Shown one piece after another: positions 1-64,000 of a stretch of DNA of 64,000 nt (its first letter is position 1; each line of letters begins with the position of its first letter). The DNA comes from Octopus vulgaris. Lineage: Eukaryota. The notes under the pieces were generated by a model. The model was not told the DNA's origin, made no database searches, and saw nothing but the letters and a program-made list of their open reading frames with translations. The position numbers and the translations under genes are program-made. Location: the NCBI GenBank assembly GCA_951406725.2, contig OX597822.1:96844001-96908000 (forward strand). Reading direction: 5' to 3'.

Positions 1-259
1 GGGGACGTAAACACACCAGCATCGGTTGTCAAGCAATGCTAGGGGGACAAACACAGACACACAAACACACACACGCATATATATAAATATACATATATAC
101 GACAGGCTTCTTTCAGTTTCTGTCTACCAAATCTACTCATAAGGCTTTGGTCGGCCCGAGACTATAGCTGAAGACACTTGCCCAAGGTGCCACGCAGTGG
201 GACTGAACCCGGAACCATGTGGTTGGTTAGCAAGCTACTTACCACACAGCCACTCCTGC
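1..259 (-). mobile_element. tRNA/CORE-like SINE-B (cut by the window edge)
   Basis: Reverse complement of caggagtggctgtgtggtaag...ggttcagtccc...ccttgggcaagtg. Confidence 0.9.
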
Positions 260-750
260 TCTTTATTTTCAATTGTTGTGTTCGTGATAGCTTCACCAAG
301 AGTTTCCTCATAGTTGTTCATTTGGGACTTTGAGCTGGCCAGTCTGTAGATCTGTCATCACGAGGTGATGTAACCTTTTTTGCTCCCTATTCTTTTTATT
401 GCCTTCTCACCTTTTGTCTCTCTGAAGTGCTTGAGCGACATTTGCACCGCACATCGAGAACATTTCATATTCTGAGCAATTACCCTTTGAGACATTCCAT
501 CTTCATGATGACCTACGATTTGACCTCACTCACACTCACTCAACTCCATTGTTTTAGGCATTTTACTGTTTATTAACTGTATCTACAATGTATTTTAGTA
601 TAAAACACTGAAATAATCAAGGAAACATAAGTTAATTTTGGACGTTGGTCTAACTCATAATTGGTTGCATATGTACAGTACATATACATATTGTGCAATA
701 TACCATAATGTACTATGTGCATGGGTTTCATTAACATTGAGATAGCAGAA

Positions 751-1070
751 CATCATCATCATCATCATCATCGTTTAACGTCCGCTTTCCATGCTAGCAT
801 GGGTTGGATGGTTCAACTGGGGTCTGGGAAGGCCGAAGGCTGCACCAGGCCAGTCAGATCTGGCAGTGTTTCTACAGCTGGATGCCCTTCCTAACGCCAA
901 CCACTCCGTGAGTGTAGTGGGTGCTTTATGTGCCACCGACACAGGTGCCAGACGAGGCTGGCGAACGGCCACGCTCAGATGGTGTTTTTTATGTGCCACC
1001 GACACAGGTGCCAGACGAGGCTGGCGAACGGCCACGCTCGGATGGTGTTTTTTACGTGCCACTGGCAAAC
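751..1070 (-). mobile_element. RTE 3'-tail copy
   Basis: Near-identical to 14832-15130, including the 63 bp tandem unit and the (CAT)n end. Confidence 0.9.
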
Positions 1071-1112
1071 CCCAAAACATTATGGTGACCTCATACTTTT
1101 GGCCAAAGCTGT

Positions 1113-1300
1113 ATATATGAAGAACAAAAAAGAAAAAACAACAATGCAAGGACATGATATAAGCACTGTATTATCAGACGTTCAGGAAAGGAAAGAAAGA
1201 AAATTTTACATTTTGAGCAAAGCTCTTCTTCAGAAATAAAGGAAAGTCCAAAAGAAGGGAAGACAGAGAAAGAAAATCGCCAACGATACACACACGGTTA
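1113..1300 (-). mobile_element. Penelope-like hammerhead element (decayed)
   Basis: Minus 1203-1237: AUUU-CUGAAGA-A-GAGC(UUU)GCUC-aAAA-uG-UA-AAAU. Confidence 0.65.
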
Positions 1301-1606
1301 CTTTTTGAAATATATTATTATTATTATGGCTGCCCCTTTGTTATCGAGTATGGCCATTGCACGAAGCTTAACTGTTACTGGTGCTGTGATCGAATGTGAC
1401 TTTTTAGCCCAGCTAAAGATCTACAATGTCTTGTACAGAATTGGCAACTAAAACCTTTACTGGTAATAGCCGGCTGTAGTTGTAACTGGGCTTCATGTAC
1501 CTTTGCATGTCATTTAAGTCCTCCTGCCGAATTACACTCTCTTCCACATGCCCGACAGATATGATTAGTATGGTGTGTTACACCATATAATATATATATA
1601 TATATA

Positions 1607-1653
1607 TCCATCTGAGGCACATCTGATGGAACGTTTCCATCAGATGTGCCTCA

Positions 1654-1659
<6 letters not shown>
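1607..1659. repeat. 53 bp palindrome inside (TA)n
   Basis: tccatctgaggcacatctgatggaa-cgt-ttccatcagatgtgcctcagacgga, one mismatch. Confidence 0.9.
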
Positions 1660-1689
<30 letters not shown>

Positions 1690-1871
1690 CACACACATGC
1701 ACACATATATATACAGCTATGTGCAATGTGATACCGTAAAGGAAAAATTCAGTTGTCACTAAATGGGACTAAGGGTTTCAAGATACATACACACGCATGC
1801 ACATAGGTGCCTAAAACAAACGAAAACATGATAAATGCTATAAGGCTACACACTCTTGCGTATGTTTGTCA

Positions 1872-2198
1872 TTATCATCAGTTAACGTCCGTTGTCCATG
1901 CTGCCATGGGTGGGACAATTTGACAGGAGCTGACCAGTTGAAGGGCTGTTCAGACTCCCATGTTTGTTTTGGCATGGTTTTAACGGCTAGATGCTCTTCC
2001 TAATGCCACACACATGCACAAGTACCCCCTACACTCTCGGAGTAGTTGGCGTTAGGAAGGGCATCCAGCTATAAAAACCTTGCCAGATCAGATTGGATCC
2101 TGGTGCAGCCTTCTGGCTGGCCAGTCCTCAGTCAAACCATCCAACTCATGCCAGCATGGGAAGTGGACGTTAAACAATGATGATGATCATCATGATGA
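1872..2198. mobile_element. Two RTE 3'-tail copies in inverted orientation
   Basis: 1872-2010 and 2026-2198 carry the ggatgcccttcctaacgccaac motif on opposite strands. Confidence 0.8.
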
Positions 2199-2459
2199 CA
2201 CACGCACTTCAGTGAGAATCCACTAACTGCAATGTGATATTTAGGATAATAAAAATAAAATGATTTGTAAAGATTAGTAATCGTTTCCCTCCCACTTAAT
2301 CAAAGCTGCTAATAATAACAATAATAATAATAAACCAACTATAAGAACTACTCCTTCAGTTTTGATGCCTGTTCTAGGATTGTCCAGGGATGATTTGAAG
2401 AGGCCCTATGATGAAGAGCTTACTCTTTGTCTCTCTGAACAGTGATTGTTTCACTCTTT

Positions 2460-2690
2460 CATCATCATCATTTAATGTCCGTTTTCCATCAAGTGCCTGA
2501 GCATTACTAGCATGGGTTGGATGGTTCGACCGGGGCCTGGAAGCCATGGAGGCTGCACCAGGCTCTAGTCTGATTTGGCAGTGTTTCTACAGCTGGATGC
2601 CCTTCCTAACACCAACCACTCCGTCAGTGTAGTGGGTGTTTTTTTACGTGCCACCGACACAGGGGCCAGAGCAGGCTGGAAAACGGCTTT
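2460..2690 (-). mobile_element. RTE 3'-tail copy with a small insertion
   Basis: Matches the 14832 tail; carries an extra segment within 2487-2508. Confidence 0.85.
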
Positions 2691-2828
2691 CATGTATAGT
2701 AAATACTGAAGATCAGGCAGGCAGGCTGTACTACATCCATGGGTAAAGTCAGTCACAAAAGAACCACCTATTGTTTGTGAGATTTCGAAAGAGTTGGGTC
2801 ACTGTGTTGTCTTTTTGACTACCACAAA

Positions 2829-3210
2829 TCTCTCTCTATATAAACGGCAGTTTGTCTGTGTGTGTTTCTGTGTGTCTGTTTGGTTGTACCCTCACCCTGA
2901 CCACGGCTTTCAACCGATTCTGATGAAACTTGACACACACATAGCCCAATGTCATAATTCAAAACTAACGCAGCGAAAATTTTGAAAAGTTCCCCCAGTT
3001 CTGAAAAATCGATAAATTCGACATGGGGTCGAGAATCAGAAACACAAACCACAGACTGTCTAGGGGACGCAACTCGACCTTTTTTAACTCTCAAAAAAAT
3101 TTACCATCATTTTGTTTCCATTTTTTTGCTATTTTTTGGCTATAACTCTCTAAAAATGCTTTATAGTTATTTCCCTTACAAACCTGAGCAACGCCGGGCG
3201 ATACTGCTAG
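2829..3210 (+). mobile_element. Non-autonomous Helitron
   Basis: A|TC 5' end, subterminal hairpin cc(t)gagcaacgccggg, CTAG|T 3' end, no TSD. Confidence 0.85.
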
Positions 3211-3408
3211 TCTTCTATAAAAGGTTGATGGACTTTACTTTCACCTCCTGCATTGCTCGACTTAGTGGAGAACTGTGTTTGATGACATTTCAGATGTTAA
3301 CAACTCTAACTTGTTCTTTGCTTGATCCACGATTTGACATCAAAGAGATGAGCTGCTAAAAAATGCTGTCTGACAAACACTGACCACACCTTTTCACTGT
3401 CATATAAT

Positions 3409-3669
3409 ATACGCTACCGGAGCTGGAATTACCGCGGCTGCTGGCACCATACTTGCCCTCCAGTTGATCCTCGTTAACGGATTTGAAGTGTACTCATTCC
3501 GATCGCGGGGCCTCGACAGAGTCCCGTGTCGTTATTTTTCGTCACTACCTCCCCGAGTCGGGAGTGGGTAATTTGTGCGCCTGCTGCCTTCCTTGGATGT
3601 GGTAGCCATTTCGCATGCTCCCTCTCCGGAATCGAACCCTGATTCCCCGTTACCCGTTGCCACCACGGG
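3409..3669 (-). pseudogene. 18S rRNA fragment (dispersed pseudogene, about 260 bp)
   Basis: Reverse complement contains the universal SSU motifs GGGTTCGATTCCGGAGAGGGAGC, CCAAGGAAGGCAGCAGGCGCACAAATTACCC and GTGCCAGCAGCCGCGGTAATTCCAGCTCC. No other rDNA flanks it. Confidence 0.95.
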
Positions 3670-4251
3670 TGTGGCAGCCTCAGCACTTGCTTGTACATCA
3701 TCATTTGTGACATGCTCAGTCTTCATGCTTGTGTTGCCATCTAAAGAAACAGATGATCGAAGAGATGTAGAGTTATTCACCCCCTTCTGGTTGACCTTTC
3801 AAGGATAGCTTCCTCTTGGTCCATATCTTGACGAGACTGACCACCCTCATGCTGCATGGAGGTCTGAGCATTTCCTTGGCTGATGATGCCTGGGCATGCA
3901 CTTAGGCTGCAGTATCTCTAGCAATTTCTTGATGTTGAACTGGTGTGGTTACTTTTTGTCAGATATATGTTTTTTCTCCATCTCATTTCTTTGACAGAGC
4001 TGCTGTCTTGACCAAGATGGGGCATTTGGTATCTGGAATGTCATCAAGTACTTATAGCCTTCTACAAGTTGAGTAATGTGGTAGGTGGAAGTTCTGCAGC
4101 ATTCTGTAAAGGATGAGTTTTATGCACAAGCAATTGCTTTCTTGGAGAACTCTGGGCATCAGTGAAACTTAAATATCTGGTCTGTTCTGGAGGACTTTCA
4201 AACCAGAACTCCTGGGTAATTTCCAGAAATCCCTGGTATGGCAGTGCTACT

Positions 4252-4427
4252 GGGAGAGTTTACGAAAAAAAAAAAAAAAAAACGAAGACAGGTGGTGTAC
4301 AAAACACACAGATGTATTAGTATAACGGTCAGGAATAGAAAAAGTCTTTTACATTTCGAGCCTACGCTCTTCTACAGAAAGGGACACAGAAAAAGCAAGG
4401 AGAGACAAAAATGTGTGTAGTGGCTAC
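4252..4427 (-). mobile_element. Penelope-like hammerhead element
   Basis: Minus 4346-4381: CUUU-CUGuAGA-A-GAGC(GUAG)GCUC-GAAA-uG-UA-AAAG; near-identical to 47048-47229. Confidence 0.7.
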
Positions 4428-4625
4428 CCACTGATACAAGATAAATCTACAGTTATGGAAGTGCTGTTAGCTGGACCTGTCTGAGATACATGCAGAGCAA
4501 AGAAGTCATTCTACATACGCTCATCAAGTGCCTGAGCATTACTGACTTGTGGAATTACACCAAACAGCTGGTATCATATGTAGGATGGCTCCAGCTATCA
4601 GCTAAGTCTACTGTGAAGATCATCC

Positions 4626-4850
4626 TTATTTCTTTACTACCCACAAGGGGCTAAACATAGAGGGGACAAACAAGGACAGACAAACGGATTAAGTCGATTA
4701 CATCGACCCTCAGTGCGTAACTGGTACTTAATTTATCGACCCCGAAAGGATGAAAGACAAAGTCAACCTCGGCGGAATTTGAACTCAGAACGTAACGGCA
4801 GACGAAATACGGCTACGCATTTCGCCCGGCGTGCTAACAATTCTACCAGC
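4626..4850 (-). mobile_element. tRNA-derived SINE-A
   Basis: Reverse complement of gctggcagaa..gttagcacgccgggcgaaat..gagttcaaattccgccgaggtcgactttgcctttcatcc..aagaaata. Confidence 0.9.
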
Positions 4851-5424
4851 TTACTTATACCTTGAAGTGTAGAGAGTCTTTATCTGTCTGGTGGCTTTGG
4901 TGTAAGAGTTTGTGCAGTGGACAAAATTAAAAGTGCTGAAGGCAGGCATCTTCCATTGTGGCTAAACCATCATCAACTTTTTCAAGTTACACTTGTAAAG
5001 TCAAGTGGGTGGAAAGAGAAGTCCTGCTTCCAAGCAAATTTGTAGAAAGGTGGATGGGAGTAGAATGCATGGTCCATGTGAACAGGACTGGTCTGAGCAT
5101 GTAGGTGTAGATTGGAGGCCAAATGTGAAAGACCACTTTTCTTAGTGTGAGCAAGCTTTTATGGAGATTTCACAAGTAACCCTTGGAGATCTCTCCTTTT
5201 TAGGGGGATTTTTCTTTAGATTTTTTATCATCAGTTTTTGTGAGACATTTTGGTAGTGGCATCCTAGTTAAACTAGTATCCTTCAAGCCTTATACACTTT
5301 TAGACCTCACTAAGTTTAAATGCAAAACCAGTATTATGTGTACCACCTACTTGTGTGTACATACACACAAACACATGCTCTCATACACATACACACTTGC
5401 ATTGTTTCCCTCCTTTGCTGGTAA

Positions 5425-5830
5425 TTCTTATTCTTATACCTGTTTCAGTCATTTGACTGTGGCCATGCTGCAGCACCGCCTTTAGTCGAGCAACTCGACC
5501 CCGAGACTTATTCTTTTGTAAGCCCAGTACTTATTCTATCGGTCTCTTAGGCTGAACCGCTAAGTAACGGGGACATAAACGCACCAGCATCGGTTGTCAA
5601 GCAATGCTCGGGGGACAAACACAGACACACAAATACACACACACATACATACATATACATATATACGACGGGCTTCTTTCAGTTTCCGTCTACCAAATCC
5701 ACTCACAAGGCTTTGGTCGGCCCGAGGCTACAGTAGAAGACACTTGCCCAAGGTGTCACGCAGTGGGACTGAACCCGCAACCATGTGGTTGGTAGACAAG
5801 CTACTTACCACACAGCCACTCCTGCGCCTA
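5425..5830 (-). mobile_element. SINE-B, full length
   Basis: Matches 27895-28340 in reverse; internal (TA/TG)n linker. Confidence 0.9.
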
Positions 5831-6580
5831 TGGTATCTTTTGTGAACATTTTTCCACTTGGCTGCTCTTCTTTTCTCTCATTTTATATAGACTTCTCTCC
5901 TTCTTCTTACCATACACGCATTCACCCACATTTTTTAAAACTGACACTATTTATTCAAAAGAATCACCTTATCGTGTTGAGAGAGTGTTCACAAAATTTC
6001 AATAAGTTAAATTGTTGCAAGGAGTGAAAAGCGTGATGTTATAACCTGTTGTCCTTGACATGAGAATAAAGTATGGTGCAGTTATTGTTGGTCTGTCCTC
6101 ATTTGGCAAACAACAAGCCCACCTCAATGATTTGGGTTGTTTTCCTTCCAATGAAAATAAGTTAAGGTGAAGCTATTGTTCGCCCTTGCTTTTCAGTTAA
6201 AAAAAAAAAAAAATTGGGAAATGAAGTGAAGGAGAAATATGGGGGCAAGAAATGGATAGGTCAGAATGTTGAAATAATAGTATCTGCCTTAGGTGTAGTG
6301 GTAAGGTCAGAATGTTGGAAAACAACAGAACAGAATCAAATACTCACGTACGGTTATATAGCAACCCACATCTGAGTTTTATGGTTTATTAATTCATAAG
6401 CCATAGGCACACAAGCATGGACTGTATGGTTAAGATACTTGCTTCCCAGCTATATGGTCTTGGATTCAGGCCCACTCCACAGCACCTTAGATAAGTGCCT
6501 TCTACTATAACTCCAGGTCAACCAAAAGCCTTGTTAGTGGATTTAGTAGGCAAAAACTGAAAGAAGAAGCCCATCATGTA

Positions 6581-7640
6581 TATGCGGGGTGCATCAGTTT
6601 TTAGAGGTCATTTGTATGAATTTAGAAAAAGATGCATGGCTCATCAAAGAAACCTGTAATTGAAAATAAATTGGTATAAATAATCTTAAGAATCCGTTTA
6701 TTACACCTGTTCAATGAATCCACTGTTAGCATCAATGACTGCTTCAATACAGGGGGTTGGAAATGTTGACACATGCGACTCAGACGATCTTTATCGATTT
6801 TGGACATAGTGCTAGTTAAGGTGGACTTGAAAGATTGTATGATGTTTCAGGAGTGTTGATTGGCTTCTCTCTTGATTATTCCCTATTCATTATAGCCCAG
6901 TGGATTGAGGTCTGGTGGCCATGTGTCTGAGAAAACATGATCATGGAGATTGGCATTCATTCATTCATTCATACTTATGTTGTCATAGACTTATGAGGCA
7001 ATGCAGAGTCTTATTGGAAGACTTATAGCCTTCTGTTGTGTTCTCTGCCTATCCAGGACCTCACAACTTTCTCTAACACCTCTATGTAGACAGCAGTTGC
7101 TAGAAAACTGAGTATGTCTGTCTGTTGGAATCTCATTTGGGTCTCTGCATAACTGTTATTCCTTCGGTTTACCTTTTGGTGGCGAGCTGGCAGAAACGTT
7201 AGCACGCCGGGCGAAATGCGTAGCCGTATTTCGTCTGCCGTTACGTTCTGAGTTCAAATTCCGCCGAGGTCGACTTTGCCTTTCATCCTTTCGGGTCGAT
7301 AAATTAAGTACCAGTTAGCACTGGGGTCGATATAATCGACTTAATCCATTTGTCTGTCCTTGTTTGTCCTCTCTGTGTTTAGCCCCTTGTGGGTAGTAAA
7401 GAAATAGGTTTACCTTTTGGTCTTGATCAGAGAAAAACCAAAGCATTTCAGACTTTTGGTGTTTTAAATTGTCTAGCAAGCACTTTGTACAGATCAGATG
7501 ATTCTCTTGTAACATCTAGCATAAACTGACCCTTCCATATCTCATAAACTTATACCAGATGTCCTCATTCACAATAGTGCATTCTGTAACCTCGAGAGCT
7601 CGAGACAAGTTTAAATCCTCACACATACCATACCACTCTG
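6581..7640 (-). mobile_element. Degraded Tc1/mariner-superfamily transposase remnant, interrupted by SINE-A
   Basis: Minus-strand fragments KCLLDNLKHQKSEMLWFFSD, QKVNRRNN and AVYIEVLEKVVRSWI; TA + cggggtgcatca end. Confidence 0.65.
7180..7427 (+). mobile_element. SINE-A
   Basis: TSD ggtttaccttttggt. Confidence 0.92.
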
Positions 7641-7679
7641 TTGTTTGCCATAGCAGGGTTGCTTAGCACTCATTAGAGC

Positions 7680-7790
7680 ATCAGGAAGTGAAAAAGTCTT
7701 TAACATTTCGAGCCTAAGCTCTTCCACAGAAAGGAACTCAGAAAGAAACAATGAGAGAAAATAAAGAATGTGTAGTGGTTAGCGATGTAT
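7680..7790 (-). mobile_element. Penelope-like hammerhead element (short)
   Basis: Minus 7698-7733: CUUU-CUGuGGA-A-GAGC(UUAG)GCUC-GAAA-uG-UU-AAAG. Confidence 0.65.
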
Positions 7791-8431
7791 CTGGCTCTTT
7801 GTGCTCTGAGTTCAAATCTTACTAAAGTCATCTTTACATCATTGTTTTGCATTTGGTTCTTCTCTCTCTTTGTTTTTGTTTGTCACTCTTTCTGTAAGAA
7901 ATAAGCTGTTGTAAGACATGAAGAAGAATGGGCTCGACCAGGTCTAAAAAATACCCAAGAATCTACAATGCTATTCCTAGAGCTACGTCGGGAGTTGAGG
8001 ATCCAAGGCAAGATATGTCTGGACTACCAATTTATGTAACTACCATAAACGACTAATGTGTTTCCTAAACGAGGCACTGAACTTTGACATATCTCATTTC
8101 ATGAAACTAATCAAGGAAAGGTGTTGGACCTTCTAGTCACATGTATAGTTCTAGTGCTTCCTGGGATTCTGTGTTTATGAGAAGGGGTTGCTCCATACCC
8201 AGTTATTTCCTGAACTCTCAGAAAATATAATGGTGAACTTATTGCATACAGTTCTCTGATGCACTACAACTTGTTGCAAAAAGGTTAAAAGAGGAAACAG
8301 AAAACAACCTTAAGTTCATTTAAGAAAAACAATGACAGCTTGGAGTACATTAACAGCACATAAAATAAGATCAGAAAAGTGAACTGTAAAAGAGCCAAAG
8401 AGAAGAACGGGTGCATAGGCACGTCAAGAGT

Positions 8432-10040
8432 AATCATCGTTGTCATTATCGTTTAACATCCACTTTCGATGCTGGCATGGGTTGGATGGTTTGACATGAA
8501 GGCGGTGAGCTGGCAGAAATGTTAGCACGCCGGGCGAAATGTGTAGCCGTATTTCGTCTGCCGTTATATTTTGAGTTCAAATTCCGCCGAGGTCGACTTT
8601 GCCTTTCATCCTTTCGGGTCGATAAATTAAGTACCAGTTACGCACTGGGATCGATATAATCGACTTAATCCGTTTGTCTGTCCTTGCTTGTCCCCTCTGT
8701 GTTTAGCCCCTTGTGGGTAGTAAAGAAATAGGTTTGACATGGAGCTGGCTATCAGGGAACTGTCTGAACTCCAACTGTCTGTTGTGGCATGGTTTTTACA
8801 GCTGGATGCCCTTCCTTATGCCAACCACTTAACAGAATGTGGTGGATGCTTTTTACTTTCCACTGTCATGAGTGTGTTTATGCAGCACTAGCATGGGTGC
8901 ATTAACATAGCACCGACATGGGTAATTTTTTAAGTGACACTAATACCTGAAAAGACAAGCCGGTATGTGTGGAAGACACAAGCTGGCTAAGGCGGTGAGC
9001 TGGCAGAAATATTAGCACGCCGGGCGAAATGCTTAGCGGTATTCGTCTGTCCTTACGTTGTGAGTTCAAATTCGCCGAGGTCGACTTTGCCTTTCATCCT
9101 TTCGGGTCGATAAATTAAGTACCAGTTATGCACTGGGGTCGATATAATCGACTTAATCCGTTTGTCTGTCCTTGCTTGTCCCCTCTATGTTTAGTCCCTT
9201 GTGGGTAATAAAGAAACAGGTATTTCGTCTGCCGATACGTTCTGAGTTCAAATTCTGCCGAGGTAGACATTGCCTTTCATCCTTTCAGGATCACTTAAAT
9301 GAGTACCAGTTACGCACTGGGCTCGATATAATCAACTTAATCCGTTTGTCTGTCCTTGCTTGTCCCCTCTGTGTTTAGCCCCTTGTGGGTGGTAAAGAAA
9401 TAGGTTTGACATGAAGCTGGCTATCAGGGAACTGTCTGAACTCCAACTGTCTGTTGTGGCATGGTTTTTACAGCTGGATGCCCTTCCTTATGCCAACCAC
9501 TTAACAGAATGTGGTGGATGCTTTTTACTTTCCACTGTCATGAATATGTTTATGCAGCACTAGCATGGGTGCATTAACATAGCACCGACATGGGTAATTT
9601 TTAAGTGACACCAATACCTGAAAAGACAAGCCGGTATGTGTGGAAGACACAAGCTGGCTAAGGCGGTGAGCTGGCAGAAATATTAGCACGCCGGGCGAAA
9701 TGCTTAGCAGTATTTCGTCTGTCCTTACGTTGTGAGTTCAAATTCCGCCGAGGTCGACTTTGCCTTTCATCCTTTCGGGGTCGATAAATTAAGTACCAGT
9801 TACGCACTGGGGTCGATGTAATCGACTTAATACCTATGTCTGTCCTTGTTTGTCCCCTCTGTGTTTAGCCCCTTGTGGGTAATAAAGAAATAGGTATGTG
9901 TGGAAGACAGCAATGTTACTTACCTTGATGTGTCTTATCAAGTACAGCAAATCACCACATCTCCTGGTTCCTTGTCATTTCCTCAGTGAGGCTCAGCATC
10001 CAAAGATCCTTTTCCACCACTTCGTCCCATGTCTTCTTGG
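8432..10040 (-). mobile_element. Older RTE 3' end interrupted by SINE-A copies and a tandem duplication
   Basis: Tail motif from 8432. 9965-10040 on the minus strand reads PRRHG/TWDEVVEKDLWMLSLTEEMTR-like RTE C-terminus (PRKTWDEVV motif). Confidence 0.75.
8500..9893 (+). mobile_element. SINE-A cluster (8500-8730, 8990-9402, 9661-9893) spanning a 672 bp tandem duplication
   Basis: TSDs ggtttgacatg and ggtatgtgtggaagaca; duplicated spacer 8731-8990 / 9403-9661. Confidence 0.9.
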
Positions 10041-10601
10041 ATGACAACAGCTTAGTCAAAGAAGCTGGCCTTCAGTTTCTACCACAACCTCAAGACAGCT
10101 TTGGAACCCGGCACGCACATTCCTCACTGTGTCCCTGGAAGATCTTCAAACATTTATTTTGATTTTGTTCACCAGCTCAGCCTTGGTGTTGCAGGCAGAG
10201 CAATTGGTGCCTTTCTTAAATACTCCCCACATATGGGATTACAATTGATGGAATTAGGAGGTCAGAAATTGGGACTGGTGAATTCTTAGAAATTCTCTGA
10301 CAACCACTTCTGACTCTTTCCAGAGGTATGACTAGGAACCAAATCCTGCTGCCTCTCATATGACCTTCCAGCAGCAACCCCCTCCTGCCAGGAATTGACC
10401 AGTCTCTGGCAGCTTCACATAACTGTCTGAATTGAGCCCAAAACCTTGTTCAAAGTTGTGGAAAGGGATTCCAGCATGTGGACATAGGACACCTGCTGTG
10501 TCTCTTCATGCAAGCTACAGCTTTGTAGGCTCAGCCACAGCTGTCGATGACATGTCTTATAACTTTTACGGTGTTCACAGAGCATTGAGCAGCAGTCATA
10601 G

Positions 10602-10972
10602 TGGAGGCGCAATGGCCCGATGGTTGGGGCAGTGGACTCGCAGTCGGAGGATCGCGGTTTCGATTCCCAGACTGGGCGTTGTGTGTGTTTATTGATCGAA
10701 AACACCTAAAACTCCACGAGGCTCTGGCAGGGGGTGGTGGCGACCCCTGTTGTACTTTTTCGCTCCAACTTTCTCTCTTTCTTCCCGTTTCTTGTCCCCG
10801 ACTTCCTACGCAACAGCTGAGCCTGGATACGCATTCATCCATCCGTCGATGCTCTTGGTGTCGGGGGTTGACCTGTTTTCTCTTCTGCGGGTCTTACGAA
10901 TAGCAGAGGACCACTTTTCGGACTTATCCCATCTTGCAAGCTCTGGGACGAAGACCGTTCGCTCAACAGCAG
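10602..10972 (+). mobile_element. tRNA-derived SINE-D, alternative 3' tail
   Basis: A box tggcccgatggtt, B box gtttcgattcc; TSD agcagcagtcata. Confidence 0.85.
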
Positions 10973-11277
10973 CAGCAGCAGTCATAATGCTGGCATTTTG
11001 ATACCTAGCACTAATCATCACAATGCAGGTAACTCTTTTCCAATATTCAGGTGGCTGCCACACCTCCATGTCTACTAACCTTTTCTCAACTGCATCTCTG
11101 ATCTTTCCGATGTTATTGACTGTTTGCTAATACACCAAGCTGTTCTTGAAAAAGAGACATAAACAAAAGTATAAAAATTTGTATAAATGCGGAAAAACAA
11201 GGAAACCTAAAAAGAAAATCATTTGCCCAAACGCCCTGTGTGTTATTTCAGGGGCAGGTAGACCTATACCATCCAGT

Positions 11278-12570
11278 GATTTGAGATACATTTGGCTGCT
11301 ATTTATAGCCTGTCGAGCTCTTCACAGGGAGGCTTTCTTAGCCTGTATATATCCTCCGTTGGAGGCGCAATGGCCCAGTGGTTAGGGCAGCGGACTCGCG
11401 GTCATAGGATCGCGGTTTCGATTCCCAGACCGGGCGTTGTGAGTGTTTATTGAGCGAAAACACCTAAAGCTCCACGAGGCTCTGGCAGGGGATGGTGGTG
11501 ATCCCTGCTGTACTCTTTCACCACAACTTTCTCTCACTCTTACTTCCTGTTTCTGTTGTACCTGTATTTCAAAGGGCCGGCCTTGTCACTCTCTGTGTCA
11601 CGCTGAATATCCCCGAGAACTATGTTAAGGGTACACGTGTCTGTGGAGTGCTCAGCTACTTACACGTTAATTTCACAAGCAGGCTGTTCCGTTGATTCGG
11701 ATCAACCGGAACTCTCGTTGTCGTAACCGACGGAGTGCTTCCATATATCCTCCAGTGCATACTTCTTTTTTATTACAACAGCAGGATATCATTTGAGATT
11801 TGAGGATATGATTTGCCTGTTATTTATAGCCAATCAAGCTTTTCACAGAGAAGCTCTCTTAGCTTGTGCATATCCTCCAGTACATACCTCCTGTTTATTA
11901 GGACTGCAGGATATGATCTGGGATATGATTTGCCTGCTATTTATAGCCAGTCAAGCTTTTCACAGAGAGGCTCTCTTAGCTTGTGCATATCCTCCACTGC
12001 ATACTTCCTGTTTATTAGGACTGCAGGATATGATCTGGGATAGGTTTGGTTGCTATTTGTGGCCAGTCAAGCTTTTCACAGAGAAGCTCTCTTAGCTTGT
12101 ACATATCATCCACTGCATACTTCCTGTTTATTAGGACTGCAGGATATGATCTGAGATGGGTTTGGTTGCTATTTTTGGCCAATCAAGCTTTTCACAGAGA
12201 AGCTCTCTTAGCTTGTGCATATCCTCCAGTACATACTTCCTGTTTATTAGGACTGCAGGATATGATCTGGGATAGGTTTGGCTGCTATTTGTAGCCAGTC
12301 AAGCTTTTCACGGAGAGGCTCTCTTAGCTTGTGCATATCCTCCAGTGAATACTTTCCTGTTTATTAGGACTGCAGGATATGATCTGGGATAGGTTTGGCT
12401 GCTATTTGTGGCCAGTCAAGCTTTTCACGGAGAGGCTCTCTTAGCTTGTGCATATCCTCCAGTGAATACTTCCTGTTTATTAGGACTGCAGGATATGATC
12501 TGGGATAGGTTTGGCTGCTATTTGTGGCCAGTCAAGCTTTTCACAGAGAGGCTCTCTTAGCTTGCACATA
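11278..12570. repeat. 116-117 bp minisatellite (about 8 units); first unit interrupted by SINE-D
   Basis: Unit starts (gatctg) at 11915, 12032, 12148, 12264, 12381 and 12497. Confidence 0.95.
11361..11742 (+). mobile_element. tRNA-derived SINE-D
   Basis: A and B boxes; TSD atatatcctcc; near-identical to 19531-19897. Confidence 0.9.
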
Positions 12571-13291
12571 TTGTGGTAAAGCCAATGGATGACACTCACT
12601 TGTTTCTAGGTGACTAGAAGTTCTGTCAACAGTTGCTGGGGAGTTTTAGGTAAGGTATGCTTTCAAGAAGAACAGCTCACCTATTTCATGTACTGACCTG
12701 GTCCTTGTGAATCCGAAGCCATTCTGTTTGTTGTAAAGTGTCTCCACCCAACCACCCCACTTACCAACGCAACAATTTTGTTTCTTCGCGTAATTAAAGA
12801 GGTTTTGCTAATAACCATGTTTTGAATTCAGCATGTGTCAGCTAGCATACAGACTGTTCTGTGTACCACCTTCTACACCCCTACCCATAGTGTATCCATG
12901 TTGTTTATACATTTGTGTATGTGTGTGTGTGTGGTGTTTGTGTATGTGCAATATACATACACACATTATGTATATATAGATATATTGTATGGTGTGTGTG
13001 TGAATATATATATACATACATACATACATACACACATGTATACATACATACATACATAAAAATATATACTTTGTACCCTCAGTCACTATTAATGGTATTG
13101 GAATTTTTCCTTTTTGATTTTATACTGTATCTAACCACCTTCATTATTTTATAATCTATATATATATATATATATATATATACTCCGTGTTCTTTCTGTT
13201 GTGAGTTTGCTACCCAGGTATCGGTTATCTTTCGAATTATCCGTAATAAGATAATTCATTTATCTACTTATATATATATATATATATATAT

Positions 13292-13500
13292 AAAGTTAAT
13301 CCAAACAAGAAAGCACAAAAAAACAACAACAACACGAGGACGTGGAACAAATATAGTATTATTGGACGCTCAGGAAAGAACGTTTCGAGGGGAGCTCTTT
13401 GTCGGAAACATAGGAGAAGGAAAGATCCAGAGAAGGTATTTCTTTATTACAGTATTGCAATAAAGAATAAATAAGAAGGGAAGACAGAGGAAAAAATGGT
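13292..13500 (-). mobile_element. Penelope-like hammerhead element (decayed) between (TA)n tracts
   Basis: Reverse-complement homolog of 53660-53830; degenerate core at 13379-13409. Confidence 0.65.
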
Positions 13501-13501
13501 G

Positions 13502-13542
<41 letters not shown>

Positions 13543-13810
13543 TGGAAAATTCAGAGGAAGAGTCCACATGATGGTAAATATAAAATGAGATTTTTGCGGT
13601 ATTTCGTCCGCCGCTGTGTTCTGAGTTCAAATTCCGCCGAGGTCGACTTTGCCTTTCATCTTTTCGAGGTTACGCACTGGGGTTGATGTAATCAACTTAA
13701 TTCGTTTGTTTGTCCTTGTTTGTCCCCTCTGTGTTTAGCCCCTTGTGGGTAGTAAAGAAATATATATATTTATTTATATATATATACATATACATATATA
13801 TATATATATA

Positions 13811-14319
13811 CTAGCAGTATCGCCCGGCGTTGCTCGGGTTTGTAAGGGAAATAACTATATAAGCATTTTTAGAGAGTTACTTCCCTTATAGATGCCAATT
13901 CGGGCTTTCTTAGCCATTTCTGTTTTGGTGTCTTCAAGCCATGAAGTCGTTGTTCTAAAAGAACGCTGGTCTCCTTGACAACGCTTTACGACGTTGATTT
14001 CCTTACACTCCCTTCCCCACAGCTTCACGAGGGAGGGAAGAAGGGGAGAAGCAAACAGGTGCAGGTGTGACCATGGACGGCAACTCCGCCGCCATCGACA
14101 CACGAAAAATTATGCATTAAAATGGAATAAAAAATGTTAAATTATTTTTAAAATCGTAGACTCATCGTAGACGCGCGCTAATACCCAGACGAGCTCGATA
14201 TGAATCACGACTATAAGATACCCGAGTTTGGTTAAACTGCACCGCAAAATGTGGGAGTAGTTAGGAATCTAAATCGAAGGGGACAGACACTCACACAACT
14301 ACAGTTTTATATATAAAGA
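13811..14319 (-). mobile_element. Non-autonomous Helitron, copy 1 of a tandem pair
   Basis: Minus strand TC...cccgagcaacgccgggcgatactgCTAG, embedded in (TA)n. Confidence 0.85.
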
Positions 14320-14331
14320 TATATATATATA

Positions 14332-14831
14332 CTAGCAGTATCGCCCGGCGTTGCTCGGGTTTGTAAGGGAAATAACTATATAAGCATTTTTAGAGAGTTA
14401 CTTCCCTTAGAAATTCGGGCTTTCTTAGCCATTTTTGTTTTGGTGTCTTCAAGCCATGAAGTCGTTGTTCTAAAAGAACGCTGGTTTCCTTCACAACGCA
14501 TTACGACGTTGATTTCTTTACACTCCCTTCCCCACGGCTTCACGAGGGAGGGAAGGGGGAGAAGCAAACAGGTGCAGTTGTGAGCGTGGACGCCAACTCC
14601 GCCGCCATCGACATACGATGCATTTCATGCATTAAAATGGAATAAAAAATGATGTTAAATTATTTTTAAAATCGTAGACTCATCGTTGACGCGCGCTAAT
14701 ACCCAGATGGGCTCGATATGAATCACGACTATAAGATACCCGAGTTTGGTTAAACTGCACCGCAAAATGTGGGAGTAGTTAGGAATCTAAATCGAAGGGG
14801 ACAGACACTCACACAACTACAGTTTTATATA
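14332..14831 (-). mobile_element. Non-autonomous Helitron, copy 2; 5' tip abuts the RTE tail
   Basis: Highly similar to 13811-14319. Confidence 0.85.
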
Positions 14832-16896
14832 TCATCATCATCATCATCATCATCGTTTAACGTCCGCTTTCCATGCTAGCATGGGTTGGACGGTTCAACT
14901 GGGGTCTGGGAAGCCCGAAGGCTGCACCAGGCCAGTCAGATGTGGCAGTGTTTCTACAGCTGGATGCCCTTCCTAACGCCAACCACTCCGAGAGTGTAGT
15001 GGGTGATTTTATGTGCCACCGACACAGGTGCCAGACGAGGCTGGCAGACGGCCACGCTCGGATGGTGTTTTTTATGTGCCACCGACACAGGTGCCAGACG
15101 AGGCTGGCAGACGGCCACGCTCGGATGGTGTTTTCTTATGTGTCACCGACACAGGTGCCAGACGAGGCTGGCGGACGGCCACGCTCGGATGGTGTTTGTT
15201 ACGTGCCCTCAGCACGGAGGCCAGTCATTGCGGTACTAGCTACGGTCACGTTCGGATGGTTTTCTTATGTGCCACCGGCACTGGTACCACAAGGATACAA
15301 ATTCCATTGATGTTCATCTATTTTGATTTGGTTCGATACGATTCGATTCTCACTTGCCTCAACAGGTCTTCACAAGTGTCACAAGAAGGAAGGTATGCAC
15401 AGGTGGACTGACTACGTCCCAGGTAGGGGCCACGGATTATGGCTTCACTAGTCTTGCCGGGTCTTCTCACGCACAGCATACTTCCATAGGTCTCGGTCTC
15501 TAGTCATTTCCATGGTGAGACCTAACGTCCGAAGGTCGTGCTTCACCACCTCGTCCCAGGTTTTCCTGGGTCTACCTCTTCCACGGGTTCCCTCAACTGC
15601 TAGGGATTGGCACTTTCTCACACACCTATCTTCATCCATTCTCGCCACATGACCATACCAGCGCAATCGTCTCTCTTGCACACAACAACTGATGCTTCTT
15701 AGGTACAACATTTCTCTCAAGGTACTAACGCTCTGTCGAGTAAGTACACTGACATTACACATCCATCGGAGCATACTGGCTTCGTTCCTCACGAGCTTAC
15801 GCATGTCCTCAGCAGTCACGGCCCATGTTTCACTGCCATGTAGCATAGCTGTTCGTACACATGCATCATACAGTCTGCCTTTTACTCTGAGCGAGAGGCC
15901 TTTAGTCACCAGCAGAGGTAAGAGCTCCCTAAACTTTGCCCAGGCTATTCTTATTCTAGCAGTTACACTTTCAGCGCACCCACCCCCACTACTGACTTGG
16001 TCACCTAGATAGCGGAAGCTATCAACTACTTCTAGTTTTTCCCCCGGAAAGTGACAGAAGTTGTTTTCTGCAGATTTTCGGAGGTCAATGCTCCAGAGCA
16101 CCTGCCACATACAAAAACTATCTTCCCAGTTAGCCTACCTTTGACATTGCTGCACCTCTTATGTGTCCATAGCTTACACTGGGTACATCTTATAGAGTTT
16201 CTACCTACACCTTTTCTACAGATCGAGCAGGGCCATCTTCCTGAGGATATTTGTGGGTTTTCTACCTTTCTACTTATTAGTACTTTGGTTTTAGCTAGGT
16301 TGACTCTAAGGCCCCTCGATTCTAAACCCTCCTTCCACACCTGGAACTTCTCCTCCAGTTCTGATAGTGACTCAGCGATTAGAGCGAGGTCGTCAGCATA
16401 GAGGAGCTCCCAGGGGCAACCTGTCTTGAATTCCTCCGTTATTGCCTGGAGGACTATGATAAATAGGAGGGGCTGAGTACTGAACCCTGGTGGACCCCAA
16501 CCTCTACTTTGAATTCTTCTGTGTACATGTTGCCAACTCTAACCTTACTTACGGCATCTCTGTACATGGCTTGCACAGCCCTCACCAGCCATTCATCTAT
16601 CCCTAGTTTCCTCATTGACCACCAGATGAGGGATCGGGGACCCTATCAAAGGCTTTCTCCATGTCAACGAAAGCCAGGTACAGGGGCTTATCCTTGGCTA
16701 GGTATTTCTCCTGCAGCTGCCTTACCAGGAATATAGCATCAGTGGTGCTTTTCCCTGGGACAAACCCAAACTGCATCTCATCTAAACTAACTCTCTCTCT
16801 AATTAGTTGGGCTATGACCCTCTCCGTAACCTTCATTACCTGATCCAACAGCTTGATACCTCTGTAATTATTTGTATCCAGGGCATCACCTTTACC
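14832..16896 (-). mobile_element. 5'-truncated RTE-clade LINE (frameshifted reverse transcriptase, 3' UTR and (GAT)n tail)
   Basis: QFGFVPGKSTTDAIF, AFVDMEKAFDRV, LLYADD (16389-16400), FRYLG and RRLRWYGHVARM...RGRGRPRKTW motifs in shifted frames. 3' UTR has 63-64 bp tandem units and ends in (GAT)n. Confidence 0.95.
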
Positions 16897-17104
16897 TATG
16901 TCAATAATAATAAGGGTAAAATTAATTAATTTGTAATTAATAATTTTACCAAGCCTACATGAATTGTTTTTGAGTATACATTGTCTGGGAGACTCTTCTT
17001 ATAGTAGAGGAAAAAGCTAAATTCTTTGGCTGCTATTTCTAAAAGTTCAGTGTGTGGTAAAGTAAAATTTTTTTGCTGAACCCTAATTATACAAAGTAAT
17101 GTTA

Positions 17105-17410
17105 TCATCATCATCATTTAGCGTCCGTTTTCCATGCTAGCATGGGTTGGACGGTTTAACTGGGGTCTGTGAAGCCGGAAGGCTTCATCAGGCCCAGTCA
17201 GATTTGGCAGTGTTTCTACGGCTGGATGCCCTTCCTAACGCCAACCACTCTGTGAGTGTAGTGGGTGCTTTTTACGTGCCACCTGCACAGGTGCCAGACA
17301 GAGCTGGCAAACGGCCACGAACGGATGGTGTTTTTACGTGCCACCAGCACGGGGGCCGGGCAAGGCTGGCAACGGACACGAACGGATGGTGCTTTTACGT
17401 GCTACCGGCA
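17105..17410 (-). mobile_element. RTE 3'-tail copy
   Basis: Same tail consensus as 14832. Confidence 0.85.
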
Positions 17411-17425
17411 TATATATATATATAT

Positions 17426-17740
17426 TGGAAATTAATTGTTATCGCCATATTAATATGGCATTCTTATAATATAAGAATAATCGCTGCCGCTGGTCAGCTC
17501 TATGAGGCCACCGCCTTAAGATAAAACTAAACCCAACAACAAAACACTACCACCACCACTAACAAACAACAATAACAACACTATTATCACAATCACCACC
17601 ATCACCAACAAATAACCATGTCACAACCGCCAACACTACTAGAATCACCACAACCACCACCAATGGAGCTGACCAGCGGCAGCGATTATTCTTATATTAT
17701 AAGAATGCCATATTAATATGGCGATAACAATTAATTTCCA
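17426..17740. repeat. 75 bp perfect inverted repeats enclosing an inverted copy of neighbouring DNA
   Basis: 17426-17500 equals the reverse complement of 17666-17740; interior 17522-17664 matches the reverse complement of about 17952-18105. Confidence 0.92.
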
Positions 17741-17791
17741 GTAAACGCTGTCGTAATCTCTTTTATAGAGACTTAGTAATTTTAATATTTC

Positions 17792-17842
<51 letters not shown>

Positions 17843-18120
17843 GTGTTGTAACTTCTGTGTCCTGTTGGTAACCAGTTCCTAATTCCCACATTAAGTCACT
17901 GCTTCCCCACTGCCGGCTCCTCTTAGATCTGAGATTGTACTTGGGTATAAAATTGGTGGTGGTTGTGGTGATTCTAGTAGTGTTGGCAGTTGTGACATGG
18001 TTATTTGTTGGTGATGGTGGTGATTGTGATAATAGTGTTGTTATTGTTGTTGTTGTTGTTGTTAGTGGTGGTGGTGGTAGTGTTTTGTTGTTGGGTTTAG
18101 TTTTAGTTACAGTAGTTTTT

Positions 18121-18189
<69 letters not shown>

Positions 18190-18190
18190 A

Positions 18191-18226
<36 letters not shown>

Positions 18227-18797
18227 CTGTAGTGGTGGTAGTAGTAGTAGTAGTGTTATTGGTGTGTGTGGTGTGGTGTTATGGTTGTTGTTTAACCCTC
18301 GGTCAACCTTCATCCCATAGGATTATGCTCAAAAGTAATCCAAACATGAAATCCTATATTTTTTTTGTATATCTAGGACTATATTTGTTTAGTGTGCCCT
18401 TCTACTTTTTGATGCAGTAACATATAATTTGAGCAATATTTGGCTGCTATTTTTAGACATTTCAAAGTGCACAGTATTACCTACTCTATGACAAATATTA
18501 CAATACATCTATGAATCACAGATAGGTATTTGACAGAGACTGTGTGCCACATTAGGTATGTCTGATCAGTCCTAACTTTGCCTTCATGACCATAACCTCT
18601 TTGGAAGGAGGAGGAGGAGGCTTCTAAGTTGTAATTTGATCTGCTAGAAATAGCAGCTAAATTTTAAATCAAACCCTGTTGTCTTAAACAAGGTAGAATA
18701 CATACCACTATGTTTTCATTATTGAAACATTATTTAAATATAAAACTTAAGTGAATGTTGCATGAAACATTACATTTCGTATAAATAAAATTCACTA

Positions 18798-18968
18798 GGT
18801 GTAGGAGTGGCTGTGTGGTAAGAAGCTTGTTTACGAACCACATGGTTCTGGGTTCAGTCCCACTGTGTGGCATCTTGGGCAAGTGTCTTATACTATAGCC
18901 TCGGGTCGACCAAAGCCTTGTGAGTGGATTTTGTAGACGGAAACTGAAAGAACCCCCTTGTATATATG

Positions 18969-19005
<37 letters not shown>

Positions 19006-19048
19006 CAAAATTAGAAAATGGAGAAACATACTTAAATCAATAAAACAT

Positions 19049-19091
<43 letters not shown>

Positions 19092-19290
19092 ATATGTTTG
19101 TGTGTCTGTATTTGTCCCTCCAACATCGCTTGACAACTGATGCTGGTGTGTTTATGTCGCTGTAACTTAGCGGTTTGGCAAAAGAGGCCGATAAAATAAG
19201 TTCTAGTCTTACAAAGAATAAGTCTTGGGGTCGATTTGCTCGACTAAAAAGGTGGTGTTCCAGCATGGCCACAGTCAAATGACTAAAACA
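18798..19290 (+). mobile_element. SINE-B
   Basis: Consensus match with an expanded internal microsatellite. Confidence 0.9.
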
Positions 19291-19530
19291 AGTAAAAGAG
19301 TAAAGAGTATTGCAAAAGACTGGAAATTTTATCCATACAAATTATATTTAGATATATCCTAAATTTTATGACCCATGACTGTAGAAAGCAGTTTCGTTGA
19401 GATTTTATCTTTGAGACTATTTTTCATTGTGAAATATCAAGTTTTTTGAGGCAATGACTTGCAGAAAATATCACTTCTATATTTTGGCAAATATTTAATG
19501 AACATCATTAGTGGAATACTGAAGGTGCAG

Positions 19531-19897
19531 TGGAGTCGCAATAGCCCAGTGGTTAGGGCAGCGGACTCGCGGTTTCGATTCCCAGACCGGGCGTTGTGAG
19601 TGTTTATTGACGAAAACACCTAAAGCCCCACGAGGCTCCGGCTGGGATAGTGGTGATCCCTGCTGTACTCTTTCACCACAACTTTCTCTCACTCTTACTT
19701 CCTGTTTCTGTTGTACCTGTATTTCAAGGGGCCGGCCTTGTCACTTTCTGTGTCACGCTGAATATCCCCGAGAACTACGTTAAAGGTGCACGTGCCTGTG
19801 GAGTACTCAGCCACTTACATGTTAATTTCACGAGCAGGCTGTTCCGTTGATTCGGATCAACCGGAACCCTCATCGTCGTAACCGACAGAGTGCTTCC
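19531..19897 (+). mobile_element. tRNA-derived SINE-D inserted at the head of an older SINE
   Basis: TSD actgaaggtgca. Confidence 0.9.
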
Positions 19898-19904
19898 ATC
19901 CACT

Positions 19905-20235
19905 GAAGGTGCATGGTTCAGTGGTTAGAGCGACATGCTCACAATCATGAGGTGGTGAGTTTGATTCCTGAACCGGGCTCTGTGTTGTATTCTTGAGCAA
20001 GACACTTTATTTCACATTGCTCCAGTTCACTCGTGTGTGAAACTGATTTGTGATATTACTAATGCCAAGCTGTATTGGCTTTTGCGTTTCCCTTGGATAA
20101 CATTGATGGTATGGAGAGAGTAGGCTAGTATGCATGGGTGACTGCTGGTCTCCCATAAGCAACACCTTGCCTGGACTTGTACCTCAGAGGGTAGCTTTCT
20201 AGGTGCAATCCCATGGTTATTCATGACTGAAGGGG
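19905..20235 (+). mobile_element. Older tRNA-derived SINE-E
   Basis: tggttcagtggttagag A box, gtttgattcc B box, cttgagcaagacacttt core. Confidence 0.7.
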
Positions 20236-20239
20236 ATAC

Positions 20240-20638
20240 TCTCTTTTACTTGTTTCAGTAATTTGACTGCGGCCATGCTGGAGCACCGCCTTTAATCAAG
20301 CAACTCGACCCCGGGACTTATTCTTTTGTAAGCCCAGTACTTATTCTATCGGTCTCTTTTGCAGAACCGCTAAGTAACGGGGACATAAACACACCAGCAT
20401 CGGTTGTCAAGCAATGCTAGGGGGACAAACACACACACGCATATATATATATATATATATATACATATATATATGACGGGCTTCTTTCAGTTTCCGTCTA
20501 CCAAATCCACTCACAAGGATTTGATCGGCCCGAGGCTATAGTAGAAGACACTTGTCCAAGGTGCCACGCAGTGGGACTGAACCCGGAACCATGTGGTTGG
20601 TAAGCAAGCTACTTACCACACAGCCACTCCTGCACCTA
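20240..20638 (-). mobile_element. SINE-B
   Basis: Consensus match. Confidence 0.9.
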
Positions 20639-20669
20639 TGGTATATATATATATATATATATATATATA

Positions 20670-20835
20670 CCGGAGTAAGCACATAAATGTGAAACAAGGT
20701 GGAAAAAAGAGTACTCAAATACCAGGGGTAGAGTAATATGCTTTATTTATAAGCAGCAGAAAATTCAATAAAACCTGTTACTCTGAGTTTCATGTTCCCG
20801 TTCGTTGGACAGTTTTTGCTAGCAAAATAAAGTGT
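20670..20835 (-). mobile_element. Penelope-like element with a second hammerhead variant, between (TA)n tracts
   Basis: Minus 20775-20812: CUGU-CcaACGA-ACG(GGAA)CaU-GAAA-CUC(A)GAG-UA-ACAG. Confidence 0.55.
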
Positions 20836-21229
20836 ATATATATATATATATAGATAGATAGATAGACATTGGGTGCTGTATGTGTCTGTCAGTCTGGCAG
20901 CCATGGTACACTTTGGGGCTGGTGGGCTTGAACTTTACTGAAGCTGCTAACTGTTCTTCTTGTATATGCATGTTGTGGTGATGATAGCAGTAATAGTCAT
21001 CATTTGATGACGTTACAGTACACTACATACATACAACAACTAGTTACCCTATCTGTTTATGCATCCATCCGTCTCTCTCTTTCTCTTATGTAATCGTTAG
21101 CAGGCCTGTACACACACACACAACCAACAACTTTGTTCTAAAGAAGCTTGCGTATAACTAATATATAAGGAAACAGAAATTGACAATTGAATTGTTTGTG
21201 TGTATGTGTGTGGTAATGTCACTCTAGAT

Positions 21230-21431
21230 CAGTGCTTTTCAAATATTTTGCTAGAGCGGAACCCCAAGGAAGCATTCCACTGGCTCGAGGAACCCCTGTA
21301 CAATAATTTAATAGTCTTATGCACACATATCTGCACAGAAGAATTAAAAAATTACTGCCGATTTTAGCAGTTTTGTAACTTCTTGCGGAACCCCTGGACT
21401 GTACTGGCGGAACCCTGGTTGAAAACCACTG
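21230..21431. mobile_element. hAT (Charlie-like) MITE 1
   Basis: TIRs cagtgcttttcaa / ttgaaaaccactg; 8 bp TSD CTCTAGAT. Confidence 0.9.
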
Positions 21432-21439
21432 CTCTAGAT

Positions 21440-21671
21440 CATTGATTCCCAATATTGGGGCAAACCCTGCCACCAATGGAGCTTGGGAAAATTGTGGTGG
21501 GATGTGGGATAATTTTTTTTTTTTTTTTTTTGTAAGGGACATGGAATTGTGAATATCTTTTTTACACAGCAAACACTACACCTATACTTTTTTTTCCAAC
21601 CACCAGTTGGGGCATACATTTTTCTGGGAAGTTATAGCAGGGGCCTGGCAGAAAACAGTTGGGGAACACTG
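21440..21671. mobile_element. hAT (Charlie-like) MITE 2
   Basis: TIRs cattgattcccaa / ttggggaacactg; same 8 bp TSD CTCTAGAT. Confidence 0.8.
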
Positions 21672-21924
21672 CTCTAGATATACATACCAACATTATATTA
21701 TTTACTATACATTGGTTCATCGTGTCGGTTAACACCTCTCATTTACAATGTCTCTATTTAAGCGCTAAAAATATCCAAGTGGTGATGGTGGGAGCAGTGG
21801 CAGTAGACACTGTGTGCTTACTCTCAAGAAGCCAAGTTACAATAAACGAAGGACTCTGGGGAGAAATTAACAGATTTTAATGCGAGGAACAGGGCTCTCA
21901 CATAGCCTAAGACTCAGTTTTTTT

Positions 21925-22613
21925 TAGCGGTGTCATATGAAATTGTCACCCATAATTATGACCCGAGTATCAATCTATTTTACATTTAGGGTTAGTTAGG
22001 GTTAGGGGTGAGGAAAGGGTATCTTTTTTTCTTCACAAATGTAATCTGTTTCTTAAACAAGGGACATATTCATGCGGCACAGAATGTCTTTTTTACCTTA
22101 ATACACGTCAGTGATTGGTTGAAATTGCAGAAATTGAAGAAAAAAACAACATCTTACAAACTATAGAATTTTCTCAATAAAGCCAAGAGAAAAAGATGTT
22201 TTATAAACAAACACATTCTACCTGTATACGAAGTTTAACATTTTTTTAGTTACCTAGTAATTATGTTAAAAACTGCCGTTCAAACCGAAAAGATCCATAC
22301 GGACAAATGTTAAGTCCATTTCTTTGGTGAGTGCGATTCTGATTCCTAGAGAATAGAATTCTCTCACTCTCCCCCTCTCTCTGATTATTAGACAACTATT
22401 ACTATGTCATCTCAATGGACGGTCAGTGATTGGTTAAAATTGCCGAAATACAAGAAATTAAAGACAAAATATGTTACAAACTATAGAATTTTCTCAATAA
22501 AGCCAAGAGAAAATGATGTTTTATAAACACATTCTACCAGTATACGAAGTTTAAAATTATTTTAGTTTACCTAGAAATTTTGTTAAAAACTGCCGTTCAA
22601 ACCGAAAAGATCC
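21925..22613. repeat. Unclassified dispersed repeat (two partial copies; a third at about 63780-63975) with a TTAGGG-like patch
   Basis: cagtgattggttgaaattg...cacattctacc.gtatacgaagttt...aaccgaaaagatcc repeated at 22109, 22423 and 63785. Confidence 0.65.
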
Positions 22614-22659
22614 CAGATAGGTGATTCATTAACACAACCTTGTTATTATTATTAAAGTG

Positions 22660-23100
22660 TCTTTTATCGTGTGCTTTCACTGTCCTACTGAGCGCAGCTC
22701 TGTGTTCCTTGGGTATGTGCTGTGGCTTGTTTCGGTGGTTTTATTTTCACTGTATTGAAAGTACTTAACATAGGATGTGTACAGTGCCTAGCTGTGCTAT
22801 TTTCAGTAGGTTTTCTATATTCATAAGTCCTGATGTTTTAGTTATGTATTTGTATGGTATTTTAATCAATCTCAATGTGCCTGTTATAGGAATTGTTTCT
22901 GTTTCCAGGTTTCAGTTTATCTCTATTTCCAGTTCTTTGTATTTTGAGGGTTTCTCCTCCGTTTCTTTTAGAAACACATTGTCATCTTTTGGGATAATTA
23001 TGTTAATTAATTGGTACTTTTTTCTTGAGCGTATCTGGTAACTATATCAGGTCTGTTAGCCTTGATCTCTGTACCTGTGTGTATTGACATATCCCATTTT
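22660..23100 (-). mobile_element. Degraded R4/Dong-like (restriction-like endonuclease) LINE C-terminus
   Basis: Minus strand WDMSIHTGTEIKANRPDIV...KYKELEIEI...KIAQLGTVHIL with stops. Confidence 0.7.
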
Positions 23101-23578
23101 CTCAGACTTTTATTTGTATTATTAAGGTGGTGATTTGGCAGAATTGTTTAGCACTTTGGGCAAAATGCTTTGTGGCATTTCATCCATCATTATGTTCTGA
23201 GTTCAGATTCTGCCAAGGTCAACTTTGCCTTTTCATCCCCTCTTGTGGTTGACAAAATAAGTACCAGTTGAGCACTGGGATCAATGTAATCAACTTACCC
23301 CTTTCCTCGAAATTACTGGCCTTGTGTCAAAATTTGAAACTGTAATTATTATTATTATTATTATTGTTAGCATGCTGGGTGAAATGCTTAGCAGCATTTT
23401 GTCTGTCCTTACATTCTGAGTTCAAATTCTGCTGAGGTCGACTTTGCCTTTCATCCTTTCGGGATTGATAAATTAAGCACCAGTTGCATACTGGAGTCGA
23501 TTTAATCAGCTGGCCCCCCTCCTGAAAAATTTCAGGCCTTGTGCCTATAGTAGAAAGGATTATTATTATTATTATTAT

Positions 23579-23615
<37 letters not shown>

Positions 23616-23975
23616 TCAAACGCTGCCAAGGTCAACTTTACCTTTTGAAATTTTGGGGTCAATAAAATTAGTACCATTGAGCTTAGGGTTGAATATAATC
23701 AACAAGCCTTCTCTCATGAAATTTCAGGCCTTGTGTTTATAGTGCAAAGGAACATTAATAATGGTTTCAAATTTTGGACCAAGGTCAGCATGTTCAGGGA
23801 AGCTGGTAAGTCAATTATTTCAACTCCAGTGATCAACTGGTACTTATTTCATAGAACCCTGAAAGGATGAAAGGCAAAGTTGACCTCAGCAGAGTTCTGA
23901 ACGAAAAGGCTGACAAAATGCCACTTAGCATTTTATCATACATGCTAAGGATTCTGCCAACTCACTACTTTAATA

Positions 23976-24187
23976 CGACCGCAGCGGAATTTGAACTCAG
24001 CAAAGTCGACCGCAGTGGAAGTTGAACTCAGCAGAGTCGACCGCAGTGGAAATTGAACTCAGCAGAGTCGACCGCAGTGGAAATTGAACTCAGCAGAGTC
24101 GACCGCAGTGGAAATTGAACTCAGCAAAGTCGACCGCAGTGGAAGTTGAACTCAGCAAAGTCGACTGCAGAGGAATTTGAACTCAGA
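23976..24187 (-). repeat. 31 bp tandem repeat x7 derived from the SINE-A B-box region
   Basis: gtcgaccgcagtggaaattgaactcagcaga at 24005, 24036, 24067, 24098, 24129 and 24160, plus a partial first unit. Confidence 0.95.
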
Positions 24188-24233
24188 ACATACCACTAAG
24201 TATTTTGCTCAGTGTGCTAACGATTCTGCCCTA

Positions 24234-24264
<31 letters not shown>

Positions 24265-24265
<1 letters not shown>

Positions 24266-24490
24266 TTGTCGGAGCCCTGGTAACAGTGAGTAAAAGTCTT
24301 GAGATGTACATGGAACAAATAGGGGCTGCAATAAGGGTGGAGCACTTGCAGAAAATGGGAGTGCTTGGAACCGCTCGAATACTCCGGATGGTGCTTAAAA
24401 AATAAAGGGTGTTACCTTAGTTCACTGGTAGTGCACAGCTGACACCATAGTACATCTCCAGCGTTAGAAGCTGTGCAAAGATGATAATCC
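24265..24490 (+). mobile_element. R4/Dong-like LINE 3' fragment adjoining (TAA)n
   Basis: IVGALVTVSKSLEMYMEQIGAAIRVEHLQKMGVLGTARILRMVLKK* directly after a (TAA)n run. Dong elements are known to target TAA repeats. Confidence 0.8.
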
Positions 24491-25362
24491 TTTCTACTAA
24501 AAGGTACAAGGCTAGTAATTTTGGAGGAGGTTGGATAGTCAATTACCTCAACCCCAGTGCGTAACTGGTACCTATTTTATCGACCCTGAAAGGATGGAAG
24601 GCAAAGTTAACCACAGCGAAATTTGAACTCAAAATGTGAAGACAGATGAAATACCACTAAGTTTTCGCCTGGCATGCTACCAATTCTGCCAGCTTGCTGC
24701 CTTAATGATAACAATGATAATAATGGTTTCAAATTTTGGCACAAGGCCAGGAATTTTTAGCAGAGGGGTAAGTTGATTTCGTCAACACCCGGTATTTGGT
24801 TTGTTCTTTTATTTTCATCTATCTCATAAAGATGAAATGGAATGTTGACCTTGGCGGTATTTGAACTCAGAATGTAAAGAGCTAGAAAATTGCTGCTAAG
24901 CATACACACATGCTTATTGGCACAAACATACATGCACAGTTGCACTCTTGCTATGTAGGTTGGTGTATAGAAAATCCATTATGTTTAAAAGAAGTACCTA
25001 CACTTCAATCCATTAACTCCACGGGGCTGTTCATGTGGCAGCGATGGGTGGGTGAGGCACTTGGATATTTCAGAAGAATTTAAAGGAGCATCTTATAAGT
25101 TTTGACTGAATCAAAAAACCTAAAACAATATTTTTAAGAAGGATCTGGAAAACTAATCAGATTGTTGTGTGTGTGTGTGTGTATTTGTATATGTATGTAT
25201 ATGGGTATATATGTGTATATATATATATTTAAAGGGCTAAATTAGGCTGTATTAGAATTTTCTCTGATTTTTCAGATTTTTGTATGCTAGGCTACTGGTT
25301 TTAAATTGATATTAATTAAATTAATATTCAATTTATCTCCCTCATTATTTAAATGTTTTTAT

Positions 25363-25860
25363 ATCATCATCATCATCATCATCATCGTTTAACGTCCGTT
25401 CTCCATGCTAGCATGGATTGGACGGTTCAACCGGGGATCTGAGAAGCCAGAAGGCTGCACCAGGCTCCAGTCTTATCTGGCAATGTTTCTACAGCTGGAT
25501 GCCCTTCCTAACGCCAACCACTCCGTGAGTGTAGTGGGTGCTTTTTACGTGCCACCTGCACAGGTGCCAGGCGAGGCTGGCAACGGCCACGGTCGGATTG
25601 GTGTATTTTATGTGCCACCGGCACGGAAGCCAGTGGAGGCGGCGCTGGCATCGGCCACGAGTCGGATAGTGCTTTTTACGTACCACCAGACCAGGGATCC
25701 TGGCTGGTTCAATTCGATTTTGATTTCGCTTGCCCCAACATGTCTTTGCAAGCAAAGGGGGTTGGCATGGGTGCCTGTCGTCGGATGAGGTTCTATATCG
25801 ACTTCGCTTGCCTCAACAGGTCTTTGTGTCCAAGGGAGGAAAGGCATTCATAAGTGGGCT
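25363..25860 (-). mobile_element. RTE 3' UTR copy (variant subfamily)
   Basis: Same terminal 200 bp, with divergent upstream repeat units. Confidence 0.85.
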
Positions 25861-25899
25861 TATATAATCTATATATATATATATATATATACAAACACA

Positions 25900-26127
25900 C
25901 ACTCTTTTACTTTTTTACTTGTTTGAGTCATGTTGGGATTATGGTCATGCTGGAGCACTGCCTTAAAGGGGATTTTAGTCAAAGAAATCAACCCCAAACT
26001 TATTCTTTGTAAGCTTAGTACTTATTCTATCGGTCACTTTTGCCGAACTGCTAAGTTACAGGAATGTAAACACACCAACATCATTTGTGAGCCGATTGTG
26101 GCGGGGATCAGACACAAAGGTACACAC

Positions 26128-26170
<43 letters not shown>

Positions 26171-26570
26171 CGCAGTAGTGGCTGTGTGGTAAGTAGCTTG
26201 TTTACCAACCACATGGTTCCGGGTTCAGTCCCACTGCGTGACACCTCGGGCAAGTGTCTTCTACTATAGCCTCGGGCCGACCAAAGCCTTGTGAGTGGAT
26301 TTGGTAGACGGAAACTGAAAGAAGCCTGTTGTATATATGTATGTATATATATGCGTGTGTGTGTTTGTGTGTCTGTGTTTGTTCCCCTAGCATTGCTTGA
26401 CAACCGATGCTGGTGTGTTTATGTCCCTATTACTTAGCAGTTCGGCAAAAAAGTCCGATAGAATAAGTACTGGGCTTACAAAAGAATAAGTCCTGGGGTT
26501 GAGTTGCTCGATTAAAGGCAGTGCTCCAGCATGGCCACAGTCAAATGACTGAAACAAGTAAAAGAGTAAA
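25900..26570. mobile_element. Inverted SINE-B pair (3' half on minus 25900-26130; full copy on plus 26168-26570)
   Basis: Consensus matches on opposite strands. Confidence 0.85.
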
Positions 26571-26757
26571 AAAAGTGTGTGTGTATATATATACACACAC
26601 ACATACACATATATATATTTCATATATGTGTATATTTCAGTTCCCCCGCCCCTAACTGGTTAGGCAACAGACTAAATGCATATCAGTGGTTTTTAAAAAT
26701 TTTGTTATTACTCAAGTTTGCAGAAGTATGTCCATAATCTCTGTGGGCCTTCTTACA

Positions 26758-27165
26758 CCTATTTCTTTACTACCCACAAGGGGCTAAACACGGAGGGGAC
26801 AGACAAACGGATTAAGTCGATTATATCGACCCCAGTGCATAACTGGTACTTATTTAATCGACCCCGAAAGGATGAAAGGCAAAGTCGACCTCGGTGGAAT
26901 TTGAACTCAGAACGTAGCGGCAGACAAAATACCTATTTCTTTATTACCCACAAGGGGCTAAACACAGAGGGGACAAACAAGGACAGACAAATGGATTAAG
27001 TCGATTACATCGACCCCAGTGCGTAACTGGTACTTTATTTATCAACCCCGAAAGGATGAAAGGCAAAATTCGACCTCTGCGGAATTTGAACTCAGAATGT
27101 AGCGGCAGACGAAATACCACTAAGCATTTCGCCCAGTGTCTAACGATTCTACCAGCTCGTCGCCT
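26758..27165 (-). mobile_element. SINE-A dimer
   Basis: Full copy plus head-truncated copy; TSD cttacacct. Confidence 0.9.
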
Positions 27166-27820
27166 TACACCTGGAAGAGGGGGGGAGCTTGGTGTGGTTG
27201 ATTGTTCAGTTTCAACTTGTATAGGAAGACTTTGAATTAGGTAGGGAATTCTTGAAGAAGTGTGTGTGTGTGGTGGTGGTGGTGGTGTTGGGATGGGGCG
27301 TTTTGCACTTGTGCTAAAAAAAATCTTAAGTGTGAAGTTTGGATGATAAGACACAGCAGGGTTGAAGAAAATAAAGGAAAAGGATACATTAGTTAGGGTT
27401 GGATGAAGACTCCATATGCTGCTAGATAGTTCTGAGCTAGAGAGATGTTTGGAAAAGAAATGGGGGTGGGGAGGAAACAGAAAGAAGAACAATAATGTAT
27501 TTAGGGGTCAGAAGTTGCAGTGTGTTGGTGTGTTCGTTTCCCATTTTTTAACTTTCTATGTTTTCTATATACTTCCTTCTCAACTTTTTGTGTTTCTTCT
27601 CTCGTTCATTTTTTAGTTCATTATGGTATGTGGTTTGTGCCTGATGAATATATCTGAGGTATTTCTCAGCATATGAAACTATTTGTAGCACATAAAAACA
27701 CGCATTGCATCTTTTAAGTAATATCACCAGATGGAGTACTTTTTTTTGTTGATCTTACCATCATGAAACAGTACATTATATATATATATGTATATATATA
27801 TATATGTATATATATATATG

Positions 27821-27886
<66 letters not shown>

Positions 27887-27894
27887 ACAAATAA

Positions 27895-28056
27895 AGGCGC
27901 AGGAGTGGCTGTGTGGTAAGTAGCTTGCTTACCAACCACATGGTTCCGGGTTCAGTCCCACTGCGTGGCATCTTGGGCAAGTATGTTCTACTATAGCCTC
28001 GGGCCGACCAATGCCTTGTGAGTGGATTTGGTAGACGGAAACTGAAAGAAGCCTGT

Positions 28057-28117
<61 letters not shown>

Positions 28118-28340
28118 GTGTGTCTGTGTTTGTCCCTCTAGCATTGCTTGACAACCGATGCTGGTGTGTTTACGTCCACGTCACTTAGCGGTTCGGCAAA
28201 AGAGACCGATAGAATAAGTACTGGGCTTACAAAAGAATAAGTCCCGGGATCGATTTGCTCGACTAAAGGCGATGCTCCAGCATGGCCGCAGTCAAATGAC
28301 TGAAACAAGTAAAAGAGAGAAAAGAGAAAGAGAGAAAGGA
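27895..28340 (+). mobile_element. SINE-B, full length
   Basis: ggcgcaggagtggctgtgtggtaag ... gactgaaacaagtaaaagag tail. Confidence 0.9.
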
Positions 28341-28679
28341 TTTCATTAATTTATACTATGACTTTTAAAATCTGTATTTTTAAAATCTGCAGAATGTTTT
28401 AAAATTAAGGATAATAATAAGAATAACTTTTATTTAAAAAAATGAACTGGAACGAAGGATAGACTGGACATTGCCATGAACTAGATCTGGTCTGTAGGTT
28501 ACATGTTCGAAAACCTTGTTGCCATAAAAACAGGTAAACACATCACAAGCAATAGTGTTAAATATTTATGAAGATCATACACTTGTAATGACATAATTAA
28601 CTAAATGTAACGAGCTAAATAAACTTTGGTTTTGTCACTTATATACCTTTTTATCTGCTAATCTACAGCAATGAAAATA

Positions 28680-30195
28680 ATTGTTTCTAATTTAGGTACA
28701 AGGCCAACTATTTTGAGGGGAAGGACTTTAGTTGATTATATCGACCCTGACATTTGACTGGTATTTTTATTTTATTAATCTTGAAAGGATGAAAGTTAAA
28801 GTTAACTTTGGTGGGATTTGAACTCAGAATGTACAGAGCCAAAATAGGCATTTTCTCTGACACTAACAATTCTTCCAATCCACTTACAGTAATAATGATT
28901 ATTATTGCTATTATAGTTATTTCAAATTTTGGGACAAAAGCCAGCAGTCTCAGTGGGGGGGGGGTTTAGTCATTTACATTGATTCCAGTATTTTACTGGT
29001 ACTTTAAAACCAAAGTGCTTCGTAAAAAGCATTGGTGTATGTACTGGTACCGTGTAAAATGCATTGGTGCTGGTGCCACATAAAAAGCACCCAGTACACT
29101 ATGTAGAGTGGTTGGTATTTGGAAGGGCATCCAACTGTAAAAACCAAGCCAAAACTGACTATGGACCCTAGTGCAGTCCCTGCCCTTGCCACTTTCTGTC
29201 AAGCTGTCCAACCTATGCCAGCAAGGAAAATGGACATTAAATGTTAATGATGATGAATACTGAATGGATGAAAGGCAAAATTAATATTGCTGCAATTTAA
29301 ACTCCAAACATAAAGAGTCTGAAGAACTGCCTCTAAGCATTTTGCCCAACACACTAATGTGTCTGCCAGCTTATTGCTCTAGCAATAAGTGTTTCAAATT
29401 TTGGCATAAGGCCATCAGTTTTAACCCTTTAGTGTTCGCATTATTCTACCAAAATTAATGCTTTTTCATCCACCTTGTTTTGAACTAATCATGCATTATC
29501 TTGTAGCTATGAGATTTTGATGACTTAGCTGTTAATTTTTAAAACGATATTGTAGGGTTGGTGTGAGAGACCAGATCTGGCCAGTTTGAACATAAAACAG
29601 GCAGAATACTTTTGGCCGGATATGGCCGGTTTAAATGCTAAAGGGTTAAGGGAGAAGGCTAATCAATTACATCAACCACAGTACTTACCTTGCATTTATT
29701 CATTGACCCCTAAAAAGGTAAAAGGCATAATTGGTCTCAGTGTGATTTGAACTCATTATGTAAAGAACCAGAAGAACTGTCACTAAGCTTTTTGTCCAAT
29801 GTGTTAATGATTCTGCCAGCTGACTGCCGTATTGTTTCTCCTATAGGCACAAGGCCTGGAATTTTAAGGGAGGAGTCTAGTCAATTACAGTGATCTCTGT
29901 GGTCAAATGGTACTTATTTTATCAACCCAGAAAGGATGAAAGGCAAAGTCAACCTTGGTGGAATTTGAACTCAGAATGTAACGCAGAATGAAACACCACT
30001 ATGCACTTCGCCCAGCATGCTAACAATTATGACAGCTTGCCCCCTTAATAATAGTAAGAATGTTAGTTTCTGATTTAGGCAGAAGACCAGTAATTTTGAG
30101 GGAAGTGGGGCTAATCAACTACATTGACTGTAGTACTTAATTAGTACTTCATTTTATCAAATCCAAAAGAATGAAAATCAAAGTTGACCTCGGCA
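28680..30195 (-). mobile_element. Cluster of older SINE-A-related copies with a nested RTE tail and MITE
   Basis: Repeated aaaggatgaaaggcaaagt..atttgaactcagaatgta motifs. Confidence 0.7.
29425..29645. mobile_element. piggyBac-type MITE (family P1)
   Basis: TTAA|ccctttag ... ctaaaggg|TTAA. Confidence 0.85.
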
Positions 30196-31509
30196 GGAGA
30201 CATTACAATCCCTTCTGACCAAGATATTACTCTAAAAGAAGAGCAAAAACAGTCATAATAGAGAGATCTTGAAAATATTTAAGACAAGAGGTATGAAAGT
30301 GAAAATTGTACCAATAATAATTGGGGCATTAGTTAAGGTAAAGAAAAAATAGATAAGCCATCTCTAGAGGGACTGATGAGCATGACACCTTTTTTTAATA
30401 TTGGTGCCATGAACGGTCAGCAGAGTTTTGGATCAAGACACCCACATAAATTGGATTTTCTCCATTTTTGACAGGGAATTTTCCAACCTTTTTCTCTTTT
30501 TTGCCACAGCCTTTAAAATGATAGGGGAGGGGCATCTTTTTATGAAAAAAAAGATTTTGAAAAAAATTTTTTTTTTTTCACCACAACCCACTCTGGACTG
30601 ATTTTAGCGAATTGTTTTGGTACTATGTACTAAAAAACCATGAGAGAAGCCTTTTGGTAAAAAAAAAAAAATTGTAGATATTTTCAGATATGTGTGTGAT
30701 TTAAGGGAGATTTGGGTGAGAGTGACAAAGAAATGAGAAAGGTGGTCATAAGATGTGCTAGAAACAGGTCAAATCTCAAATCACACATCTTTTCATTTGA
30801 AAATACTTACAATTCTTTTTTACTGAAAAGGTTTCTCTTCTCTCATTGTTTTTAAGTGCATAGAGCTGAAAAATTGACCAAAATCAATCTGGATGGGGTG
30901 GTGATGGGTTAAGGTGAAAAAAAAAAGAAATTTTCATAAATTTATTTTCCTAAAAAATGCTCCTTGGCATTTCAAAGGCCATGGTGAAAAAAAAAATTGG
31001 AAACATTCCCATCAAAGCAGAGAAAATCCAGCTTCTGTGGGCGTCCTGATCCGAAACTCTTCAGGAAAAGTCCACCTTGTACACACTGAAATGTGGTTGG
31101 CAAATGAGCAGAGAAAGCATACAGCCATGAGGTTCCCTTTATTCCTGTCTCATTAAGGGCTTAGACATATCTCTATTGCTATAGCCTTGAAAATATGCTC
31201 CAAGTACTCTCTATAAAATAATTGATGATAGAAAAGAGATCTAACCATAGAAATCAAACCAAATTACATGTACGAGTACCAGTCTATGGGAACTGTGGCT
31301 CCCAATAAGGAATGACTCAGACTATGATGACCCAGCTAACCCATGCTGACATGGAAAACGGATGTAAAATGATGATAATTGTGAAGCAATAAGCTTGAGC
31401 ATTTAACTATGCATTCTTTGTTGCTCTTGCTTCAGCCAAGAGTTTTACTTTCTTGACATCTTTTGTTATGATATGGAAAAAACAAAAATAAATTTATCTT
31501 TTATTTTTC

Positions 31510-31900
31510 TATCTTTTACTTGTTTCATTCATCAGACTGCAGCCATGCTGGGGCAATGCCTTCAAGAAACTTTAGTTGAATGTATTTACCTTTGCTCTAA
31601 TTTATTTGTTTTAAGGCCTGGTACTTATTTTATAGGTCTTTTTTGCCAAGCCGCTAAGTTACGGTGGATGTAAACACATCAGCACCAGTTGTCAAGCAGT
31701 GGGAGCAGGGGGTACAGACACACACACACACACATATATGACTGGCTTCCTTCAGTTTCCATCTACCATATCCACTCACAAGGCTTTGGTCAGCCCATGG
31801 CTATAGTAGAAGACACTTGCTCAAGGTGTCACGCAATGGTACTGAACCCCAAACCATATGGTTAGGAAGCAAGCTTCTTACCACACAACCACACTTGTGC
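31510..31900 (-). mobile_element. SINE-B (older)
   Basis: Diverged consensus match. Confidence 0.8.
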
Positions 31901-32181
31901 TTATATAATTATGGATTATCAAAAATTTAAAAAAAAAAGAGAGAGAAATAACCTTGTCTTCCTTAATTCTGGAAAAAAAAAAACGATGTCTTACTCCAAT
32001 GAAATTCGTTCTCTCTAGAGAAATCACATTTCTCTTCAAGAGAGCAAAATGTGTTAGGATATCTTTTTTGCAGGTAGGTTCTTTTAGGATACTTCCAAGC
32101 TTGTATCTTCTCCCCAAAGCCTTGTCTTCTTTTCTGGTGCTTCCATGGACTAACATATACTTTGTATGGGTGGATGATTAA

Positions 32182-32391
32182 CCCTTTCGTTACCAAACCG
32201 GCTCTGGTTCTGAGTACAAATGTCTTGTTTGCATTAGTTTTGAATTAAAATCTTCCACCAAACCTTAGTCACAATTTATGTTCCTAACACTAGCTTAATG
32301 ATAACTAAGTTATTTTTCTAAATTCTTTGTTATATTTAAAGTAATTGAAAGAAACACAGAGCATCTCAAAATAAATACAGTAACGAAAGGG
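32182..32391. mobile_element. piggyBac-type MITE (family P2)
   Basis: TTAA|ccctttcgttac ... gtaacgaaaggg|TTAA. Confidence 0.9.
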
Positions 32392-32779
32392 TTAAGAAAC
32401 TAGAAATGATGCACACACACACACACACACACTGCAGTGGAATTGTTCTAGAGAACAGTAAGAATCAAGTGCAATGATTGAGTTTGAAGTGACCAGATAC
32501 AAAGGGATGCATTTTTTGTTTTCATTTCATAATTGAGTTTTTTTCTACTCCTCTGTTTGTTATGTGTTATAAATTAAATAATAGAAGCAGAGCATCAAGC
32601 ATACCTCAGTACACACACACACACTGCCCTTGTATGACTAGTTAAGTTGAAATTTCTCTTTCTCTTGCCCCCTTTCTCTTTCACTCTACCTTTTCTCTCA
32701 CCTCCCCCCCTTTCTCTCTCTTATCTCAGCCGAAGCTATTTTCATCAAGAGACTACGTCAATTCCCTGGGAAAATCTCA

Positions 32780-33232
32780 AGTTTTTCTCCAAGGTGAAAC
32801 TTTCCTCACGTGTAGCTTTGTTTCATTGAACCCATTTTCTTATTGTTCTCTCTCTTGCTGTGGTCACATGTCTTATCTGATTTTGGCTCAGCCAATTAGA
32901 GCCGAGGTCATGTGTTTTGTTTAGCCTTGATACTTTTCTCACAAGCCCAAAATCAAATACGGTCAGTTGTCACTCTTGATCTTGTTGTCGATGAAGCAAC
33001 ATCTAAGGAGTGATACAGTCATATTTATTGCAGAGATCAATCATCAGTCATACTGTTGACTTGTATTCTGTTTTATTGATCAACAATCAATACAGCCACA
33101 GAGATCAATGGTTCACTACCCAATATTCATATCATCAATCTCTGATTTTTGGAAAATACTATTTATGATCAGTCAGTCAATCCATTAACTGGATATTTAT
33201 AATTCTGTTTCCAATTTTTCAACGAAACAGCT
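32780..33232 (+). promoter_or_regulatory. Candidate promoter / 5' UTR of the SAM gene
   Basis: Repeat-free stretch upstream of the ATG with an E-box (CACGTG 32807-32812) and a CCAAT box (GCCAAT 32891-32896). Motifs only. The CAG at 33228-33230 could instead be a splice acceptor. Confidence 0.3.
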
Positions 33233-33274
33233 ATGGGTTGTTCCCTTCATCCATCCCAAACACTGAGAAAAAGA
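33233..33274 (+). CDS. Probable first coding exon of the SAM-domain gene (MGCSLHPSQTLRKR)
   Basis: ATG in strong context (cagctATGG), 14 codons, then donor AGA|GTAAGT. Phase 0 joins in frame to the acceptor at 39304 (ERRRMASS...). Confidence 0.65.
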
Positions 33275-33359
33275 GTAAGTTTAACTAGTTCTTTTTTGCA
33301 TTATTTTTGTTATTTTTCTTTTCTTGCATTTTTGGATTTTTTTTTGTTGTTATTCAACC

Positions 33360-33452
33360 TTAGTCATAGCACCAACTTCAACTTCTAACTTGTTGTCTCT
33401 TGAGTTCTCTGGGTGAGACTTGAAGTCAACTTGTACAAAGCAAAAGTCAAAC

Positions 33453-33496
<44 letters not shown>

Positions 33497-33702
33497 GGTT
33501 TAAAACGAACATAATTTTCTTTTTTTTTTTCGGACATTCACTAGTACAACACAAAAAAAAACAACAAATATATGGCACACTAGGTATAACAACAGCATGA
33601 ACTTCCAACCTGTTGTCTCTTGAGGTCTCTGGGTGAGACTTGGAGCCAACTTGTACAAATATAAAGCAAAAGTCAAACATAGAATAATAATAATAATAAT
33701 AA
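33360..33702 (+). mobile_element. Two related LINE-like 3' tails, each ending in (TAA)n
   Basis: ttgtctcttgag..ctctgggtgagacttg..caacttgtacaaa..gcaaaagtcaaacata(taa)n at about 33375 and 33600. Confidence 0.55.
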
Positions 33703-35161
33703 TGGTTTCAAATTTTGCCATAAGGGCAACAATTTGTGGGGAGGGGATAAGTCAATTACATCGACACCAATGCTCACTGGTACTTATTTTATTGACCCTG
33801 AAAGGATGAAAAGCAAAGTCAACCACAGTGGAATTTGATCTCAGAATTTGAAGCAGATGAAACACTGCTAAGCATTTCGCCCGGCGTGCTAACGATTCTG
33901 CCAGCCTGCCGTCTTAATAATAATAATAATAATAATAATCCTTTCAACTAAAGGCACAAGGCCTGAAATTTTGGAAAACATAAAGGGACAAAACAGGACG
34001 AAAGGTTACAACCTAATAATAATAATAATAATAATAAGGACGATGGTGATGATGTAATATGTGATAGACCTAACCAACTCAATACTGCATTAGATAAAGT
34101 AGAGAATTCAATTTGTGTCTATGAAATTTCTGTTTTATTTAAGACAACCTGGGGGTAAAACGCTGGTATTGGTGTGGCATCTATACTCTAATTTTTTGCT
34201 TAAGAAGCTTATACTAAAAAAAAAAAATTTAAAAAATTGTGTCAGTACTAAGTTTATATAGAATCCATGTTTTTTTTTTTTTATTTTATTTTTTTTTTCA
34301 CTCACTGTAAACAATTACAATAACAACTTTGACATCAGTAACTTAATATAGATTTTGATTAAAGCAGGCTTTAATTAATGACTTTTGTGTTATTGTTTGA
34401 TGGGTTTTGTGCTTATTTGTAAATTTTTGTTGTTGTTTCTGTGTAAGTGATAGTCTACAGAGTGTAATTACCTCACCCAATTCAGCAGCTAATGAAGTGT
34501 GCAATTACAACTAATTAGGGGAGATAACTTCATTACATAACTGCATTGAGCACCGAGTGAGCGCAGAGTAAGAGGGGTGGGAAGAGTATAAACTAGAGAA
34601 GTGGTGTCTGCCACCGTTACCACTACCATCGCTGCCACCACTAAGAACAACAGCAATTACAAGTAACAACCATTACAACTACAACACCGTAACAAATACC
34701 AACCAGTACTACTATAATGGTACAAACACTATCACAGTAACTTCTGTACAAACACATGAAATATGAACAATATATAAAAGTGTGTGTGTGTGTTTGTGTA
34801 TACATACATACATATAGTGTGTTTATGCGAAGGCACGTGTTCGGCTTATGGTTGTAAAGTTAAAGGGTTCGATTTCCAGTGGTGCTTTGCCCCAAGGGGA
34901 AAACTAAGCTAAGAGCATTAAATTCCTTGGAAGAAAGCAGCAAATGTATACAAAAACAAAGACAGAAAAAACGGACAATGTTACACAAATATAAATACAA
35001 TAAAAATAAGAACAGGACATAACAACAGGTGTCTTTCGACTAAGGACAAATTGAATTTCAAGAAATGTATATATATAAATAAATAAGGATAAGATCATCT
35101 TATCAAGTGGCCAGCATGGGAATAAAAACCTTCAAAAGTAATAATTATTATTAAAATTATA

Positions 35162-35278
<117 letters not shown>

Positions 35279-35452
35279 AGATTAAATGTGAATTACTGTA
35301 AGTTTCATCCTCTAATAATTTAATTGTTGAACAAGTTTGTATAGTGTTCCATGTACTATCATGCAATCAGAGCATGAAACTAAAAGTAGCTCACAGTTAA
35401 TACTGTATATATATTAAATGATATTTGTCTCTTAAATGATATTAGTCTCAAG

Positions 35453-35694
35453 GGCGGCGAGCTGGTAGAAACGTTAGCACGCCTGGCGAAATGCTTAGCG
35501 GTATTTCGTCTGCCGCTACGTTCTGAGTTCAAATTCCGCCGAGGTTGACTTTGCCTTTCATCCTTTCGAGGTCGATAAATTAAGTACCAGTTACGCACTG
35601 GGGTCGATATAATCGACTCAATCCGTTTGTCTGTCCTTGTTTGTCCTCTCTGTGTTTAGCCCCTTGTGGGTAATAAAGAAATAGGTATTTCGTC
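35453..35694 (+). mobile_element. SINE-A
   Basis: Consensus match; ends with 11 nt of a second unit (ggtatttcgtc). Confidence 0.9.
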
Positions 35695-36815
35695 TCTTAC
35701 CGGATGAAGTATTTCATTTTATTGATTCCACCAATATTAGGACAGTACATTACATGTGTGTGTTAGATAGATATTCTCAAAAAATAATCATTGCCAAAAG
35801 GCAAGGGAATATTCACTGTTCTTTAAATAGCACACTAATGTGGTAATCCTGTTCAGTTTTCCCAACATGTCTTGTACAACTGCCTGATGTGGTGCATGCA
35901 GCTGGCAGTATGTGCAGCATGTCGTTTCGAAATTTCTGGTAGAGTGAATTTTGTCATGGTGCTTTTTTTCTCACAGACTGTGCCCAACTGACCCTACTAT
36001 ACTGTGTAGTCGACAAAACCCAAAACAAACAGTGCGCATGTGCTAAGTTCAAAATATAAAATGGTAACAATTTACCCATCGTACCCTGTATATATATGGA
36101 AGACAGGTGTTTGTGTGTATATATATATGTGTGTGTGTGTGAGTGTGTATACAGAGAGAGAGAGAGAGAGAGAGGTGGATGTATACATGTCTATACATGG
36201 TTTATGTAACACTGGTATTATTTGCTGTATATTTATTCAGATATATATCTTGTCCCAAGTAACAATTTTCATGTCTACACATAGACATACATACAAATTC
36301 TTGCTCATTCACACACACACACACACACACCTATACATACACCCACTTGCTCTTATGCACATTGACACAATTATGCGGCTATATTATTTTTCCCTCTCTG
36401 TCATTTCCTAATTGCTTTTAACATGTGTGCGTGACGATAATGATGATGATGAGGGTGATGGCGATGATGAACTTGTGCTTGTCTAAGAAGATGCATGCGT
36501 TGCAAGTTAAGTCCTCATCTAACCCTTCCTTCCTCACTCCTCCTCTTCCTCTGTGTCTGTCTGTCTGTCTGTCTGTCTGTCTGCACCTTCCTCCTCCCTC
36601 CCTCCCCCTCTTTCAGTCTCTGTTACTAACACCATCATCAACAACAACAGCAATGGCCATAATCAAATAACCGCAAAAAGAAAAAAGAAAAAAAAAAGGA
36701 AAAAAATATCATTATTGGATTTTTGCCAATCCGATGTATTGGATTTGTGTGTGGATCACTATCAAGCAGTTGATTATCATATATAGTCAAATTCATCATC
36801 ATCATCATTATAATA

Positions 36816-36847
<32 letters not shown>

Positions 36848-36914
36848 CATGGTCTATTTCCATAAGTCTACTTTGAGCAGTGCAAGCTGACTGTGATCTG
36901 ACTTGGTGGTGTTG

Positions 36915-36955
<41 letters not shown>

Positions 36956-37224
36956 GGAAGTGACAGACAGCTTTAATAAAAGCGACAACAATAACAGCAG
37001 CAACAACAGCAGCTGTATAAATGATGATTAAAGAACCCCATCGACTGCAGTCTTAAAGGGATGGATATAAATACTTTTTAAGGGGACAGTAGCCCTCTTG
37101 GCAATGGAATTACCTAAGTATTTTCATATGATTTCTCTCTTTCACTCTCTCTCTGTCTGACTGTCTGTCTCAGTATTTTAAATGTTTTTGTATTAATTAT
37201 ATTGTGTGTGTGTGTGTGTGTGTG

Positions 37225-37458
37225 TGGCGGCGAGCTGGCAGAAACGTTAGCACGCCGGGCGAAATGCGTAGCCGTATTTCGTCTGCCGTTACGTTCCGAG
37301 TTCAAATCCCGCCGAGGTCAACTTTGCCTTTCATCCTTTCAGGGTCGATAAGTAAAGTACCAGTTTCGCACCGGAGTCGATTGTAATTGACTTAATCCCT
37401 TTGTCTGTCCTTGTTTGTCCCCCTTCTATGTTTAGCCCCTTGTGGGTAGTAAAGAAAT
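37225..37458 (+). mobile_element. SINE-A inserted in (TG)n
   Basis: TSD tatattgtgtg... Confidence 0.9.
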
Positions 37459-37616
37459 ATATTGTGTGTGTGTGTGTGTGTTTGCATGTATGTTCCCCTT
37501 CTTGATACTATGAATTTGATCTCAGCTGCATGTTGCGTCCTCTACATCTCAACCCCCTTGCTTTTCTCTGTCTGTCTGTCTCCCCCTCTCTCTTTCTTGC
37601 TCTCAAAATATATATA

Positions 37617-37830
37617 GGCGCAGGCGTGGCTGCGTGATAAGAAGCTTACTTCCCAACCACATGGTGCCGGGTTCAATCCCACTCCGTGGCACCACCTTGG
37701 GCAAGTGTCATCTACTATAGCATTGGGCCGACCAAAGCCTTGTGAGTGTATTCAGTAGATGGAAACTGGAAGAACCCCATCGTATATATACATATATATT
37801 TATATATATATATTTATATGTGTGTGTATG

Positions 37831-37880
<50 letters not shown>

Positions 37881-37898
37881 TATATACACATACATATG

Positions 37899-37930
<32 letters not shown>

Positions 37931-38010
37931 TATTTATGTATGTGTTTGTGGCCCCCACTATCACTTGACAACTGATGTTGATATGTTTACATCCCCGTGA
38001 CTTAGCAGAG
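37617..38010 (+). mobile_element. SINE-B
   Basis: Consensus head, expanded (TA)n linker. Confidence 0.85.
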
Positions 38011-38981
38011 TGCAAACATAAACATACATGCACAGAAGTTTTTTCTCTTTATCTCTAGGTTTCTCTTATTTTTCATCTACCATATTCATTCACAAAGCCT
38101 TTGTTGGCCTGGGGTCATAGGAGATACCTGTTGAAGTTACTTTCTCTTTCTCTCTCTCTCTCTCTCTCACTTATGTGTGTGTGTGGATTTGGATGACAGT
38201 TCTTGAGGTAGTATTCTATGGCTAGATTCTCTTACTTTCACCAAAATTCTTCCTTGTTCCTAAATGAGCTACTTTATCCACCAAGCTGTGAAATATAAGT
38301 AACTACAAGACATTGCTGCTGCCTGGCCCTATTAATGCAAAGACATGCAACATCAAATATACACTCACACTTAAATACATAGTAAAATTAATTCCAGACA
38401 GAATCCTTCTATGGAGAAATGTTGAAAGGAAAAAAATTAATCAGGAACAGCAGAGTTCTACATCCGCATTTATTTCTCTCCTTTCTCCCTAAAGAAGGAC
38501 TATGTCTGAAATGTTAGATTTTTCACTCACCACAACTAACTAGTTCACTATAGTCTTTCTTATCGATTAGTTATATACCAATTTCTCAGATATATTGGTT
38601 TGAAATTTTGGCCAAAGGCCACTAATTTCTGGAGGTGGGGGGTTAGTCGTTTACATTGACCTCAATGTTCAACTGGTACTCTTTTTTTTTTTTATCAACC
38701 CTGTAAGGATGAAAAGCACAAGCCCAGGTGAAGCCAACTATGGGTGCAGATCTTGGTAGTTACATACCAATTCTTCAGATATATATTGGTTTGAAATTTT
38801 GGCCCAAAGCCAGTAATTTCAGGTGTGGGGGGGTCGACTGGTACTATTTTATTGAACCTATTAGGTCTTTGACAGAGTCTGAACTCGAAACATTAAAAGT
38901 GGTTGAAATGCTGCTAAGCATTTTGCCTGGCATGACAATGCCTTCAATCTTTGAAATATATTGAATACTGATAGATTTTAA

Positions 38982-39202
38982 CCCTTCAGTGTTCAGATTA
39001 CTCTGTTAAATGTCATACTTTTCCACTCAAATTGTTTTGAATTAATCCTGGATCATCTTACAGCTTTGAGGTTTCAATGATGTGATTACTTATTTTTAGA
39101 ATGGCATTGTAGGTTAGGTATGAGAGGCTAGATATGGCCAGTTTGAATATAAAATATGTAGAATATATTGGGCCGGATTTGGCCAGTTTAAACACTAAAG
39201 GG
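38982..39202. mobile_element. piggyBac-type MITE (family P1)
   Basis: TTAA|cccttcagtgtt ... aacactaaaggg|TTAA; homologous to 29425-29645; about 100 bp upstream of the large exon. Confidence 0.85.
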
Positions 39203-39303
39203 TTAAACAATAAATGCAAGGTATTTTTTAACATAGAATGCTTTCAGTGTCTGGGATATTTTCTCTTACTTATATCACTTTTTTTCTCTTTTTGTTTTTT
39301 CAG

Positions 39304-41084
39304 GAGCGAAGAAGAATGGCATCTTCTCGAAAGTCTACCTCATCAAAATATAACCAGGAAGGATCTCGTCGGAAACTTACACGTCAGAGAGATCACGTAG
39401 AACATCAAGTTATTGAACAAGATGTCTTTACTCCGAAGCGTAAAGGAAGCCAAAAAAGTGGTAGCGTCACCACTAAAGCCAGCAAAACATCAAGTGATAG
39501 TGGCCAAAATTCAAAAGTCGAAGCTACCAAGAATAAAGTAACAAAGAAGAAGCCTGAAGATGGCGGGAAAGCAGAGAAAAAGGCCCACATTAAGGAACCG
39601 GTGCCGCCAGACATTAATTCATCTGCTTCGTCGACCTTTGGTTCGCAAGAATCAGAAAAATCTAGTTTGGCTGCAAGTAATTGCAGTGGCAGTAGTAGTG
39701 GTGTTAGTGGAAAATTAGAAACGAGTGGTCGCAGTAGTTCATCAAAAAGTGGCACCGGCCAGTCTGCGAGTCAAGGAAGCAGTGGCACAACTCAGAAACA
39801 TGGTTCATCACCAACCTCAAAGAAAAGTGGTGCTTCATCAAAATCCTCACCGAGTGCAACTGCCAAACGGGCTGGTCGTGGCGGTTCTTCAGATGGCAAG
39901 AAGGATTGTTCTAGGGAGCGGAAAATGGGTGTCGTTTCTTATCATTTCCACTTGCCAAAGACTGAAGTCCCGACCCCAGCACCAAAACCGACAGTCACTG
40001 AGGTGACGAGTGTGAAGACAAATGTTACCGTTGCACCAAGTATTAAGACAACTGCCAATGTTACATCTGTTGCTGCTACACCTAGCATGAAGACCACTAC
40101 GGTGGTAACGTCCAGCATGAAGACAACTGTTGCTGCTACATCGAGCAAAACGACAACTGCTGTTACTACGTCAGCAAGTGTGAAGACAACTGCCAATGTC
40201 GCTGTATCAATTGGAAGCACACCATCTACTGTTACAGAAGTAACGACTATTAATACTAGTTGTACAGACATCATGACTCAAGAAGAAGACCTGGAGGATA
40301 AGAGTGACAACATTTCCTCTTCATCTACAACTCCTTCACTATTGAGTGTTACTTCTGAAACCACAAGTCTCTTGGGTAAATCCCCTGAAACCAGCAGCAG
40401 TTTAAGGGATAAAGACCAGTCACAGCTTTCTCCCGGTCTTTCATCATACAGCAATATTGATTCAGATGGGACTGGCTCACCTGATTTGAGTTTTTGTAGT
40501 CCTGAGTTACCCACAAAAAACAGCCGCCTCAAGCGACGCCTTATCCAAGAACCAGCTTTCGATGAGTATGAAGAAGACTTAATAACCACAACTTCAAACT
40601 TGACATCTTCTCAATTGCCTTCTTCTTCATTGAAAATCCCAGGAATAGGTTTATTTGGTTCTAATGCCAGCCTCTTGTCACTTGATAACCAGGAGCGAAT
40701 CAGAAGTGCTTCATTGCATTTTCAACCTATGTGTTCTTCGGAGACATCACTTAACAGTCAGACCTCTCTACAGAAGCGACCATGTGAGAAGGTCCGAGAA
40801 TTGCAGCTTTCGGACTCAACATTATCAGTTCGAGGTCATGAAATGAGAGCTGGTTTTGAGAACTGTAGTACCTCAATTCTTCGTGGAAGCAGCACTGGTA
40901 GTTACAATGCCAGCTTCAATCTCCGACCGTTTGTTCGGCATTCAAGCTCTCCAGCTAAAGTTGAAAGTTCTTCGAATTATCGCAGATCAAAAGATCATCT
41001 AGCATTGCTAGAGGTTCTACGCAAACATGGACTCTGTCACTGCATACGGTTTTTCAATCGAAATATGAACATCAGGAAATTTAG
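39304..41084 (+). CDS. Large coding exon: Ser/Lys/Thr-rich disordered region plus N-terminal half of a SAM domain
   Basis: About 1.8 kb stop-free, non-microsatellite ORF. Polypyrimidine acceptor ttttgttttttcag|GAG and donor TTTAG|GTAAGT (phase 2). Ends LLEVLRKHGLCHCIRFFNRNMNIRKF. Confidence 0.92.
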
Positions 41085-42714
41085 GTAAGTTCTGATTTCT
41101 GTCTCCTTCATACCAAGAAAATTTAGTTAAATTCTGATTATTACCTCCTCATTGCTGCATTTTTCAATAATTACATTTTTCTTTTCTCCCCTTTTCATCT
41201 AGTAATTCTAAGCAAAACACTGACATTCTGCTAAATGGAAGCTACCTCTAGCTTGTAGACCAGTTAAAGAGTTAATGAAATTAACTGTACTCTCTCTCCT
41301 AAAATTTATGGCTTTTTCACTATCAATTATTGTCATCATTAGAGCTTTGCAGTATTATTTCTTGTGGATCTTTACGTTGACTTTCAGCTTTTTGGGAGTT
41401 TTTTGAAAGTGGGGTGGATTAATAAACTAAAGAACTCAAGTATGGGGATTCATTTAATTGACTAACCCCTTCCTCAAAATTGCTTACCGTATGACTAAAC
41501 CAGAAATGATGAGTTCAAATTTTGGTAAAGGGCAGCAATTTTGTGGAGAAGGGGTAAGTTGATACCATTGATCCCCAGTATTTTACTGGTATTTTTTTTA
41601 TCAACCTCAAAAGAATGAAAGGCTAAGTTGCCATTGGCAACATTTGAACTCAGAACTTTAAAAGCTGGAAGAAAAGTTGCTGAGCATTTTGTCTGACCTG
41701 TTAATGATTCTGCTAGGTCACTGCCTAAATATTGATTTCAAATTCTGGCACAAGGCCAGCAGTTTCAAGGAGTGGGTAAATCACTTACATCTACCTCAGT
41801 GCTCAACTGGTACATATTTTATTGACCCAGTTTAATCAACTGGCCTGATCCCTTCAAAAATTGCCGGCTTTGTGTTAAAATTTGGAACAATTACTATGAT
41901 TATTAGAGGGCAAGCTGGCAGAATTGTTAGCATGCCAGACAAAAAGCTTAGTGGTATGTCATCTGTTTATATGTTTTCAGTTAAAACTCCACTGGGGGTC
42001 TGCTTTGCTTTTCGCTTTCATCCTTTTGGGTTTGATGGAACAAATACCAGTTGAACCCTGGGGTTGATGTAATTGATTGTTCCCATCCCCTAAAATTTCA
42101 GGCCTTCTGGCTATAATAGTAAGGATTATTGTGTTTGGGAAGACATGTGAAATTGTGGTCTTGGCCAGTGAAGGGACATGTAAAAGGCAACCATGCTGGT
42201 GACACAGAAAAGACACCCAGAACACTCTGTAGAGTGGTTGGTGTTAGAAAGGGCGTCCAAATGTAGAAACCAAGCCAAAACAGATGACTGGGGCCTGATG
42301 CATCTCTCTAGCTTACCAGCTCTGGTCAAACCGTCTAACCCATGCCAGCATGGAAAGCAGACGTTAAATGATGATGATTTTGCTATTCCATCATCCTCTC
42401 TCCCTCTCTCTCTCTCTCATTCCCCCTTGCACCTCACCTCTTTACTCTATTTGTGAGGTGAGGTCAGACGCAGTTATACAACATAAAAAATATGCATCGC
42501 AGAATTATCTTTGGCAGGTGTTGCTGTTGTTGTTGTTGTTGTTATTGCTTGTAATTTTAGATCTTACATGTGTGTGTGTGCAGCTTCTTGTCTGTCTTCT
42601 GTTTATATTTGCTTCAGTTCACACCCAGCTGTACTGGATTTTGAAATCGGTCAGTCATCTCTTTGATGGCAGGGGTTTTGTTGTTGTTGTTGTCAGATGA
42701 AGTAATGTTTTATA

Positions 42715-42756
42715 ATCAGCATGGTGGTGGTGGCGGTGGTGGCGGTGGTGGTCTTG

Positions 42757-42792
<36 letters not shown>

Positions 42793-43460
42793 ATGAGGAT
42801 AATGGTGGTAGTAGTAGTGGCGAGGTTTATGACGATGATGTCAATGATAATAGTGGTGGTGGTGTTGGTGTTAGGGTGGGTTGATTAGTGCAATTGTGGT
42901 GGTGTTGATGTGGGGGGTGGGGGTGATTAGTGCAGTCGTGGTGGTGGTGATGGTGGTGGTGGTGGTGGTGGTTGTGTTGGGTGTAAAGTACTTTTTTATA
43001 ATAATCAAGTGTAATTCTCTTTGTTTTTTTTCCCCAGTTCAAACCTTGTCAGTGTTAACTTTACCTCTGACATCACCTGCCTATACTGCCATAGCAACCA
43101 CCTCCACCACTACTGCCATTACAACTATTATCACTACAACTACCACCACTACTACTACTACTGCTTCTGTCATTACAACTATCACTACCACCACTACTAC
43201 TACAGCCATTAAAACTATCATCACTATTAAAACTACCACCACCACCACCACAGCCATCACAATTATCGTCACTACTACTACTACTACCATTAATATTATT
43301 GCACCAGAAACTGCCTTATCCATTATACAACTACTACCACCTATACTATCACAACAACCCTTACCACTACTGTTACAATTACCATCACCACTATTATCAC
43401 TACTACAACCTCCACCACCACAACAACAGTACTATGACTACAAATGCAACCACAGCTACC
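42715..43460. repeat. Low-complexity (GTG/GTA)n tract followed by a complementary (CAC/TAC)n tract
   Basis: Trinucleotide runs visible directly. Confidence 0.85.
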
Positions 43461-44019
43461 ATTACCGTATCTATATTTTTCAGGTTGGTTGGTTGGTTGG
43501 TTGGTTGGTTGGTATATTCCCTTCCTGTGTTTTATGTAGCCAATCGAAGTGCCCCTACACACACACACACACACACACATAGAATTCCTGGTAACTAAGG
43601 CAAGGTGCCAAACGGTTTTATAACAAACCAGCTGATTGCCAACTCAGAAGTAGGTTAATTGTTACGGCATCTGCATGCGTACATAGGAAAAGAATTCTGG
43701 GAGTTAGCTTGGAACTGTCACTGCTCTTTTAAGAGTATGGTTTTGGTCCAATCTCTTAACTGAAGTTCCTCAGATCGAAGAGCAGCAAGTAGCTGTAGGT
43801 AGGTCTTTAGATGAGTTACTTCCCTTTATGACAGGATTTCTGAAGCTCAGCTCTTGTGATTTCATCGACTCATCATTAAGAACTTGTTGAGCCAGCCGAT
43901 GAGAGAGCCTCTGTATTGTTGGTCGACATGCTAGTAATAGCAGCCAAATTCCCTCAAATTGCAAATCACACTCTACTACCTTCAGAAAAGGGACACATTG
44001 CTAAATCTGGATTCCAGGG

Positions 44020-44500
44020 TTTCTCCGAACTATAATTATACTGACTGCTACGGAGCGTGGGCTGCGGGGTCACTCCGAAAAGCTCTATCTGCGACGATTT
44101 CATCTCAATCGAAGGAGAGGGGCTTTCTCCGTCCGGGTTGTGGATCCGTGGAATAAGCTGCCGGACGAGATAGTGAAGATTGCCGACGACCACTCGGTTC
44201 AAAGTCTCTCTTGACCAGAAATGACCTGAACTCTTTGCATGAACACCCTCCCTGTACATAACTCCATGTCCCCCTACATGGCCTTGCTTTTGCTTCTTGA
44301 GCCCCAAAAATTGAACTCTTTGTATGAACATCCTCCCTGTACATAACTCCACATCCCCCTACATGGCCTTGCTTTTGCTTCTTGAGCCCCAAAAATTGAA
44401 CTCTTTGCATGAACACCCTCCCTGTACATAACTCCACATCCCCCCTACATGGCCTTGCTTTTTGCTTTTTGAGCCCCAAAAATTAAATTAAAATTAATTA
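44020..44500 (+). mobile_element. CR1-group LINE 3' end with triplicated 85 bp 3' UTR
   Basis: From 44041 reads LRGHSEKLYLRRFHLNRRRGAFSVRVVDPWNKLPDEIV...FKVSLD, a CR1 ORF2 C-terminus. Repeat units at 44227, 44312 and 44397; (AAATT)n tail. Confidence 0.85.
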
Positions 44501-44900
44501 AAAGCTTGTTAGTGTTCTTGGACCTTAATTGCTGCATTTGCACGTGATGGTCCCACTGTCCCTTTTCATCTCCCTTTCATTCCCCCCCCTATCTGTCTCT
44601 GTCTGTTTCTCTCTCTCTCTCACTTTTCGTTCCACCTCTCATTATCTGTCATCAATTGCAACTCTTCCTCTTATCATACATTTTCTCTGCTCGAAAAGAA
44701 TTTATAGTGTGGTAGTAGTATTCGTTGCTGGTAAGTGTGATTTCTGTAGTATTAGTGATAGAGGTAGTGGTGGATGTGGTGGTGGTGGTTGTGGATTAAT
44801 AGCTAAGCCACACCCTGACCCAGTAATAATCCACTTTATGACATTAGGTAATGATGTTAGACGGAGGAAGTTTTGATCGTGAGGAGAAGGCCCAGATGTA

Positions 44901-44933
<33 letters not shown>

Positions 44934-45272
44934 TGGCATGTGTAAGGGATATGTTAATATGTATATAAATATGTGTGTGTGTAAGAGCTATGTAATGTTA
45001 CACTTTAGATAATGAGAGCCTATTGCCTCAGGGCTGGCATCTTATGTGAATGCTGAGACAGGCAGCTGCATTTCCAAGGAAGAACATAAACTTAACTAAC
45101 GATGGTAGCATACTCAGATGGAGGAGAAGGAGGGTGAGTAATGGTGGTGATGGTGATGATGTTTAATCTTCAATCTTAAGACAGATATGGAAGGCAGAGT
45201 GAAATTTTAACTATGGCAGGCATGGATTAACTTGCGTATAAATCCTCACTGATCCACCCAGGAAAGTTGGTC

Positions 45273-45312
<40 letters not shown>

Positions 45313-45556
45313 GAGTCATATCATGTAATGGGATTATTAATTTACTCAAGAATTAATTAGCATGCTCACACACACACACACACACATATTCATGGTGTTA
45401 ATGAGGTGGCTCTGTTGCCTGAATAACTGATCAGATGAGAAATTTTGATCAATCATAAATTAATTAACTCTTTCATTACTCTGTTCTTGTTGAAATAACC
45501 TGCCTTTTTCTTGAGACAGTGGATCTTGAAACAGATAAAGCTTTAACCAACCCAGA

Positions 45557-45806
45557 TGAAACTGGCTCTGGCTCTGTAGTACAAATGTCTTGTTTTCATA
45601 AGTTTTGAATTAAAATCTTCCACCAAACCTTAGTCATAATTTATGTTCCTAACACTAGCTGAATGATAACTAAGATATTTTCCTAATATCCTTGGTTGTT
45701 ATTCAGCTAGTTTTAGGAACATAAATTGTGACTAAGTTTGGAGGAAGATTTTAATTCAAAACTTATGAAAACAAGACATTTGTACTCAGAGTCAGAGCCG
45801 GTTTCA
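45557..45806. repeat. About 250 bp fold-back palindrome built from piggyBac MITE P2 sequence
   Basis: Arms of about 120 bp, 5 nt loop at 45680-45684; arm sequence matches 32198-32315. Confidence 0.9.
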
Positions 45807-46759
45807 GCCAGATTTATATCAAAAGGGTTAAACAGACAAGCAAATGATATTGTCCATTGGTCAGTGGCTTAATGTCTTTAGCCAAACATTTCATGCTTCT
45901 CGAGAAGTCAGTTTGGTTGGTGGTAGGGAAAGAAGTATTTTGTACAAGTGTGTATTTGTGTGATTTTCTGTAAAACCAGTTATATTGCCCTCCTCTCATC
46001 TCACGTGTACTTATGTCCTTTCAATAAATCTGTTGATTTCATAAGTAAACACAACAACAACAACAAAAAGAACTATGACTGTTAAGTTTTTTGGGGTGTT
46101 TTTTTTTCAGTTATTCACTTGTAAGAATGGCAATAATAATAGTAACAACAATAACAGCAGCAGCAACAACAACAATGATAACAGTGATGATTTCTTTGTC
46201 ATAAGGGCAAGGACAAATAATGATGATGATAATGATTTATAAATTTGTCATACAGGTGAAGACAAATAATAATAATAACAACATTAGTAGTTGTACTGGT
46301 AACAACAACAATAATAATAATAATAATACTGAATCTTCTTTTATGTTCACCTCCCCATTTGAGTCACGTTGTGTTGTCCAAGGCTATAAAAACCTGTTGC
46401 GATTCACTTATTGTTTGCGACAAACCTAAAAATACCCATTCTCCATTCATTAAGCGTCTCTTCTCATACTTTCCCTCCAAAATCTCTCAACTGTTGCATT
46501 TCAATATAAACCTTCCAATTAAATATGTAAATTATATTTCTCATGTTTTACCAATTGAGCCACCATTCTAATCTACATGCCTGTCATAAAGTGTTTGTTT
46601 GTCTGGATTGGTGGATCAGCTAACGTTCTTGGTTTTTTTTTTTTTTTGCTCTTTGTACGTTTTGAGCTTCTGTGTTTATATTACATCAATTAAACGTTTT
46701 TGTATTGTTTTTTGGGGTTTTTTTTTCTCTTCCTGCGTCTTGGGTTAGGGTCAGCAAAT

Positions 46760-47015
46760 CAGCCTCGCCTGGCCCCCGTGCCGGTGGCACGTAAAAAGCA
46801 CCATCCAACCATGGCCATTTGCCAGCCCCGTCTGGTGGCACGTAAAAAGCACCCACTACACTCACGGAGTGGTTGGCGTTAGGAAGGGCATCCAGCCATA
46901 GAAACATTGCCAGATCAGACTGGGCCTGGTGCAGCCTTCTGGCTTCCCAGACCCCAATTGAACCGTCCAACCCATGCTAGCATGGAAAGCGGACGCTAAA
47001 TGATGATGATGATGA
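46760..47015 (+). mobile_element. RTE 3'-tail copy
   Basis: ggttggcgttaggaagggcatccagc...catggaaagcggacgctaaa(tga)n. Confidence 0.85.
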
Positions 47016-47047
47016 TTGACCCTGTCGCAGAACCATGTATATATATG

Positions 47048-47229
47048 TAGGGAGAGTTTACGAAAAAGAAACAAAAGACGAAGACAGGTGGTGTACAAAA
47101 CAAACAGATGTATTGGTATAACGCTCAGGAATAGAAAAAGTCTTTTATGTTTCGAACCTATGCTCTTCTTCAGAAAGGTACACAGAAAAAACAAGGAGAG
47201 AAAAAAATGTGTGTAGTGGCTAACGATAC
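47048..47229 (-). mobile_element. Penelope-like hammerhead element
   Basis: Minus 47142-47177: CUUU-CUGAAGA-A-GAGC(AUAG)GUUC-GAAA-Ca-UA-AAAG. Confidence 0.7.
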
Positions 47230-47554
47230 ACACACACACACACTCACATGTATATATGTTATTATACATAAATTACCTCTACCATCAAGGTTTGAACTTG
47301 TGATTTCAAGGTCTGTTGTAATAGTGCTAGCATCATCATCATCATCATCATCATCATCATAATCTGTAGTAAACAGAAAACTTGATAGCATCATTGCAAT
47401 GTAATCTCAGCACTTTGATTTTTTAAATTATTTACACATCATCATCATCATCATCATCGCATTCAGGTGTCCTTGAGTTCTGCAGAGTTCTTTCCCTCCT
47501 CACCTGCTACACCGGCTCCATTTCCCTTCCAGTCTGCAGCCCCACCCCACCCCA

Positions 47555-47592
<38 letters not shown>

Positions 47593-48318
47593 ACACACAT
47601 ACACCTGTCAATACATCCCACAATGCCTCATTGCTACCAAATCTGTTTTGTGGAGACCTACAACACTTGTAGAATAATTCTGCCAGGAAATGAATGCCGA
47701 TGAAAGATACTTTCTTCAACACATTATTACGTGAGGGTGGTGATGGGGGTGGGAGCTGATGATGATGGTGATGATAAAAGTGGCGATGGCGAAACGGGTG
47801 GGTGGTGGTGGCGATGGTGATAGGGGTGGTGGTATGGTTGTGGTGATGGCAGTGGTGATAGCAATAAGCTTTTTATTTAATAAAATGAAAGCTGTGTGTA
47901 TGTGTGCTTTTGTTCATTTTGTATAGTTGCCTTGTATGTATGTATGTGTTCTTTGCTTGTGTGTATGTTTGTGTATGTATGTGAAGACTTTGTTGTTTTA
48001 TGTGCATATTTGATTATATGTGTGTGTGTGTGTATATCTTTGCAAGAGTGTGCGTGCATTCATGCGTTCTTTTGCATCTGCATTCTGTTCCATGTGTGTG
48101 TGTGTGTGTGCGCACATTATATGAGGCTGCTTACCTGCATTTTCAAATTACTGTATATATGGTATGTGTATGTATGTGTGCATGTGTGTAAAGGGTTTAT
48201 AAAGGTTTTTGTTTGTGTGTATGTATATTAATATTTGTATATGTGTGTGCACGAGGGGTGTATATATATATATAAATGTGTTTATATTTATGTATGTGTT
48301 TTCCTAAAGGTTATATAA

Positions 48319-48351
<33 letters not shown>

Positions 48352-49469
48352 GGTTGTATGAATGTGTGCATATGCATGTGTGTGCACGCTTCTTTTTAAA
48401 CGACTATGCAGCTGTTGTCTATAGAAAGTTGCATACACCCATCGATCCATCTATTTCACTGTGCATGGAAGTAGCTGGGGGTTTTGTCTGTTTCTTTATC
48501 TCAATTTCATTCTTTGTTCTCTCAAAACTGTCTCAACTTATTATATACACACACCTCTCCCCCCACCTCTTGTTCCACTCACTCAACCCCCATCCCTTCA
48601 TTGCAATAATTGAAGGAGATGTCTAGTTCTTTACATTGAATTGTTTGGCTCTGTCAAACAGAACAAAATATGTGCTCCTTTAGAAATACTCCCTTACCTC
48701 CCTTAGATGTACTGCGGTTCTTGGTTTTTTTTTTTTTTTTTCATTTTCCATTGGCTTTTTGCTCTTTTATTCACTGCAGTTTAATATATATTTGTTTGTT
48801 TTCCATGTATGTATGTATGTATGTATGTGTGTTTTATTTTTCTTTTGTATCAGTTTTAATTCCGAATCTTTAGAAACTAAAAGAATGACAAAGATTTATT
48901 GGTGTTTCTTCACAAAATAAATGTTCAACACAAAATGTCACCTCAACATTTCTCTGCTAAAAACCATGAGTTTGGTAAAGGTTTCGATTCATCCCTCCGA
49001 CATTGATAAAATTCTGGTAATATCCTCTGAAATCGGGGATGGGTAGGATTAAGAAAACTGAATTTGTTCCCTTCAAACTTAAAGTGAATTTTGTTCCTAA
49101 TTAAAGAAATCTCCCTTTCTTTTACCTCTCTGCCTTTCTCTTTGTCTATCTATCTCCCTCCCTCACTCTCTCTCTCTCTCTCTCTGTCTTCCCTGATAAT
49201 CACTTCATTACCAGGTACTCACTATCTCTCTCTCCCTCACCAATGTAAATCTTACATAAACAGACACCTCATGTTCTGGTAAAAGAACAGACTTCATGTT
49301 TCAACTTGTGCAGTACTTAGCTTAAATCGACTGACGACCGACAACATATCCCATCTTGATTCAATGATTTGAGGAAAATCAATTCCATAAAATATAACTG
49401 GTTTATTGGGTAATAATAAAAATTTACAGTTTTAATAACTTATCTTCCCACAGCATATGAACATAGATA

Positions 49470-49886
49470 CATCATCATCATCATCATCATATGTCCGTTT
49501 TCCATGCAGGCATGGGTTGGGTGGTTTGACTGCGGCCTGGAGAGCCAGTGGCTGCACCAGACTCCAATCTGATCTGGCAGTGTTTCTACAGCTGGATGCC
49601 CTTCCTAATGCCAACCACTCCAAAAGTGTAGTAGGTGCTTTTTACGTGCCACCAGCATACCACCATCCAATCGTGGCCGTTTGCCAGACTCGTCTGGTAC
49701 CTGTGCCGGTGGCACATAAAAAGCACCCACTACGCTCATGGAGCGGTTGGCGTTAGGAAGGGCATCCAGCCGTAGAAACATTGCCAGATCAAACTGGGCC
49801 TGGTGCAGCCTTCTGGTTTCCCAGACCCCAGTTGAGCCGTCCAACCCATGCTAGCATGGAAAGCGGACGCTAAATGATGATGATGA
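49470..49886. mobile_element. Inverted pair of RTE 3'-tail copies
   Basis: 49470-49660 (minus) directly followed by 49661-49886 (plus). Confidence 0.85.
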
Positions 49887-49920
49887 TATATGTATGTATG
49901 TATGTATAAATGTACATGCA

Positions 49921-49987
<67 letters not shown>

Positions 49988-50201
49988 TACACGCAAACAC
50001 AAATTTATGGGTATTGGGTTTGTTTCGTAACCTCATGGTCACAGCTTCTAACTCACTGCATAGCACACATCATCAAAATTCCGTGACTACAAGATAACGC
50101 ATGATTTATATAAACAATATGACTAAAAAATCTCATTACATTTGACAGAGTAATCTGAAAATTTAAAGGGGTTAACTGATGTATAACATTGAATCTTTTA
50201 G

Positions 50202-50316
50202 GACTCTCACCGAGGATGACCTTCTTGAAAGTTGTCAGGTCACTGATCCACAAACCAGAAAGCAATTGCTACAGGTCATCGCCCGACTAAAAATGGATGA
50301 AGATACGGATACCGAA
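50202..50316 (+). CDS. Coding exon: C-terminal half of the SAM domain
   Basis: Acceptor tcttttag|G completes the split Arg codon from 41083-41084. Reads RTLTEDDLLESCQVTDPQTRKQLLQVIARLKMDEDTDTE, matching the SAM pattern LTEEDL..xGI...G.RKKIL..I..L. Donor GAA|GTAAGT. Confidence 0.88.
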
Positions 50317-52570
50317 GTAAGTCAAACTTATTTATCCCCACTCATTCACATATTCTGCCCAAAGTTCCTTTTATCCTTTCTGAGAATCTTCAGAAAATTT
50401 GATCAACCAATCTTTATTTTTTTGTTTATTTATGATTTTGCTTGTTTCCTCTTCTTCTTCTCCTAATTTTTATTCTGGTCTTCTACACTATGATGCTGAT
50501 AGGTTTTTTTTTTTTTATCTGATATTCTCATCTCAACCTCCTCACAAGAAAGATAGGGAAGATTAGATGAAAGATGTGCCTGGGGATATACATAAGCTGT
50601 TCTCAGAATTTTTCTCTGCAATAGATCGGTACCTGATACCACAAAAAAATTTACTTCTCTTTGCAGTTCATTATTAGTCTTATGAAGTCACTTGGGACTC
50701 CAACAAATCTTTCATTTTAAAAGATTTCACTGGAAATACTGCAGTGTTGTTTTTTTGTTTTTTGTGTGTGTGTGATTTCTTTTATAAATTTTTTTTTTGT
50801 CATTGACTGTCTAAGCAGAATGTGTGTACCTTCATACATAGGATGTTGGGTTCATGATTACAAGGCCATGGGTTTAGTTCCTGGGCTGGAGGGAGAGGGC
50901 AAGACTTTTTTTCAGCAAGTCTTTTTTTCCACTCTACTTAGTTGCAAACTAGGGCCAACTTAGTGTTGGTGCAGCTCTCTCTCTCTCTCTCTCTCTTGCC
51001 AGCTGCCACATCCTTGATGTTTTACTGGATCAAGATTGGGAGGGTTGAGAAGGTGTGTATGTCTGCTCCTGACTTCATAGGCACCTAAAACTATTTGCAA
51101 AAGCACGGTGTAAGCTACCAGGTATACTTGCTTGTGAGTGACACCTATGAGATTTTTCTTCCTTATTTACTCCAATATCTTTGTCTGACTCTCAAATGCA
51201 TATTGAATGTTTTGTATGATGGTATTGGGGTTTTATATAATCCAAGTGTACTGCATTGATATTACCATTCTTACAGGGCCTATAAGGTCTTGGGCATAGC
51301 CCTTCCTCTATAAGAACTGTTTAGTCTCAAAAATAAATGCATCCAAATGCTTTCCATTGTTTCATGCAAATATATTTTTAGCCTTGCCTAGAAGTTTTGT
51401 GTTGCATATTATGTCTTAATCAGATCATGTCTTAAGGTAATGCTTTAATTTCCTAAGGAACAACAGCTTTTAGTTTGTGTGGAGTGTGCTGTTTATTACT
51501 GAACACTTCCTCTTTGAGGTAGCTCCAGAAAAAAAAAATCATAAACTATAATATCAGGTGATTAAGCAAGCCATGGCATGTCACCACTCCAGGGAATGGT
51601 GTGGCTTGAGAAGCATTTCTTTGATAGCATACATTGACGCTCTTTTTGCATAGGTGGTTACTCTGTTTTCTTGAATCCATATGTCACGTACTAATATTGT
51701 GTTTGTTCAATTCTGGAGAAAGAACGTCGCAGGTCTGACCTCATCAAAGAAATATAAACTTATTACACTCAAGTTTCACATGCAGAACCTCACTGTTACA
51801 TATTTATAGTAGAAGGGAACAAAACATGAAGTTGTCATAGATTGCTGTCTATCTACTAAAAAACTTTTTGCTTGTTTACACAGACAAATGGAAATGCACT
51901 CTTTATCACTCATAAAAAGAACCATGTAATCTGCTCACACTATAATCAGGTTTTCTTTTTTTCTTTAGCAAATGTTTTCTAGCTTTTCCACTCATGGTGA
52001 TTTAGTTCTTGCTTAGTTGTAACCTTATAAGTGCAGAAATTTAAAGCTGTGGGCTTTGTAGGTTGTACACTGTGATCTGCAGTGTGTAGTGCAAAGTTAT
52101 GCCTTGATGCAGAACAGCCAAAAATGTTTACTTAACATCCACCTAATGACTCAATATTTTCTGATATTCATACAATATACATGTCTCCTGATGCAATTTT
52201 TTTATGATGCCGAAAAATTGGTGAACCTGAAGTTTTCTAGTTCAAACAATATTGTATATTGCATTCTGACAAGGCACTTTTCTGTCACTGCCCACATGAA
52301 AATTCAAATGTTTTACTACATTTGAATAGTCAGGTAACCACTTTAAAGAATAAAGAAGGAAAACTTAAATATCTCTGCCACAAAAGCATTTGAAATGTGC
52401 TATTCTGCACCACTGAATGTGACCATCACCACTAGAACTATTTTGAAAACTATCGAATTTCTTTGCCAAACCCTCTGTGTAGAAACAATTATTTTTGAAT
52501 GCTAGAATATACAGACTTCACAAGCTAAAGGTTCCAGTAGCCTCTCCCTATCATATATTATCTTATTATA

Positions 52571-52787
52571 TGAGGTGGTACTGAAACGTTCCTGGCTTTG
52601 GGTAAAAGAAAATACAGGAGGGTCATTTAGTTATGATTTTATTCAATATATTCCCCTCCCAGATTCACACACTTATTGCCACAGTCCTTCAGTTTTTCTA
52701 AGCCCTGTAAAAGAACTCAGAAGGTTGGACCTCCAACCAGGCCTTTTGCAATACCCTTAAAACCAGGAACTTTTCAGCACCCCCTCG
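52571..52787. mobile_element. mariner-type MITE
   Basis: TIRs tgaggtggtactgaaacgttcctgg / ccaggaacttttcagcaccccctcg, flanked by TA on both sides. Confidence 0.85.
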
Positions 52788-53462
52788 TACATCCGTCTTA
52801 GACTTGTCCTTTGAATCCAATGACAACCATCTCTAATTACAGACCCTCTGCTGGCAGTACATCTTGATTTTTGATATGCAGTATCAGTCAGGACATATAA
52901 ACATTTGAATGGAGATATAATTTTTTACTGTGAATACCTGCCACTTTTCTTGCTTCTGCAGAGTGGGTTTCTCCTCCATATTTTCAATACCCCTGTCATA
53001 GTGTGGCCCCTAAAATTAATGGTAGGCATTGTTCTCTTCACAGTAGTCTTCAAACATGTTTTGTAAATAATTATGTCATAAATACTTGCAAAGCGTAATT
53101 TGTAGTTGGCAGTTCTGTCCATGTATATCTAGAGCGTTATGAATTTCTTACTGAAAATATACAAAAAATTTTTAAATTATATTATGCAGCAACAAATTCT
53201 AAAATTTGGGGAGAAAATGGAAATGGGAAATAACTCTAAAATTCCTCAGCGCGCGTTTGTATGTGTTTGTGTTAGTGATGCTTGAGTGGGTTTAACGTCT
53301 TTGTGAAATGCCGAAAACTTTAAAATGCAGTTGGTTAAGCAAAGTTTGAAGCTATTGATAAGGAGAGGATATTTTCTAATCATTGACCGTATAGCACCAT
53401 ATTCTGATTAATGTGTATCGTAAATATATGGGGGGTTTATATATATATATATATATAAAATA

Positions 53463-53830
53463 ATATGTGACAATTATTCGGTAGCGAAGAGATGGTGTTG
53501 TGGATTTCCACCTCGGCATCCGAAACTCAGAGTGTTATCTTGGCTACCGAATAATTGTCACATATCATTTTACTGATAAATTTCCTCTATTTACATAATA
53601 TTGAGGTCTCTTTCTTTCTTTTGTTATCTTGTGACCTCGTGTGTACCGTTGGCGATTTTTTTTTCCCTCTGTCTTCCCTTCTCTGGATCTTTCCTTCTCC
53701 TATGTTTCTGACGAAGAGCTCCGCTCGAAACGTTAAACCCTCCTTCTTTCCTGAGCGTCCAATAATACTATATTTGTTCCACGTCCTCGCGTTGTTGTTT
53801 TTTTGTACTTTCTTGTTTGGATTAACTTTA
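53463..53830 (+). mobile_element. Non-coding Penelope-like element fragment with hammerhead motif and inverted 5' segment, between (TA)n tracts
   Basis: Hammerhead at 53704; 28 bp inverted repeat 53463-53490 / 53538-53565; homologous to 13292-13500 and 1113-1300. Confidence 0.7.
53704..53738 (+). ncRNA. Minimal type I hammerhead ribozyme motif (intact core)
   Basis: GUUU-CUGACGA-A-GAGC(UCC)GCUC-GAAA-CG-UU-AAAC: stem I, core, stem II and palindromic ACGU stem III. Predicted cleavage after 53734. Confidence 0.8.
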
Positions 53831-54547
53831 TATATATATATTTGTGTGTCTGTTTACGTCCCCGTCACTTAGCGGTTCGCCAAGGGAAACTGATAGAATA
53901 AGTACTAGGCTCGATTTGCTCGACTAAAGGCGGTGCTCCAGCGTGGCCAAAGTCAAATGACAAACACAAACAAAGTATAAATATAGATATATATAATATA
54001 TATATATCAAGGGGAGATAATTTTATAGAAATTTAGAGTTACTTCCCTTGCATTAAATTCCTACACGTATATGCAAAAACTGCCCGATTGATAACGGTGT
54101 CTCTAAAATATTAGCTATCCGAGACATGTGACAGTTTGCGAGGTGATACGACTGGTTTGAAATAATACCTAGGTCTCCCTGAAGTCACATCTTACTATCT
54201 TAAAAACGCAAAGGACACATGTCAGGATGAACACTGGCTGCTTGGCTCGTTCTTTCTTCCCGTCATCCTACCTATTTGTTACACATTAAGATGTTTAGAA
54301 TTCTATTGAATCCAATTTCACAAGTGGAACTGATTTAGTTGATTCACGCTCACATACAGACTCGCGCACACGCGTATACACTCTCATACAATCTCTCTCT
54401 TCTTTCCTCTCTGTTACTCACGTACAGACACCAAAAGATGTTAGCATTTTTCACTGCATTTATTCAAACTGGAAAGCGAACTGAGCTGTAAGACTTAGAT
54501 AGTGACGTCATAGCTCCATATCACAATACCTACCAAACTTATCTTCA

Positions 54548-55290
54548 TGGCAGAAACGTTAGCACGCCGGGCGAAATGCTTTCCAGTATTTCGTCTGCCG
54601 CTGCGTTCTGAGTTCAAATTCCGCCGAGGTCGACTTTGCCTTTCATCCTTTCGGGGTCGATTAAATAAGTACCAGTTACGCACTGGGGTCGATGTAATCG
54701 ACTTAATCTGTTTGTCTGTCCTTGTTTGTCCTCTCTGTGTTTAGCCCCTTGTGGGTAGTAAAGAAATAGGTATTTCGTCTGCCGCTACGTTCTGAGTTCA
54801 AATTCCGCCGAGGTCGACTTTGCCTTTCATCCTTTCGGGGTCGATTAAATAAGTATCAATTACGCAGTGGGGTCTGTTTGTCTGTCCTTGTTTGTCCCTT
54901 CTGTGCTTAGCCCCTTGTGGGTAATAAAGAAATAGATAGTGTGTGTCTCTATCTTTTGTCTTTTACTTATCTCAGTGATTGAACTGTGGCCTTGCTGGAG
55001 CACCACCTTGAAATGCTTAGCTGAACAGATCAGTCACAGTACTTTTAAAACTGGTACTTATTTTATATATATCTTTACTACCCACAAGGGGCTAAACACA
55101 GAGGGGACAAACAAGGACAGACAAATGGATTAAATCGATTACATCGACCCCAGTGCGTAACTGGTACTTAATTTATCGACCCCGAAAGGATGAAAGGCAA
55201 AGTCGACCTCGGCGGAATTTGAACTCGGAACGCAACGACAGACGAAATACGGCTACGAATTTCGCCCGGCGTGCTAACTTTTCTGCCAGC
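54548..55290. mobile_element. SINE-A dimer (plus, 54548-54934) and inverted SINE-A (minus, 55072-55290)
   Basis: Consensus matches on opposite strands. Confidence 0.9.
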
Positions 55291-55624
55291 TTTTATATGT
55301 TTCCTTAATAGAACTCAGAATGTTGATAATAATAATAATGATATGTGATAAAATAATAGGGAAATAAAAGGGAACTGAGCAGAAACGGAGAGAGCAAAAT
55401 GTATCATAACTCTGTGAGTGAGTTAATGATAAAGATAGAAAGACAAACACACGGGCAGAAGGATAGACACAAAAACAGACTCAGGTGCAGACATAGTTTT
55501 AGACTGGGTGCATTATAATCTGAACCAACCAATGCCTTGTGAGTGAATATGGCAGACAGGAACTGTGTGTGTGTGTGTGTGTTCCACCACCACTTTGATC
55601 AGTGTTGGTTTATTCATGCTCCTT

Positions 55625-57369
55625 TAAATGCCAGAAACAGCAGCCATATCTCCCTACACCTCATCTCCAAAAAGGGGCACATTCAGTAATATAGTTCCTC
55701 ATATATAAAAGGAGATGATCATAGATAGATAGATAGATATTGTAGTGGTAGATTTTTGTTTTTATGCATTACATAGTTGTAGTTTCAATTCCTGAACTAC
55801 GTTGTGTATTGTATATTTTGTGAAGGTTCGGGGCCATAGTGGTTAGTGTTTCGCGATCACAAGACCATGGTTTCAATTCCCAAACCGGCTGTGCATTTCA
55901 CATTGCTCCAGTCCATCAACTGTAAATGAGTAACCTTGTGACAGGTGGGCATGCAAGTGGGGGGATGAGATGGTGGCTGAGGAAAATAGCCCGAATGGAG
56001 GTCTTTTAAGCCACATTTTTGCATTCAGCGATCCAAAGGATAAATAGTAGTATAACCCAAAGTGTGAAATCTGACTAGTTGAGATTTGTTGTTCAACCAC
56101 ATCGAAGGTCAAGTATTTATACAAGGCACTTCATGTTCGATTGCTCCAGTATACACAGCTCAAAATGAGTATCAGCTAGGTGCTGGTGCAACTCTTTTTC
56201 TCCTCTAGCTCTCACATCCTCATTGTTCTTCTGGCTCAAGTTTGGGGGGGTCAGGAAAGTGTCTGACTACATACAAACCTAAAATAATTAATGAAAGCAA
56301 GACACCTCTTAGTAGGTCATTCATGTTTCTGGGTGGTACTATTGATATTAGTAATTTTTATATATTACATAACACAGTCATTGTGCTATATCACGACACT
56401 TACAGGTGAAACAGGTGTAAATTGCCAAGTTACCAAATGTATTATTGTTCATTTGACACTCCGCTACCAGCTATTGGTACGTTTTATTTTTTTGTTCTGT
56501 GGTTGTTTACTTGGGGTTTTTCCTTTTTTTTTTTTTTTTTGAAAATTTTTGTTTGTTGTTATTCTTGTTTCTCCACATTGAAGCCTCATTGCTGATGCCC
56601 AATGTCCTACATTAAAGGAAGTTTTAGTTTTTACAAACAGGTGTGTGTGTGTGTCTCTCTCTCTCACACACACACACGCGCGCACACACTGACATAAACA
56701 CACACACCACACACAATTATCTGCACATACATACATGCACAGAGAGAGAGGGGGAAAATAGTTGACAGCAGCAGCAGCAGCAGTAGAAGCAGCCAGCTGA
56801 AATCCAATAGCAACAGAGAAGCCTCATTGATCTGTATGGAGGTGGAAAGAGAAGTTAGCGGCAATGCAGCGATGTGTGGTGTGTGTCGTCACTGAAAACA
56901 AAGAGATTATGAGGTGGGTGAGTGTTGTGTGATGTCTAGTAAAAGATGATAGATGCAGCAAGACAGCAGGTGTACTAGATGAACTAAGACTTGTCAATGC
57001 CTTCAACCGGACTGCACTGGACTGGACTGGACTGGACAATACTGGACACTTAATCTGATGGATAAGTTGTTGCAGGTGCTTTAGAAATGTCGCGTGTTTA
57101 TTCACTGAGCTAATGAGGACAAAGAAGGCTGGAAATGTTGATGCATTTGTTAACTATGAAGAAGACCATTTGTTTTTTTTCCGAATAGATATGTTGGTTA
57201 TTGTTTAGTTCCAAATCACCTTTGATCAAGCAGACCCTCCTCCCCACTGATCAAAAGTGTTCCATCTATGATCATCTCCTTTTATATATGAGGAACAACT
57301 ATATTACTGAATGTGCCCCTTTTTTGGAGATGAGGTGTAGGGAGATATGGCTGCTGTTTCTGGCATTTA
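55625..57369. repeat. About 105 bp near-perfect inverted repeat pair 1.5 kb apart
   Basis: 55625-55726 equals the reverse complement of 57264-57369 apart from a 3 nt and a 1 nt indel. Confidence 0.9.
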
Positions 57370-57456
57370 GTGCATCTGTTATAGTGCAGCAATACAATCC
57401 ATTAATCTCAGGACAAAGTGATATTAAATGATGGTGAGATATGTTGAATATCTTCG

Positions 57457-57500
<44 letters not shown>

Positions 57501-57977
57501 CATTATTATTTGTTTTGTCTTGTTCCATGGCACCAAATCAGAAGAATTGTTTGTGTATCAAATAGAATGCTACAGAGTATTTGTTCCAACTCGCTGCTCT
57601 GAGTTCAAATTCTGCTAAGGTCATCGTTGACCTATCATCATTTTGAGATCAATAAAAAGAAAAGTAAAAAAAAAAAAAAAAAAAGAACCAATCTAAAATG
57701 GTGGATTGATGGGATTGTTCAAATCCTACCATGACCATCTTGGATGAGAAGCTTAATCCATTGCACAACTTAACACCACAATCTGACCGCTTGGGTTCCT
57801 TAAGTAGACTCCTTTCTTTAACAAGCATTTAGGCCAAGTTCTCTGGTTTGAGGATAACTTCCTCTCGCTTTCCTTCTCTTTCACCAGTCATGGGGGCTTG
57901 TAAAAGGTCCTGAGCATTGTGCCCCCTGCCTCCAACTAAATAAAAAAAATAATTCTTGCTGTAGGCACAAGACCTGA

Positions 57978-58241
57978 AACACACCAGCATCGGTTGTCAA
58001 GCGATGTTGGGGGGACAAACACAGACACACAAACATATACACATACATATATATATATATATATACACACATATATATAAGACGGGCTTCTTTCAGTTTC
58101 CGTCTACCAAATCCACTCTCAAGGCTTTGGTCGGCCCGAGGCTATAGTAGAAGACACTTGCCCAAGGTGCCACGCAGTGGGACTGAACCCGGAACCATGT
58201 GGTTGGTAAGCAAGCTACTTACCACACAGCCACTCCTGCGC
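57978..58241 (-). mobile_element. SINE-B (3'-truncated)
   Basis: Consensus match. Confidence 0.9.
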
Positions 58242-59166
58242 CCATGCCTACATTTTGCTTTCCTTTTGTTGATGCTGTTGTTATATTTTTCAGTTTTGCT
58301 TCTCAGTTTTTATCATAATTTCCTGGCTGTTGCCACCACCTAAAATGTCCTTCATTTCTTATTTATGTTACATTATTGTTGCCATTGCTGCAAAAGCACA
58401 GCCATTATTGTCAGAGGAATGCTACTGTTGCAGCAGTATATAATTAAAGGAACCACTTAGCAAACCATTTGTCTCTGTATAATTGTTATTGGAGCCAATT
58501 TGTCAAGCAACCTTTCTTGTTCAGCCATTAGATGGACCGTCAATTGTCAACAGACCCGTCGTTGTGTTGTATTTCGGTCGGTGGCTATCACCAGAAACAA
58601 GTATGGGGCTATTTACGACAACTCAATGAATAATCAAGGTGTTGGCTACCCAATCCATTTACTCTACCCACTACTTCATCCTTTAGCTATACCCTCCATA
58701 CATAGCCACCACCACAGATGTTTTAAATAGGCCAACCATTATTTCATTCAAATACATGTCCTGAAGTTTTAGTTTCTTTCTTTCTTTATTTTTTTTTTGT
58801 TTCTTTTTCTTTGTTTTGGTTATTTGTTAAAAATACGTAAACAAATGAAATTCAGATATAATAGAGATATAAAAAAAAATATAACTAAAGCAAAGTTTAT
58901 ATAAATAAGCTAAAAACAAAACGAAGCACAACTCATGCTATTTAATGCATCTAACAATTGCTAATCCCTAATCTAAATAATCATCCTGGGGATTTAAGTA
59001 CATTGTATAATGGTCCCTTCCTGACATTACAGCAATGTTTCACAGCATTATTTTTCAAGGACAATAACTGCAAGTCACATGTGTGTATGGGATGTATGTG
59101 TGTGCAAATACCTATGTATGAGTTTGTATATATGTGTGTATGTGTGTGTGTATACACATTCACACA

Positions 59167-59204
<38 letters not shown>

Positions 59205-59872
59205 CGCACACAAACGAAAATATCTACATTTAGAAAAAGACATGAATAAAACTGTATGGCTTTTATTGCTGACAGTTGCGAATCTGTCAGATTTACGTAC
59301 ATCCCAAAGCACTATTCACCAGAGTTCTTCTGCTATCTCAACTCTGAAGAAAACACTGAATGTGGCTTAGAATTTGTTTTCTAAGTAATGTCTTTTCTTT
59401 CTCTAAAGGAAAATTCTTCAAATTTCAATTGATATTTTGTGAAACCTGTTGTTTGCCATATTGAGAATATTCAACTGTGATCTTAAGGGACATGATAAAC
59501 ATTTCTACATACATACGTACACACACACACACACACACACATATACATATATACATACATACATGCGTACATATGTAATGTATAAAACACACATTTGATC
59601 ACTATAAACAAATCATTTGAGCAGGTCTTTCAGCAAAAGCTGAACATTCATACGCCATCTTTGACGGGATAATCTGTCATTATTAAGGCAGTGTGCTAGT
59701 TGAAGAATCATTAGAGTTTTGGACAAAAATGCTTAGTGGTATTTCTCCCCGTTCATGACATTCTCAGTTCAAAATGCACCTGAATAGATTTTGCTTGTCG
59801 TCCCACCATGTCAAGAAACTGTAGTACTAGTCAAGGTTGACGGTATTGACAAACTTGACGGTATCGACTAAG

Positions 59873-60103
59873 GCGGCGAGCTGGCAGAAACGTTAGCACA
59901 CCGGGCGAAATGCTTAGCGGTATTGCGTCTGCCGTTACGTTCTGAGTTCGAATTCCGCCGAGGTCGACTTTGCCTTTCATCCTTTTGGGGTCGATTAAAT
60001 AAGTACCAGTTACGCACTGCGGTCGATATAATCGACTTAATCCGTTTGTCTGTCCTTGTTTGTCCCCTCTGTGTTTAGCCCCTTGTGGGTAATAAAGAAA
60101 TAG
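59873..60103 (+). mobile_element. SINE-A
   Basis: Consensus match. Confidence 0.9.
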
Positions 60104-60201
60104 GTATATGGTCTCATCTTGTCTGCAAGGCTTAATATCCTGGGACCTGGCATTTCCATTCTTTAACATGGATGCTATCCACTGTCACTTTGTACCATAC
60201 C

Positions 60202-60232
<31 letters not shown>

Positions 60233-60759
60233 CATCCACTGGTTTTCTGTGATTTTGGAGGAAATGTAAATTAAATGAGAATTACTTCGCAAAGCTATCC
60301 GATTGTGTTCATTGATCAATTAGAGATTTTGTTAAGGAGGAGAAGGAGAAGCAGTGATAACCATGGTAACTGCTAATTAACGTACCAGACGCCAATTTAA
60401 ATTTCGAATCTAGCAATCAGCACTGCTTTTGTGCTTTTAGACATATTACTGCATTAGAAGACAAAGGGTTAAATGAAATAAATAAATAAATAAATGAACA
60501 AACCTGTAAAATGTATGATTGAATAGGTCTTAGTTGAGTGGTGGTGGTAGTGGTTTTGGTGGTGGTGGTGGTTTTAGTGGTGGTAGCAGTGAATATCATG
60601 TCAAAAATATATGCAAGATTTGATGATAACGAGGATGATGCCGATGATGATTGTAGAAGCAAAAAACCCTACCACAACAAATAAACGGAAACATCAAAAC
60701 TTGAAGAAGATGGAAAAAATAGATGAAAAAAATTAGAAAAAAATAGAATGAAAATAGTG

Positions 60760-60798
<39 letters not shown>

Positions 60799-60801
60799 AT
60801 G

Positions 60802-60856
<55 letters not shown>

Positions 60857-61303
60857 ATATACATATACATATATATATGTGTGTGTGTGTGTACTTATGC
60901 AATTATATATGTGTATGTATATATGTGTGTTTGTTTGTGTGTGTATGTATGCATGTATATAAAATATCTATCATATGATAAAGAGAAACAATTTTAGGAG
61001 AAAACATATAAAAGGTTGTATAAATGTCAATTGTTTATTTGTTGGCAAATTTGATTTGTTTTTTGGTTTTTTTTACTTTCTTTCGTTATGTTTTCTTTCA
61101 ATATTCATCAAAATGAGCATTTCACAATCCTTAGCAAAAAAAAAAAAAAAGGGCGGGGGCGAGATATTATGTGTACTTGAGACATTCATAAACACAAAAT
61201 TTATTGAATGGATATTTTTTTTTATCATTTACAATTCTCAGTGAATAAATATGACAAGATGTGGAGGGAAAAGAAATCTACAAAAAAAAAAAAAATCTAC
61301 ATT

Positions 61304-61610
<307 letters not shown>

Positions 61611-62001
61611 GAAACAGTAAAAGCAACCACAACTAAAAATGTTGAAACAATCTGTGGACCGTTTATTTGTAATACAACTAAATTGCATGTCAAAACAGAA
61701 GAATCTACTTATATTGATCTTTAAGATATCATTTTGTCTCTTCTTGTTATTGTAGCAAAAAAGGCTTTTTGCTATTACTACTACTTTTTTTTCTTTTTTT
61801 TTTCCTTAAATTATTAATTTCTTCTTCGGTGAAAATTTAAGATATAGAACCCAGAAATAATTGCTGATGATTTGATTAGAGTTGGTCTGTTCCAGTTGAG
61901 GAGGAATAAATACCATTACCAAAAATGCTAAGCTAGCAACTTAGGAGCTCTTGTCTAGAGTCTGGTGGAGATGGTGATGCATATAGTGATGTTATATATC
62001 T

Positions 62002-62230
62002 GTTTCTTTATTGCCCACAAGGGGCTAAACATAGAGGGGACAAACAAGGACAGACAAACGGATTAAGTCGATTACATCGACCCCAGTGCGTAACTGGTAC
62101 TTAATTTATCGATCCTGAAAGGATGAAAGGCAAAGTCGACCTCAGCGGAATTTGAACTCAGAACGCAACGACAGACGCAATACCGCTAAGCATTTCGCCC
62201 GGTGTGCTAACGTTTCTGCCAGCTCGCCGC
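62002..62230 (-). mobile_element. SINE-A
   Basis: 17 bp TSD atatagtgatgttatat. Confidence 0.92.
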
Positions 62231-62244
62231 ATATAGTGATGTTA

Positions 62245-63300
62245 TATCATCTAAGCTTATCCACCTGGCTGGCAGCATACTATGTTTTTCATAGGATCCA
62301 CCCTCACTTTCAATTATGTTTCCTAAGTAACAGCAGCTATCAATTACTTCTAGCTCGTTAGCATAAACCATCTTAATTCTAACCCACCTAAAATCACCCT
62401 TGATTCTATGATACAACCTTCCTGTTTTGAAGTGATTTAAATTAAAACTTTCCATCAAAATTTCATGTTAAATTGTATTCCAAACACCAGCTGAATAATT
62501 GACAATGTTATTTTAATGAATTCTTCGTAATTATCAAAGCTAATTAAAAGGAAGAGAGTGTGATTTAGCAGAAATATGGTAAAAGGGTTAACTGGCCATT
62601 TCCAGCTAAATTCACTTCAACCGTTTAACATTCAGATTATTTTTTCAGAATGTAATTCTTTTTTATTCACATTGCATTGAATTAATCACGACTCATGCTG
62701 CAGCATCAAAATTTTGATGATGCGATTCTTTAATTTTAGAGTGACATTGTAGGGTAGGTGTGAGAAGCAAGCTCTGGCCATTTTGAACAGATGTGGTTGA
62801 ATATTTGCGCTGGATATTTACGTTCTGAGTTCAAATTCCGCCGAGGTCGACTTTACCTTTCATCCTTTCGGGGTCGATTAAATAAGTACCAGTTACGCAC
62901 TGGGGTCGATGGAATCGACTTAATCTGTTTGTCTGTCCTTGTTTGTCCCCTCTGTCTTTAGCCCCTTGTGGGCAATAAAGAAATAGGTATTTCGTCTGCC
63001 GTTACGTTCTGAGTTCAAAATCCGCCAAGGTCGACTTTACCTTTCATCCTTTCGGGGTCAATTAAATAAGTACCAGTTACGCACTGGGGTCCATGGAATC
63101 GACTTAATCTGTTTTTCTGTCCTTGTTTAGCCCCTTGTGGGTAGTAAAGAAATAGGTATAGTAGCTTATTCCTGGTTTGATACGTTGCTTTTTTTCTTTT
63201 TTTTCTGCAGTTGCCTCACTAGGAAGATGGCATCAGATGAACTTCTTGGCACAAGGCCAAACTGCATTGCATCTATGTTAATTCTCTTCCTAATCAATTG
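62245..63300 (-). mobile_element. Old fragmented RTE reverse transcriptase remnant with nested MITEs and SINE
   Basis: Minus strand about 63200-63275 reads DAMQFGLVPRSSSDAIFLVRQLQK; 62245-62360 reads ELEVIDSCCYLGNIIESEGG. Both are collinear with the 14832-16896 element. Confidence 0.75.
62815..63155 (+). mobile_element. SINE-A dimer (5'-truncated)
   Basis: Junction aagaaata|ggtatttcgtctgcc at 62986. Confidence 0.9.
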
Positions 63301-64000
63301 TGCTAAAACTGTTTCTATAACCAGCATATACGTTGATGATTTAGTGTTTGTGCATATGAGACGTAAAAGTGTAATGTGTGTGTCTGTGTGTGAGTTTGGA
63401 CAGGGGTTATTAGAAGTGTTCAGGTATATGTGTAGACTTCTTTATTGCGTGTGACATAAGGGTTGACATATATGTCTTTATGTATGTGGTGTTTCAGTTG
63501 GTGTGTGGTGGTGGTGGTGGTGGCTGCGTTGTTGGAAGAGGTGTTAGAGTGGTGATGGTGGGGGGTGGCAGTTAAAGAGGGTGTAGGTTCGGAGACAAAA
63601 TAATAAATTCATGTTAATGGCTTGTGTGTGTGTGTGTGTGCATGCATGTGTGTGAAGCTGTGTGCGTGGTCTTGTGGTTAGAGTGTTAAGCTCACAACCA
63701 TGGTTACAAGTTCAAACGAAACATACACTGCCAATAGTTGTTGTTGACAAACAACGGCAGTAATTTTATTCAGCTGAATACACGTCATTGATTGGTTGAA
63801 ATTACCAAAATACGAGAACTTTACCGTGAAATTACTTCATAAATATAAGTTTTTCTCAAAAATGCTAAGAGTAAAAAATGTTTTATATGACACATTCTAC
63901 CAGTGTCTGAAGTTTGAAAGTGTTTAGTTACAAAAAATTACTTTTTAAATCTGTCGGTCAACAGGTAAAGATCCCAACACTGGAACATTCCCAATGTTTC

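What the first reader, a model, noticed from the sequence alone, without database searches (positions are those of the whole stretch)
17426..18105. Inverted-repeat element that captured an inverted copy of DNA about 300 bp downstream
Seen: perfect 75 bp inverted arms (17426-17500, 17666-17740) within (TA)n-flanked sequence enclose about 143 bp that is the reverse complement of 17952-18105, differing by one substitution and microsatellite length. Each arm contains two palindromes (gccatattaatatggc; ttcttata-a-tataagaa). Inference: template switching onto local DNA during insertion or repair created a new TIR-bounded, Pack-type unit, and a transcript could form two mutually competing hairpins.
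Basis: seen in the sequence. Interest (0 to 1): 0.7.

Follow-up and report, generated by a model that had tools for sequence, protein, structure and literature searches.

The report
Penelope-type insertion with copied-flank patch
The mirrored arms are two broken pieces of a common 364-base non-coding repeat with Penelope-like ends, not the ends of a DNA transposon, and the 143 bases between them are a flipped copy of neighbouring DNA that was likely patched in while the insertion was being sealed, something also seen at 5 of 189 other copies examined.

Summary
The 75-bp arms are the overlap of two pieces of one 364-bp multicopy unit: 17426-17523 (minus strand, lacking the 3' tail) and 17663-17795 (plus strand, with the tail). 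The family has the Penelope-like (PLE) footprint: tandem units, a minimal hammerhead motif with compensatory changes, (TA)n targets, and head-to-head arms with one tailed and one tail-less end (98 of 122). No linked ORF was seen, so it is a non-autonomous, retrozyme-like repeat. The interior (17522-17664) is an inverted copy of 17952-18105, joined by 2-bp microhomologies at both ends, and its only close match found is that local source. Local-flank copies of 26-225 bp sit at junctions in 5 of 189 other insertions (2.6%), so capture recurs, with a different filler each time. Best reading (inferred): both cut strands were extended by reverse transcription, and one cDNA end snapped back onto its own flank before end-joining. 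L1 and R2 insertions show the same kind of scar; my searches found none reported for PLE-type elements. One public contig crosses the filler-arm junction, three letters short of the tool's bridging rule. Not a TIR or Pack element; no function shown.

The parts
17410..17425 (.). (AT)8 run, left part of the likely target microsatellite
   Evidence: Sequence; (TA)4+ lies within 20 bp of at least one outer end in 155 of 190 insertions, against 7% of random 20-mers in the same loci
17426..17523 (-). Tail-less arm: 5'-truncated inverted piece of the 364-bp unit (about u209-307)
   Evidence: Alignment to one natural unit cut from L006; tail-less ends cluster at u296-310 in the family
17522..17523 (.). 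2-bp microhomology (TA) shared by left arm and filler
17522..17664 (-). Filler: inverted copy of 17952-18105 (143 aligned bases, 1 substitution, 2 microsatellite indels)
17663..17664 (.). 2-bp microhomology (AT) shared by filler and right arm
17663..17795 (+). Tailed arm: 5'-truncated direct piece of the unit (about u229-362), carrying the fixed 3' end
17741..17795 (+).
   Evidence: one tailed plus one tail-less end in 98 of 122 inverted insertions
17795..17830 (.). (TA)18 run, right part of the likely target microsatellite; any target-site duplication is hidden in it
17952..18105 (+). Source of the filler: low-complexity genomic flank starting 157 bp beyond the element's 3' end
   Evidence: a contig of run X2 runs through it into its own flank

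Best explanation
This is one insertion of a non-coding 364-bp hammerhead-motif repeat with Penelope-like ends, lying as two head-to-head truncated arms in a TA microsatellite, with a 143-bp inverted copy of its own right flank between them that was likely made by snap-back DNA synthesis while the two ends were being joined. Shown: the anatomy, the family, the local source, the 2-bp microhomologies and the recurrence at other copies. Inferred steps: (1) a PLE protein acting in trans cuts both strands in (TA)n; (2) each 3' end primes reverse transcription, one at the tailed start and one at the tail-less start about 55-60 nt further in; (3) the two cDNAs have the same polarity and cannot pair along their length, so they are joined by microhomology end-joining (82 of 124 junctions show overlap); (4) here the tailed cDNA, ending in AT, folded back onto its own exposed flank strand 157 bp outside the element, copied about 150 nt away from the break with slippage in the microsatellites, let go and paired through TA with the other cDNA end. 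The polymerase is most likely a host Pol theta-type enzyme (about 2:1 over the element's own RT; not tested). The product is a repair scar, not a new mobile unit.
For: Arm search: 980 first-look candidates, 43 matches at 97-100% among 40 scored. Window = u210-310(-) + filler + u230-364(+). Of 190 insertions, 123 have a head-to-head inversion; 98 of 122 have one tailed and one tail-less outer end; junctions: 82 overlap, 6 blunt, 24 with 1-9 nt, 5 with 10-19 nt, 7 with 20 nt or more. The tail-less arm reaches further 5' than the tailed arm in 60 of 97 clean cases, and by about 20 nt here, so simple fold-back of the final tailed arm cannot make most pairs. PAc protein cleaves and extends both strands in vitro from two RT starts that bound the tail (PMC11167929). 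Other captures: L040 (92 bp, direct, 111 bp out), L196 (225 bp, inverted, 1137 bp out; the local copy is the best other hit among 40 scored), L132 (fold-back through the tail into 118 bp of adjacent flank, 100%), L172 (26 bp plus an expanded ATCT run; weakest), L124 (187 bp, inverted, at a plain 5' junction with no palindrome; local copy best among 40 scored). Pol theta starts stem-loop synthesis from 2 terminal pairs and slips (PMC11292364 abstract and opening). A contig of run X6 crosses the filler-arm junction with 52 + 28 letters.
Against: No autonomous partner with matching sequence was found. Same-RNA origin of the two arms is weak: mean self identity 98.7% against 97.9% cross, self best or tied in only 33 of 80. 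The tail is about 55-60 nt, against 30-40 bp in the papers. Every orientation of filler can be fitted to an exposed 3' strand, so orientation does not test the model. Divergence cannot time the capture: filler-source 0-3.5% against arm-arm 0-2.2% on short stretches. The X6 contig is 3 letters short of the 31-letter bridging rule; the left junction lies in a stretch the read tool skipped; no long read was seen; X1, the best holder, showed no filler contig (about 80% of that run read). No target-site duplication can be read in the TA run.
Confidence: 0.65

Rival explanations
1. The two-armed insertion came first; its palindrome centre broke later and was repaired by gap filling from nearby DNA, as proposed for single-copy Pack-TIRs.
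For: Palindromes are fragile (established knowledge, recalled); cis bias and a median 2-bp microhomology mark gap-filled Pack-TIRs (PMC8277862 passages); 5 of the 6 captures lie in inverted insertions.
Against: L124 has the same kind of patch at a 5' junction with no palindrome; L132 shows a strand folding back through the tail into the flank, arm and flank copies both 100% identical; inverted insertions are 123 of 190 of the sample, so 5 of 6 is no clear enrichment.
Confidence: 0.14
2. Same insertion event, but the element's reverse transcriptase itself jumps from the RNA onto flanking DNA (or onto a local transcript) and makes the patch.
For: R2-protein insertions include a snap-back class and an extra-template class (PMC11331408 passages); L1 ORF2p is reported to use DNA templates and to leave templated genomic insertions (PMC11702581 passages); patches of 92-225 bp from up to 1.1 kb away are long for typical Pol theta scars (recalled).
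Against: 2-bp priming and homopolymer or microsatellite slippage fit Pol theta; no data here on PLE RT using DNA templates.
Confidence: 0.14
3. Assembly chimera or sequencing fold-back artefact.
For: Inverted, low-complexity, repeat-flanked DNA is hard to assemble (PMC8557442 passage); no read or contig spanned the whole structure.
Against: Filler and source differ by a substitution and two indels; the X6 contig crosses the right junction; the X4 contig stops exactly at 17664, where two continuations would branch; X4 and X6 contigs both begin 83 letters before 17613, the point where a filler-specific path would start (my inference; those letters were masked); the arms match the family's two fixed ends.
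Confidence: 0.05
4. A TIR DNA transposon (MITE or Pack-TIR) that captured flank DNA.
For: Perfect 75-bp inverted arms, TA-rich flanks, local capture with microhomology.
Against: The arms are internal to a tandem 364-bp unit; the right arm runs 55 bp further out and the left about 20 bp further in; inversion points differ from copy to copy; 67 of 190 insertions have no inversion; the unit carries a hammerhead motif; the composite was not found elsewhere.
Confidence: 0.02

Closest known systems
Penelope-like element insertions (PMC8557442, passages; PMC11167929, parts 1-2 of 4 of the text)
   Same: Partial tandems, 5'-truncated inverted copy at the 5' side, tail at one end only, AT-rich or (TA)n targets, hammerhead motif with a very short stem III
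   Different: No RT/GIY-YIG ORF linked to the unit; tail about 55-60 nt rather than 30-40; a flank-derived patch at the inversion junction is not mentioned in the passages read
Metazoan non-LTR retrozymes (PMC7229834, passages; bioRxiv 10.64898/2026.07.22.740005, part 1 of 5 and passages)
   Same: Non-coding 150-450 bp tandem unit with a type I hammerhead motif; proposed non-autonomous PLE derivative
   Different: Motif is the minimal PLE type with U and A at the usual C3/G8 positions; mostly short two-armed insertions rather than long arrays; circular RNA and cleavage untested; the 2026 preprint has no occurrence of 'junction' and none of 'inverted' outside its references
L1 insertions with locally templated genomic DNA and twin-primed inversions (PMC11702581, passages and section 7)
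   Same: Inverted RT products joined by microhomology; three insertions with sequence templated from DNA near the site
   Different: L1 arms barely overlap, whereas these overlap by 78 bp or more; cultured-cell events against genome-assembly (presumably germline) copies here; Fig. S10 not seen
R2 (PRINT) 'snap-back' 5' junctions (PMC11331408, passages)
   Same: [quoted passage not shown]
   Different: Single cDNA at an rDNA site in an engineered system; here between two cDNA arms
Single-copy Pack-TIRs made by gap filling (PMC8277862, passages)
   Same: Nearby source, about 2-bp microhomology, about 200-bp size
   Different: Host element is a TIR DNA transposon there; here it is a retro-derived unit and the inverted arms are by-products

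Membership tests
Penelope-like elements (insertion footprint) | Tandem or partial-tandem pseudo-LTR units | tested here: met
   138 of 148 pieces starting at u1-3 are directly preceded by the unit's 3' end; arrays
Penelope-like elements (insertion footprint) | 5'-truncated inverted copy adjacent at the 5' side | tested here: met
   123 of 190 insertions, including this one
Penelope-like elements (insertion footprint) | Tail extension at one end only | tested here: met
   98 of 122 inverted insertions; length about 55-60 nt, longer than the 30-40 bp in PMC8557442
Penelope-like elements (insertion footprint) | Hammerhead motif in the repeat | tested here: met
   Pattern found in 154 of 199 pieces covering the region; 98% of cells paired, 3 pairs changed on both sides in 7 distinct rows (related rows, one two-sided change per stem); Rfam gave no hammerhead hit; the window's two arms are truncated and do not contain it
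Penelope-like elements (insertion footprint) | Microsatellite (TA)n target bias | tested here: met
   Both ends 93, one end 62, none 35 of 190; background 7%
Autonomous Penelope-like element | RT plus GIY-YIG ORF joined to the repeat | tested here: not met
   No ORF body recognised before or after any unit piece in the 60-90 nt shown; 1 of 30 GIY-YIG loci held the unit, in opposite orientation across a TA tract. The sample is the best-scoring copies only, so a rare autonomous copy is not excluded
Non-LTR retrozyme | Non-coding 150-450 bp tandem unit with type I hammerhead | tested here: met
   361-365 bp units in three subfamilies; motif as above, minimal rather than canonical
Non-LTR retrozyme | Self-cleavage and circular RNA expression | not testable with these tools
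Non-LTR retrozyme | GC content under 50% | not tested
   Not computed for the unit
TIR DNA transposon / MITE / Pack-TIR | Inverted repeats form both termini of the element | tested here: not met
   Right arm lies 55 bp inside the 3' end; arm limits vary between copies
TIR DNA transposon / MITE / Pack-TIR | Fixed-length target-site duplication | tested here: inconclusive
   Both ends lie in TA runs
TIR DNA transposon / MITE / Pack-TIR | Captured interior moves with the arms (multicopy Pack) | tested here: not met
   Interior found near-identical only at the two window sites (the search skips simple repeats)

The most novel reading that the evidence does not exclude
The Penelope reverse transcriptase itself seals its two same-polarity cDNAs by jumping onto flanking DNA, so PLE-type insertion is a regular source of local inverted and direct duplications (up to 225 bp, from more than 1 kb away, in about 3% of events). 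In genomes with tens of thousands of PLE-type copies this would be an uncounted route to small local duplications and hairpin-forming DNA, and the patches would record how far the cut ends are unwound or resected during PLE integration.
Probability: 0.2. Interest if true: 0.6.

Novelty: new variant of a known kind. Interest (0 to 1): 0.36.

Why it matters
How PLEs make their inverted arms and finish integration is an open question (PMC8557442 and PMC11167929 both say so in the text read). Junction patches are fossils of that last step: they indicate that the arm ends were free, extendable DNA ends and that flank up to about 1.1 kb away was available as template. The young family offers roughly a thousand or more copies (980-1465 first-look candidates per query; not copy numbers) on which to measure patch rate, length and distance. 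For annotation it is a caution: such scars look like MITEs or Pack-TIRs. The locus itself has no shown function.

Tried and rejected
Rfam scan of three loci: only microsatellite-driven miRNA-model hits below gathering score, no hammerhead. Search for the autonomous partner: 30 of 148 GIY-YIG matches fetched; none shares the unit as its repeat. The L015 filler first looked like a jump onto another PLE's RNA; it proved to be a local inverted copy of a neighbouring PLE fragment. L205's 56-nt filler is SINE-like with a 24-nt match about 2.5 kb away: not counted. L144 and L199 fillers are element-derived: not counted. In the screen of 67 non-inverted copies, 11 had a hit beside the 5' end; 7 were inspected and only L124 held; L158, L171, L226 and L261 were judged element- or repeat-derived alone. 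L134 may carry an 85-bp duplication or patch: not counted. Alignment A1 included one wrong stretch (L285) and was redone without it as A2. The arm self-versus-cross identity test was inconclusive. Raw reads of X22 (about 3% read) did not cover the element; X1 gave no filler contig; holes prove nothing. X2's contig runs unbranched from the shared stretch into the source flank, a hint of an empty allele but not proof. Simple fold-back as the general origin of the arms was rejected (60 of 97), though it occurs (L132).

Full report
1. Observation. The arms, the interior and the two palindromes are as described: 75 bp perfect, 78 bp with one mismatch; interior 17522-17664 equals the reverse complement of 17952-18105 with one substitution and indels of 3 and 8 nt. 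The interior's only near-identical match found in the 2.8-Gb genome is that local source. The genome is a large animal one; 'octopod' is my recall and the wording of earlier notes, not a tested result.

2. The arms are not termini. Searching with the arm gave 980 first-look candidates and 43 matches at 97-100%. In the fetched loci the arm is part of a 364-bp unit found in tandem. The window holds about u209-307 on the minus strand (17426-17523) and about u229-362 on the plus strand (17663-17795). The 75-bp repeat is simply where these two pieces overlap. Both filler junctions have 2-bp microhomology: TA at 17522-17523 and AT at 17663-17664.

3. The family. 237 loci (L001-L060 and L110-L286; the 49 loci L061-L109 fetched for other purposes were left out) merged to 187 and gave 190 insertions with a piece of 60 bp or more. 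They are the best-scoring copies of six searches, so the sample leans to young copies; two grouped cases (L014, L239) are adjacent insertions counted as one. 123 have a head-to-head inversion. Of 122 with outward-facing ends, 98 have one tailed and one tail-less end, 13 tail plus other, 7 tail-less plus other, 2 two tails, 1 two tail-less, 1 neither. (TA)4+ flanks both ends in 93, one in 62, none in 35, against a 7% background. The unit carries a minimal type I hammerhead motif (154 of 199 pieces) with one two-sided change in each of three stems between subfamilies (few, related sequences). Rfam did not detect it. 138 of 148 unit starts follow a unit end, and no ORF body was recognised. These are the PLE features listed in PMC8557442 (passages), and the two ends match the two RT starts of PAc, which cleaves and extends both strands (PMC11167929, parts 1-2 of 4). 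A non-coding tandem unit of this size fits non-LTR retrozymes (PMC7229834 passages; bioRxiv 10.64898/2026.07.22.740005 part 1 and passages). The genome holds many intact 781-aa frames with RT and GIY-YIG matches (the RT match is just under the curated cut-off) and a CX4CX2C linker of the Neptune/Nematis type. Five of 30 GIY-YIG loci carry a hammerhead-like motif with the same core and stem III as subfamily B. There is no other sequence match to the unit, so the partner is a candidate only.

4. Capture recurs. Of 124 inversion junctions, 82 overlap, 6 are blunt, 29 have 1-19 extra nt and 7 have 20 or more. Four of the seven are local flank: this locus, L040, L172 and L196; two are element-derived and one is unresolved (L205). 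L132 folds back through its tail and copies 118 bp of adjacent flank exactly. L124, a non-inverted copy, has a 187-bp inverted patch whose source starts 728 bp beyond it. Leaving out the locus I was given, that is 5 of 189 insertions (2.6%, 95% interval 0.9-6.1%) and 4 of 122 inverted ones. This is a lower bound because flanks were 1.5-2 kb; L172 is the weakest case.

5. Is it real? A 163-nt contig of run X6 (depth 26) covers 17613-17692 with one other letter, crossing the filler-arm junction with 52 and 28 letters, short of the 31-letter rule. An X4 contig ends exactly at 17664. An X2 contig passes from the shared stretch into the source's own flank and has the filler's base at 17628, which suggests the substitution lies on the source side in this assembly. 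The left junction was masked, no record spans the whole, and any of these runs might be the assembly's own sample. I put artefact at about 5%.

6. Mechanism. Shown: anatomy, microhomologies, recurrence. Inferred: both cut strands prime cDNA; the tail-less arm reaches further 5' than the tailed arm in 60 of 97 clean cases, which argues against fold-back as the general origin of the arms. Two cDNAs of one polarity must be end-joined; sometimes an end first primes on exposed flank. Here the tailed end folded onto its own strand. Two-base priming and slippage fit Pol theta (PMC11292364 abstract and opening); the RT is the main alternative, given R2 snap-back junctions (PMC11331408 passages) and L1 insertions with locally templated DNA (PMC11702581 passages and section 7). 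Later breakage of the palindrome with gap filling (as for single-copy Pack-TIRs, PMC8277862 passages) is not excluded. Against my reading: the same-RNA test was weak (33 of 80), orientation has no discriminating power, and divergence cannot order the events.

7. Hairpins. The two helices cross and cannot both form fully; the filler-source fold is predicted far more stable (-363.9 against -246.9 kcal/mol). No transcript was shown.

8. Novelty. Six full-text searches (listings and abstract starts, eight papers opened in part) found no report of flank-templated patches at PLE or retrozyme junctions; the library lacks most subscription papers and I read no supplements. Earlier notes of this scan describe two-armed hammerhead repeats in this genome; they agree but are unchecked AI notes, and none of those shown mentions flank capture in this family. 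Verdict: a real, non-functional junction scar in a known kind of element; the recurrence at about 3% is the new and testable part. Interest 0.36.

Noticed in passing
L068, L071, L074, L079, L085, L091 (about 5560-5602, minus strand): Loci of the RT/GIY-YIG family with 781-aa frames carry a hammerhead-like motif with the same U/A core variant and palindromic stem III as subfamily B of the 364-bp unit; candidate mobilising partner.
   Followed up: partly
L124 1659-1845 (G000:C10, about 114.818 Mb): 187-bp inverted copy of DNA starting 728 bp further on, at the 5' junction of a non-inverted copy.
   Followed up: yes
L132 1679-1905 (G000:C7, about 38.002 Mb): One arm folds back on itself, copies through the tail and 118 bp into the flank at 100% identity, then joins a tail-less tandem piece.
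   Followed up: yes
L134 1049-1134 and 1695-1770: Possible 85-bp target-site duplication or direct local copy around a non-inverted insertion.
   Followed up: partly
L205 1215-1270: 56-nt junction filler that looks like a patchwork of SINE pieces; 24-nt match about 2.5 kb to the left.
   Followed up: partly
L023 844-1230; L004 1935-2179; L010 675-1216: Palindromic insertions of other repeat families lie in the same TA tracts; the L023 one shares its end with the GIY-YIG-coding family of L095-L109.
   Followed up: no
window 17501: The left arm's variant base occurs in 3 of 218 copies of that motif (L002, L196, L199); two of the three are capture loci, probably by chance.
   Followed up: no
window 18796-19300 and 20241-20638: Two copies of a common short repeat in inverted orientation, 82-91% alike.
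   Followed up: no
window 15448-16134 (-) and 15007-15207: 228-aa open frame that resembles the C-terminal end of a LINE protein (recalled; no Pfam hit), followed by 63-bp tandem repeats; a similar repeat tail ends at about 17409, just left of the finding.
   Followed up: partly
window 39232-41088 (+): 618-aa Ser/Thr/Lys-rich open frame, a likely large exon; no Pfam hit.
   Followed up: partly
window 11745-12571, 23976-24186, 44227-44484, 9038-9405: Minisatellite arrays with periods 116, 31, 85 and 184 bp.
   Followed up: no
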